Source: Synechocystis sp. PCC 6803 substr. PCC-P (lineage in GTDB: Bacteria > Cyanobacteriota > Cyanobacteriia > Cyanobacteriales > Microcystaceae). From it: a DNA stretch of 32,000 bases. Location: assembly GCF_000284455.1 (NCBI RefSeq), contig NC_017039.1, positions 2,970,001 through 3,002,000 on the forward strand, in the 5' to 3' direction. Made by a program: the position numbers and the translations under genes. The number at the start of each line of letters is the position of its first letter. Within the stretch, counting starts at the first letter, position 1. The notes under the pieces were generated by a model. The model was given only the letters and a program-made list of their open reading frames with translations, ran no database searches and was not told the origin of the DNA. Below, in pieces: positions 1-32,000 of this stretch.

Positions 1-42
1 AAACTTCCTACATTCAACACTGTTCCAGATTACCGCTCCACC

Positions 43-1050
43 ATGGCCCTTTCTCCCCTCTCCCGCTTTCAAGCTTCCTTACTCCTGGCCTTGGGGGGAA
101 AAGACTGGGATGAAAACCATCAGAATCAAGCTAATTGCCTCCGATGGGGCCAACCCTGGCAGTACATATTATCCGAGCCTTACCAAACTCCTTTGCCGGA
201 AAGATTTTGGCAAAATGCTTTGTCCCAACAGCCAGCCTTAACTACGGCAGAGTTAGTTAATTGGTTAATTGTTTTAGCTCTTTACCATTACGAAAATCCC
301 TTCGGCTTTAGGCAGGATCTATCCCACTGGTTCCATCTTTGTCAGAATCATTGCCCTGCATGGGTCGGTGGTGACCAGGCCGAGCCCGCCTTATTACTAT
401 GGCAAAGACTACTGACCCTTATCCTGTCGGAAAGATTTGCCATTCACCAGTTGCCAGCCCTACTGAGAGCACCAGCGCAATGGTGGCCAGTTACTCCGGC
501 CCCGGCATTTTCCCCAGAGTTACGCCAGGGCCTAACGGCGATCGCCGCATGTTTAGAAAATTATGTTTCCCCCAGAACCACGGGCCAAACTGCCGATCCC
601 TGGATCCATATGGTTAGCACCGCCATTTATCTCTGGGGTCAAAACCCCGCTCAACCCCGGTTAATTCTTCGCCAACTAGGAATGGCAGAACAATCTGCAT
701 CAAAGGCGATCGCCCTTTCACCCCCGAGGAAAAATCAAGTGAATCACCCTGGCCAGAATCCTTATCCGGGGATTTTGTCCCCCTTAACCCTCGCCCTCGT
801 GGGAGCTTATAATGGTATGCAGATTAGCCAACAAGCTCTAATAACAGACCATCGCTCCACAGTGCGCGCCAACTTTTTGCCCTTAGGACAACAACTTTGG
901 CGGAGATGGTCCGGTCGTCTTAGTGTTGGTTCCGGCCAGGAAAACCCCGCCTTGGCTGTAGCTCCCCCGTTGGGAATGCAACGTCGATCTAGTTTAAAAT
1001 TGGTCTCTCAACAGGAATATGCACAGATCCTCCCCACCCATGGCAATTAA
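43..1050 (+). CDS. Hypothetical protein (335 aa)
   Basis: Long uninterrupted ORF with native-like GC and two internal HIP1 sites (538, 705). I recognise no family motif in the translation. The nested 72-aa ORF at 399..617 is ignored. Confidence 0.6.
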   Translation: MALSPLSRFQASLLLALGGKDWDENHQNQANCLRWGQPWQYILSEPYQTPLPERFWQNALSQQPALTTAELVNWLIVLALYHYENPFGFRQDLSHWFHLCQNHCPAWVGGDQAEPALLLWQRLLTLILSERFAIHQLPALLRAPAQWWPVTPAPAFSPELRQGLTAIAACLENYVSPRTTGQTADPWIHMVSTAIYLWGQNPAQPRLILRQLGMAEQSASKAIALSPPRKNQVNHPGQNPYPGILSPLTLALVGAYNGMQISQQALITDHRSTVRANFLPLGQQLWRRWSGRLSVGSGQENPALAVAPPLGMQRRSSLKLVSQQEYAQILPTHGN

Positions 1051-1095
1051 CTGGACAGCCCAACATTTTCCAGCCGTTGCCCACCCATTGGTGCT

Positions 1096-3531
1096 ATGAA
1101 AGCAATTTTTGCCCTCCGCCAAGCAGTGGCGTCCCAACTAAAAAAGTCCACTGCCTCTAGCCATCCTCTCCCCAGGACCACGGCCTCCACTTCCCAAGAT
1201 GAAACCATTTGGCAAAAAATCCACCGCTCCAGGTTTGTACGCATTGCCCACCCACCAGTGATGTTGGGTATTACAGTGGTGTCCCTCACCGGGGTAGTGG
1301 GTTACCGTTTCTATAACCAGCCCCAGCTCAGCGTTGGCACCGAATCTCCCTACACCATTTACGCCCCGGAAGATGGCAGTTTTGTGGACGAAAGAACCAC
1401 AGAGGAAAAGCGGAAGGAAGTGCGGGCCGGTACCATTCCCCGCCTACAAAGGGATAACGAGTTAACCGCCCAACTCAAACAAGAAAGAAGTCAATATCTG
1501 GATGCCATCAACCAGCTCCGCTACCTAGCCGGTACCTTTCCCTACATAGACACCAAGATTTTTACCCTGGAGCAGCAACATTTACTCCGTAGTCTGGGGC
1601 CAGGGGAATGGCAACAATTGGAAGATTATATTAGCTATGGCCAGCCACTGCCCATGGCTTCACCCCAGTTGGCCAAACTGCAACAGTTATTTGATCAACA
1701 AAAAGCCACCACTTCCCCTGAGACCATGGCGGGCTTACTCACCAGCATCAGGACCGCCCAGGATAGATATGGTCGGGTGACGGCTCGCTTGGCGGAGGTT
1801 AAGGCCGATCGCCAGATTACCAATAACCAGATCGGGGCATTGAAGTTAGACGGGCCCACCTGGCAAACTACCCAACAGACCATTATCCAAGTCCATGACC
1901 GCATTCTCACCCAGGGCCTACCGGCGGGCATCACTGCTCCTCTGTTGGGGGAAACGGTACAACTCCATTTGCGCAACATTTTGCCCCCCCAGGCCCACCA
2001 AGTGGCGGAGAATAGCTTAAATAATTTACTCAAGGATAAATATAATCTGACTGTTGACAAGGAAGCCACCAAAAACTTGGCGGAAAAAGCGGTACTGGCC
2101 ATGGAAAACGTCAAAGTATCCGCCGAGAAAAACAGTGTGATTGTGCGGGCGGGGGAAGTCATTACCCAAGAGCAATTTGTTTTGTTGGACGGTTATGGCC
2201 TGAGTCAGCGCCAGGTGAACTGGCAAGGCCTGTTGCGGACAGCGGGGTTGGTGGGGGGCGCTTTAATTATTTTCTGTGGAGTAAGTCGGCGTATCCATCG
2301 GCCCCTACGGCGGCGGGACCATATTCTCCTCTGTTTGCTCAGCGTTAGCACTCCAGTCTTATTTTTGCTTGACCCGGTCTATAACAACCTGCCGGCCATC
2401 AGTTTGCTCACCAGTAGCTTTTATGGCCCCACCCTGGCCATCACCCAAGTGGTATTGGTGGGGGGATTGTCCGCCTTTGCCATGGAATCCATTGTTTGGG
2501 AATACTTATTGGGCAGTGCAGCGGCGGCCTTGCTAGCGGGTATGATTGCCAGTAAGCTCCGTTCTCGGGATGAGTTGGCCCTGTTGGGGGTAGGGGTAGG
2601 GGCCACCCAGGGCATAGTTTATTTATTCACATATTTAATTGTTAACGCCTCAGCGGTCACAATTATTTGGTACACTGCTCTGCCCAGTGCCATTGTCTAT
2701 GGCCTACTCGGTTTGGCTTGGAGTGCCATGGCGATCGGGGTTTCCCCTTACCTAGAAAGATTGTTCGACGTGGTGACCCCCACCAGGTTGGTGGAATTGA
2801 GCAATCCCAACTGCCCCCTGCTACAAAGGTTGGCCAAAGAAGCCCCTGGTACTTTCCAGCACACCCTATTTGTGGCCTGTTTAGCTGAATCGGCGGCCAG
2901 GGAATTGCGCTGTAACGTTGAACTGGTGAGAACCGGAACTTTGTACCATGACATTGGCAAAATGCACGACCCCTTAGGATTCATTGAAAATCAGATGGGG
3001 GGCCCTAATAAACACGATGAAATCAATGATCCCTACGTCAGTGTGGACATTATCAAAAAACACGTTTCCGAAGGGTTGGTGATGGCCCGACGTTACGGTT
3101 TACCGCAGGTGGTGCGGGACTTTATTCCTGAACATCAGGGACAAATGTTGATTTCCTATTTTTATATCCAAGCCAAGGAAGCGGCGGAAAGGGCGGGGGA
3201 ACCGCCAGTTAATGAAGAGGAATTCCGTTACACCGGTCCCATTCCCCAGTCTCGGGAAACCGGCATTGTGATGCTGGCGGACAGTTGTGAGGCGGCGTTG
3301 CGTTCCCTCAGAGAAGCCAATCCAGAAACCGCCATGGCCATGGTTAACCGTATTTTTAAGGCCCGCTGGCGAGATAACCAATTGCAGGATAGTGGCTTGA
3401 AATACGAAGAATTGCCCATTATTGCCGATGTTTTCGTACGGGTGTGGCAACAGTTCCATCACCAACGGATTGCCTACCCCAAGGCGGCCTTAGATGTGCA
3501 GGTAACTAGTCCTTCCACCACCAGATTTTAG
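1096..3531 (+). CDS. 7TM receptor with intracellular HD-domain hydrolase (PgpH/YqfF-like, 811 aa)
   Basis: N-terminal membrane anchor (PPVMLGITVVSLTGVVGY), then a long soluble Q-rich region and a block of multiple hydrophobic helices (aa ~385-560). The C-terminal HD domain has FQH...LYHDIGK and downstream EHQG/ADSCEA motifs. This architecture matches the 7TMR-HD family. Confidence 0.85.
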   Translation: MKAIFALRQAVASQLKKSTASSHPLPRTTASTSQDETIWQKIHRSRFVRIAHPPVMLGITVVSLTGVVGYRFYNQPQLSVGTESPYTIYAPEDGSFVDERTTEEKRKEVRAGTIPRLQRDNELTAQLKQERSQYLDAINQLRYLAGTFPYIDTKIFTLEQQHLLRSLGPGEWQQLEDYISYGQPLPMASPQLAKLQQLFDQQKATTSPETMAGLLTSIRTAQDRYGRVTARLAEVKADRQITNNQIGALKLDGPTWQTTQQTIIQVHDRILTQGLPAGITAPLLGETVQLHLRNILPPQAHQVAENSLNNLLKDKYNLTVDKEATKNLAEKAVLAMENVKVSAEKNSVIVRAGEVITQEQFVLLDGYGLSQRQVNWQGLLRTAGLVGGALIIFCGVSRRIHRPLRRRDHILLCLLSVSTPVLFLLDPVYNNLPAISLLTSSFYGPTLAITQVVLVGGLSAFAMESIVWEYLLGSAAAALLAGMIASKLRSRDELALLGVGVGATQGIVYLFTYLIVNASAVTIIWYTALPSAIVYGLLGLAWSAMAIGVSPYLERLFDVVTPTRLVELSNPNCPLLQRLAKEAPGTFQHTLFVACLAESAARELRCNVELVRTGTLYHDIGKMHDPLGFIENQMGGPNKHDEINDPYVSVDIIKKHVSEGLVMARRYGLPQVVRDFIPEHQGQMLISYFYIQAKEAAERAGEPPVNEEEFRYTGPIPQSRETGIVMLADSCEAALRSLREANPETAMAMVNRIFKARWRDNQLQDSGLKYEELPIIADVFVRVWQQFHHQRIAYPKAALDVQVTSPSTTRF

Positions 3532-3568
3532 GCGGAACTCAAGTTGGGAAAGCCCTAGGATATCTGTA

Positions 3569-4840
3569 TTAATGCTCTGATGGCGCAGAGGGCGGTTGGA
3601 GAGTGGTTTTGCTGACCATGCGGGTCTTTTTGCGATCGCCTTCGGATAAATCTTCCCCGGATTGAAGTCTGGTGGCATTGGTTTGCAAAATAGTAGCGCC
3701 ATTTTTATCGCCCATTTGTAGGGCGGTTTTGGCGGCGGTTTGCAGCATGGTGGCCGCCCCTTGGCGATCGCCGGCTTTGAGCTTAGTTTCAGCGATTTGG
3801 GTCTGACGATATTTAGCCAGGGTGAGAATGGATTCCTGCACTTGGACATCGGTGCTGGGTTGGTACTGGGTTTGCACCTGAATGGTCAAGGGTAACGGGT
3901 CGGACAGCAGATTGGTTTGCCCAGAAGCAGGGTCATCGTAACGAATTTGCACTTGGCCAATGACGTGTTGCCCCGGCAGTAATTGGTCTAGGTAAAGGTT
4001 GAGCAGTAAGACCCTTTCTTGGTCGGTCATCAAATCTCCTAGACGCACTTCCTCAATTGCTCCCTGGTTTTGCACGGTTAAATCCATGGTTTCCGGCGAT
4101 ACCTGGGCCACGGGCTTGACGATGGCAAGATGGGCTTGGGGCGCTAATTCCAGCAGGAGATGGGCGTTGGTTAACCCGACATTGCTCATGCGTTGGAACA
4201 GTTGGCGAAAGGTATGCAACGCTTCGCTGGGATTTTCGATATAACTCAAACTGCCCTGGGCCGAAGCGGCGATCGCCTCCAGCACATCCTGATTCCAATG
4301 GTCGCCAAAACCAAGGGTATGAACCGTGAGCTTATAGTCCGATGCCACCGTGCCAAGTTTCAGGCAACGGTCATTATCCCCATGCTCATTTTCCCCATCG
4401 GTGAGCAGAAAAATATGGGAAACCCGGTCTTCCTTACCTTTAGCCGCTTCCTGAATGCCCAGTTTCAACCCCTCATCAATGGCGGTGCCCCCTTCCGCTT
4501 TTAACCTTTCAATGGCTTTGGCGATCGCCGCCCCGTTCCGCACCTGTTGATTTTCAATGACAATTTTGGCCCGGTGGTCGAAGGCAATGACCGAAAGGCG
4601 ATCATCTTCCTCCAGGCGATCGATCAACCCCAAGGCCGCACTTTTAACCGTTTCTAAAGGCTGACCATCCATAGAGCCACTGTGGTCCAATACTAAGCAC
4701 AAATTCAAAGGCAACCGGCGATCATGGTCATCCGCTTTGGCCGCCACGGCTATCCGCAACTGCCGCTGACTGGTAGGGGCCCCAGCATCCAAATTTTGGT
4801 CACTTAAAAGCAAGGAAAGGTCGATACGCATGGGGAGCAA
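3569..4840 (-). CDS. von Willebrand factor type A (vWA) domain protein, MIDAS intact (423 aa)
   Basis: MIDAS DxSxS motif in LVLDHSGSMDG, followed by GGTAIDEG and FLLTDGENEHG. The C-terminal half (~200 aa) has no motif I recognise. Co-oriented with the upstream raf1 gene across a 73-nt gap. Confidence 0.85.
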   Translation of the reverse strand: MLPMRIDLSLLLSDQNLDAGAPTSQRQLRIAVAAKADDHDRRLPLNLCLVLDHSGSMDGQPLETVKSAALGLIDRLEEDDRLSVIAFDHRAKIVIENQQVRNGAAIAKAIERLKAEGGTAIDEGLKLGIQEAAKGKEDRVSHIFLLTDGENEHGDNDRCLKLGTVASDYKLTVHTLGFGDHWNQDVLEAIAASAQGSLSYIENPSEALHTFRQLFQRMSNVGLTNAHLLLELAPQAHLAIVKPVAQVSPETMDLTVQNQGAIEEVRLGDLMTDQERVLLLNLYLDQLLPGQHVIGQVQIRYDDPASGQTNLLSDPLPLTIQVQTQYQPSTDVQVQESILTLAKYRQTQIAETKLKAGDRQGAATMLQTAAKTALQMGDKNGATILQTNATRLQSGEDLSEGDRKKTRMVSKTTLQPPSAPSEH

Positions 4841-4913
4841 CTCAAACTTTTTCCTTTAGCTTACTCCAAGATTTTTGCCCCTGGGATTTTCCACCGATGA
4901 GCAAACCGCCAAT

Positions 4914-5990
4914 CTAATCATCCATTTGCCATGGTTCCCGCAGGTTGTTGGCATCGAAAATCTTCTTCGGTCGGAGCACCAACACCACCTGGGCTAAAAT
5001 CTCCCTTTCTGGCTCTGTTTCGCACCATTGAATTGCTACTGTTTCTCCTTGGTTGAGCAGAAAATAACTGCCATCATTCCAAATTTTTTTGCTGCGATCC
5101 ACCACCACCAAAACCTGTTCATCCTTACGGGCTAGGGATTCCGACACTTGCCCTGCCGGACAAAAAATCGCCACCGGATCTTCCGCGGTCAAAATTGCTT
5201 GCCACTGGGGCACCGGCACCACCGCCCCTTCCCCTTGGTAACTAACTAAACCAAAAGGTTCCACCTGTTCTAAAGACTGCACTGCCTGCACCGCCTGGGG
5301 CTGGAGGGGAAAAGTCCCCGCCACTGGAATGAGTCGGGCCGCTTCCTGGTCTTCTTCGAGGCGAAACACCGGCACTAAGGGAGCTTTCCGGCTAGGCTGG
5401 GCGGTTAAATCAGTCAGTAATTTTTCGATCGCCTGACGGGCGTTGGGGGAATGGGCGAATTTTAATCCTTTGACAATTAAACGGGTTCTTTCCGGCAAAT
5501 TCTTTTTCTGCCGGGCTAATTTCCAACATTGATAGGCCAATGCGTCCCCAGGATGGTCGGTAAAACCTTCTGGCAGTTGGGACAGGTAACCAAATTCCTG
5601 AAATGCCTTAGCCAATTCCTTCGCTTCATCGGCAGCCAAATTCTTCTGCTGGGCCTCCACTGCGGCGATCGCCCGTTGTTGATGGTTGAGGATGCGTAGT
5701 TCGTACAGCACGTCACTTTTGGGACCCCGATAATAGGATAGTACCGTTTCATCGATGCCTTGCTTGACCAGACTTTCATACACTTGACTAGCCACAATCA
5801 CCAAATTTTGTTGCACTTTTTGGAAGCCGGACTGCTCAAAAATTTCTTCAGCACCGTAACCTGCCTTCTGTAATTGCTGACATTTTTTACCCCAATCTAC
5901 CCAAGTGCCCTCTTTATGCAACAGGGAACGGATCAGTTCAGCGGCTTCGGCGGCGCTCACAGTAGGGTTGGATTCAGGGGAATGGGTCAT
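4914..5990 (-). CDS. raf1: RuBisCO accumulation factor 1 (Raf1)-like protein (358 aa)
   Basis: Size and an N-terminal helical region (AAELIRSLLHKEGTWVDWGKKCQQLQKAGY...) followed by a beta-rich C-terminal half match my recollection of cyanobacterial Raf1. The identification comes from memory of the family, not from an alignment. Confidence 0.7.
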   Translation of the reverse strand: MTHSPESNPTVSAAEAAELIRSLLHKEGTWVDWGKKCQQLQKAGYGAEEIFEQSGFQKVQQNLVIVASQVYESLVKQGIDETVLSYYRGPKSDVLYELRILNHQQRAIAAVEAQQKNLAADEAKELAKAFQEFGYLSQLPEGFTDHPGDALAYQCWKLARQKKNLPERTRLIVKGLKFAHSPNARQAIEKLLTDLTAQPSRKAPLVPVFRLEEDQEAARLIPVAGTFPLQPQAVQAVQSLEQVEPFGLVSYQGEGAVVPVPQWQAILTAEDPVAIFCPAGQVSESLARKDEQVLVVVDRSKKIWNDGSYFLLNQGETVAIQWCETEPEREILAQVVLVLRPKKIFDANNLREPWQMDD

Positions 5991-6335
5991 CGTTGGCTAA
6001 AAATCTAGGCAATTAAACTACTCTACTTTCATTATCCTGCGTACCAGTAACGTTAAATCTATACATAAAACTTAACATTCTGCTGGCATCGCTATGGAAA
6101 CCCTGACCGTAGCCGAGGTGAAATCTCCCCAGCTCTAAAAATAAACTTATAATTTACAAGTTTTTATAGTCTTTTTGAGTTACTATGATTTCGAAACTTA
6201 TGAATGATTATGCGAATTAGCCCGGGATGTGGATTTGGCAGGATTTTTCCTTCAGCTTCTCTGGTAAGTTACAAAGAACTATTTTTGATGCTAACAATAG
6301 CCTCAATCACCTAGCCCTGACACCCAATTAGTACA

Positions 6336-7724
6336 ATGTCTGATTCGTCTCTGAAACAAGCCCTATTGAATCTTCCACCAATGGCCTATGAGGCTGACAT
6401 AGTAGGGCGTCTGGTTATTCCCGAAATGATGGCTAAGTGGAACTTTTCCTATTCAGATGGCGAAATCGTACAACAATATAAAGTTGGAAATGGCTTACAA
6501 TTCGTTGATGTTGCAGGTAGAAAAAATTACGGCGATGATATCTTTTCCCACACACTGAATGGGGCAGAAATAATTGTTGAAATTAAACGTAACACAATAG
6601 ACTTAAGTTCAGATAGTAAGAACTATCTGGCGGCGGTTGCCCAATTGAAAAGATATTTGGACCCCAGCGCAGCTAATTGCGAAAAAGTAAAGTGGGGAGT
6701 AATCACGAACGGGAAGCATATTCAGCTTTTTCGTCGCCACGGTAGAACGGTTTATCCTTTCACAACTAACATTGAGTTAACCCCAGATAATATCGATGAA
6801 GCAGTTGGTCTAATTGGTAAATATATGGAAAGTGACCACCGAGCTTTAAAGATTGCTTTATACAATAATAAGGGCGGGGTCGGAAAAACTACAACAGCTA
6901 TTAATTTAGCGGCAACTCTTTGCATTCCTAAGCCTGAAGGTTATGCAAAAAGGGTTTTATTAGTTGATTTTGATCCAAATCAAAAAGATTTGACTGATTT
7001 ACTCAAAATAAAACCAAGCAGAATAAGATTGTCTCAATATCTTGAAGACGTTAAGAACAATAAATCCAACAAGCAAGGTATTATTTCCAAATATGAAATT
7101 AAACTAAAAAACTCGAAAGTTTATAACTGCTTTGATGTTATTCCCGCTGATGAAAGTTTTTTGGGTAAATCTTCCCATGAATTGATGAAAGTTAAAAAAG
7201 GTAGTTTACGGGAAACCCTTTCTCAATTTGCCGATGATTACGATTATATTCTGATTGATGCTCCACCGGGGGATAATTACTTTACCCAAGAGGCAATTAC
7301 TGCCGCTGATGTCATTTTAATGCCTTCAAAACATAACAGTATTAGCTCTTTTAAAAATGCCGCAATGGCCATGAAACAAATTTTGCCCCAACTAGGTAGT
7401 GAAAGAAGGGCATTTAATCCGGAATTAGCAGATCCAACACCATTACCAATCTTTTTCAATGGTGAAAATATAACGGATGCATCAAGGAAACAAGCTGAAC
7501 AGGCAATTCAGGAAATAATTGAAACAGTTAAATTGGAAGACCAAATTGATTTAACCAGTTTTTTCTTCCCTAAGTTAACAGATGCCCAAGAAGATAAAGC
7601 AATTTTTACAATTCCTAATTATGCCTATATTTCATCTATAGCATTTTCCTATCGTCCGGCTGTGTTTACCAGCAAAGTTGCTCGTGGTCATTACAAACTA
7701 TTAATCGAGGAATACTTTATCTAA
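6336..7724 (+). CDS. Fusion protein: N-terminal PD-(D/E)xK / HsdR-N-like nuclease-fold domain + C-terminal ParA/MinD-family deviant Walker A ATPase (462 aa)
   Basis: aa 1-170 follow the pattern of the type I restriction R-subunit N-terminal domain: EADIVGRLVIPEMM, FVD58V, IIVE82IK84R, AQLKRYL and WGVITNGKHIQLF. aa 171-462 are ParA-like, with KIALYNNK179GGVGK184TTTAINLA (deviant Walker A), LLVDFDPNQ (A') and YILID308APPG (Walker B). The gene lies in the AT-rich insert. Confidence 0.85.
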   Translation: MSDSSLKQALLNLPPMAYEADIVGRLVIPEMMAKWNFSYSDGEIVQQYKVGNGLQFVDVAGRKNYGDDIFSHTLNGAEIIVEIKRNTIDLSSDSKNYLAAVAQLKRYLDPSAANCEKVKWGVITNGKHIQLFRRHGRTVYPFTTNIELTPDNIDEAVGLIGKYMESDHRALKIALYNNKGGVGKTTTAINLAATLCIPKPEGYAKRVLLVDFDPNQKDLTDLLKIKPSRIRLSQYLEDVKNNKSNKQGIISKYEIKLKNSKVYNCFDVIPADESFLGKSSHELMKVKKGSLRETLSQFADDYDYILIDAPPGDNYFTQEAITAADVILMPSKHNSISSFKNAAMAMKQILPQLGSERRAFNPELADPTPLPIFFNGENITDASRKQAEQAIQEIIETVKLEDQIDLTSFFFPKLTDAQEDKAIFTIPNYAYISSIAFSYRPAVFTSKVARGHYKLLIEEYFI

Positions 7725-8428
7725 TGAAACAAGAAATTGGCGCTCTACTGCATCTTCACGTTGACGAAATTGAACCACTCTTTGCAACAAAATCACATCA
7801 GTTTTTAGTCGCCAAAGCAGCTGAATCAATTAATCTTTGTGGTGGAAGAAATTGGATTCCTTTAGTTGTTAAACAAACGGGAGAAAGTAGTTTTGTCGCT
7901 GTTGCTAATATCTTCACTTTGGCGGCAGTAAGACAAGCAGGGCTTACAAAAATTTGGTGTATCGTTGCCGATGATGATCAGTTTGTACAACAATCTTCCC
8001 AACTTTTAAGCAAGGAAATTGTGCCCAAAGTAAACTTAACAACGGCAACTAGAGATGAAATTAAACTTGCCCTTGACTATTTAATTAATCGTTCGGTTAA
8101 TCCTTTATCTGGAGTAAAAGTTGCTACTTCACTGGATAAAATATCTAATGCTGAACGTAAATATTGGCAAGAAAGTCTCAAGGATGTTGTTGCTCTTAAA
8201 TGTGGTATAACCAATGGCAAAAAATTAGATATATTCAAGGAAATTTTCTATGTTACTCCTGAACCTCGTCTAATTTCTGATGATGATTTGGGGAAATCAG
8301 GGAATGACTTGAAAAAATTAAGTGTGACTGGACTCAGAAAAATTGCTAAAGAGAGAGGACACTCCGGTTATTCCAAGATGAAAAAAGCTGAACTGCTAAT
8401 TTTATTAGCTGATACTGAGGAATCATAG
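7724..8428 (+). CDS. ParB/Srx-fold-like protein (degenerate, no GxxR box) with C-terminal Rho_N/SAP-like helix-extended-helix (234 aa)
   Basis: The start ATG overlaps the upstream TAA stop (TAATG at 7722-7726). The N-terminal VDEIEP...GGRNWIPLVV...FVAVANIFTLAAVRQAGLTKIWCIV follows the ParB N-domain pattern, but ANIFT occupies the place of G-x-x-R. The C-terminal LKKLSVTGLRKIAKERGHSGYSKMKKAELLILL resembles Rho_N. Confidence 0.7.
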   Translation: MKQEIGALLHLHVDEIEPLFATKSHQFLVAKAAESINLCGGRNWIPLVVKQTGESSFVAVANIFTLAAVRQAGLTKIWCIVADDDQFVQQSSQLLSKEIVPKVNLTTATRDEIKLALDYLINRSVNPLSGVKVATSLDKISNAERKYWQESLKDVVALKCGITNGKKLDIFKEIFYVTPEPRLISDDDLGKSGNDLKKLSVTGLRKIAKERGHSGYSKMKKAELLILLADTEES

Positions 8429-8486
8429 CTGACTAATAGATTATAAGGCAATTTTACTATCCATATTCTTGGGAGTAACTCTCAGC

Positions 8487-8795
8487 TTATTCTAGTACTT
8501 GGAGTTGTGATTGATCACGGTGCATCAACTCCACTAAACCCGACCAAACCATAAAGTCTGCTTCATCGTTCAAAATTCCGCGGAAAAATTGCTCATAGAA
8601 TAACTCCGACGACATTTGATATTTTTTTTCAAACTCATCTAGTTCAATTCTCAAATTCAAAATCCCCCGTTGCAGTTCTTGAATCTGGTAATTAATAACA
8701 CTTTGGGCGAATCTTTCATTATCAATGCCACTGCTGAGAATAGTCTTAAGTTTTTGTTCCGTATCTGGTTGTAACGAGAGTTTTATGTCTAGCAT
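8487..8795 (-). CDS. Small helical hypothetical protein (102 aa), antitoxin-like flavour
   Basis: AT-rich ORF convergent with the ParB-like gene and 41 nt downstream of the amidohydrolase gene on the same strand. The segment FEKKYQMSSELFYEQFFRGILNDEADFMVW resembles small cyanobacterial proteins I recall seeing next to toxin genes. No partner toxin is present here. Confidence 0.5.
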   Translation of the reverse strand: MLDIKLSLQPDTEQKLKTILSSGIDNERFAQSVINYQIQELQRGILNLRIELDEFEKKYQMSSELFYEQFFRGILNDEADFMVWSGLVELMHRDQSQLQVLE

Positions 8796-8836
8796 ATTTC
8801 TTTAATTGTTAGAGGTTAATTTGATATTTTAAGTCG

Positions 8837-10057
8837 TTAAATTGCGATATTTTGCCAATATTGCCAGGCAGCATAGCTGAGGGTGACAACCCCCGTTAAA
8901 ATTGCTGCTTCATCGGCTTCAAAGCGAGGATGGTGCAAAGGATGATTCATCTGGCGATCGCCAAAACCAGTACCTAAACGAAACATAGCTCCAGGGGCGT
9001 GTTCTAGGTATAGAGCAAAATCTTCTGCCCCTAGGGATGGTTCAGGAATAATTTGCAGGGCTGATTCTCCCCAGGCTTCCCGCACTGCATTTTCTAACAA
9101 CTTATTTAACTGGGCATCGTTCTGTACCGAAGGTACTCCCCGACGGTAATTGACTTCATATTTCGCCCCATAGGTTTGGCAAACGTTGGCCACAATCCCC
9201 TCAATCCATTGGGGCAGTTGGGCATGGGTTTCGGGATGGAGAGATCGCACTGTGCCGGCCATGCGGACTTGGTCGGCAATCACGTTGGGAGCCCGGCCAC
9301 CGCTAATTTGCCCCAGGGAAAGCACCATGGGCCGGAGGGGATTTTGGGTGCGACTGATGGCTTGTTGCAAAGCAGTAATTACTTGGGCCGCAATCCAAAT
9401 GGCGTCGATCGCTTCGTGGGGCCTAGCACCATGCCCCGATTCCCCTTGGATAAAAATTTCCAGATCATCCGCCGCCGCTGTCAACGCACCGTAACGAATG
9501 CCCACCTGCTGGGCCGGAATAGAAGGAAAAACATGAACGCCTAAAATATGGCTGACCCCCTTCATGGCCCCATCTTGGATCATCCAACTGGCCCCCTGGG
9601 CAATTTCCTCCGCTGGTTGAAATAAAAAGCGCACATCCCCCGGTAACCTATGCCCCATTTGGGACAACACCATGGCCGTACCCAAACCCAAAGTGGTGTG
9701 GATATCGTGGCCACAGGCGTGCATCACCCCCGGATGGCGGGAAGCAAAGGGCAAACTCACCATTTCTTCGATGGGTAACGCATCCATATCGGTACGGATG
9801 GCCAACAGCCGCGGATCGTCTCCTTTGCCGGACAACTGCCCCACCACCCCCGTTTTCCCGATCGCCTCTTCGACATGGAGGCCACAGGAGGACAACACCC
9901 CCGCCACATAGGCCGCCGTTTGATATTCTTGGCCGCTCAACTCGGGATGGGCATGGAGATGGCGACGGATTTCCACCAGCCGGGGCAATAGGGTTTGGGC
10001 TAAATTTTTTAGCTCCACCAGGGCAGCATCGGTGTGTTGGGAAGCAGAGGATAGCAA
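8837..10057 (-). CDS. M20D-family amidohydrolase (N-acyl-L-amino acid amidohydrolase / hippurate hydrolase-like, 406 aa)
   Basis: LHAHPELSGQEYQTAAYV near the N-terminus, then MHACGHD and FQPAEE metal-ligand motifs typical of M20D peptidases. Confidence 0.9.
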   Translation of the reverse strand: MLSSASQHTDAALVELKNLAQTLLPRLVEIRRHLHAHPELSGQEYQTAAYVAGVLSSCGLHVEEAIGKTGVVGQLSGKGDDPRLLAIRTDMDALPIEEMVSLPFASRHPGVMHACGHDIHTTLGLGTAMVLSQMGHRLPGDVRFLFQPAEEIAQGASWMIQDGAMKGVSHILGVHVFPSIPAQQVGIRYGALTAAADDLEIFIQGESGHGARPHEAIDAIWIAAQVITALQQAISRTQNPLRPMVLSLGQISGGRAPNVIADQVRMAGTVRSLHPETHAQLPQWIEGIVANVCQTYGAKYEVNYRRGVPSVQNDAQLNKLLENAVREAWGESALQIIPEPSLGAEDFALYLEHAPGAMFRLGTGFGDRQMNHPLHHPRFEADEAAILTGVVTLSYAAWQYWQNIAI

Positions 10058-10116
10058 AGTGGCAAAGGGAAAATGTTAGTGGTGCTTTTTAGTGTAGAAC
10101 ACGGCATTGGGGGAAG

Positions 10117-11394
10117 TTAACCAAGGTCGTCGTTTCCCATGGAGTTCCTCCCCGCAGTGAGTAAATAAATCGGATTGAGGGGATCAAAGCGGGTCAGTTC
10201 GGCAAATTTAACGCTCTGGCTAATTTGCACCTGTTGCACTTTCACCTGCCATTGTTGTTGTTTAAACCAGCCCAGGGCTAAGCTCAAATGCTCCAAACTG
10301 GCGATCGCCATCACCACCAAACCATTTATCGCTAAACGTTCCCCGCAAGTCTGCAAAATAGAGGTTAATTGCCCACCGTTACCACCAATGAAAACTCGGT
10401 TAGGAGTAGGTAAATTGGCTAAAACTTCCGGGGCAGAGCCGGCCACTACCTCGACGTTTTGCAGTTGAAATCGTTGGCAATTTTGTTCGATTAACCGTTG
10501 ACCAGCGCTAGTTTTTTCAATGGCAAAAACTTTTCCCTGGGGACACAACCGGGCACCCTCGATCGCCACTGACCCGGTACCGGCCCCAATGTCCCAAATA
10601 ATTTGTCGGGGTTGCAAGGATAAAGCGGCTAAAATTTGCACCCGGATAGGCTGTTTGGTAATCATGCCAGGGCGATCGTCAAAGCTAGCAAAGTGATGAT
10701 CGGCGATGCCCAAAATGGGTAACTGATCCAGATCAATTAGGGGATTTTCTGGCTTTTGTTTAACTAGCACCACTACATTGAGGGGGGAAAAATCCGTTGC
10801 GGTTAGGGATGCTAAAGATGGCAAATCAAAGGCTTGAATCTGTTCATTTGTTGCCGCTAAGTTTTCACAAACCCAAGCTTGGTAAGTGGTGGTCAACCCC
10901 AAAGATAAACATAAATTGGCGATCGCCCCTGGATGATTTTGCCCATCGGTGAGAATGGCTAATTTTTTTGCTCCTTTTTGCAGGGCTTGTATGAGCAACT
11001 CGTTGGATCTTCCGTGGGCACTGATGATGGTGGCATCCTGCCAGGGCATTTTTAAACGATTAAAGGCTAGCTGAATGGAACTCAAATGGGGATGAAATTT
11101 TAATTGTTCCGGGGAAAATTTTTCCAGTAATAACCGTCCCAAGCCAAAGTACAGGGGATCACCGGAAGCTAAAACAACAATAGTTTCGTGTGACTTTAAA
11201 GTCTGATGAAACTGCTTGATTTTCTTTAAATCTGCTGAAAAATCCTTGATGACTAAACTTTTTTTGCCGTACTGCGGGAAGTAACTCAAATGGCGATCGC
11301 CGCCGGCCAATATTTTTGCTTGGGCAATTAATTCTAGTGTTGAACTAGTTAACCCTTCGGCACCATTCAGGCCAATGCCCACCACATGGATCAT
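10117..11394 (-). CDS. cobL: Precorrin-6Y C5,15-methyltransferase (decarboxylating), CbiE/CbiT fusion (425 aa)
   Basis: The N-terminal tetrapyrrole methylase fold starts MIHVVGIGLNG, with ...LASGDPLYFG. The C-terminal SAM methyltransferase has the motif IWDIGAGTGSVAIE. Confidence 0.9.
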   Translation of the reverse strand: MIHVVGIGLNGAEGLTSSTLELIAQAKILAGGDRHLSYFPQYGKKSLVIKDFSADLKKIKQFHQTLKSHETIVVLASGDPLYFGLGRLLLEKFSPEQLKFHPHLSSIQLAFNRLKMPWQDATIISAHGRSNELLIQALQKGAKKLAILTDGQNHPGAIANLCLSLGLTTTYQAWVCENLAATNEQIQAFDLPSLASLTATDFSPLNVVVLVKQKPENPLIDLDQLPILGIADHHFASFDDRPGMITKQPIRVQILAALSLQPRQIIWDIGAGTGSVAIEGARLCPQGKVFAIEKTSAGQRLIEQNCQRFQLQNVEVVAGSAPEVLANLPTPNRVFIGGNGGQLTSILQTCGERLAINGLVVMAIASLEHLSLALGWFKQQQWQVKVQQVQISQSVKFAELTRFDPLNPIYLLTAGRNSMGNDDLG

Positions 11395-11484
11395 TTAATT
11401 AAATTTCCTCACTAAAAATCGGCCAAGCTTAAATTTTAGAAGGCATTGTAAGTAAATCTCTTCCAAACAAAATAACAATTATTT

Positions 11485-11512
11485 CCCCCCTTTCAAAGGG
11501 GGATGAGGGGGG
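11485..11512 (-). terminator. Candidate intrinsic terminator downstream of rlmN
   Basis: On the minus strand, 11 nt after the rlmN stop, the sequence reads CCCCCC-TCAT-CCCCC-TTTGAAA-GGGGGG followed by an A/U-rich tract (AAATAATTGTTATTTTGTTT). The hairpin has a 5-6 bp G:C stem. Confidence 0.4.
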
Positions 11513-11522
11513 ATAAAACTAA

Positions 11523-12587
11523 TCACGCCATAGGGGTTAATTCCGCTAATTCTTCCTTGCGGGAAGCCCGTAACTGACCACAGGCCGCATCCGCTTGCAC
11601 TCCCCGGGAATAGCGCACACTGACCGCAATGCGATGGTCACTCAAAACCTGGGCAAACTGATTGATTTGGGCTTCCGTAGGACGCTGATAATCCACCTCG
11701 GAAATGGGATTGTAGGGAATTAAATTGACATGGGTTTGGAAACCCCGCAACTTTTGGGCCAATTCTTCCGCATGGACTGGTTGGTCATTGACTCCCGCCA
11801 GCAGCACATACTCAAACGTCACCCGTCGCCCCGTAGTTTCCACATAGGCTCGACAGTCCGCCAACAATTGCTCCAGGGGATAGTGCCGGGCACTGGGAAT
11901 TAACGATTGTCGCAAAGTTTGATTGGGAGCATGGAGACTAACCGCAAAAGTAACCTGCAAATGGCGATCGGCTAGTTGGCGAATTTTCCCCGGCAACCCC
12001 ACTGTGGAAATGGTCAACGCCCGCTGGCCAATGCCCACCACTTGATTAAGACATTCCACCGCCTTCACCACCTGGGGCAAATTTAACAGCGGTTCCCCCA
12101 TGCCCATGAAAACCACATTGCTCACCCGTTCATGGAATTCCTCCTGTACGGTCAGCACTTGGTCAACAATTTCATGACTTTCTAAATTGCGGATGAACCC
12201 TCCTTTGCCCGTGGCGCAGAAATTGCAATCCATGGCACAGCCAACCTGGGAGGAAACGCACACCGTTAAACGCTTACTGCTGGGAATGCCCACCGTTTCA
12301 ATAATCAACCCATCTGCCAAACGAAGCAGGTATTTCCTTGTGTGATCCGGGGCCACCGCACAGTGGTCAATGACCGATCGCCCGATGGGGTAATGGACAT
12401 TTTTTTCCCGCCATACCTTCGGCAAATCTGTCATGGCAGTCAGGGAACGGGCCCCTTTTTGATACAACCATTGGTGAATTTGCTTACCCCGATAGGCCGG
12501 TTGGCCAGTGGTTTGCACCCAGTCAGTTAATTCCGGCAGGGAAAGGGATAGTAGAGGAGCGGGGGAAGGGGCCATGGCGATAAGCAA
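11523..12587 (-). CDS. rlmN: 23S rRNA/tRNA adenine-C2 methyltransferase RlmN (radical SAM, 354 aa)
   Basis: Radical SAM cluster motif [12 protein letters not shown], plus MGMGEPLLN and a C-terminal DAACGQL with the conserved Cys. Length and order of motifs are typical of RlmN. Confidence 0.92.
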
Positions 12588-12701
12588 AAAGAAGCATCCA
12601 TGGCCAGTGTAAGTCAGATTTCCCGGCCACTACAAAAAAATCCTGGCCAAATTGTTGACATAAAAATCTTTCTTTGGCATATTGATAAAAGTCTGAAATT
12701 T

Positions 12702-12773
12702 GCGGGTATAGCTCAGTGGTAGAGCGCAACCTTGCCAAGGTTGATGTCGCGCGTTCGAATCGCGTTACCCGCT
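12702..12773 (+). tRNA. tRNA-Gly (anticodon GCC)
   Basis: Cloverleaf read by hand. Acceptor stem is GCGGGTA/TACCCGC, D-arm contains AGCTCAGTGGTAGAGC, and the anticodon stem CAACC/GGTTG carries loop TTGCCAA, giving anticodon GCC. The T-arm is GCGCG-TTCGAAT-CGCGT. The discriminator is T and no CCA is encoded. Confidence 0.93.
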
Positions 12774-12812
12774 TATTAAAAATTTTCCCCAATCTGCGGA
12801 GCAAAGTGAATC

Positions 12813-14069
12813 ATGGCAATGGTTAGTTTTGCCTGGCAGTTTCTCAAGCAGAAAGTGTTTTTTTGGTTGCACAAAAGTCAGGAGAGTGACCATTCTCCCG
12901 AGACCTTGGCGCCATTGCCAGACACCTTGGAAGCAAAACTTCTCCAATCCATTAACTCCCTCGTTACCCCCACCGCCTACATCAAGGCCATTCATTCCGC
13001 CCTAGAAGATAGCCTCCAGGCCTGGCAAAAAAACCTAGAAGCCCCCAATAGCCTGGTGATTCTGGCCAATCCCGTCGAGCCGATCGCCAAAATTTTGCAG
13101 GATAGCTTAAACAGTTGGGATAATGACCTGGAGGTAAAGGTGGTGACCCCCCTGGGGGATTTTCGTCGCCCTTCTGATCCTTTGACCATAACAGCCCAAT
13201 TGCGCCATGCCCTAGAAGCCCAGGGAGGCATTGAGTTTGACGGCCAGGGAGTGGACTTAATCCAGGATGTGGAATGTTTGGAACAGCGCACCACAGTGGT
13301 GGTGATTCCTTCCTTAGAACAATGCTTTCTGCGTTGTATCAGCGGTTGGGACGGCATTGGTTTTTTGCGGGAAATTACTGTGCAGAATCCTCAATACTTC
13401 TGGTTGATTGGTTGTAATTCCTGGGCCTGGGACTTTTTGGATTTTGTCAGCCAAATTAGCGCTTATTTTGATGACGTGCGTCCTCTGCCAACCTTAACGG
13501 GGGAAATGCTCCGCAGTTGGTTAATCCCCCTCACAGGGCAATGGGGCACTATTAAGCCAGAAGGCGATCTTGCCAACTTAATTAGTGTTAATTCATCTAA
13601 TTCATCTTCATCAGATGCCCAGGCAGAGGTCGAACTTTATTGGCAAAACCTTGCGAACTGCTCCCAGGGGATCGGTTCCATTGCGGCTAAGCTTTGGTTA
13701 CGGAGTCTGCGGATCAAAAAGCAAGTGATGGAAAGGGAAAACCCAGCTCAATCGGTGCTCAATACCAAAGAAAATGAGGACCAAATCTGCCCCTTGTTCC
13801 AGGTCAATCCCGCCCAGCCGAGCTTACCGTCCTTCACCAACCTAGATTTGTATTTGCTCCACTCCTTGATGATCCACGGCCGCATTAGTCCAGCGCACTT
13901 GGCCCTGAGCTTAGGGGAACCGGAAAGTCAAATCCAAGCTAGGGTACAGCGGCTCCTACGGGAAGATATTTTGGTACGTCGTTGGGGGGATTTAATTATT
14001 TGCCCCACCTACTATCAACAACTGCAAAGTGAATTGGCCAATAATAATTTCTTTGTGGGGGGAAGATGA
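12813..14069 (+). CDS. Hypothetical protein with C-terminal winged-helix-like segment (418 aa)
   Basis: Long ORF. The C-terminal LYLLHSLMIHGRISPAHLALSLGEPESQIQARVQRLLREDILVRR looks like a MarR/wHTH recognition unit. Its stop overlaps the start of the next gene (ATGA at 14066-14069). Confidence 0.6.
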   Translation: MAMVSFAWQFLKQKVFFWLHKSQESDHSPETLAPLPDTLEAKLLQSINSLVTPTAYIKAIHSALEDSLQAWQKNLEAPNSLVILANPVEPIAKILQDSLNSWDNDLEVKVVTPLGDFRRPSDPLTITAQLRHALEAQGGIEFDGQGVDLIQDVECLEQRTTVVVIPSLEQCFLRCISGWDGIGFLREITVQNPQYFWLIGCNSWAWDFLDFVSQISAYFDDVRPLPTLTGEMLRSWLIPLTGQWGTIKPEGDLANLISVNSSNSSSSDAQAEVELYWQNLANCSQGIGSIAAKLWLRSLRIKKQVMERENPAQSVLNTKENEDQICPLFQVNPAQPSLPSFTNLDLYLLHSLMIHGRISPAHLALSLGEPESQIQARVQRLLREDILVRRWGDLIICPTYYQQLQSELANNNFFVGGR

Positions 14070-15022
14070 TGTTAGATACCACATTTTTGTCAGATTTTTT
14101 TACTCTGAATAGAAATACTTTTGCCCATTATTTGCCGGTAATCCATTTAACTAATGCGGGGGAATTTGGGCTTCAGCATTTGTCCTCCCTGCCCTTGGCT
14201 CAGTTGACCCCCCCGGATCAAATTCCCAAAAGTTTGCTGACGGATTTGACTATCCGAAAAATTATTCGGGCCGTAATTGCTGTGGCGATCGCCTATGGGT
14301 TGATGGCGGTAATTCAAAAGGTCACTAACTGGATTTCGGAGCGGGTACCCCGGCGGTTTCGGCTGTTGGTCAAACAATCTTTACCGTTTTGCAAAGCATT
14401 AATTTTACTATTTACCATTTCCTATTTATTAAACCTATTTTTTAATTTATCGGAAGGTAATTTATTGGCTTTGACTGGTACCATTGCGGTGGCCCTAGGT
14501 TTTGCGTTTAAAGATTACATTAGCTCCATTATTGCCGGGGTGGTGGCCCTGTTTGAAGCGCCCTATCGGGTAGGAGATCGGATTCAAATTGGAGATCATT
14601 ACGGTGAAGTGACGGGCTATGGACTGCGGGGTATTTGCCTCCAAACTCCGGACGATAATAATGTCACCATTCCCCATAACAAAACCTGGACAGAACCGAT
14701 TTCCAATGCCAATGGCGGTAATTTAGAAGCCCAGGTGGCCACCAGCTTTTACTTCGATCACAGCGTTGATGTGGAACAGGTTATCCGTATTTTGTACCAG
14801 GCCGCCTACAGCAGTCGCTACACCCAACTCAGCATTCCCATTGTGGTGGTGATGAAGGAACACATCTGGGGCACCGAATTTAAGCTCCGTTCCTATCCCA
14901 TGGACGCCCGAGATGAATTTGCCTACCAAACGGATTTAATCCGTCGGGCTAAACGAGCCTTTGGCCAACAGGGTTTGCCCTATCCCAGACTAAAACTGGG
15001 GCGGGATGAGTCAGACACCTGA
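14066..15022 (+). CDS. Small-conductance mechanosensitive channel (MscS family, 318 aa)
   Basis: Three hydrophobic helices are followed by the MscS beta-domain signature FEAPYRVGDRIQIGDHYGEVTGYGLRGICLQTPDDNNVTIPHNK. Confidence 0.85.
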   Translation: MMLDTTFLSDFFTLNRNTFAHYLPVIHLTNAGEFGLQHLSSLPLAQLTPPDQIPKSLLTDLTIRKIIRAVIAVAIAYGLMAVIQKVTNWISERVPRRFRLLVKQSLPFCKALILLFTISYLLNLFFNLSEGNLLALTGTIAVALGFAFKDYISSIIAGVVALFEAPYRVGDRIQIGDHYGEVTGYGLRGICLQTPDDNNVTIPHNKTWTEPISNANGGNLEAQVATSFYFDHSVDVEQVIRILYQAAYSSRYTQLSIPIVVVMKEHIWGTEFKLRSYPMDARDEFAYQTDLIRRAKRAFGQQGLPYPRLKLGRDESDT

Positions 15023-15090
15023 GTGGGTGGGCTTTTTCAGATCGGATTGTAAGCTTTAGTGACACTAAGCAAAAATACTCGGTTGTAAAA

Positions 15091-16437
15091 TTAGCGTTGG
15101 TCGAAATTTAGTTGCTTGAGCAGAAATGGCCAAGCGGCCTGGTTACGGCCCGGTTCCCTGGCACTGACCTCAAAGGTTTTGCCCCCAGCTTCCGCCCATT
15201 GCAAACTGTCCACACATAACTTGGCGATCGCCCAGCGACTAACTTGGCCCCGCAGATTATCCCCCTGGGCAAATTGCATCATTTCTGGATTTTCTGACTC
15301 CGTTAAAGCACAGGGCCGAACGATGGTGTAGGTCAAACCACTGCCCCGGATGGCATCTTCCCCCCGTAATTTCCAAGTCAAAATGCCTCCCAATTGGTCA
15401 TTGAGACGCACCGCCGGTGGTTCTTCGTCCAAATTCAACCCTGGGCGATCGGGACGGGTTACTCCAGCCGAACTGACGTGGATGAACTGGGGCGTGAGGG
15501 GATTGGCATAGGTTTTGATGGACTCAATTTCCAGACCAAATATACCCGGGGAAAAGCTGGGATTTAGCCCACCGTCGTACTCAAATTTGCTATGCATCAA
15601 CTGGAAGGCGGACACCTGGGCAGAATTGAATGGGCCCTTTTCTGGCACGGTTTTCGCCCGAAAGACGGGAATTAATTGTTGGAAGGGAATACAAACTGTT
15701 TGGGGACGATTGTTGAAAGTATCGAAGGAGTAACAGTAGCTCAGCCCATCCCAGTCGTTTTGGCTACGGATAATGAATTTGTAGCGCTTGCCGTCCCCTT
15801 GGATGCGGAGTTGAATGCCCTCAGCGTAGGAAAGATCCAACGCCGGTTCAAAATTTGGCGATCGCACCGAGGCAAAGCCCCCATTATTAGCGGTGGAAAC
15901 TTCTCCGGTGAATAAAGCCCGATCGCCGGTCAGTTGCCATTGGCTAGCGCTGACACCCCCCATCACCCCATCGTCAACGGAATACCAAGCTAAACGGGGA
16001 GAATCAGTCTGACGAAAGTCGATCAGGGTGTTTTCCTTGGGCTGAATATGTTCTTTGACCACCGCCAGCAGGTTTTTGATGCCTTCATACTCCACTTGCT
16101 CCGGTACGTCCACCACTTCCGGCAGGTAAAACTTGAGCCCTTGGTAATACTTTTCCCGTTGGGGCGTATCCCCTTCCACTGGTTGAACTTTGGTGCCACT
16201 ACAACAAATCACCGCCGTTACCCTGGCCATCAATGCTGGAGTTAAACTTTCTCGAATAGTTAAATCACCGCCAAAAAATTCCAGGCGATCGGGTAGCCTA
16301 CCCCCAAACCAAGCTTGAAAAAGTTTTTTGGCCCTGGGCACATCCCGCACCAACACCCGCACCTCTTGGCCTCCGTCAATGAGCAATTTAACTACCCTTT
16401 TGCCCACGCCGCCGGTGGCGCCCACAACTAAAATCAC
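15091..16437 (-). CDS. NAD(P)-binding Rossmann (NmrA/SDR-like) protein with inserted CIA30 (complex I intermediate-associated 30)-like domain (448 aa)
   Basis: Starts with MILVVGATGGVGKRVV (a GxxGxxG dinucleotide fold). The central WYSVDDGVMGGVS...FTGEVSTANNGGFASV matches the CIA30 pattern, and the Rossmann fold resumes at the C-terminus. Confidence 0.8.
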   Translation of the reverse strand: MILVVGATGGVGKRVVKLLIDGGQEVRVLVRDVPRAKKLFQAWFGGRLPDRLEFFGGDLTIRESLTPALMARVTAVICCSGTKVQPVEGDTPQREKYYQGLKFYLPEVVDVPEQVEYEGIKNLLAVVKEHIQPKENTLIDFRQTDSPRLAWYSVDDGVMGGVSASQWQLTGDRALFTGEVSTANNGGFASVRSPNFEPALDLSYAEGIQLRIQGDGKRYKFIIRSQNDWDGLSYCYSFDTFNNRPQTVCIPFQQLIPVFRAKTVPEKGPFNSAQVSAFQLMHSKFEYDGGLNPSFSPGIFGLEIESIKTYANPLTPQFIHVSSAGVTRPDRPGLNLDEEPPAVRLNDQLGGILTWKLRGEDAIRGSGLTYTIVRPCALTESENPEMMQFAQGDNLRGQVSRWAIAKLCVDSLQWAEAGGKTFEVSAREPGRNQAAWPFLLKQLNFDQR

Positions 16438-16634
16438 AGTATTTTTCCCTTGGTTGACAGCACTGTTTCTAATCTAATCTTCCTAGGGTCTTTGCGCTAG
16501 GCAACCCAGTTTAGCTAGCAGTACGGTGGGAATTTCCTCAGGCCGTGGCCAAAGATTTTCAGAAAGAGCATTTAAGTATTGAAGTTTATTAGGACTATTT
16601 GTTAAGCCTAATGGCGCCTAAAATTTTTAGTTAA

Positions 16635-18341
16635 CTACCTTTTTTGCACCAGTCGGTCTAACTTTTCTTGCACGGCCAACTTGATCAAAGACCGCAGTAA
16701 AAAGAGGCCAAATAGTCCCGCTAAGCCGAAACCCACCACAGCAAAACGAGCATAGACCGTGGATAGCAAGACCGTTGCTGATAGTAAAGTAAAGCCCGTT
16801 AAACAGGCAAAAATGAGACTTTTTAGGGCCAAGTGGATTTTCCGCAACAGGCGATCGCCTTCCGGGGAGCGGGTGGCAAACTGGAGCTCGCCCCGTTCTA
16901 ATTTGGCGGCCAATTCCTGGAGAAATTGTTGGTTACGGGATGGTCTGTTCAATTGGTCGAGGGCAAATTGTTTAACCTGTTGCAGCAGCGCCATGGCTAG
17001 GGAACGTTTAGGTTGGGCAACGGTGATGCTTTGGATGAAGGGCTGACTGGCGGCGATTAAATTATAGCGGGGGTCCAAGGCCCGGGCGATGCCATCCAGA
17101 GTAGAAATGGATTTTAAAATAAAGGTCATTTGGGGCGGTAGGCGGAAGGGTTGTTGTTGGAACATGGCATAGACCTCTTCCCCCACTTGGTCAAAGGCTT
17201 TAATATCAATCGGTTTATCGCGAAAGTTATCCAGCAAAAAATTAATAATTCTTTTGATGGGACTTAGATCTCCTTTCGGTTCCACTAGGCCCATATAAAT
17301 TAAAGCCTCTAACACCTGGTTGGTGTCCTTTCTCAGTACAGCAAAAAAAGTTTGTACCATTTGATCTTTGGCAATGATTTTCACCTCCGCCATGGTGCCA
17401 AAATCATAAAAAATCAAGTCCCCCTGGCTATCCACCGCCATATTGCCTGGATGGGGATCGGACTGGAAAAAACCATCAACTAGTAACTGTTTTAAATAGG
17501 CGCAAATACCGGTTTGAATCACCAAATCTAAATTAATGCCAGCGGTTTCCAAGGCTTGGCGATCGTCCACTTTAATGCCCGGTAAATATTCCAGTGTTAA
17601 AACCATGCGGGTGGTGTATTGCCAATAAATTTCTGGCACCCTAACCCTGGGATAATCAGCAAAGTTTTGACGGAATCTTTCTGCATTTTTGCCTTCGTGA
17701 ATGTAATCAATTTCCAAAAAAAGCAGGGAGAAAAATTCTTGATAAATGGCTTCAATTTCATATTTTTGGGCCAGTCGACGGAATCCGGGTAACCATCGTT
17801 TGGCTAACCGCAATGTTTGATGTAAAAGCTCAAAATCTAGATTTAATAAACTATCCAATCCTGGTCTTTGTACTTTCACCACCACCGCTTCCCCCGTGGG
17901 CAACACCGCCCGATGCACCTGGCCTAAACTGGCCGATGCCAGGGGAGTAACTTCAAATTGTTGAAAAATCTCATCGATCGCCCCGTGCAATTCCTGTTCG
18001 ATAACGGCGATCGCCTGACGGGAATCAAAGGGAGGGACCCGGTCCTGGAGTTGGGTAAAAGCTTCGATATATTCCGCCGGAATGATATCTGCCCTGGTGG
18101 AAAGGGACTGACCGATCTTGATAAAAGTAGGGCCCAAATAGAGTAACTGTTGCACCAACCATTGGGCTCGACGATAGCGCCGTTGGGCAGAGCGGGGGGC
18201 CGTGAGCCGGTCCCACGACAAAAAGAACACAAATAACAGAAAAACCCTAGTGACCGCCAGTTGTCTGCGCCACGGCCTACGGGACAAACCCGACCAACTG
18301 AGGGGTCGATCCGCCATCGGTTGCGAAATGAGCATCATCAA
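16635..18341 (-). CDS. ABC1/UbiB-family atypical protein kinase (568 aa)
   Basis: ABC1 signature FIKIGQSLSTRADIIPAEYIEAFTQLQDRVPPF, followed by ASLGQVHRA, a kinase-like core (FFQSDPHPGNM, IFYDFG) and C-terminal TM helices. Confidence 0.9.
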   Translation of the reverse strand: MMMLISQPMADRPLSWSGLSRRPWRRQLAVTRVFLLFVFFLSWDRLTAPRSAQRRYRRAQWLVQQLLYLGPTFIKIGQSLSTRADIIPAEYIEAFTQLQDRVPPFDSRQAIAVIEQELHGAIDEIFQQFEVTPLASASLGQVHRAVLPTGEAVVVKVQRPGLDSLLNLDFELLHQTLRLAKRWLPGFRRLAQKYEIEAIYQEFFSLLFLEIDYIHEGKNAERFRQNFADYPRVRVPEIYWQYTTRMVLTLEYLPGIKVDDRQALETAGINLDLVIQTGICAYLKQLLVDGFFQSDPHPGNMAVDSQGDLIFYDFGTMAEVKIIAKDQMVQTFFAVLRKDTNQVLEALIYMGLVEPKGDLSPIKRIINFLLDNFRDKPIDIKAFDQVGEEVYAMFQQQPFRLPPQMTFILKSISTLDGIARALDPRYNLIAASQPFIQSITVAQPKRSLAMALLQQVKQFALDQLNRPSRNQQFLQELAAKLERGELQFATRSPEGDRLLRKIHLALKSLIFACLTGFTLLSATVLLSTVYARFAVVGFGLAGLFGLFLLRSLIKLAVQEKLDRLVQKR

Positions 18342-18352
18342 CGGAGGAAAAA

Positions 18353-19735
18353 TTATTCAGTCGCCCCAGACTCCGGAATCATTAAGGTAAAAGTTATTAC
18401 GGTCTGGCCTGGCTGGCAGGAGGGCTTTCCCACAACGCTGATTTTACCATTGAGTTGCTCAATTAAAGTGCGGACAATGGTTAGCCCCAACCCCACCCCG
18501 GCGATCGCCGAGTCAATCACCCATTGCTCCCGATAAAAAGGATCAAATAAATGTTGGAGATTGTTGTCATCCACGGCCACAGTCTGATTACTAAAAGTGC
18601 ATTTAATATTTTTTTTAACTTGCATTGAGATTTGCTCACATTGTTCTAAGGTGACCACAATGGAACTATCGGCCACGGCAAACTTTTGTGCATTAGTTAA
18701 CAGTTCTTGGAAAATTTGCCGCAAGTATTTATCATCAGCGGCCACCGAATTAATCCCATGGTCGTAATGAAATTGTATTCTGTGATTGTCTTCCTGCAAG
18801 GGAAAGCAGTGGTCAATCACTTCCTTTAGCAAAATAGTTATATTTAAGTCATAGATTTGTAGTTGATTAACCTCTTGTTTTAGTTGCTTTAATTGTAAAA
18901 TTTTGCTGTTAATATCATTGAGTTTATCCCACGCTTGATCAATAATTACCAATCTTTGTTCTAGCTTTTCTGGGGTGGGGGGAGTGGCGCGCAAAGTTGC
19001 AACTACCATGCGGATGGTGGCCAGGGGGTTGCGGGTCTGATCACTCATGATGGTGATAATATTGTTAATTAATTTCTCATTCCATTGTTTTTGTTGTTCT
19101 AATTGTCGACGACTAGCTTCATACCAGATTTTTAAAATTGGGCTGTCTTCAAAAAAATTGCGGGAAGAATGAAGGGAGCTGATGGGATCAAGTTCAGTAA
19201 GATTTACGGAATGTAATTCTTCTAATAATCCATCATTAGGGAGATTAGTTCCTAATAGTAGTTGATTGATAATTCCCAAATCATTTTGGAGTTTTTGTAG
19301 AGGGAATTGTTGTTGTTTGGACATTGTTTTATCCGTGGCTGGGCAACTATACACCGTTAGAATTAGCCCATTTTCTTTGCCTTGGAAAAACGTTTTGATC
19401 CCCTCCACCCTAGGGCAAGATAAATGAAAAAATTCTTGCCACAATGGCCATTCCGTTGCGGTCAACGTTAATCCTTCCCCATTGGCGATCGCCTCCATAA
19501 TCTGGGGAGAGCAATGCTGCCAAAAGTCTTCGCTGGGCCAACGGCCATGCTTGCCGGCCAAGGACCAAAACCACGGCTGGGCCTGGCCCACCACCCACAC
19601 CACCACCTCCGACTGTAGGGCCAGGGCTAATTTCTGAGCTAGCAAAACAGGCACCGGTTCGTTCCCTGGAGGAAGACAAACGAGATCAATGAGGGATTTG
19701 CCAAGGGACGCATAGTGGATTGCCATTCGTATCAA
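18353..19735 (-). CDS. Histidine-kinase-like protein with non-canonical H-box (Asp instead of His) and degenerate G1 box (460 aa)
   Basis: The DHp-like segment IITIMSDQTRNPLATI aligns to the canonical SHELRTPL with His replaced by Asp. An N-box (LLTNAQKF) and a G2 box (GVGLGLTIV) are present. The G1 DxGxG position reads SNQTVAV. Confidence 0.8.
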   Translation of the reverse strand: MIRMAIHYASLGKSLIDLVCLPPGNEPVPVLLAQKLALALQSEVVVWVVGQAQPWFWSLAGKHGRWPSEDFWQHCSPQIMEAIANGEGLTLTATEWPLWQEFFHLSCPRVEGIKTFFQGKENGLILTVYSCPATDKTMSKQQQFPLQKLQNDLGIINQLLLGTNLPNDGLLEELHSVNLTELDPISSLHSSRNFFEDSPILKIWYEASRRQLEQQKQWNEKLINNIITIMSDQTRNPLATIRMVVATLRATPPTPEKLEQRLVIIDQAWDKLNDINSKILQLKQLKQEVNQLQIYDLNITILLKEVIDHCFPLQEDNHRIQFHYDHGINSVAADDKYLRQIFQELLTNAQKFAVADSSIVVTLEQCEQISMQVKKNIKCTFSNQTVAVDDNNLQHLFDPFYREQWVIDSAIAGVGLGLTIVRTLIEQLNGKISVVGKPSCQPGQTVITFTLMIPESGATE

Positions 19736-19882
19736 TCAACAATTGGATAACTTTCACGCACCAGCTAACTCCCCAGGATATGGGTAAAAATTGGCTTCTG
19801 ACCCCAGTATAATTCCCTAAATAGAAGGAACAATTGTGGTATGTTGAGGGGCAACGGTAATAGGTCAAGGTAGGGGAAACGG

Positions 19883-20518
19883 GTGTCCACACCAAAGATT
19901 TTGGCAGTAGTTAACGGCAAGGGCGGCGTTGGCAAAACCACAACCGCAGTTAACCTGGCCGCAATTTTAGCGGAAAAGCGATCGGTACTTTTGGTGGATG
20001 CGGACCCCCAGGGCTCTGCCAGTTGGTGGGTGGAACGCAGTGGAGACAAAATGGGTTTCCATCTCAGCCAAGAAAATAATCCCCAGGCATTGAAGGACTT
20101 GCCCCAGGTGGATGACTACCAAATTATTGTCGTGGACACACCTCCGGCCCTCCGTTCCGAGGCATTAAGGACGGTCATTGGTCTAGCTGATTATCTAGTA
20201 TTGCCGACGCCCCCGGCCCCCATGGATTTGACGGCGTTGATCGACACAGTAAAAACCGCTGTTAATCCCCTAAGGGTGGCCCATCGGGTGCTGTTGACCA
20301 AGGTGGACTCCCGCAGTCTGAATGAAACCCTCGAAGCTCAAAATACCCTCCTGGAACTGGGGATTCCTGCCTACCATGCCTTTGTGCGGAGCTATAAAGC
20401 CCATGAGCGGTCTGTGTTGGATGGTATGGCCATTACCCAATGGAAAGGCAAAAACGCGAAGGAGGCCCAATCGGATTATCGACGGGTGGCGGATGAACTT
20501 TTGCGAGAATTACTCTAG
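19883..20518 (+). CDS. ParA-family ATPase (211 aa), McdA-like candidate
   Basis: GTG start. Deviant Walker [23 protein letters not shown] carries the signature Lys. [11 protein letters not shown] (A') and IIVVDTPPA (Walker B) are also present. A coiled-coil partner gene follows 111 nt downstream. Confidence 0.85.
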
Positions 20519-20629
20519 GTTCTGGGCTGTGTTGGTCGAAATTTACCGAGTCTATTTTCCCAACCTAAACCCAGAGTTTGATCATTGACTCTTAACACCT
20601 ATAAATATTTATAGATTTTCCCTTTAACT

Positions 20630-21151
20630 ATGGCCAGAAAAAGCTTATCGGATCTGCTCAAACAAGAAGTTAAAGCCCAGTCCCAACCAGAGTTAGATGC
20701 TGGTATTTCCCCTGATCTCGAGCCAACTCCAGAGGCTTCTGTGCCTGAACCTACAGCAGATTTGGCCGAGCTTCAAGCCCAGTTGAACAGCATTAAAGCG
20801 GCGCTGCAAGCGGAAAAAAATCAAGGGGAAAAGCTAAAAGAGCAGTTACAACAGGAAAAGAAGGCTCAGGAAAAGGTTAAACAACTAGAACAAAGTTTAA
20901 AACAAGAACAGGCCAGGGTGAAAGAGCTCCAGAACGAAGTTCAATTGGTGGAGAAACTACAAACGGAACTGAAGGAAGAAAAAAATTTGGTGGGCAAACT
21001 GTATAGCAAAATTCAAGATTTGGAAGAGGATTTAGCTCCCCAAGTCAGCGCGGCCCTTACCACCCTCCCCAGGGCCATGCCTGTCCGTTACGTCGCTCCC
21101 AAACAACCTCCCACCAATTTGAGCGATGAAGACATTGGTTGGTTCGATTAA
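20630..21151 (+). CDS. Q/E/K-rich coiled-coil protein with C-terminal Trp (173 aa), McdB-like (type 2) candidate
   Basis: The N-terminal ~50 aa are acidic, Pro-rich and probably disordered. The centre has ~80 aa of heptad-like Q/E/K repeats (LQAEKNQGEKLKEQLQQEKKAQEKVKQLEQSLKQEQARVKELQ). The C-terminus is ...NLSDEDIGWFD. I see no HTH or RHH motif. Confidence 0.6.
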   Translation: MARKSLSDLLKQEVKAQSQPELDAGISPDLEPTPEASVPEPTADLAELQAQLNSIKAALQAEKNQGEKLKEQLQQEKKAQEKVKQLEQSLKQEQARVKELQNEVQLVEKLQTELKEEKNLVGKLYSKIQDLEEDLAPQVSAALTTLPRAMPVRYVAPKQPPTNLSDEDIGWFD

Positions 21152-21332
21152 TTTGACCAAGAGGTGAAATCCTATCTTTTCCATTACCCTACTACGGGCG
21201 ATCGCCAAAATGGCCCTGGACAATGAAAATTTCCCTTGCCATGGGCTAGGATCGATTGCCATGGGGTCGCCGTGGTTCAGTTAACCACCTGACATCAATG
21301 GCAAAGACAACACACCGATTCAAGTTCCGTCA

Positions 21333-21890
21333 GTGGTCATGAGAAACGCTTTAACTATTTTTGCTTTACTCCTTTCGAGCACCGGCATTTTTGTCTCCTT
21401 GGCTAGGGAGGAGTTACGCTGTCGAGTGGGACTAAGCAGTACCGAATGTCCCCCGGCGATCGCCCAGCCGGAGAATAACGCTCCCCAGGATAGTGGTGCC
21501 CAACTGGTCAATTCTGAGTTGCGTCCCATCATCCCCAGCGAGGCGAAGTCCGATAAGAACCCTAATCCCGCCGCTGAAACGGCTAAAGTGCTAGAAACGG
21601 AAGCCACCGAAATAATTGAAGAAAATCTAGTTCCCGTCGGAGAAAATGCTGGGATTCCATCCCCCGATGCCAGTGCTCAGCCTTCTTCACCCCCTCTCCA
21701 TAGTCCCCTGGGCAACCCCATGGAGCAAAAAATTGTAGACACTGCCATTATCAGTAACCCAGCTCCGAAAAAAGCTTTACCCACCGAAGCCCCCATTGCG
21801 CCCCCCGCCAGTAAAAATCCAGCAGAAGATAATCTTATTCCAGTTATTCCAGCGGAAGGGGTAGCTATTCCCGTGGCTCCACCACAGTAG
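21333..21890 (+). CDS. Secreted or membrane-anchored Pro/Ala-rich low-complexity protein (185 aa; the ATG at 21339 is a likely alternative start)
   Basis: N-terminal hydrophobic signal or anchor (ALTIFALLLSSTGIFVSLA) followed by a P/A/E/N-rich sequence with no recognisable domain. Confidence 0.5.
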   Translation: MVMRNALTIFALLLSSTGIFVSLAREELRCRVGLSSTECPPAIAQPENNAPQDSGAQLVNSELRPIIPSEAKSDKNPNPAAETAKVLETEATEIIEENLVPVGENAGIPSPDASAQPSSPPLHSPLGNPMEQKIVDTAIISNPAPKKALPTEAPIAPPASKNPAEDNLIPVIPAEGVAIPVAPPQ

Positions 21891-22012
21891 TGGTAAATTT
21901 GGACGATTAAATGCTAGGTTAAAATTTTCACTTTCCTTGCGCCTAGCCGGATAACCCAGGAACGATAATTTGCAGCAAACCGTCACCGTGGCCTCTACCA
22001 TGGGAGGGTTTT

Positions 22013-23545
22013 GTGATGTTCCGCCCCTTGTCCCGGGCCATTCAGGTGGCAATGTATTATCCTATTCGCATTGTTGCGGCGGCGATTATTTTAACAGCGT
22101 TACTGTTTATTCCCCTGGGGTGGAGTTCCTGGCAAACCTATCTAATTTTTCAAAATACGGTGGCTGTGGATTTTCAACTCCAGGCTCAGGCTGGCAAAAT
22201 TGTCCACTTAGACGAAGTCTTAACCATGTCTTCTCAAATGGCTGCCGCCACAGGGGATTCGGAGTGGGAAGCACGGTATCTCAAATTTGAACCGGAATTA
22301 GGAGCGGCGATCAAGCAAGCCATTGCCATTGCACCAGAAGCCTATGAAGGGGAAGGAGCCCAGGAAACTGAAATCGCCAACAACCGTTTGGTGGTAATGG
22401 AAACAAAAGCTTTTGAGTTGGTGCGGCAGGGAAATTTGTCCCAGGCCCAGGCCATGCTCAACAGCCGGGAATATCTGGGTAATAAACGAATTTACATTGA
22501 CGGCATTGCAAGGAGTGAACTGGCGATCGCCAATCGTATCCAGGCCAACCTAGCTAATTTTCGGCAGACATTATTTTTTGCTAGCACCCTGGCCGTAGTT
22601 AGTTTAATTACCTTAATTCCCCTCTGGGCTGTGGTGCTAAAGGTTTTGCAAATGTATATTAAGGACCGGGAAATAGCCAGACAGGAAGTGCTTAAAGCGA
22701 ACAGTCAACTGGAAATAAAAGTAGCAGAAAGAACAGCAGACTTAGCCAAAGCAAACGAAGCAATTACTGGCCTCAATGCTCAGTTAAAACAGGAAAATAT
22801 GCGATTGGGAACGGAGTTAGATGTAGCGAGAAAATTACAAATGATGGTTTTACCCAAACATGAAGAATTATCAGAAATTACCGATTTAGATATTGCTTGC
22901 TACATGGCTTCGGCCACTGAAGTGGGGGGAGATTATTATGATGTGGTTAAAATCGGTAACCGCATTTTTATTAGCATTGGCGATGTCACTGGCCATGGGT
23001 TAGAAAGTGGAGTAATGGCCATAATGGCCCAAACTGCGATCCAAACTCTGCTAACGGCAGAAATTACGGAAGCAGTGCAATTCCACAATTTACTCAATCA
23101 GGTTCTCTACAAAAATACCCAACGGATGGAACTGAGTAAAAATATGACCCTGGTGATGTTAGATTATCAATCGGGGGAATTAATCCTTAGTGGCCAACAT
23201 GAATCCATTTTTGTGGTTCGTGCTGATGGCGCCATAGAAGAAATAGATACCATTGATTTAGGCTTTCCCCTTGCTTTGGAGAAAGATATTACGACCTTTA
23301 TTGCCCGCACCCAAATTAATTTACATTCAGGGGATGTGGTGGTGCTATACACCGATGGTATTCCCGAAGCAGAAAACGGGGAAAAACAATTTTATGGTTT
23401 GGCAAGATTTCAAGAGGTGCTCATTGCCAACCACCAGTCAACAGCCTTGGAAATTAGTCAAGCAGTGGTGGAGGATTTAATGGCTTATATTGGTGACAGC
23501 CGGGTTTTTGATGACATTACTTTAGTCATTTTTAAAAAAATATAG
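22013..23545 (+). CDS. Membrane-associated PP2C/SpoIIE-type (RsbU-like) protein phosphatase (510 aa; GTG 22013 or ATG 22016)
   Basis: Two TM helices flank a periplasmic-like sensor region, followed by a coiled-coil linker. The SpoIIE domain has GGDYYDV, GDVTGHG and LYTDGIPEA motifs. Confidence 0.88.
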   Translation: MMFRPLSRAIQVAMYYPIRIVAAAIILTALLFIPLGWSSWQTYLIFQNTVAVDFQLQAQAGKIVHLDEVLTMSSQMAAATGDSEWEARYLKFEPELGAAIKQAIAIAPEAYEGEGAQETEIANNRLVVMETKAFELVRQGNLSQAQAMLNSREYLGNKRIYIDGIARSELAIANRIQANLANFRQTLFFASTLAVVSLITLIPLWAVVLKVLQMYIKDREIARQEVLKANSQLEIKVAERTADLAKANEAITGLNAQLKQENMRLGTELDVARKLQMMVLPKHEELSEITDLDIACYMASATEVGGDYYDVVKIGNRIFISIGDVTGHGLESGVMAIMAQTAIQTLLTAEITEAVQFHNLLNQVLYKNTQRMELSKNMTLVMLDYQSGELILSGQHESIFVVRADGAIEEIDTIDLGFPLALEKDITTFIARTQINLHSGDVVVLYTDGIPEAENGEKQFYGLARFQEVLIANHQSTALEISQAVVEDLMAYIGDSRVFDDITLVIFKKI

Positions 23546-23735
23546 TTAGCTTCAGCACAAGATTACCCATGTTTTAGATGGAGTTTTTCTTGGTCATGAT
23601 GCTCGCAAGTCTATAATTACTATAAAAATGCCGCGGGAAACAGGGCGCTAATTTTCAGGCCCTGGGACTGTGAAAGCCTTTATAATAGGTTGCCCCTTTA
23701 AAATCGTTTTTTTCCTTTAGTTTTAGCCCCTGAGC

Positions 23736-24461
23736 ATGCCTCGAATACTGATCATTGACGATGACCCGGCAATTTCCGATTTAGTCTCCATTAATTTAGA
23801 AATGGCAGGCTACGATGTCCAACAGGCAGTGGATGGCATCAAGGGGCAAGCGTTGGCGGTGCAACTACAACCGGATCTGATCATGTTGGACTTGATGTTG
23901 CCCAAAGTGGATGGATTTACGGTTTGTCAACGTTTGCGCCGGGACGAACGCACAGCAGATATTCCGGTTTTGATGCTAACGGCGTTGGGTCAGATCCAGG
24001 ATAAAATTCAAGGCTTTGACTCTGGGGCGGACGATTACCTCACTAAGCCTTTCGACGTGGAGGAAATGTTAGCCCGGGTGAGGGCCCTACTGCGACGCAC
24101 CGATCGCATCCCCCAGGCGGCAAAACATTCAGAAATTCTTAACCAGGGACCCCTAACCCTAGTGCCCGAAAGGTTTGAAGCTATTTGGTTTGGTAAAAGT
24201 ATCAAGCTGACCCATTTGGAGTTTGAGTTGCTTCACTGTCTGTTGCAGCGCCATGGGCAAACGGTTTCCCCCAGTGATATTTTGCGGGAAGTATGGGGCT
24301 ACGAACCAGATGATGACATTGAAACCATCCGGGTGCACATTCGTCACCTCCGCACTAAGTTGGAACCGAATCCCCGTCGACCTCGCTTTATTAAAACGGT
24401 GTATGGGGCAGGCTATTGTTTGGAACTGTCAACGGAAGAAGGAGGCGGTAGTCCAACGTAG
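23736..24461 (+). CDS. rpaA: OmpR-family response regulator RpaA (241 aa)
   Basis: The receiver domain [14 protein letters not shown]...[39 protein letters not shown] matches RpaA as I remember it. A C-terminal winged-helix domain is present ([21 protein letters not shown]). Confidence 0.9.
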
Positions 24462-24522
24462 GTTTTAGCTTAATTTCCAGCCCATTATTCCCATTGCTTT
24501 GCCCTAGATTTGAGTATTTACC

Positions 24523-25269
24523 ATGGCCGTCACTGATTTAAGTTTGACCAATTCTTCCCTGATGCCTACGTTGAACCCGATGATTCAACAGTTGGCCCTG
24601 GCGATCGCCGCTAGTTGGCAAAGTTTACCCCTCAAGCCCTATCAATTGCCGGAGGATTTGGGCTACGTAGAAGGCCGCCTGGAAGGGGAAAAGTTAGTGA
24701 TTGAAAATCGGTGCTACCAAACGCCCCAGTTTCGCAAAATGCATTTGGAGTTGGCCAAGGTGGGCAAAGGGTTGGATATTCTCCACTGTGTAATGTTTCC
24801 TGAGCCTTTATACGGTCTACCTTTGTTTGGCTGTGACATTGTGGCCGGCCCCGGTGGAGTAAGTGCGGCTATTGCGGATCTATCCCCCACCCAAAGCGAT
24901 CGCCAATTGCCCGCAGCGTACCAAAAATCATTGGCAGAGCTAGGCCAGCCAGAATTTGAGCAACAACGGGAATTGCCCCCCTGGGGAGAAATATTTTCTG
25001 AATATTGTTTATTCATCCGTCCCAGCAATGTCACTGAAGAAGAAAGATTTGTACAAAGGGTAGTGGACTTTTTGCAAATTCATTGTCACCAATCCATCGT
25101 TGCCGAACCCTTGTCTGAAGCTCAAACTTTGGAGCACCGTCAGGGGCAAATTCATTACTGCCAACAACAACAGAAAAATGATAAAACCCGTCGGGTACTG
25201 GAAAAAGCTTTTGGGGAAGCTTGGGCGGAACGGTATATGAGCCAAGTCTTATTTGATGTTATCCAATAA
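24523..25269 (+). CDS. pcyA: Phycocyanobilin:ferredoxin oxidoreductase (248 aa)
   Basis: The sequence ([15 protein letters not shown]...[21 protein letters not shown]...LHCVMFP) matches my recollection of Synechocystis PcyA. Its position just downstream of rpaA agrees with that genome. Confidence 0.9.
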
Positions 25270-25424
25270 AAGCACTTCCAGCTTTTAGCGAACATTGCTT
25301 TTTTTAAGAAAATTTAAGCTTCTTATTTTACTATTTGTATGGATTTAAATTAATCTAAACTGGATGTAGGACAAAATTGATTTTTACTAGCCAGAATAAT
25401 TCTTTTATTTAATCCTAATTGGTC

Positions 25425-25445
25425 TTATCCCTCTTTCATCAATCT
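25425..25445. repeat. Left terminal inverted repeat of the IS
   Basis: TTATCCCTCTTTCATCAATCT pairs with the reverse complement of 26800-26820 at 17/21 positions. Confidence 0.45.
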
Positions 25446-25638
25446 AGGCAGAAGAAGAATAGAATGTATTCCATGAATTTAGCAAATACTTTAATCGATC
25501 TAGCTTATCAACCTTGTTGTAAAGTTTAGTTAACTCATCCAAAACATGGGCAAATGGAAATACTTTTAACCACTTTTTAATAAGATTTATTGCATTAAAT
25601 ACAGAGATCACTAATCGTAGGTTGTTTAGCCATTTTTT

Positions 25639-26753
25639 CTACCCTTCTTCTTTATCCCATTTTTCATGCTTTTGATAATACTTTGACGTTGAATTTAGAG
25701 TCGGATTAAAATTCTCATCATAAAAACAAATCATACAATATGCACACATCACTAATTCCCACCATTTTTGAATTTCCTCACAATGAGTTACCCTAAAATC
25801 TGCCCATCCTAATTCACTTTTGCATTGCTCAAATCCATATTCTATCCATGACCTTACTCCATATATTCTGCCAACTTCTTTATATTTAATATCTGGTATT
25901 CGAGTCATTACAAACCATCCTGCTTTTTCGTCCTCTTTTTCTGTTTCTGTTTTAATTTCCCAATATCTTATTGCGCTTTTTTTACCATAAACTATTTCTC
26001 TGATATACCTATCTTCCTGTTTTCCATCCCATCTTATGTGTTCAAACCTCCTCCACTTATTTGCCCTTACTTTAGCTTCCTTTGGAAGCCAGACCCCATG
26101 ATTGCTCCGGATCCCACTGCATATTCTATTTTTAATTCCTCTACAGCACTGATAAAATTGCTATGGCTTTCTCCATATAAGCTATCTGACACTATTCTTT
26201 TTATTTTAAAACTACTTTCTTCTAGTTCTTTTATTATCTCTACTGCTAATTCTGGCTTTGTTTTATACTTATCTCCCTCTTTTAATCTTTCTTTTGGTTT
26301 AAATACTTTTGATTCTAGAGGAAACGTTACCCCATCGCAGTAAACATAGGCATTTACTGACACTATACCGCTTTCTATTTTTCCTAAATTTCCAATATAT
26401 TGTCTTTTTACATAATCTGTTATTTTCCCTTTTTTGGGGTCTCCTGTTTCATCTATTATTACTATTATTTCTCTTCCTTCTAAAACTTCTAAGATAATAT
26501 TTAATCTTCTTTTTTCTAATTCTTTTAGTTCCCAAGGAGAATCTGTCATGAAATGCAGTAGTCCCTGTTCATTTTTCAATTCTAGTGATGATGCTATTGC
26601 AGGTAAACTCTTTCTTTTTATATCACTTAATATTCCCACAATGATATATCTAAATGACTCATAAGACCTCACTTCTGGAAATATATCTTTATACAGTTCA
26701 CTATATGTGTCTACACACTGTACTGTCTTTTTCGCCTCTCTTGTCTTTGTCAT
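25639..26753 (-). pseudogene. IS701-like DDE transposase interrupted by a -1 frame change near 26112-26120
   Basis: The 228-aa ORF (26753..26067) contains ...LPAIA...IIDETGDPKKG...RQYIGNLGKI...SDSLYG. By hand translation, the frame of the 89-aa ORF (25908..25639) stays open upstream to at least 26160, reading ...SGIRSNHGVWLPKEAKVRANKWRRFEHIRWDGKQEDRYIREIVYGKKSAIRYWEIKTE...MTRIPD. The two frames overlap over 26067-26160, so a single protein of ~375 aa needs a 1-nt correction. Confidence 0.75.
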
Positions 26754-26799
26754 TCTCCCTCCGGGCTTTTCAGCCTTTTATCTCCATTTTAATTCCCTC

Positions 26800-26820
26800 A
26801 GTCTGACGGAAGAGGGATAA
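26800..26820. repeat. Right terminal inverted repeat of the IS
   Basis: AGTCTGACGGAAGAGGGATAA is the reverse-complement partner of 25425-25445. Confidence 0.45.
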
Positions 26821-26907
26821 TGATTATCGATCAAGCAAAACTGTGATTCACGGGATTGGCGATCGCCTAAGGAAGAGATGGGGATAGAGAAATGATGCTA
26901 GAATTTG

Positions 26908-28388
<1,481 letters not shown>

Positions 28389-28566
28389 CAGTTAGCTTGC
28401 CCTCCCAATTTAATTAGCTCTGGCTATGGCAACTTTAGGAAGTAGATTAAGTTGTTACTGATTAATTCCGAGAAAAAATATTTGCGGAATTTTCGTTTGT
28501 TCTCTAAATCTATCCATTGGAGCAACCAGAAGGCTGAGAAATAAGGGAGGCAGAGTCTGACCATAG

Positions 28567-28600
28567 AGGTGGGTTCAGGCCCACCTTTCTAGTTTTTAAT
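28567..28600 (+). terminator. Rho-independent terminator-like hairpin with T tract
   Basis: AGGTGGG-TTCAGG-CCCACCT forms a perfect 7-bp stem (28567-28586) and is followed by TTCTAGTTTTTAATTTT. It lies 179 nt after the thiC stop and ~10 nt before the YihY-family start codon. Confidence 0.6.
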
Positions 28601-28610
28601 TTTGATCTGA

Positions 28611-29570
28611 TTGATGGGGAACAATTTTGCCCAACTGAAGCGGTTGATTAACTTTTTTCGGACTGTGATTTTACCAGCCCGCATCAGTCAGTTGATATTA
28701 CAGACCTTTCTGAAATGGCAAAAAGATAACTGCATGGATATGGGGGCCGCCCTAGCGTACTATGCCCTCTTTTCCCTGTTTCCCATCTGTTTAGTAATGC
28801 TTAGCATTGCTGGTAGATTATTAGGGGCAGATTCAAATTATTATCTACAGCTCATTAGCTTTGCCCAAAATATTTTACCGGAACAACCCTTTAAGGTTTT
28901 TCAGCAAGCTTTGACTAATCTTAACCAAAGTAGCTTTAGTGCTGGACTCATTGGTTTTGGTATTTTGGTTCTCACTGCTAGTCGTATTTTTGATGCTTTG
29001 AATCAAAGTGTAAAGAAAATCTGGTCGGTGGTTCATCAGCCCAAGGAAAATATTGGAGTTAAGCACCACGCCTTCAATTTTATCAGGAATAAAATCCTCG
29101 CTTTTTTGCTGGTTTTAAGTACAGTGATGGTATTTTTGCTATCCATATTTGCCAATTTAGCCGCTAAAATTTTCCTCACCGTACTGGCGGAATTTGGACA
29201 GTCCATTCCTTGGGTTACCTTTGACAGTTTAGGATTAATTACCACTCTACAAACTAGTATTTCTTACTTTCTCATTACCGTAGTTATTATCACTCTATTC
29301 AAAGTTTTGCCTCCCGTCCGTCTGCAATGGTGGGATATTTTTCCCGGCGCAATTTTAACTGCGGCCACCATGATGGCCTTACAAAATGCAGTTGGCAGTG
29401 GCATTATTCGCATTGGTGAAAACTTACAAGCTTACGGTGTGGTGGGCAATGTAATGGTATTGTTATTGTGGATTTATTTGATTTTTCAGGTGTTTTTTAT
29501 TGGTTGCGAGTTTACCTTTGTATTTACCTATATTTTTGGTAGTCGTCACCAGAAAGAAAAACCATTTTAG
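28611..29570 (+). CDS. YihY/BrkB-family inner membrane protein (319 aa; the ATG at 28614 is the probable start)
   Basis: The GAALAYYALFSLFPICLVML motif and about six hydrophobic helices are typical of the YihY/virulence factor BrkB family. The gene is AT-rich and I saw no HIP1 site in it. Confidence 0.85.
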   Translation: MMGNNFAQLKRLINFFRTVILPARISQLILQTFLKWQKDNCMDMGAALAYYALFSLFPICLVMLSIAGRLLGADSNYYLQLISFAQNILPEQPFKVFQQALTNLNQSSFSAGLIGFGILVLTASRIFDALNQSVKKIWSVVHQPKENIGVKHHAFNFIRNKILAFLLVLSTVMVFLLSIFANLAAKIFLTVLAEFGQSIPWVTFDSLGLITTLQTSISYFLITVVIITLFKVLPPVRLQWWDIFPGAILTAATMMALQNAVGSGIIRIGENLQAYGVVGNVMVLLLWIYLIFQVFFIGCEFTFVFTYIFGSRHQKEKPF

Positions 29571-29586
29571 GGTTGTGTTTTAAAAG

Positions 29587-29620
29587 CCCCCTATCCCCCC
29601 AAAGTTGGGGGGGATTTAGG
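29587..29620 (+). terminator. Candidate intrinsic terminator downstream of the YihY-family gene
   Basis: CCCCC-TAT-CCCCCC-AAAGTT-GGGGGGG-ATTTAGG begins 17 nt after the stop codon. It has a 6-bp G:C stem. The following T tract is weak. Confidence 0.4.
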
Positions 29621-29863
29621 TAAAAGCCCTCCAGCATTGCCGAAGCTTTAGTGAGGAAATTTAGGGGGATAAATATCTAGAGTTGCACTTTCTAAACAGA
29701 TTCTTAGAGTTGTGTGAAGAGAACTTTCTATTCATGCTCCGATAATATCGCCGCCAAGGATTAAGCTAGGGGATGCTTCGGACACAATTTTATGGATAGT
29801 TGTAGAGTGTGCTGAAAATTTCCGCCATTATCGCTCGCAAATTTAAAACTTAATTTAAAACTT

Positions 29864-30625
29864 TTGGAGGACACTGATTTGGAAAATATTGCCATTGTTG
29901 TTGTGGAGCCCCAGGGGGAAAGAAATGTAGGGGCGATCGCCAGAGCGATGAAGAATATGGGGTTGGAAGAATTAATTTTGGTCAATCCCCGTTGTGATTA
30001 TCGGAGCGTTGAGGCCCAAACCATGGCAGTCCATGCCAAAGACGTCCTCGCCCAAGCGAAGGTAGTGGATGATTTGGCCACAGCCCTTGGCGATCGCCAG
30101 CGCATCATTGCCACCAGTGCTAGGGAGCGAATATTGCAATCCCCCATGGAAACCCCCCGCCAAGCATTGCCTTGGTTGTTGGCTCCAAACCTCAAAAGCG
30201 CCCTAGTATTTGGTCGGGAAGACAGTGGCCTAACCAATGAGGAACTCAACCAAGCCCACCGTTTTGTGCGGATCCCAGTCCATCCCCAATATCCCTCGTT
30301 GAACCTTTCCCAAGCAGTGATGGTCTGTACTTATGAATTGTACCAAGCTAGCCTAGCCATGGAGACAAATAACCAAGTCCCTGGCGATCGCCTGGAGGAT
30401 GGGTCAACCATGCCCTTGGCCACCAATGCTCAATTGGATAGTTACTGTCAGCACCTGGAGAAAACTTTGCTCAATATCGAAGTTTTATATCCCCATACTG
30501 CCCGTAGTAAAATGGCGAAATTTCGCAGAATTTATCAGCGAGCCGCCCTAAACAGCGAAGAAGTGGCCCTATTGCGGGGAATTTTGGGCCAAATTGATTG
30601 GTTAGCGCAACAAATTAAGCCTTAA
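29864..30625 (+). CDS. SpoU/TrmH-family RNA 2'-O-methyltransferase (TrmJ/LasT-like, 253 aa), non-ATG start
   Basis: The conserved N-terminal motif IAIVVVEPQGERNVGAIARAMKNMG lies upstream of the first ATG, so a TTG start (29864 or 29879) is required. The C-terminal knot region is FGREDSGLTNEEL...IPV...SLNLSQAV. Confidence 0.85.
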   Translation: MEDTDLENIAIVVVEPQGERNVGAIARAMKNMGLEELILVNPRCDYRSVEAQTMAVHAKDVLAQAKVVDDLATALGDRQRIIATSARERILQSPMETPRQALPWLLAPNLKSALVFGREDSGLTNEELNQAHRFVRIPVHPQYPSLNLSQAVMVCTYELYQASLAMETNNQVPGDRLEDGSTMPLATNAQLDSYCQHLEKTLLNIEVLYPHTARSKMAKFRRIYQRAALNSEEVALLRGILGQIDWLAQQIKP

Positions 30626-30793
30626 ATTAGTCATTCCGAGCAACCAAGGGGGGGATTGTGATGGCCTGGCCAATAAACTTTTGCCAAGTTCTTGTCCTGT
30701 ATGGGTGCTTCGTTTTAGAGTGTTGAACTAATGGAAAGGCCGCCCTCCCTAACGACCGATCCTCCTCTGGGTTAATGCCCCTCCAGCCTCACC

Positions 30794-32000
30794 ATGATTA
30801 CTTCCATGCCCCGCCGTCCTAAGTCTCGTCGCACCCAACGCCGTAATCTCCGGGTTATCTCCGGTACATCTACCCCCCCCACCGGCGTCACCATTGCTGA
30901 GGTTGGGGAACAGGCCGGTGCTTCCACAGAAATAAACCAAGAGCAGTCAAACCAAAAGCCAGGGGAAACCAAGGTCAACCCCCTGAAGGTTGTTAGCGCC
31001 ACCGGGGTTAAATCCGTAGCCAAGGGTAAAAATGTCGGCCTACGGCCCCGCAAACCCAGTAAACCCCTCAGTTGGTGGCAAAAGAGTGTGTTGACCTCTG
31101 TTCGCCTTGGCATTGTGGGTATTGGCATCGGGGCGATCGCCGGTACGGCCATTACCACCTTCAGTCCCACTAAATTTATCCGGGGAGACCAGAATGGTGC
31201 CCCCTTGGCCACTGCGAAAGAACCCCATCAAACCCAGCCGGACCAGCCAGCTATTTACCCCCAAAAGGTGTTAGCTTCCATTGCGGGTTGGGTCACCACT
31301 GAAACCGATAAATTGCGGGGAACACCGGCAACGGCCACACCAGAAGCGACAGAAAGTCAGGAAACGACCGTGGCCACTGCCCCCAGTGCTGTCTCTGACC
31401 AGGTTCAGCCTACCCAAGAGGATCAGGCCCTAACCCAAAAATTAACTACCCTGGGCACTTCCAAAGCTCCGGCCATTAATTCCTACTCCTATTTCATTGA
31501 TGTGGATAACGGCCAGTTCGCCAATGCCAAGGGAGAAACCCAACTCCCCGCCGCCAGCACCATTAAAATTCCCGTGGCGATCGCCTTTTTTGAAGCAGTG
31601 GACCAGGGCAAAATTCAACTCCACGAAGAACTGCCCCTAACGCAAGATGTGATTGTGGGGGAAGCGGGAACTATGCAATATGACGTGGGCAAACGCTCCA
31701 GCTATCCAGCCTTGGAGGTGGTGACCAAAATGATTGTGATCAGCGATAACACCGCCACCAATATGTTAATCAAACGGCTGGGGGGTAAGGAATTTCTCAA
31801 CCAACGCTTCCAGGCTTGGCAGATGCCCCAAACGAAAATTAATAATTACCTGCCGGATTTAGAAGGTACCAACACCACCAGTCCCCAGGATCTAGCTTTA
31901 TTGCTGGTCAAACTCCAGGGAGGGGAATTGTTATCCCTTAAATCCCGTGATCGCCTGTTGGGGATCATGCAACAGACCAAAACCCGCACCCTTTTACCCC
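30794..32000 (+). CDS. Class A beta-lactamase-like serine hydrolase with long N-terminal basic/TM extension (partial, runs off the window end)
   Basis: This ORF is not in the supplied track because it has no stop within the window. By hand translation it opens at the ATG at 30794, with an in-frame TAA at 30773-30775 upstream. It has a basic N-terminus (MPRRPKSRRTQRR), a TM helix (LGIVGIGIGAIAGTAITTF), an S-x-x-K motif AASTIK (Ser codon at 31556-31558) and an SDN motif (VISDNTATN). Confidence 0.75.
   Translation, partial: MITSMPRRPKSRRTQRRNLRVISGTSTPPTGVTIAEVGEQAGASTEINQEQSNQKPGETKVNPLKVVSATGVKSVAKGKNVGLRPRKPSKPLSWWQKSVLTSVRLGIVGIGIGAIAGTAITTFSPTKFIRGDQNGAPLATAKEPHQTQPDQPAIYPQKVLASIAGWVTTETDKLRGTPATATPEATESQETTVATAPSAVSDQVQPTQEDQALTQKLTTLGTSKAPAINSYSYFIDVDNGQFANAKGETQLPAASTIKIPVAIAFFEAVDQGKIQLHEELPLTQDVIVGEAGTMQYDVGKRSSYPALEVVTKMIVISDNTATNMLIKRLGGKEFLNQRFQAWQMPQTKINNYLPDLEGTNTTSPQDLALLLVKLQGGELLSLKSRDRLLGIMQQTKTRTLLP

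What the first reader, a model, noticed from the sequence alone, without database searches (positions are those of the whole stretch)
5991..8836. AT-rich ~2.8 kb insert carrying a self-contained three-gene module between raf1 and the M20 amidohydrolase gene
The composition changes abruptly at both edges. Hand counts of sample 60-nt lines gave 19/60 and 20/60 G+C inside the insert (lines starting 7021 and 8101), against 34/60 and 40/60 in the flanks (lines starting 5101 and 9241). I found no HIP1 (GCGATCGC) between 5664 and 8954, although the window averages about one per kb.

The insert holds only three ORFs:
- a nuclease-fold/ParA fusion
- a translationally coupled ParB-like protein
- a convergent 102-aa ORF

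No replication, transposition or integrase genes are present, so it does not read as a plasmid or prophage remnant. A compact, horizontally acquired module combining a nuclease-fold domain, an NTPase and a DNA-binding partner is what many anti-phage or anti-plasmid systems look like. I do not recognise this gene combination as any named defence system.
Basis: partly seen in the sequence, partly recalled or inferred. Interest (0 to 1): 0.8.

Follow-up and report, generated by a model that had tools for sequence, protein, structure and literature searches.

The report
Nuclease-ParA plus ParB-like mobile gene pair
The AT-rich insert next to raf1 in Synechocystis is a horizontally mobile two-gene cassette, a ParA ATPase fused to a restriction-type nuclease plus an unusual ParB-like DNA-binding partner, that is conserved across hundreds of cyanobacteria, has no published function, and most likely acts against foreign DNA.

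Summary
The compositional island is real. GC is 0.36 against 0.48 for the rest of the window. GC3 is 0.30 and 0.24 against 0.50 ± 0.08.

It is not one three-gene module. The mobile unit is two genes, slr0105 (A) and slr0106 (B), at 5991-8486. The 102-aa ORF (sll0101) is an orphan TumA-like antitoxin. In related Synechocystis genomes a TumE toxin gene occupies the exact place of A-B, and in a third allele the site is empty.

A is a restriction-type PD-(D/E)xK nuclease domain fused to a Soj-like ParA ATPase. Both active sites are invariant in about 78 species. B has a ParB/Srx N-domain without the CTP-binding arginines, a helical domain and a SAP/Rho_N tail.

A-B are adjacent in 78 of 80 genomes, out of 457 loci that are all effectively cyanobacterial. 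The contexts are unrelated to one another. The pair is AT-richer than its flanks in 69 of 73 loci and three-fold depleted in HIP1. It is nearly absent from phages and rare on plasmids, where it usually sits beside conventional partition genes. No centromere-like repeats adjoin the chromosomal copies.

Rare relatives fuse the core to Mokosh-type helicases or HEPN. No PADLOC model matches.

Best reading, unproven: an ATP-gated nuclease system derived from ParAB that acts against foreign DNA.

The parts
5991..6335 (.). Left end of the cassette. This is the 345-bp non-coding region between divergent raf1 and gene A. It presumably holds both promoters.
   Evidence: Homology to L085/L086/L087 ends at 5990-5993. 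The region is 87% identical between PCC 6803 and PCC 6714. It has no repeat array, no published candidate LexA motif and no Rfam hit.
6336..7724 (+). Gene A = slr0105, 462 aa. It is a fusion of a PD-(D/E)xK nuclease domain and a ParA/Soj-type ATPase.
   Evidence: (AF2 pLDDT 86, pTM 0.89). dN/dS is 0.09 against PCC 6714. The protein was detected by DIGE (PMC4877387). The tag slr0105 is assigned by adjacency to slr0106 and co-listing.
6336..6839 (+). N-terminal restriction-endonuclease-type PD-(D/E)xK domain (residues 1-168). Catalytic signature: E43, D58 (6507-6509), E82 (6579-6581), K84 (6585-6587) and Q103.
   Evidence: 17 of 19 homologues hit Pfam HSDR_N_2 (best 5e-8), 7 hit HSDR_N and 2 hit MmeI_N. 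The predicted topology is alpha-beta-beta-beta-alpha-beta. D58 is kept in 77/78, and E82, K84 and Q103 in 78/78. The subfamily has only 130 representatives among 1.84 billion proteins.
6840..7724 (+). ParA/Soj-like deviant Walker A ATPase domain (residues 169-462). Walker A is K179-GGVGK184-T185 (6870-6890). Also D211xD213 and Walker B D308.
   Evidence: AAA_31 at 1.8e-28. PDB profile hits to Soj, ParA and McdA. Foldseek Soj 1wcv at 5.8e-12 and McdA 6nop at 5.8e-11. All motif residues are kept in 78/78.
7724..8428 (+). Gene B = slr0106, 234 aa, a ParB-like adaptor. ParB/Srx N-domain is residues 1-95 (7724-8008). The helical middle domain is about residues 100-180. A disordered linker follows. 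The Rho_N/SAP-like tail is residues 195-225 (8306-8398). The start overlaps A's stop by 1 nt.
   Evidence: AF2 pLDDT 89.6. Foldseek Noc/ParB/KorB/PadC/sulfiredoxin, E 2e-6. ParB_N hit in 17/18. The GERR box is replaced by G/A-N-S/A-F and never carries Arg. Rho_N at 1.5e-5. B lies downstream of A in 78/80 loci. dN/dS is 0.12. The protein was quantified by proteomics.
8429..8486 (.). Right end of the cassette. A short spacer with a terminator-like hairpin at 8469-8485.
8487..8795 (-). ORF C = sll0101, 102 aa. It is NOT part of the A-B unit. It is an orphan TumA-like antitoxin left from a TumE/TumA pair, and it is also AT-rich (GC 0.37).
   Evidence: NCBIfam TumA 1.6e-7 (below the cut-off) and PADLOC PDC-M44A 1.8e-8. 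Only 8 clusters, all Synechocystis-like. In L085/L086 an overlapping TumE gene follows it. No TumE remnant is left in the window. dN/dS is 0.14.

Best explanation
slr0105-slr0106 is a self-contained, horizontally mobile two-gene system derived from a ParA/ParB pair. It has been turned into an ATP-gated DNA nuclease that acts in genetic conflict, most likely against incoming plasmid or other foreign DNA.

Proposed mechanism. The steps marked inferred are not shown.
1. A binds ATP through its intact deviant Walker A site and forms the nucleotide-sandwich dimer typical of ParA/Soj on DNA. This is inferred from conserved motifs and fold.
2. Dimerisation brings two restriction-type PD-(D/E)xK domains together on the duplex, so that cleavage depends on the ATP state (inferred).
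3. B binds DNA through its helical domain and SAP/Rho_N tail and contacts A. It either directs A to target DNA or switches it off by stimulating ATP hydrolysis, as ParB does for ParA (inferred). B has a ParB/Srx fold but has lost the CTP-binding arginines, so it cannot act as a CTP sliding clamp.

Shown here:
- the domain identities
- the strict conservation of both active sites
- the obligate A-B pairing
- the cassette-like insertion that replaces a toxin gene in a variable TA/RM hotspot
- the restriction to cyanobacteria with a non-syntenic distribution
- the AT-rich, HIP1-poor composition
- purifying selection

The 102-aa ORF is a separate orphan TumA antitoxin.
For: Architecture:
- The nuclease domain is assigned in 17/19 homologues and has invariant D/ExK.
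- The ParA fold and motifs are present.
- B has a ParB fold but no GERR arginines.

Unit and mobility:
- A-B are adjacent in 78/80 genomes and there is no third conserved gene.
- The raf1 site has three allelic states (empty, TumE, A-B) with sharp breakpoints.
- The same interval holds HicA, TumE and a Type ISP restriction gene in relatives.
- The pair is AT-richer than its flanks in 69/73 loci and HIP1 is three-fold depleted inside it.
- It lies elsewhere in Synechocystis LKSZ1.
- It is occasional cargo on plasmids and on one temperate-element contig, next to integrases.

Conflict-type relatives:
- The same nuclease-ParA core is fused to helicases that match Mokosh MkoA/MkoC (4e-62 and 6e-41), to DUF559, or to HEPN_Swt1.
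- The nearest non-ParA relative of the nuclease domain sits in an Eco57I-type restriction-modification enzyme.

Not a standard partition locus:
- No centromere-like arrays lie near 78 chromosomal loci or in the window.
- 5 of 6 plasmids with the pair or its diverged relatives also carry conventional ParA/ParB or ParM genes.

Functional genes: dN/dS is 0.09 for A and 0.12 for B.

Circumstantial expression data:
- Slr0106 protein rises more than 8-fold, together with CRISPR2/3 proteins, in a strain carrying a foreign self-replicating plasmid (PMC4526308).
- Both genes are de-repressed 4-8-fold in a lexA mutant (PMC4759255).
Against: - No experiment links the pair to defence.
- No PADLOC model matches beyond the P-loop.
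- Immediate neighbours in other genomes are mostly housekeeping genes. Of 141 neighbours only 5 are integrases and 4 are PIN, and one SNF2 helicase accounts for most of the PADLOC hits.
- Diverged relatives with the same nuclease signature sit on cyanobacterial plasmids. On one 12.6-kb plasmid this is the only par-like pair, and clustered 8-bp repeats lie about 400 bp downstream. That resembles a type Ia partition locus.
- The Mokosh and HEPN fusions are single representative clusters.
- The SAW041 induction is a single uncontrolled comparison.
- Nuclease activity is not shown. Conserved PD-(D/E)xK residues can serve in DNA binding.
Confidence: 0.45

Rival explanations
1. A non-canonical DNA partition, maintenance or positioning system. 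A is a large type-Ia-like ParA whose N-terminal PD-(D/E)xK-fold domain serves as a DNA-binding or regulatory domain. B is its centromere-binding adaptor. On this reading the chromosomal copies segregate chromosome copies or an unrecognised cargo in cyanobacteria, which otherwise lack classical ParABS.
For: - The parA-then-parB gene order with translational coupling.
- Intact ParA motifs and a ParB fold.
- The pair or its diverged relatives occur on 6 cyanobacterial plasmids.
- On the 12.6-kb Pseudanabaena plasmid it is the only par-like pair, and clustered GTAACAGN repeats lie downstream.
- On Nostoc plasmids it sits next to a small site-specific recombinase, as stability modules often do.
- Cyanobacteria are reported to lack classical ParABS (PMC7766704).
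- Long-term purifying selection in chromosomes.
Against: - No repeat arrays lie near any of 78 chromosomal loci, the window, PCC 6714, LKSZ1 or four of the six plasmids.
- The pREB8 array lies directly upstream of a conventional small ParA and may belong to that system.
- 5 of 6 plasmids already have conventional par systems.
- B lacks the CTP motif and the ParB C-terminal dimerisation domain.
- The catalytic D/ExK residues are invariant, which is not expected for a pure DNA-binding role.
- The distribution is patchy and non-syntenic, and the cassette is AT-rich and solitary, with no other element genes.
- Relatives are fused to HEPN and to Mokosh-type helicases.
Confidence: 0.25
2. A selfish addiction (toxin-antitoxin-like) module. 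A is a toxic ATP-dependent nuclease and B is its co-translated neutraliser. The cassette persists because losing it kills the cell, not because it defends the cell.
For: - A compact, obligate two-gene cassette with translational coupling.
- It inserted into a toxin-antitoxin hotspot, replacing the TumE toxin gene exactly.
- The composition is AT-rich and the distribution is patchy and mobile.
- It is carried on plasmids alongside ParDE and other TA genes.
- PIN toxins are among its neighbours.
Against: - dN/dS is as low as for housekeeping genes, and all motifs are conserved across about 40% sequence divergence. That suggests host-level benefit.
- The proteins are large and complex for a TA pair.
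- There is no evidence that A is toxic.
- The boundary between TA and defence systems is blurred, so this rival overlaps the best explanation.
Confidence: 0.15
3. A housekeeping DNA repair or recombination function under LexA control, or a rubisco/carboxysome-related positioning system (McdAB-like) suggested by the raf1 neighbour.
For: - slr0105 and slr0106 are de-repressed in a lexA mutant.
- The nuclease-plus-ATPase architecture.
- McdA is among the structural matches of the ATPase domain.
- raf1 is adjacent in PCC 6803 and PCC 6714.
Against: - Synechocystis LexA does not control DNA-metabolism genes (PMC4759255).
- No candidate LexA motif lies upstream.
- raf1 adjacency occurs in 0 of 78 other loci and arose by insertion.
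- B is a ParB-fold protein.
- The distribution is patchy and mobile, so this is not a core function.
Confidence: 0.07

Closest known systems
ParABS partition systems, especially type Ia (P1 ParA/ParB, F SopA/SopB). The comparison rests partly on my own knowledge.
   Same: - The gene order is parA then parB, with coupling.
- The deviant Walker A ATPase has the signature lysine.
- A is a large ParA with an extra N-terminal domain of about 165 aa.
- The partner has a ParB/Srx N-domain followed by a helical DNA-binding-type domain.
   Different: - The N-terminal extension is a restriction-type PD-(D/E)xK nuclease with an invariant catalytic signature, not an HTH.
- B lacks the GERR CTP-binding arginines.
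- B lacks the C-terminal dimerisation domain and carries a SAP/Rho_N tail instead.
- No adjacent centromere repeats occur in the chromosomal clade.
- The pair is a solitary cassette in variable chromosomal sites.
Wadjet/JetABCD and Lamassu. These are chromosome-maintenance ATPases re-used with a nuclease for anti-plasmid or anti-phage defence (from my own knowledge).
   Same: The concept is the same: a DNA-organising ATPase machine coupled to a nuclease effector, horizontally mobile and acting on foreign DNA.
   Different: - There is no sequence or fold relationship. Those systems are SMC-based, and this one is ParA/ParB-based.
- They have 3-4 genes and this has 2.
- A defence function here is unproven.
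Mokosh (MkoA/MkoB, MkoC)
   Same: Rare relatives of A (P0252, P0275) carry an N-terminal SF1 helicase that matches MkoA/MkoC at E 4e-62 and 6e-41. In those proteins the nuclease-ParA core takes the place of an effector.
   Different: - The window protein has no helicase.
- From my own knowledge, the Mokosh effector is a PLD nuclease.
- No Mokosh model matches A or B themselves.
Type I / Type IIG restriction enzymes (HsdR N-terminal nuclease, Eco57I/MmeI class)
   Same: - The nuclease domain belongs to HSDR_N_2/HSDR_N/MmeI_N.
- An ATPase is coupled to a PD-(D/E)xK nuclease.
- The nearest non-ParA relative of the nuclease domain is an Eco57I-type enzyme.
   Different: - The ATPase is a ParA-type dimerising switch, not an SF2 translocase.
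- The cassette has no methyltransferase and no specificity subunit.
McdA/McdB carboxysome positioning
   Same: - A ParA-type ATPase with a small partner in cyanobacteria.
- McdA is a structural match of the ATPase domain.
   Different: - B is ParB-fold.
- A carries a nuclease domain.
- The rubisco-related neighbour is a lineage-specific accident of insertion.
TumE-TumA toxin-antitoxin superfamily (for ORF C only; PMC10584680)
   Same: - C matches TumA and PDC-M44A over residues 48-86.
- In relatives C lies immediately upstream of, and overlapping, a TumE gene.
   Different: - The score is below the NCBIfam cut-off (31.5 against 100 bits).
- The toxin gene is absent from the window.

Membership tests
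ParA/Soj/MinD deviant Walker A ATPases | Deviant Walker A KGGxxK[ST] with the signature lysine, plus Walker A' and Walker B aspartates | tested here: met
   K179GGVGK184T, D211xD213 and D308 are each kept in 78/78. AAA_31 at 1.8e-28.
ParA/Soj/MinD deviant Walker A ATPases | ParA fold | tested here: met
   Foldseek matches Soj 1wcv at 5.8e-12 (target TM 0.74), and ParA 8ray and McdA 6nop.
ParA/Soj/MinD deviant Walker A ATPases | ATP-dependent dimerisation and non-specific DNA binding | not testable with these tools
   Inferred from the motifs only.
ParB/Spo0J CTPase clamps | ParB/Srx N-terminal fold | tested here: met
   Foldseek matches Noc, ParB, KorB, PadC and Srx at E 2e-6 to 5e-4. Pfam ParB_N hits 17/18.
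ParB/Spo0J CTPase clamps | GxxRxxA / GERRxR CTP-binding box | tested here: not met
Across 78 sequences the positions read G/A-N-S/A-F and never carry Arg.
ParB/Spo0J CTPase clamps | Central HTH DNA-binding domain | tested here: inconclusive
   Foldseek alignments to ParB/Noc span 230-250 columns, including B's helical domain, but with high rmsd. No sequence-level HTH hit.
ParB/Spo0J CTPase clamps | C-terminal dimerisation domain | tested here: not met
   The C-terminus is a Rho_N/SAP-like helix pair. One homologue has ComEA-type HhH instead.
ParABS partition locus | Cognate centromere (parS, iterated or inverted repeats) adjacent to the operon | tested here: not met
   None in the window flanks. 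Windows near the operon show no enrichment over windows far from it in 78 loci. Arrays occur only next to 2 diverged plasmid pairs.
ParABS partition locus | Origin-proximal, syntenic or replicon-defining location | tested here: not met
   Contexts vary and no neighbour family recurs in more than 11/80 loci. 5/6 plasmids with the pair have other par systems.
PD-(D/E)xK nucleases (HSDR_N_2 / HsdR N-terminal type) | D...(D/E)xK catalytic motif on an alpha-beta-beta-beta-alpha-beta core | tested here: met
   D58 lies in beta2 and E82-x-K84 in beta3. Conserved in 77-78/78. HSDR_N_2 hit in 17/19.
PD-(D/E)xK nucleases (HSDR_N_2 / HsdR N-terminal type) | Metal-dependent DNA cleavage | not testable with these tools
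   Needs biochemistry.
Known or candidate anti-phage defence systems (PADLOC-DB 2.0) | A full-length match of a component to a system model | tested here: not met
   A has only P-loop-length hits (PDC-M28B over 48 aa at 3.8e-4; mad8). B has none. The plasmid relatives behave the same way.
Known or candidate anti-phage defence systems (PADLOC-DB 2.0) | Enrichment next to known defence genes (defence islands) | tested here: inconclusive
   The local hotspot holds TA and Type ISP RM genes in relatives. The 141 immediate neighbours elsewhere are mostly housekeeping genes. No genome-wide background was available.
McdAB carboxysome positioning | Conserved association with carboxysome or rubisco genes, and a McdB-type partner | tested here: not met
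   raf1 is a neighbour in 0/78 other loci. The partner is ParB-fold.
Rho transcription terminator (the public annotation of slr0106) | Rho RNA-binding domain plus RecA-type ATPase hexamer domain | tested here: not met
   Only a 31-residue Rho_N-like motif at the C-terminus. The rest is ParB-like.
TumE-TumA toxin-antitoxin (ORF C) | TumA antitoxin homology | tested here: inconclusive
   NF045776 at 1.6e-7 but 31.5 bits against a cut-off of 100. PDC-M44A at 1.8e-8. Only residues 48-86 match.
TumE-TumA toxin-antitoxin (ORF C) | Adjacent cognate TumE (DUF6516) toxin gene | tested here: not met
   Present and overlapping in L085/L086. Absent from the window, with no remnant. C is therefore an orphan antitoxin.

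The most novel reading that the evidence does not exclude
slr0105-slr0106 founds a cyanobacterial immune system built from partition machinery. On this reading a ParB-fold adaptor without the CTP switch recognises incoming plasmid or phage DNA and licenses an ATP-dimerised ParA-nuclease to cut it. That would be a ParABS-derived counterpart of the condensin-derived Wadjet system. It could also partly explain poor stability of replicative plasmids in Synechocystis and other cyanobacteria.
Probability: 0.3. Interest if true: 0.85.

Novelty: new variant of a known kind. Interest (0 to 1): 0.62.

Why it matters
The pair sits in the main cyanobacterial model organism. It is expressed and conserved in hundreds of species, yet it is annotated only as 'hypothetical', 'BcsQ' or, wrongly, 'Rho termination factor'.

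If it restricts foreign DNA, three things follow:
- It would add a new mechanistic class to the list of defence systems: ParA dimerisation as the switch for a nuclease, with a ParB that lacks the CTP motif.
- It would show a second case of chromosome-maintenance machinery being re-used for immunity.
- It would be of practical use for plasmid-based engineering of cyanobacteria.

If it is instead a partition or positioning system, it would be the first ParAB-type segregation device described for a phylum thought to lack one, and it would carry a puzzling conserved nuclease site.

Either outcome can be tested directly in Synechocystis with simple knock-outs and point mutants.

Tried and rejected
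1. The three-gene module is rejected. C never co-occurs with A-B outside PCC 6803 and PCC 6714, and it pairs with TumE in relatives.
2. The McdAB/carboxysome idea, prompted by raf1, is rejected.
3. A search for a TumE remnant in the window found none.
4. A search for a shared cis motif upstream or downstream across 76 loci found only HIP1 and AT-rich words.
5. The GTAAC/G array search and the motif-agnostic 6-mer array search near chromosomal loci showed no enrichment. The few arrays found are heptamer tandem repeats of the STRR type (identified from my own knowledge).
6. The published candidate LexA motif TTTTG(A/T)TNAC is absent upstream of A.
7. An Rfam scan of the cassette found nothing.
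8. The sigma-70 consensus scan found no promoter in 5991-6335.
9. P0243 (739 aa) was tested as a possible A-B fusion, and it is not one.
10. Profile searches of the A N-domain and the B N-domain against PDB sequences gave no significant hits. The Foldseek output for A was dominated by the ParA domain, so the nuclease domain could not be fold-searched on its own.
11. Terminal inverted or direct repeats at the cassette ends: only short matches of chance level.
12. Literature searches found no functional study of slr0105 or slr0106, and no description of a nuclease-ParA/ParB-like pair.

Full report
IDENTITY OF THE WINDOW AND CHECK OF THE OBSERVATION

The window is Synechocystis sp. PCC 6803 chromosome. 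ORF B is 100% identical to slr0106 and ORF C to sll0101. HIP1 occurs 30 times.

The compositional island is real:
- GC drops to 0.30-0.42 between about 6000 and 8850, against 0.48-0.58 outside.
- The lowest-GC 2.5-kb stretch of the whole window starts at about 6350.
- GC3 of the two long ORFs is 0.30 and 0.24, against 0.50 ± 0.08 for 23 other long ORFs.

The HIP1-free gap (5672-8954) exists, but on its own it is weak. P(0) is about 0.046, and there are two other gaps of about 3 kb. It becomes meaningful at family level. Across 78 related loci, HIP1 density is 0.34 per kb inside the gene pair and 0.99 per kb in the flanks.

A and B overlap by one base (TAATG) behind a GAGGA.

WHAT THE UNIT REALLY IS

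A scan of one genome for each of 185,579 species found 457 loci that encode relatives of A. The best 80 are all effectively cyanobacterial. The two contigs labelled Actinomycetota and Rhizobium MAGs carry 0.9-1.4 HIP1 per kb, which points to cyanobacterial DNA placed in the wrong bin.

- A B homologue lies immediately downstream of A in 78 of the 80. The other two contigs end right after A.
- ORF C, raf1 and the M20 gene are never neighbours elsewhere.
- No third gene family recurs in more than 11 of 80 loci.

So the unit is a two-gene operon.

ORF C has only 8 homologue clusters, all Synechocystis-like. In two other Synechocystis-like genomes (L085, L086) the same raf1-M20 interval reads M20 / GMT-wHTH / DUF5131 / HicA pair / C / TumE / raf1, and TumE overlaps the end of C. 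In two metagenomic relatives (L087, L088) the order is a Type ISP restriction gene, then C, then raf1, with only about 108 bp between C and raf1.

Nucleotide homology between the window and L085/L086 stops exactly at the raf1 start codon (5990) and resumes at the stop codon of C (8487). Between those points the relatives have TumE (about 460 bp) and the window has A-B (2,496 bp). No TumE remnant is left.

The site therefore has three allelic states: empty, TumE and A-B. C is an orphan TumA-like antitoxin (NCBIfam TumA 1.6e-7, below the cut-off; PADLOC PDC-M44A 1.8e-8). It belongs to the experimentally validated TumE-TumA superfamily (PMC10584680).

PCC 6714 shares the A-B allele in full synteny, so the replacement predates the split of the two strains. 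The more distant Synechocystis sp. LKSZ1 has A-B somewhere else, beside two DUF29 genes and a DUF559 endonuclease gene.

PROTEIN A (slr0105, 462 aa)

The C-terminal two thirds are a ParA/Soj-type ATPase:
- AAA_31 at 1.8e-28.
- Profile hits to Soj, ParA and McdA structures.
- Foldseek Soj 1wcv at 5.8e-12, target TM 0.74.

The N-terminal 168 residues are a restriction-endonuclease-type PD-(D/E)xK domain:
- 17 of 19 homologues hit Pfam HSDR_N_2 (best 5e-8), 7 hit HSDR_N and 2 hit MmeI_N.
- The AlphaFold model (pLDDT 86, pTM 0.89) has the canonical alpha-beta-beta-beta-alpha-beta core, with D58 in strand 2 and E82-x-K84 in strand 3.

Conservation across 78 genomic sequences is strict:
- D58 in 77/78.
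- E82, K84 and Q103 in 78/78.
- The Walker residues K179, K184, D211, D213 and D308 in 78/78.

The nuclease subfamily is very small. It has 130 representatives among 1.84 billion proteins, nearly all about 440-500 aa (the same fusion) or fragments.

The outliers are informative:
- P0252: SF1 helicase + nuclease + ParA. The helicase matches Mokosh MkoA at 4e-62.
- P0275: DUF559 + SF1 helicase + nuclease + ParA. The helicase matches MkoA at 6e-41.
- P0265: HEPN_Swt1 + nuclease + ParA.
- P0329: the nearest non-ParA relative, an Eco57I-type restriction-modification enzyme.

PROTEIN B (slr0106, 234 aa)

[quoted passage not shown] One paper treats it as a Rho factor. Only residues 195-225 resemble Rho_N/SAP.

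- The AlphaFold model (pLDDT 89.6) matches Noc, ParB, KorB, PadC and sulfiredoxin (E 2e-6 to 5e-4).
- 17 of 18 N-domains hit Pfam ParB_N.

The CTP-binding box is gone. hhalign puts B's 'A-N-I-F-T-L-A-A' on Spo0J's 'G-E-R-R-F-R-A-A'. Across 78 sequences these positions read G/A-N-S/A-F and never carry an arginine.

The helical middle domain is duplicated in the 312-aa homologues. In one homologue the tail is replaced by a ComEA-type helix-hairpin-helix. Both features fit a modular DNA-binding adaptor.

DISTRIBUTION AND MOBILITY

- The pair is AT-richer than its flanks in 69 of 73 genomes, by 5.5 GC points on average.
- The 141 immediate neighbours are mostly housekeeping genes. They include 5 tyrosine integrases, 4 PIN and 2 XisI. 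One SNF2 helicase accounts for most of the PADLOC hits.

This is the pattern of a solitary cassette dropped between ordinary genes, exactly as in the window. It does not show defence-island enrichment.

- Full-length A occurs on only 2 of 72,556 plasmid records. Both are small Nostoc sp. UHCC 0870 plasmids that also carry ParM, and ParA-type ATPase genes with or without ParB, with a small recombinase gene next to A-B.
- It occurs on 1 of 2.9 million viral contigs. That contig is a temperate-looking element with a Rad52-like gene and two HTH-ImmA/IrrE genes.
- dN/dS between PCC 6803 and PCC 6714 is 0.09 for A and 0.12 for B, like the neighbouring housekeeping genes at 0.06-0.19.

THE PARTITION RIVAL

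A more diverged subfamily pairs a long ParA of 458-480 aa with a B-like protein. It sits on:
- Pseudanabaena plasmids (12.6 kb and 226 kb)
- Leptolyngbya pLBA
- Acaryochloris pREB8
- a third Nostoc plasmid

Their N-domains are homologous to A's (hhalign probability 96-99%) and keep PD...ExK.

On the 12.6-kb plasmid this is the only par-like pair. Clusters of the octamer GTAACAGN lie about 400 bp past B'. pREB8 has a GTAAGTCN array after B'. From my own knowledge, this layout resembles a type Ia partition locus and is the best evidence for the rival.

Against it:
- The pREB8 array lies directly upstream of a conventional small ParA gene and may belong to that gene.
- Four other plasmids have no array next to the pair.
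- Five of the six plasmids have conventional partition genes as well.
- Neither the window nor any of the 78 chromosomal loci has such arrays. Windows with at least 6 copies of a word make up 2.5% near the operon and 1.8% far from it.
- The few arrays found near chromosomal loci are heptamer tandem repeats, which I identify from my own knowledge as ordinary cyanobacterial STRR repeats.

EXPRESSION

- Both genes rise 4-8-fold in a lexA mutant (PMC4759255). Synechocystis LexA is not an SOS regulator, and its proposed motif is absent upstream of A.
- Slr0105 was seen on DIGE gels.
- Slr0106 protein rises more than 8-fold, together with CRISPR2/3 proteins, in strain SAW041. That strain carries a foreign self-replicating plasmid (PMC4526308).

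The SAW041 result is a single uncontrolled comparison. I count it only as a hint.

INTERPRETATION

Shown:
- the domain identities
- the conserved active sites
- the obligate pairing
- the insertion into a hotspot that holds toxin-antitoxin and restriction genes in relatives
- the restriction to cyanobacteria with a non-syntenic, AT-rich distribution
- purifying selection
- the absence from current defence-system models

Inferred: A forms an ATP-dependent sandwich dimer on DNA that brings two nuclease domains together, and B binds DNA and either targets or switches A.

My weights are:
- about 0.45: a conflict role, meaning defence against plasmids or other foreign DNA
- 0.25: a non-canonical partition or positioning system
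- 0.15: a selfish addiction module
- below 0.1: repair or carboxysome-related roles

I found no published description of this pair.

I class it as a new variant of a known kind: ParAB-derived, and an ATPase-nuclease module. It is interesting because it sits in a tractable model organism and can be tested directly.

Noticed in passing
window 26067-26753 (-): The most AT-rich ORF of the window (GC 0.32, GC3 0.22). It encodes a DDE_5 transposase fragment or IS element (1e-25). It is a second, unrelated piece of foreign DNA.
   Followed up: partly
window 28611-29570 (+): A moderately AT-rich (GC 0.39) BrkB-family membrane protein gene. A 'BrkB' protein is reported as more than 8-fold induced together with Slr0106 in the plasmid-bearing strain SAW041 (PMC4526308). 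I did not verify that it is this gene.
   Followed up: no
L085 2902-2960 and 5847-6000, against window 8635-8693 and 8796-8965: In a related Synechocystis genome, the 3-kb block GMT-wHTH / DUF5131 / HicAB lies between M20 and C. It is flanked by a 59-bp fragment of C on one side and a duplicated copy of the M20 3' end on the other. This suggests a separate insertion event with a duplicated target region in the same hotspot.
   Followed up: partly
L083 7956-8000 (PCC 6714), against window 6336-6380: The PCC 6714 orthologue of A is annotated 15 codons short (447 aa). The upstream ATG and the N-terminal sequence MSDSSLKQA... are conserved, so the annotated start is probably wrong.
   Followed up: yes
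window 7724-8428 (slr0106): Public annotation and at least one paper (PMC12454622) treat slr0106 as a Rho termination factor. Only a 31-residue C-terminal Rho_N/SAP-like motif supports this. The protein is ParB-like.
   Followed up: yes
L169 411-713; L170 7073-7810: Clustered 8-bp repeats with a shared GTAAC/GTAAG core lie on two unrelated cyanobacterial plasmids (Pseudanabaena ABRG53g and Acaryochloris pREB8), close to the diverged long-ParA/B-like pairs. They may be centromere or iteron arrays. Which system they belong to is unresolved.
   Followed up: partly
L084 5349-6430; L169 6532-6984: DUF29 genes lie close to the pair in Synechocystis LKSZ1 (two copies) and on the 12.6-kb Pseudanabaena plasmid. 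I did not test whether this co-occurrence is more than chance.
   Followed up: no
L081, L082, L172 (Nostoc sp. UHCC 0870 plasmids): One strain carries the pair, or its diverged form, on three different plasmids. Each plasmid also has conventional ParA/ParB or ParM genes, and in each a small site-specific recombinase gene lies within a few kb of the pair. Multiple copies in one cell argue against a single shared centromere system.
   Followed up: partly
L060 4170-4237; L006 2419-2472; L051 7008-7234: Perfect heptamer or 21-mer tandem repeats (AGCTAAG x9.7, ACTGATA x7.7, a 21-mer x10.8) lie near some chromosomal A-B loci. From my own knowledge these look like ordinary cyanobacterial STRR repeats.
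   Followed up: yes

What the first reader, a model, noticed from the sequence alone, without database searches (positions are those of the whole stretch)
6336..7724. PD-(D/E)xK (HsdR-N-like) nuclease-fold domain fused in one polypeptide to a ParA/MinD deviant Walker ATPase
The first ~170 aa carry the ordered pattern of the type I restriction R-subunit N-terminal domain: E..IV...VIP, then D58, E82-x-K84, QLKRY and ITNGKHIQLF. The remainder is an intact ParA with K179GGVGK184T, an A' motif DFDPNQ and a Walker B ILID308APPG.

Classical ParA proteins carry at most a small HTH extension. A restriction-endonuclease-fold head on a DNA-binding, dimerising ATPase suggests ATP-gated DNA recognition or cleavage rather than segregation. 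The putative catalytic D/E/K positions appear to be retained.
Basis: partly seen in the sequence, partly recalled or inferred. Interest (0 to 1): 0.8.

Follow-up and report, generated by a model that had tools for sequence, protein, structure and literature searches.

The report
Nuclease-headed ParA ATPase with ParB-like partner
Synechocystis gene slr0105 really does fuse a restriction-enzyme-type DNA-cutting domain, with its catalytic residues intact, to a complete ParA DNA-positioning ATPase; with its partner slr0106 it forms an unstudied two-gene module found in hundreds of cyanobacterial genomes and on plasmids.

Summary
ORF 6336-7724 (+) is slr0105 of Synechocystis sp. PCC 6803, 462 aa. 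Residues 1-168 form an HsdR_N/MmeI_N-type PD-(D/E)xK domain. Its D58, E82-x-K84 and Q103xxxY107 positions are conserved, even in homologues detectable only at E 1e-4. Residues 169-462 are a complete Soj/ParA-type deviant Walker ATPase.

The gene overlaps slr0106 (7724-8428) by one base. slr0106 is a weak ParB_N-like protein with a SAP/Rho_N tail and lies directly downstream in 78 of 80 related loci. Nothing else is conserved around the pair.

The pair sits in a low-GC islet, is syntenic in PCC 6714 and is under purifying selection (dN/dS about 0.09). It also occurs on cyanobacterial plasmids. This N-domain subfamily exists almost only as a ParA fusion. Rare variants add HEPN or SF1-helicase heads.

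I found no publication on it. Best reading (0.45): an ATP-gated, partner-controlled nuclease module of mobile-element origin that acts on DNA. A plasmid-partition role with a non-cutting head remains a serious rival (0.3). Three sibling plasmids in one Nostoc strain each carry a different version of the module, and a 12.6-kb plasmid has it as its only par-like locus.

It is a new variant of a known kind. Interest 0.65.

The parts
6336..7724 (+). slr0105: 462-aa fusion protein (PD-(D/E)xK head plus ParA ATPase), stop codon included
   Evidence: ORF and translation. Exact match to BAA10637.1 slr0105. Residues 5-19 are conserved across the family, so the start at 6336 is right. The same N-terminus is readable upstream of the annotated start in PCC 6714.
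6336..6839 (+). N-terminal HsdR_N/MmeI_N-type PD-(D/E)xK domain (aa 1-168)
   Evidence: Pfam HSDR_N_2 in 32/33 members, HSDR_N in 15, MmeI_N in 8. AF2 pLDDT 95.1. Foldseek finds BpuSI 3s1s at E 4.6e-4, then HsdR structures.
6507..6587 (+). Catalytic-type residues D58 (6507-6509), E82 (6579-6581), K84 (6585-6587)
   Evidence: Invariant in 39 homologues. Retained in almost all distant representatives. They lie on strands beta2 (55-61) and beta3 (79-83) of the model.
6642..6656 (+). Q103-x-x-x-Y107 motif in the helix after beta3 (QLKRY), the RecB/HsdR-type nuclease motif
   Evidence: Q103 is invariant and Y107 is at least 90% conserved. The helix spans 95-107. That QxxxY is an HsdR/RecB nuclease motif is from my own knowledge.
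6840..7721 (+). ParA/Soj-type deviant Walker ATPase domain (aa 169-462)
   Evidence: Pfam AAA_31 E 1.8e-28, CbiA, MipZ. Foldseek finds Soj 1wcv at E 4.8e-13, plus ParA 8ray and McdA 6nop.
6870..6890 (+). Deviant Walker A K179-GGVG-K184-T185 (signature lysine K179)
   Evidence: Invariant. KGG[VI]GKT follows the N-domain in nearly all full-length representatives.
6966..6983 (+). Walker A' D211-F-D213-P-N-Q
   Evidence: D211, F212, D213 and Q216 are invariant.
7248..7271 (+). Walker B I305-L-I-D308-A-P-P-G
   Evidence: I307, D308, P310 and P311 are invariant.
7724..8428 (+). slr0106: 234-aa partner protein; its start overlaps the slr0105 stop by one base (TAATG)
   Evidence: ORF. Junction sequence. 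Exact match to BAA10638.1 slr0106. A homologue lies directly downstream in 78/80 loci, with a 4-nt overlap in 52 loci and a 1-nt overlap in 7.
7841..8008 (+). Weak ParB_N-like region of slr0106 (about aa 40-95; RNW-P-VVK...W-C-I), without the GxxR arginine patch
   Evidence: ParB_N is below threshold but hits 39/40 partners (best 1.2e-4). It matches profile positions 42-90 at 15-25 bits against a cut-off of 26.3. Consensus GNSF stands where ParB has GERR (the ParB motif is from my own knowledge).
8306..8398 (+). C-terminal Rho_N/SAP-type helix-extended-helix DNA-binding motif of slr0106 (aa 195-225)
   Evidence: Pfam Rho_N E 1.5e-5, above its cut-off. Rho_N hits 40/40 partners and SAP hits 22/40.
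5991..6335 (.). Upstream intergenic region shared with divergent raf1 (sll0102); unusually conserved
   Evidence: 86% identical to PCC 6714, although synonymous divergence of the flanking genes is 0.44-0.89. No iterated repeats were found.
5991..8836 (.). Low-GC islet holding slr0105, slr0106 and a 102-aa ORF
   Evidence: GC is 0.32-0.41 here against about 0.48-0.58 in the flanks. PCC 6714 has the same islet at 0.34-0.37 against 0.50-0.53.

Best explanation
Slr0105 and Slr0106 form a self-contained, horizontally mobile, two-protein DNA-acting module built on the ParA/ParB plan, with a working nuclease head on the ATPase.

Proposed cycle:
1. The ParA domain binds ATP and forms the usual sandwich dimer through the signature lysine K179. 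This is inferred from the intact, invariant motifs.
2. The dimer binds DNA non-specifically. This is inferred from the family.
3. Each ParA domain carries a rigidly packed HsdR/MmeI-type PD-(D/E)xK domain. Dimerisation on DNA therefore brings two nuclease active sites (D58/E82/K84 plus QxxxY) together, and DNA nicking or cutting becomes ATP-gated. This is inferred.
4. Slr0106 is made by translational coupling. It binds DNA through its SAP/Rho_N tail and ParB_N-like body. It contacts the ATPase, probably through its invariant N-terminal peptide (M1, G6, L8). It either triggers ATP hydrolysis, switching the nuclease off on marked or self DNA, or recruits the nuclease to marked DNA. This is inferred.

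The biological role is most likely a contest over DNA, meaning exclusion of foreign DNA or enforcement of mobile-element maintenance, rather than housekeeping chromosome segregation.

Shown here:
- the domain identities;
- conservation of the catalytic and ATPase motifs;
- the obligatory gene pair;
- mobility of the module;
- purifying selection on both domains;
- expression of both proteins, from the literature.

Not shown: any enzymatic activity, any target or any phenotype.
For: Domains and motifs:
- Domain identities are established.
- D58, E82, K84, Q103 and N125, together with K179, K184, D211, D213 and D308, are invariant in 39 homologues.
- D/ExK/N125 and the Walker motifs are retained in almost all representatives, down to those detectable only at E 1e-4, and in the plasmid sister clade at about 27% identity.
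- The full-length model has pTM 0.90, so the two domains pack in a fixed way.
- An exhaustive profile search of 1.84 billion cluster representatives finds only 151 proteins with this N-domain. Nearly every full-length one carries KGGVGKT right after it, so the head has co-evolved with ParA.

Gene pair and mobility:
- The partner gene lies directly downstream in 78/80 loci, usually with overlapping stop and start codons.
- No other neighbour is conserved.
- The module sits in a low-GC islet.
- Its genomic positions vary, and its neighbours include some integrases, PIN and XisI genes.

Variants:
- Some keep the partner but add a HEPN_Swt1 RNase head, or an SF1 helicase with or without a DUF559 endonuclease. 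Such architectures are typical of conflict systems.

Selection and expression:
- The chromosomal copy is syntenic in PCC 6714, with dN/dS 0.09 for slr0105 (both domains) and 0.12 for slr0106. It is therefore maintained without any plasmid to segregate.
- Both genes rise 4-8-fold in a lexA-disrupted mutant (PMC4759255).
- Both proteins are seen in proteomes (PMC4877387, PMC4526308, PMC12454622).
Against: - No activity has been measured.
- The module is not embedded in recognisable defence islands, and neither protein matches any PADLOC model significantly.
- The N-domain has no relatives in phage genomes.
- The layout of parA followed by a small DNA-binding gene is exactly that of a partition operon.
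- The module occurs on plasmids next to a small tyrosine recombinase.
- Two Nostoc plasmids have backbones 96% identical but modules only 53-58% identical, and a third sibling carries a sister-clade version. That is the classical signature of partition and incompatibility determinants.
- On a 12.6-kb Pseudanabaena plasmid a sister-clade version is the only par-like locus. It lies 411 bp upstream of an array of 8-bp GTAACRG iterons.
- A nuclease riding on a nucleoid-coating ATPase would be dangerous to the host, and no immunity mechanism such as a methylase is apparent.
- In the two helicase-fused variants the aligned D/E/K positions are not kept.
Confidence: 0.45

Rival explanations
1. It is a plasmid-type (type I) partition system. 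The PD-(D/E)xK head is the DNA-binding or regulatory N-terminal domain of the ParA, analogous to the HTH head of type Ia ParA/SopA. Slr0106 is the centromere-binding protein. Chromosomal copies are domesticated or selfishly retained plasmid or integrated-element systems. Cleavage is absent, or limited to a specialised nick.
For: - The operon has the parA then parB-like plan with translational coupling.
- ParB_N-like and SAP/Rho_N domains are present in the partner.
- The module is on Nostoc, Acaryochloris, Leptolyngbya and Pseudanabaena plasmids.
- Three sibling Nostoc plasmids each carry a different version. For two of them ParM is 96% identical while the module is 53-58% identical.
- It is the only par-like locus on a 12.6-kb CyRepA1 plasmid, with GTAACRG iteron clusters just downstream.
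- Foldseek also aligns the full model to type Ia P1 ParA and V. cholerae ParA2.
Against: - A purely DNA-binding head would not keep D, ExK and QxxxY invariant across the whole family and the sister clade.
- No centromere-like repeats lie next to the module in the window, and none occur consistently in 78 loci.
- Most copies are on chromosomal contigs at unrelated positions.
- The Synechocystis copy has been kept under purifying selection at a fixed chromosomal site.
- Nostoc plasmids p4 and p9 already carry ParM, and p9 also a small ParA.
- HEPN and helicase fusions are not expected for segregation.
- The partner lacks the ParB GxxR patch and scores below the ParB_N cut-off.
Confidence: 0.3
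2. It is a toxin-antitoxin-like addiction pair. Slr0105 is a nuclease toxin whose activity depends on ATP-driven dimerisation. Slr0106 is its neutralising partner. The pair persists because losing it is harmful.
For: - It is a tight two-gene module with overlapping genes.
- It is mobile, lies in a low-GC islet and occurs on plasmids.
- The partner evolves faster than the enzyme: 80% against 87% identity, and dN/dS 0.12 against 0.09.
- PIN genes are among its neighbours.
Against: - The proteins are far larger and more elaborate than typical type II pairs.
- The putative toxin gene comes first.
- The partner has DNA-binding domains rather than a simple inhibitor fold.
- Nothing shows that Slr0105 is toxic.
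Confidence: 0.1
3. It is a domesticated host factor that organises or regulates the nucleoid or gene expression, for instance as part of the Synechocystis LexA regulon. The ParA domain would position or load the complex, and the head would be used for DNA processing.
For: - The locus is stable and syntenic in two Synechocystis species under purifying selection.
- The upstream non-coding region is unusually conserved, at 86%.
- Both genes are co-regulated in the lexA mutant and in several stress or engineering proteomes.
- There is a cyanobacterial precedent: a plasmid ParMR system repurposed as a cytoskeleton (bioRxiv 10.1101/2025.06.27.661541, listed).
Against: - The distribution is patchy and the genomic positions vary.
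- The module is carried on plasmids.
- No phenotype has been reported.
Confidence: 0.1
4. It is an artefact: a chance ORF, a mis-assembled fusion of two genes, or a decayed pseudogene.
For: None found.
Against: - The same architecture recurs in at least 120 clusters and 457 genome stretches.
- The exact protein is deposited from several PCC 6803 genomes.
- dN/dS is 0.09.
- The protein is detected by proteomics.
Confidence: 0.01

Closest known systems
Soj / chromosomal and type Ib plasmid ParA ATPases (T. thermophilus Soj 1wcv/2bek, H. pylori Soj 6iub, ParA 8ray)
   Same: Residues 169-462 have the same fold (Foldseek E about 1e-13, TM to target 0.74-0.78). They carry the deviant Walker A with signature lysine, A' and B motifs. 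A small DNA-binding partner gene lies downstream.
   Different: - A 168-aa PD-(D/E)xK domain sits in front.
- The protein does not reach any curated NCBIfam partition model (ParA_partition 68.5 bits against a cut-off of 180).
- The partner is not a canonical ParB.
- No parS-like repeats were found.
Type Ia ParA (P1 ParA 3ez2, F SopA, V. cholerae ParA2 7npe)
   Same: These are long ParAs whose N-terminal extension contacts DNA. The full model aligns over 340-370 columns.
   Different: Their extension is a helical/HTH regulatory domain (from my own knowledge). Here it is a restriction-endonuclease fold with a catalytic triad. The high rmsd (12-14 A) shows that the heads do not superpose.
Nuclease domains of type I HsdR (EcoR124I 2w00, V. 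vulnificus 3h1t) and type IIG MmeI/BpuSI (3s1s); Pfam HSDR_N_2, HSDR_N, MmeI_N
   Same: The fold, the D...ExK triad and the QxxxY helix motif match. The most distant sequence hits of the N-domain profile are Eco57I/MmeI-type enzymes.
   Different: The motor attached is a dimerising ParA rather than an SF2 translocase or a methyltransferase/TRD module. No hsdM/hsdS or methylase is nearby.
McdA/McdB carboxysome positioning system of cyanobacteria (Cyanothece McdA 6nop)
   Same: It is a cyanobacterial ParA-family ATPase with a downstream partner. The fold matches at E 4e-12. In this window the gene lies next to the Rubisco chaperone raf1.
   Different: - Synechocystis McdAB are other genes (MYO_127120/127130; PMC7182216).
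- McdA has no nuclease head.
- McdB is disordered or coiled-coil with a C-terminal tryptophan, whereas Slr0106 ends ...LLADTEES and has ParB_N-like and SAP domains.
- The raf1 adjacency is not conserved outside Synechocystis.
CTP-independent ParB-like centromere binders (e.g. ParT of Streptomyces SCP2; PMC12260392) and ParB/Srx-fold proteins
   Same: Slr0106 has a ParB_N-like core and lacks the arginine patch needed for CTP binding. It is encoded after a ParA.
   Different: The similarity is below threshold. The C-terminal Rho_N/SAP motif is not a usual ParB feature. No centromere is known. I took only the title and abstract of that paper.
Dimerising ATPase-plus-nuclease defence systems (OLD family, Gabija GajA, PARIS AriAB, Septu PtuAB)
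   Same: The logic is shared: an ATPase that dimerises controls a nuclease (an analogy from my own knowledge).
   Different: Those ATPases are of the ABC type and their nucleases are Toprim or HNH. No sequence similarity was detected (PADLOC). No defence phenotype is known here.

Membership tests
ParA/MinD (deviant Walker A) ATPase superfamily | Deviant Walker A KGGxGK[ST] with N-terminal signature lysine | tested here: met
   K179-GGVG-K184-T185 is invariant in 39 homologues.
ParA/MinD (deviant Walker A) ATPase superfamily | Walker A' (DxD) and Walker B aspartate | tested here: met
   D211, D213 and D308 are invariant. They are kept in nearly all distant representatives.
ParA/MinD (deviant Walker A) ATPase superfamily | Soj/MinD fold | tested here: met
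   Pfam AAA_31 E 1.8e-28. Foldseek to Soj, ParA, McdA and MinD gives E 5e-13 to 1e-9 at probability 1.00.
ParA/MinD (deviant Walker A) ATPase superfamily | ATP-dependent dimerisation and surface (DNA) binding | not testable with these tools
   This needs biochemistry or a multimer model; only single chains could be modelled.
PD-(D/E)xK nucleases of the HsdR_N / MmeI_N type | alpha-beta-beta-beta-alpha-beta core fold | tested here: met
   The model has H19-34, E44-49, E56-61, E79-83, H95-107 and E120-124. Top Foldseek hits are BpuSI, REase-domain proteins and HsdR.
PD-(D/E)xK nucleases of the HsdR_N / MmeI_N type | Acidic residue on beta2 and (D/E)xK on beta3 | tested here: met
   D58, E82 and K84 are invariant. 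They are retained in 38 or more of 44 distant representatives.
PD-(D/E)xK nucleases of the HsdR_N / MmeI_N type | QxxxY motif in the following helix (RecB/HsdR type) | tested here: met
   Q103 is invariant and Y107 is at least 90% conserved. That this motif defines the type is from my own knowledge.
PD-(D/E)xK nucleases of the HsdR_N / MmeI_N type | Score above the Pfam gathering cut-off for HSDR_N_2 | tested here: inconclusive
   The window protein scores 22 bits against a cut-off of 25. Other members pass: PF13588 is precomputed for many homologues, and the best E-value is 4.9e-8.
PD-(D/E)xK nucleases of the HsdR_N / MmeI_N type | Metal-dependent DNA cleavage | not testable with these tools
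   This needs an enzyme assay.
Type I restriction enzyme HsdR subunit | SF2 helicase/translocase motor and hsdM/hsdS partners | tested here: not met
   Slr0105 has no helicase domain. The only conserved neighbour is slr0106, and there are no methylase or specificity genes among 139 neighbours.
ParABS partition system | ParB with the CTPase fold (GxxR box) and score above the ParB_N cut-off | tested here: not met
   ParB_N scores 15-25 bits against a cut-off of 26.3. GNSF stands in place of the arginine patch. The profile finds no PDB ParB at E up to 10.
ParABS partition system | Centromere-like repeats next to the operon | tested here: inconclusive
   There are none in the window, and none occur consistently in 78 loci. 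An iteron array lies downstream of a sister-clade module on a 12.6-kb plasmid.
ParABS partition system | Located on a low-copy replicon it could segregate, or near oriC | tested here: inconclusive
   It is on several cyanobacterial plasmids. Most copies are at unrelated chromosomal sites.
McdAB carboxysome positioning | McdB-type partner (disordered or coiled-coil, C-terminal Trp), and being the organism's assigned McdAB | tested here: not met
   The partner has ParB_N-like and Rho_N domains and no terminal Trp. Synechocystis McdAB are MYO_127120/30 (PMC7182216).
Known anti-phage defence systems (PADLOC-DB 2.0) | Significant match of either protein to a defence-system model | tested here: not met
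   The best hit is E 3.8e-4 and covers only the Walker A region. The N-domain and the partner have no hits.

The most novel reading that the evidence does not exclude
Cyanobacteria carry a previously unrecognised class of DNA-conflict system built from partition machinery. A nucleoid- or DNA-bound ParA dimer serves as an ATP-gated clamp for two restriction-type nuclease domains. A ParB-like/SAP protein tells it which DNA to spare or to cut. The system would exclude foreign plasmids or phage DNA, or eliminate competing replicons.
Probability: 0.3. Interest if true: 0.85.

Novelty: new variant of a known kind. Interest (0 to 1): 0.65.

Why it matters
ParA/MinD ATPases are known as positioning machines: they move or place cargo and do not act chemically on DNA. 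A conserved family in which the ParA carries a restriction-type nuclease head with every catalytic motif intact would add a new output to this switch, namely ATP- and partner-gated DNA cutting. It would link the partition and restriction/defence toolkits.

The family is large, with 457 stretches in species-representative genomes, almost all cyanobacterial among those inspected. It has a defined partner. It sits in the best genetic model of the phylum as slr0105/slr0106, so it is directly testable with knock-outs and point mutants.

If instead it proves to be a true partition system, it would be the first in which the ATPase needs a nuclease-fold head. It would also be relevant to the poorly understood maintenance of cyanobacterial plasmids and the vectors built from them.

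Tried and rejected
- **Sequence search of PDB.** Searching with the N-domain alone and as a profile gave nothing useful. Only the fold comparison worked.
- **McdA hypothesis.** This was prompted by the raf1 neighbour and is rejected. Synechocystis McdAB are other genes, the partner is unlike McdB, and the adjacency is not conserved.
- **Slr0110 mix-up.** I first suspected the gene might be slr0110, 'central regulator of carbohydrate metabolism' (MCP 2014). This is rejected. The exact look-up shows the genes are slr0105 and slr0106, and slr0111 is a 173-aa protein elsewhere. That paper itself was not held.
- **LexA box.** The motif TTTTG(A/T)TNAC proposed in PMC4759255 is absent from the slr0105 upstream region and is not enriched in the window. 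The lexA effect may be indirect.
- **Centromere search.** No iterons lie next to the module in the window, and none occur consistently in 78 loci; most repeated 8-mers were HIP1-like GCGATCGC. AAACTTAW occurs three times in 6068-6201, but this is compatible with AT-rich composition, and only two of the three copies are conserved in PCC 6714.
- **Defence-island test.** The 139 immediate neighbours show no enrichment of PADLOC families.
- **Phage genomes.** There are no relatives of the N-domain.
- **tRNA and Rfam.** No tRNA flanks the islet and there are no Rfam matches.
- **Promoter and terminator scans.** Uninformative.
- **Literature.** Searches for a nuclease-ParA fusion, HSDR_N with ParA, and cyanobacterial plasmid partition found no description of this family. 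Large surveys of ParB-fold proteins and of conflict systems do not mention it in the passages retrieved.
Full report
**What is there**

The window is chromosomal DNA of Synechocystis sp. PCC 6803. The ORF at 6336-7724 (+) translates to 462 aa. It is identical to slr0105 (BAA10637.1), which NCBI names only 'ParA family protein'. One base after its last sense codon the next gene begins: slr0106 (7724-8428, 234 aa). The junction reads TAATG, so the stop and start codons overlap.

Upstream and divergent lie raf1 (sll0102, Rubisco accumulation factor) and a vWA protein. Downstream on the other strand lie a 102-aa ORF, an M20 amidohydrolase and a precorrin methylase.

GC content falls to 0.32-0.41 between about 5990 and 8840, against about 0.48-0.58 on both sides. 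The pair and the 102-aa ORF therefore sit in a compositionally foreign islet. No tRNA flanks it and there is no Rfam match.

**The ParA half**

- Residues 172-337 match Pfam AAA_31 (E 1.8e-28), CbiA and MipZ.
- An AlphaFold model built on 39 homologues has pLDDT 89.3 and pTM 0.90.
- Foldseek places it with T. thermophilus Soj, ParA-ATP, H. pylori Soj, Cyanothece McdA and MinD at E 5e-13 to 1e-9.
- The deviant Walker A K179GGVGK184T, the A' motif D211-F-D213-PNQ and the Walker B ILID308 are invariant among 39 homologues sharing 42-87% identity with the window protein.
- The protein reaches no curated NCBIfam equivalog. ParA_partition scores 68.5 bits against a cut-off of 180.

**The head**

- Taken alone, the first 170 residues score just under the Pfam cut-off for HSDR_N_2 (22 bits against 25; E 1.8e-4), with faint NucS_C and MmeI_N hits.
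- At family level the assignment is firm. Of 33 N-domains, 32 hit HSDR_N_2 (best 4.9e-8), 15 hit HSDR_N and 8 hit MmeI_N.
- A separate model of residues 1-168 has pLDDT 95.1. Its core runs helix 19-34, strands 44-49, 56-61 and 79-83, helix 95-107, strand 120-124.
- The best PDB match is the type IIG enzyme BpuSI (3s1s; E 4.6e-4, probability 1.00, TM 0.58 over 179 columns). Restriction-endonuclease-domain proteins and the HsdR subunits of V. vulnificus and EcoR124I follow.
- D58 lies on the second strand and E82-x-K84 on the third. Q103xxxY107 lies in the next helix. I know QxxxY as the RecB/HsdR nuclease motif.
- D58, E82, K84, Q103, T124 and N125 are invariant in the 39-sequence alignment, and Y107 is at least 90% conserved.
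- Sequence-only searches of PDB found nothing.

**How far the fusion extends**

A word-indexed search returned at least 120 full-length clusters of 444-492 aa. The names they carry are almost all cyanobacterial. A scan of one genome per GTDB species found 457 stretches encoding a relative. The 80 best are cyanobacterial, apart from two MAG contigs labelled otherwise.

An exhaustive HMMER search of 1.84 billion cluster representatives with the N-domain profile found only 151 proteins at E up to 1e-3. Nearly every full-length one carries KGG[VI]GKT immediately after the N-domain. This head subfamily therefore exists essentially only as a ParA fusion. The weakest hits outside the fusion are Eco57I/MmeI-type type IIG enzymes.

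In 44 diverse representatives, including those detectable only at E 1e-10 to 1e-4, D58, E82, K84 and N125 and the Walker residues are kept almost without exception.

**The partner**

A homologue of slr0106 lies directly downstream in 78 of 80 loci. The overlap is 4 nt in 52 loci and 1 nt in 7. Clustering all ORFs of the 80 loci shows that these two genes are the only conserved ones. The next most frequent cluster occurs in 6 loci.

All 40 partners examined have a C-terminal Rho_N motif, and 22 also hit SAP. In 39 of 40 there is a sub-threshold ParB_N match (best 1.2e-4). It covers profile positions 42-90 at 15-25 bits against a cut-off of 26.3.

The consensus ...RNWvPvIVKe..eD.YeVIGNSFiyAvAeeAGLekVWCII... 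resembles the ParB N-domain core. It has GNSF where ParB has its GERR arginine patch (the ParB motif is from my own knowledge). The N-terminal peptide (M1, G6, L8 invariant) is conserved and is a candidate ATPase-contact element. A profile search of PDB sequences gave no significant hit.

**Mobility and selection**

The immediate neighbours of the module in 72-73 loci are mostly unrelated housekeeping genes. Among 139 neighbours there are 5 phage-type integrases, 4 PIN proteins and 2 XisI proteins. PADLOC families are not enriched. Neither protein matches a PADLOC model convincingly.

In Synechocystis PCC 6714 the module lies at exactly the same site, including the 102-aa ORF.

| Gene | Amino-acid identity, 6803 vs 6714 | dN/dS |
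|---|---|---|
| slr0105 | 87.5% | 0.091 (head 0.086, ParA 0.094) |
| slr0106 | 79.9% | 0.123 |
| vWA, Raf1 and M20 neighbours | 93-96% | 0.06-0.07 |

The chromosomal copy is thus a maintained, functional gene pair that evolves somewhat faster than its neighbours. The 345-bp upstream intergenic region is 86% identical between the two strains. That is more than expected from synonymous divergences of 0.44-0.89, so it probably holds functional non-coding elements.

**Plasmids**

tblastn against PLSDB finds full-length homologues on two Nostoc sp. UHCC 0870 plasmids of 35.7 and 55.1 kb. Each is followed by a 'Rho termination factor N-terminal domain-containing protein' and lies next to a 183-aa tyrosine recombinase. 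Both plasmids also carry ParM/StbA, and one carries a small ParA as well.

Their backbones are nearly identical: ParM is 96.2% and the integrase 95.6% identical. The long ParA is only 52.9% identical and the partner 58.3%.

A more distant sister clade has about 27% identity, the same N-domain by HMM (E 1e-11 to 1e-32), and D, ExK and N retained. It occurs with a partner-like gene on the following plasmids:

- a third sibling plasmid of the same Nostoc strain;
- Acaryochloris marina pREB8;
- a Leptolyngbya boryana plasmid;
- two Pseudanabaena plasmids.

On the 12.6-kb Pseudanabaena plasmid ABRG53g the annotated genes are a CyRepA1 replication protein, small hypothetical proteins and this pair. 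Starting 411 bp downstream of the partner gene, five clusters of 8-bp GTAACRG iterons fill positions 411-713. This array could be a centromere or the replication origin.

**Variant architectures**

Three representatives carry extra N-terminal modules in front of the head-ParA unit:

- HEPN_Swt1 (668 aa);
- an SF1 helicase, AAA_11/AAA_12 (1268 aa);
- DUF559 endonuclease plus SF1 helicase (1065 aa).

In the two loci inspected, a homologous partner gene still follows (hhalign probability 100 and 98.5). In the two helicase variants the aligned D/E/K positions are not kept.

**Literature**

I found no paper on this fusion or on slr0105/slr0106 function. The incidental data are:

- Both genes are induced in a lexA-disrupted mutant: slr0105 by 8.2- and 6.1-fold and slr0106 by 5.6- and 4.1-fold. 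No binding test was done on this promoter (PMC4759255). The LexA motif proposed there is absent upstream of slr0105.
- Slr0105 protein rises in Deg-protease mutants (PMC4877387).
- Slr0106 rises more than 8-fold in a lactate-producing strain and in a dacA mutant (PMC4526308, PMC12454622).

Both proteins are therefore expressed. The 'Slr0110' regulator paper concerns a different gene.

**Interpretation**

Shown:

- a real, conserved fusion of a catalytically equipped HsdR/MmeI-type nuclease fold with a complete ParA;
- an obligatory ParB_N-like/SAP partner;
- horizontal mobility, with both plasmid and chromosomal residence;
- purifying selection on both domains.

Inferred:

- ATP-driven ParA dimerisation on DNA pairs and gates the nuclease heads;
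- Slr0106, bound to DNA, switches or directs the ATPase.

I put this mechanism at 0.45, with a DNA-conflict role (exclusion, defence or enforcement of mobile-element maintenance). The grounds are as follows:

- The catalytic motifs are kept across very deep divergence, including in the plasmid sister clade.
- The head exists only with ParA.
- HEPN and helicase variants exist.
- Chromosomal copies are retained where there is nothing to segregate.

The main rival (0.3) is a genuine plasmid-type partition system whose head serves DNA binding or a specialised nick. Its best support is the set of three sibling Nostoc plasmids, each with a different version, and the 12.6-kb plasmid where this is the only par-like locus. 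Addiction-module and domesticated-regulator readings take most of the remainder.

The protein is not an HsdR, because it has no helicase and no hsdM/S genes nearby. It is not McdA, not a canonical ParABS system and not a member of any PADLOC system.

**Verdict**

Its preference for cleavage over segregation is plausible but untested. It overlooked both the partner gene and the plasmid evidence. This is a new variant of a known kind, in a model organism and readily testable. Interest 0.65.

Noticed in passing
window 8487-8795 (- strand): A 102-aa ORF lies in the same low-GC islet. It is conserved at the same place in PCC 6714 (86% aa identity, dN/dS 0.14), so it is a real gene. It is absent from the other 80 loci and has no Pfam family (only a faint SF1-HH hit).
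   Followed up: partly
window 5991-6335: The intergenic region between raf1 and slr0105 is 86% identical between PCC 6803 and PCC 6714, with runs of 20-45 identical bases. That is more conserved than synonymous sites of the flanking genes (dS 0.44-0.89). It may hold promoters, operators or a small RNA. AAACTTAW occurs three times in 6068-6201.
   Followed up: partly
L090:411-713 (Pseudanabaena sp. ABRG5-3 plasmid NZ_AP017567.1): Five clusters of two or three 8-bp GTAACRG iterons, in both orientations, lie 411-713 bp downstream of the partner gene of a sister-clade long-ParA module. The plasmid is 12.6 kb and has a CyRepA1 replicon. The array is a candidate centromere or replication-origin iterons.
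   Followed up: partly
L081 and L082 (Nostoc sp. UHCC 0870 plasmids NZ_CP091922, NZ_CP091917); L089 (NZ_CP091923): These are sibling plasmids with ParM 96% and integrase 95.6% identical, yet their long-ParA/partner modules are only 53% and 58% identical. The modules sit on opposite sides of the integrase. A third sibling carries a sister-clade version. L081 also has five copies of CTAGACACCA at 7176-7289.
   Followed up: partly
L091:5956-6000 (Synechocystis PCC 6714 contig): The PCC 6714 homologue is annotated as 447 aa starting at the equivalent of M16. The upstream 45 bases encode MSDSSLKQALSNLPP, matching the family-wide conserved N-terminus, so the annotated start is probably too short.
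   Followed up: yes
proteins P0137 and P0146 (representative search): Two full-length family members have glutamine in place of the signature lysine K179 of the deviant Walker A, while keeping K184/T185 and the nuclease triad.
   Followed up: no
L083:3932-5905 and 9376-10530; L092:4736-5146: Some variant loci are flanked by conflict-type genes. These are a Schlafen/AlbA_2-HATPase_c_4 protein and a Fic protein around the HEPN-fused version, and a DUF559/MTES_1575 endonuclease and two DUF29 genes upstream of the Synechocystis LKSZ1 copy, whose partner is 306 aa.
   Followed up: no
window 1096-3531 (+): This is slr0104, an 811-aa HD-family phosphohydrolase. Papers found in a locus-tag search discuss it in connection with c-di-AMP; one of them concerns c-di-AMP homeostasis. 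It is unrelated to the finding.
   Followed up: no

Follow-up and report, generated by a model that had tools for sequence, protein, structure and literature searches.

A ParB/Srx-fold protein lacking the arginine boxes, encoded with a ParA-type ATPase with a predicted nuclease-like domain in a two-gene cyanobacterial cassette

The understanding of ParB-fold proteins as NTP-gated switches dates from 2019. Canonical ParB/Spo0J and its relatives Noc, KorB, VirB and BisD have the same N-domain fold, with the same register of strands and helices, as a 234-aa protein encoded in the 32,000-nt stretch of Synechocystis sp. PCC 6803 DNA analyzed here (the window). As with ParB, the gene lies directly downstream of, and overlaps, a gene for a ParA-type deviant Walker A ATPase. 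In contrast to canonical ParB, however, the window protein lacks boxes I and II, has no aligned counterpart of box III, lacks the LG-R/K-GL motif and shows no detectable parS-type HTH; a Rho_N/HeH tail takes the place of the C-terminal dimerization domain, and the partner ParA has an extra PD-(D/E)xK domain.

Several other described systems are similar in part. The McdA/McdB system for carboxysome positioning is likewise a cyanobacterial two-gene ParA-type module in which a protein other than a CTP-dependent ParB acts as the adaptor; McdB lacks the ParB fold and is for the most part disordered or coiled-coil, and McdA is not known to carry a nuclease domain. The minimal fold of sulfiredoxin, SbnI and SerK matches the window N-domain, but these enzymes, which bind ATP or ADP, have retained the phosphate-binding GxxR/GCHR motif, the aligned positions here being A-N-I-F. 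PadC of Myxococcus xanthus, which recruits ParA to bactofilin, is a ParA adaptor of ParB/Srx fold rather than a centromere clamp, as is proposed here (structural match 6ryk, E 2.4e-4); it binds CTP via an intact pocket and keeps a ParA-binding motif (10.1101/2025.10.10.680097), and both the intact pocket and the motif are missing in the window protein. The nearest sequence outgroup consists of polyvalent proteins of phages and conjugative elements, which have the signature GRNW-x-P ... VVGN-x-F ... W in common with the window family and carry the domain in tandem copies inside large proteins, e.g. in a Mu-portal fusion. DdrB-like ParB domains, which have no link to ParA, are described as having kept the conserved arginine of their active site (Iyer et al. 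2017, PMC5512222), whereas here the protein is small, cellular and strictly ParA-linked, and no ddrB-type Pfam family is listed for its family. Our preferred reading, to which we would give an even chance, is that this ParB-like protein acts on the nuclease-ParA as an adaptor or regulator that is tethered to DNA and independent of NTPs, and that it forms the second subunit of a self-contained cassette of two genes confined to cyanobacteria.

The gene pair and the N-terminal domain

The gene for the ParB/Srx-like protein (7724..8428, forward strand), delimited by its ORF and characterized by family comparison, AlphaFold, Foldseek and hhalign, follows that for the 462-aa ATPase (6336..7724, forward strand) with a 1-nt TAATG stop/start overlap at 7722..7726 on the same strand, the TAA of the ATPase ORF occupying 7722-7724 and the downstream ATG 7724-7726 with one base common to both. 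A sequence-only reading of this DNA had proposed that the overlap couples the two genes, and the wider family agrees with it, since an overlap of 4 nt (55 loci) or 1 nt (11 loci) is kept in ~66 of 79 loci; all strings quoted in that reading are present in the window protein. A terminator-like hairpin (8469..8485, forward strand; consensus scan only) lies 41 nt past the stop codon. Gene order around sll0102 (Raf1) and the naming in one paper indicate that the ORF is probably slr0106 and the pair slr0105/slr0106. Chance can hardly account for the observation: the ORF is a member of a conserved family of 73 clusters (90% identity), present in 269 or more species genomes.

The window protein alone gave no ParB match in Pfam, NCBIfam or PADLOC scans, and family-wide scans and profile-profile comparison were therefore used. 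Pfam ParB_N (PF02195) was matched at E<=1 by 37 of 42 family members (best 3.8e-6). Profile searches against PDB sequences matched ParB, Noc and Spo0J weakly, and the list was dominated by FtsY matches (E about 0.03-0.04) that we rejected as chance; for this reason a control profile, A5, was built from nine annotated ParBs from plasmid records. The profile comparison with ParB that the sequence-only reading had suggested turned out positive, hhalign aligning residues 7-83 to A5 over 75 columns with a probability of 93% and E 3.4e-7. The alignment pairs VDEIEP with ITELRP, WIPLVV with LQPLIA, IWCIV with VPAVV and FVAVANIFTLAAVRQAGL with YEIVAGERRYRAAKEAGL, two further alignments giving the same register, and so reproduces the ParB N-domain pattern that had been read by eye over ~85 aa.

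The AlphaFold model of the 234-aa protein has a pLDDT of 90, and its Foldseek matches in the PDB have Noc (7nfu, E 9e-7), ParB, PadC and sulfiredoxin at the top and include KorB and SbnI; viral ParB/Srx proteins are matched as well. The target-normalized TM-score to sulfiredoxin 6ky4 is 0.72. On the basis of profile and model comparisons, hhalign and Foldseek alike, the arginine-less N-domain (residues 1-85; 7724..7978, forward strand) is assigned to the ParB/Srx (ParB-CTPase fold) superfamily.

Replaced nucleotide motifs and a conserved surface

Box I of ParB (Y-Q-P-R-K) corresponds in the A5 alignment to A-T-K-S-H at residues 21-25 (7784..7798, forward strand), the QPR of its C-motif being aligned to T22-K-S24. 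All ParBs of the control alignment have this QPR; it occurs nowhere in the family, where positions 21-25 most often read G-T-D-A-P. Box II (A-G-E-R-R-Y-R in ParB) is placed by three alignments at residues 61-67 (7904..7924, forward strand), which read A-N-I-F-T-L-A; the arginine (GxxR) box is thus missing exactly where the sequence-only reading had located A-N-I-F-T. Only one of 83 family members has a lysine or arginine at these seven positions, the commonest form being GNSFIYA, with N62 in all 83 and F64 in 81. The A5 alignment stops at residue 83, before the ENxxR position of box III, and the family carries L95-x-x-E98 and N104-L105 without ENxxR. The catalytic F-G-G-C-H-R of sulfiredoxin is also absent, its position reading A-N-I-F-T, and the invariant cysteines C79 and C160 are located away from the box II position.

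At the protein termini, no counterpart of the LG-R/K-GL ParA-binding motif was found, the A5 alignment beginning at about Spo0J residue 23. The window protein starts M-K-Q-E-I-G-A-L-L, and 57 of 70 members have neither lysine nor arginine in the first 10 residues. The C-terminal dimerization domain of ParB was not found either, the C-terminus being made up of a linker and the Rho_N/HeH module. The doubt expressed earlier about clamp-type CTPase behaviour gains weight from these additional losses of box I, LG-R/K-GL and the dimerization domain, and, as far as motif content goes, the protein probably forms no CTP-gated sliding clamp.

The arginine-less domain is, from its conservation pattern, no decayed relic, as it has a conserved constellation of its own. 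The triad R42-N43-W44 (7847..7855, forward strand), just before strand beta-2, is conserved across the family (R42 in 82 of 83 members, N43 and W44 in all 83) and belongs to an invariant or near-invariant set of R42, N43, W44, P46, N62, W78 and C79; P46 and N62 are likewise present in 82-83 of the 83, and K50 in 77. The same residue signature recurs in the outgroup of phage/MGE polyvalent proteins. Because the constellation is invariant, binding of some ligand remains conceivable, and one could propose a switch for an NTP or another small ligand in which R42, K50 and N62 replace the GxxR arginines and which cycles like other ParB-fold switches. The preservation of the signature in distant phage proteins indicates that the site is under selection, and the ParB fold is able to accommodate CTP, ATP and GTP (10.1101/2025.10.10.680097). 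The same study, the most recent survey of such proteins (bioRxiv 10.1101/2025.10.10.680097), however, found that none of the binders it tested still bound NTP after R-to-A mutation in GxxR, and here all three box II arginines as well as the box I QPR are exchanged for uncharged residues, with neither an ENxxR counterpart of box III nor a clamp-closing dimerization domain found. We therefore consider such a rebuilt pocket unlikely, and in the NTP-independent adaptor that we prefer, the re-equipped ParB-fold domain (R42-N43-W44, N62, W78-C79) would serve as a surface for protein-protein contacts or ligand sensing.

The middle domain, the tail and the Rho annotation

Residues 100-180 (8021..8263, forward strand) form a family-specific helical middle domain in the AlphaFold model, with helices at 110-122, 133-142, 153-157 and 166-172 (pLDDT >90). 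It holds an invariant L-K-C-G-I-T segment, the G-I-T part of which is turn-like and invariant in the family, and it is tandemly duplicated in 312-aa variants. The domain has no Pfam match and no significant match among PDB sequences, and no Pfam HTH was matched among family members. An hhalign comparison of residues 96-180 with the HTH/C-terminal part of ParB gave a probability of 1%, and the Foldseek alignments to Noc and ParB exceed 200 columns, but with an rmsd of 13-17 A. Any role given to this domain is a guess, as it is without detectable homology.

A flexible linker of low confidence (residues 181-194; 8264..8305, forward strand; pLDDT 49-67), the length and sequence of which vary across the family alignment, connects the middle domain to a helix-extended-helix tail of the Rho_N/SAP/HeH type (residues 195-225; 8306..8398, forward strand). 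The tail matches PF07498, PF02037 and PF12949, as well as phrog_2724 (E 2.6e-8). For PF07498 the window protein passes the Pfam cutoff with a margin of 0.4 bits (E 1.5e-5; 25.3 vs. 24.9 bits), and across the family Pfam finds Rho_N in 39 of 42 members (best 1.3e-10), SAP in 36 and HeH in 17, which agrees with the initial recognition of a Rho_N/SAP-like tail. Compared to the Rho N-terminal bundle and to SAP, LEM and HeH modules, the module here is C-terminal, isolated and behind a flexible linker, and its sequence implies tethering to nucleic acid, not Rho function. Two relatives, P0029 and P0073, carry ComEA-type HhH (HHH_3/HHH) tails instead, and because of this replacement DNA is favoured as the target. 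A DNA- or RNA-sensing adaptor is a plausible description of the window protein, with DNA favoured.

To our knowledge Rho is absent from the phylum Cyanobacteria. Nevertheless, current annotations and one paper present the protein as a Rho-type transcription termination factor: slr0106 figures as "the Rho termination factor" in PMC12454622, source names include "transcription termination factor rho family protein", and there is the Pfam Rho_N match. The likeness is, however, confined to the 31 aa of residues 195-225, corresponding to the first 31 of 43 Rho_N model positions, while the rest of the 234-aa protein is ParB/Srx-like, and no cold-shock-type RNA-binding domain or RecA-type ATPase domain was matched in it by Pfam or NCBIfam. 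Identity with the Rho termination factor is refuted by this domain content, and we give it practically no credence.

The partner ATPase, the cassette and its possible role

The sequence-only reading missed both the N-domain of the ATPase and the pan-cyanobacterial cassette. Two domains make up the ATPase: residues ~1-165 form a PD-(D/E)xK (HSDR_N_2-like) N-domain, and a deviant Walker A domain of the ParA/Soj type follows at ~170-462. The latter is matched in Pfam by AAA_31 (E 1.8e-28) and also by CbiA, MipZ and ParA, and the best Foldseek matches of the ATPase are Soj, ParA and McdA (6nop, E 8e-12). For the N-domain, HSDR_N_2 is matched at E 1e-3 in the window protein and in 30 of 39 homologs (best 2e-7), HSDR_N in nine of the 39 and MmeI_N in two; a search with this domain alone against PDB sequences found nothing. 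The residues E43, D58, E82, K84 and Q103 (an E/D/ExK/Q set) and the NKGGVGKTT motif are invariant in all 39 homologs, and in the AlphaFold model (pLDDT 89.5, pTM 0.90) the elements around the catalytic-set residues follow the order alpha-beta-beta-beta-alpha-beta. By its residue pattern and predicted model, the N-domain belongs to the PD-(D/E)xK nuclease superfamily and is predicted to be nuclease-like.

Of 185,579 species genomes scanned, at least 269, all cyanobacterial, carry the cassette, which is a minority of the cyanobacterial species in GTDB. The linkage of the two genes is obligatory: in 80 of 85 loci the ATPase gene immediately precedes that for the ParB-like protein, the remaining five starting too near a contig end, and any other gene recurs in at most eight of the 85. 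The two proteins show correlated pairwise identities (r = 0.86), in line with co-inheritance, and sequence identity roughly tracks taxonomy, with PCC 6803 and PCC 6714 syntenic at the locus. Fusions of the two proteins of the Rosetta-stone type were sought, and the long proteins bearing the domain proved to be phage/MGE polyvalent proteins instead. The cassette occupies different chromosomal sites in different genomes, and its GC content is below that of the flanks in 47 of 49 loci, on average by ~6 points. Some loci adjoin HicAB, TnpB, integrase or XisI genes; the 144 immediate neighbours are mostly housekeeping genes with few defence or mobile genes among them, and for this reason the cassette is not generally set in a "defence island". 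Adjacency to the Raf1 gene is specific to Synechocystis, and linkage to carboxysome genes is not conserved across loci. A TumA-like / PDC-M44A gene is found in the window within the same low-GC island as the cassette.

The protein is built of a ParB/Srx-fold N-domain, a family-specific helical domain, a flexible linker and a helix-extended-helix tail. That it binds DNA, that it interacts with the ATPase and in which direction it would regulate are inferred. The tail, perhaps with the help of the helical domain, would tether the protein non-specifically to DNA. Through its ParB-fold surface the protein would engage the ATP-bound dimer of the partner ParA-type ATPase, and this engagement would recruit or regulate the ATPase with its nuclease-like domain on DNA. 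In the cell, the pair may serve to survey foreign DNA, to maintain DNA or to position cargo.

A role in conflict or surveillance would be compatible with this adaptor mechanism. Here the ParA sandwich dimer would join two PD-(D/E)xK domains on DNA and lead to cutting, in defence or addiction, and the ParB-like protein would be the sensor or an antitoxin-like safety subunit of an anti-phage or anti-plasmid system. The invariant nuclease catalytic set, the self-contained two-gene cassette at varied sites, its lowered GC content, the phage/MGE proteins with their Mu-portal fusion as nearest outgroup, the HicAB, TnpB, integrase or XisI neighbours and the TumA-like gene all point in this direction. 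The prevalence of housekeeping neighbours, and the taxonomic pattern and PCC 6714 synteny that fit long vertical residence, speak against it, as does PADLOC 2.0, in which no family matched the ParB-like protein and the ATPase had just one weak match, in its P-loop region (PDC-M28B, E 3.8e-4). We regard this role as possible but doubtful.

The upstream intergenic region bears on a different proposal, according to which the pair is a partition or positioning system that segregates the chromosome or a plasmid, or positions cargo on the nucleoid, in polyploid cyanobacteria, with the ParB-like protein as a centromere- or cargo-binding adaptor like ParB in ParABS or McdB in McdAB. A motif scan identified a dyad, AAACTT-N9-AAGTTT (6143..6163, unstranded), as a weakly supported candidate operator, and three AAACTTA copies at 6068, 6143 (within the dyad) and 6194. 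In PCC 6714 both arms are AAATTT, a double change that preserves the palindrome; footprinting against this strain is uninformative overall at 91% identity. These repeats, the translationally coupled order of ParA first and adaptor second, as in type I par loci, and the similarity of the ParA domain to Soj, ParA and McdA would suit partition. However, AAACTTA is not above chance window-wide (9 found vs. 6.0 expected), neither it nor the dyad is conserved in other genera, and a k-mer comparison of 69 upstream regions gave no common operator or parS-like motif. Furthermore, the protein lacks a basic ParA-stimulating N-terminal peptide, homology to the ParB HTH was not found, the cassette was confirmed in 269 of the scanned species genomes, a minority of cyanobacterial species, and moves among unrelated chromosomal contexts, and a nuclease domain on a partition ATPase would be left unexplained. 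This proposal appears quite improbable.

Expression of the pair is documented in the literature. In a lexA mutant slr0105 was derepressed 8.2x and slr0106 5.6x (PMC4759255); no match to the published LexA motif of Synechocystis, TTTTGWTNAC, was found upstream of the operon within 1 mismatch, and the effect may therefore be indirect. The slr0106 protein has been detected by proteomics (PMC4526308, PMC12454622), and both slr0105 and slr0106 proteins have been seen by this approach. Neither a functional study of slr0105/slr0106 nor an account of this architecture turned up in our literature search.

The family is thus an uncharacterized two-gene module previously misannotated as "Rho termination factor", a propagating error that is corrected here. 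It represents a ParB-fold protein that has kept its ParA partner, with the nucleotide motifs replaced by a different, strictly conserved surface, and it raises the question of the purpose of a nuclease domain on a ParA. As both proteins are expressed in Synechocystis PCC 6803, where genetics is routine, the pair offers a tractable case of ParA-type control without CTP or a Lys/Arg peptide. A speculative idea, to which we assign a rather low likelihood, is that the cassette is an undescribed cyanobacterial DNA-surveillance system in which ATP-dependent dimerization of the ParA type would assemble a PD-(D/E)xK nuclease on DNA, and the NTP-independent, DNA-tethered ParB-fold protein would target or restrain that nuclease. 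If this is true, a machinery that moves DNA in ParABS would have been adapted to cut or guard it.

A coupled pair of genes

The gene for the ParB-like protein (7724-8428, + strand, 234 aa) starts in the stop codon of the gene for its partner ATPase (6336-7724, + strand, 462 aa), the ATG of the one and the TAA of the other having one base in common in a TAATG at 7722-7726 (+ strand), as had been noticed from the sequence alone. Both genes, and a 102-aa gene encoded on the other strand, share a low-GC stretch (~36-40% GC vs. ~50-55% in the flanks). The ParB-like ORF is not accidental, since its family comprises 73 clusters at 90% identity, the named ones nearly all cyanobacterial. In public assemblies the identical sequence is found in 541 blocks, its neighbours unchanged, which fits a laboratory strain that has been resequenced many times. 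The closest relatives are in Synechocystis PCC 6714 (80% identity for the ParB-like protein, 87% for the ATPase), where the synteny of the locus is identical. Because the gene upstream of the cassette is Raf1, sll0102 in PCC 6803, and slr0106 has been termed "the Rho termination factor" (PMC12454622), the pair is probably slr0105/slr0106, an assignment based on gene order and annotation rather than on a sequence match.

The ParB-like protein is obligatorily paired, and translationally coupled, with a nuclease-ParA fusion. Wherever the upstream sequence is long enough (80 loci), the gene directly upstream encodes an ATPase homolog of 444-492 aa; the two genes overlap by 4 nt in 55 loci and by 1 nt in 11, and any further gene is shared by at most 8 of 85 loci. 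Across loci, the ATPase and the ParB-like protein show correlated pairwise identities (r = 0.86). A pattern scan, with patterns that recovered 84% of known members, confirmed relatives in 269 species genomes, and the taxon names among the scan records listed are almost always cyanobacterial (Nostoc, Microcystis, Leptolyngbya, Scytonema, Calothrix, Geminocystis and others). The N-domain of the ATPase (6336-6830, + strand, ~165 residues) is PD-(D/E)xK (HSDR_N_2-like); it matches HSDR_N_2, the nuclease family of type I restriction R subunits, in 30 of 39 homologs, and residues E43, D58, E82-x-K84 and Q103 are invariant on an alpha-beta-beta-beta-alpha-beta scaffold. The PD-(D/E)xK site of this nuclease-like domain is intact. 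The C-terminal part has the standard ParA/Soj/McdA fold with an invariant NKGGVGKTT. No published description of such a fusion was found.

A ParB/Srx fold lacking several ParB motifs

The ParB/Srx fold of the ParB-like protein is established by three independent lines of evidence. Pfam gave no ParB match for the window protein alone; across the family, PF02195 (ParB_N) was matched at E<=1 in 37 of 42 cases, the best at 3.8e-6. An AlphaFold model from the family alignment (mean pLDDT 90) found its best PDB matches in Noc (E 9e-7), CDP- and CTPgammaS-bound ParB, PadC, sulfiredoxin (TM-score 0.72 on target), KorB and SbnI, and in a viral structure library the named matches were of ParB/Srx type with one exception. 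Finally, residues 7-83 aligned with 93% probability (E 3.4e-7) to a control profile of nine annotated ParB/Spo0J proteins from plasmid records, in which QPR, GERRxR and ENxxR are invariant. The register of that alignment (VDEIEP with ITELRP, WIPLVV with LQPLIA, FVAVANIFTLAAVRQAGL with YEIVAGERRYRAAKEAGL, IWCIV with VPAVV) is the one in which the sequence-only reading had placed the ParB N-domain.

Boxes I and II of the CTP pocket are gone. The counterpart of box II (A-G-E-R-R-Y-R) is A61-N-I-F-T-L-A67, confirming the suspected loss of the arginine box; G-N-S-F-I-Y-A is commonest at these seven positions, and a Lys or Arg occurs anywhere in them in one of 83 family sequences. Box I (Q-P-R) is replaced by T-K-S, most commonly T-D-A in the family. 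The LG-R/K-GL ParA-binding peptide is without a counterpart, since the profile alignment to ParB starts only at Spo0J residue 23; the first ten positions lack a basic residue in 57 of 70 members. The C-terminal dimerisation domain is likewise absent. In a 2025 survey of the fold, none of the binders tested still bound NTP once the arginine of GxxR was changed to alanine (bioRxiv 10.1101/2025.10.10.680097). These losses, taken with that result, make CTP-clamp behaviour unlikely, a well supported conclusion for which there are now more grounds than the arginine box first invoked. Of nine canonical ParB features tested, five set the protein apart: four are lacking (boxes I and II, the ParA-binding peptide and the dimerisation domain), and the fifth, possibly lost, is the canonical HTH, to which no similarity was detected. 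This ParB-fold protein, having neither nucleotide motifs nor ParA-stimulating peptide, is best classed within the ParB/Srx superfamily and not as a ParB, and we regard a true partition or positioning system as highly improbable, the ParA fold of the partner notwithstanding. In its working it is predicted to be nearest to ParB or a PadC-type adaptor.

The altered surface is strongly conserved: among 83 sequences R42 is present in 82, and N43, W44, P46, N62, W78 and C79 in all. An exhaustive HMM search of 1.84 billion representatives returned only 189 relatives at E<=1e-3. The distant ones are large phage or mobile-element proteins (P0326, P0229, P0246, P0248, P0250) in which the domain, with its GRNW-x-P ... 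VVGN-x-F ... W signature retained, occurs once or twice; in one of them a Mu-type portal protein is joined to the arginine-less domain. Rather than having decayed, the N-domain therefore represents a separate branch of the ParB fold, arginine-less and under selection. Similar to it are the ParB modules of polyvalent proteins (PMC5512222); the DdrB-like ParB family keeps the active-site arginine (PMC5512222) and does not figure in the list of Pfam matches for our family. That the fixed residues form a rebuilt ligand pocket seems to us improbable. Two cysteines are family-invariant, C79 (7958-7960) in W-C-I-I and C160 (8201-8203) in L-K-C-G-I-T, and neither sits at the catalytic position of sulfiredoxin.

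Helical domain, tail and the Rho annotation

Residues ~100-180 are modelled as a confident helical domain, containing the invariant L-K-C-G-I-T segment, for which no Pfam, PDB-sequence or ParB-HTH similarity was found; this ~80-aa domain is tandemly duplicated in variants of 311-313 aa (P0004, P0005, P0013, P0017). A flexible linker of low model confidence (residues 181-194) leads to a tail of predicted nucleic-acid-binding type. The Rho_N/SAP-like character suggested for it holds: Rho_N matches residues 195-225 with 25.3 bits (gathering score 24.9), and across 42 members Rho_N is matched by 39, SAP by 36 and HeH by 17. In two relatives (P0029, P0073) the tail is replaced by ComEA-type HhH modules, which are non-specific dsDNA binders, and this interchangeability favours DNA tethering as its predicted job. 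The annotation as a Rho factor is rejected, because nothing outside these 31 tail residues resembles Rho. "Rho termination factor" is thus a misannotation of slr0106 and its homologs, both in PMC12454622 and in database names.

Expression, setting and possible role

In a lexA mutant slr0105 was up 8.2-fold and slr0106 5.6-fold (PMC4759255), and Slr0105 protein rises in Deg-protease mutants with lowered LexA (PMC4877387); the LexA motif proposed in the lexA study is absent upstream of the cassette. Slr0106 was also increased in a dacA mutant (PMC12454622) and rose more than 8-fold in a strain producing lactate, as one of three unknown proteins that include "BrkB" (PMC4526308). A gene for a BrkB-family membrane protein (28611-29570, + strand), which may be the one meant, lies 20 kb from the ParB-like gene. 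Three copies of AAACTTA do occur within 133 bp upstream of the cassette (6068, 6143, 6194), as proposed, but window-wide there are 9 against 6.0 expected, and the motif is not shared with other genera. One copy forms a dyad, AAACTT-N9-AAGTTT (6143-6163), which in PCC 6714 (L098) reads AAATTT-N9-AAATTT, both arms substituted and the symmetry retained; this single covariation is anecdotal.

In 47 of 49 loci the cassette is ~6 points lower in GC than the flanking DNA, and in different genomes it stands between unrelated genes. A defence role is possible, but is not indicated by context, as housekeeping genes (ClpX, GlyS, PSII proteins and LptFG among them) make up most of the 144 immediate neighbours, with only a few integrase, XisI or Uma2 genes, and PADLOC has no model for the cassette. 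The 102-aa ORF of the low-GC island (8487-8795, - strand) partially matches antitoxin TumA (NCBIfam E 1.6e-7, far under the cutoff) and PADLOC PDC-M44A (E 1.8e-8), with no adjoining toxin ORF evident; its position is kept in PCC 6714, and it is unlinked to the cassette in other cyanobacteria. Elsewhere in the window, a TPP riboswitch (26906-27001, + strand; Rfam RF00059, 63.8 bits) directly precedes thiC (27009-28388, + strand), an ordinary arrangement, a tRNA-Gly (GCC) lies at 12702-12773 (+ strand), and for the ORFs 43-1050 (+ strand, 335 aa) and 12813-14069 (+ strand, 418 aa) Pfam gave nothing at E<=1e-5.

With middling confidence, we propose that the tail would tether the ParB-like protein to DNA, where the re-equipped face of its ParB fold would engage the ATP-bound dimer of the ATPase or regulate it, CTP-gated clamping playing no part. 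No description of this ParB-like/nuclease-ParA architecture was found in the literature searched. As to its biological role, the cassette might, rather speculatively, serve DNA surveillance as a nuclease gated by ATP and kept restrained, and it is readily testable in Synechocystis.
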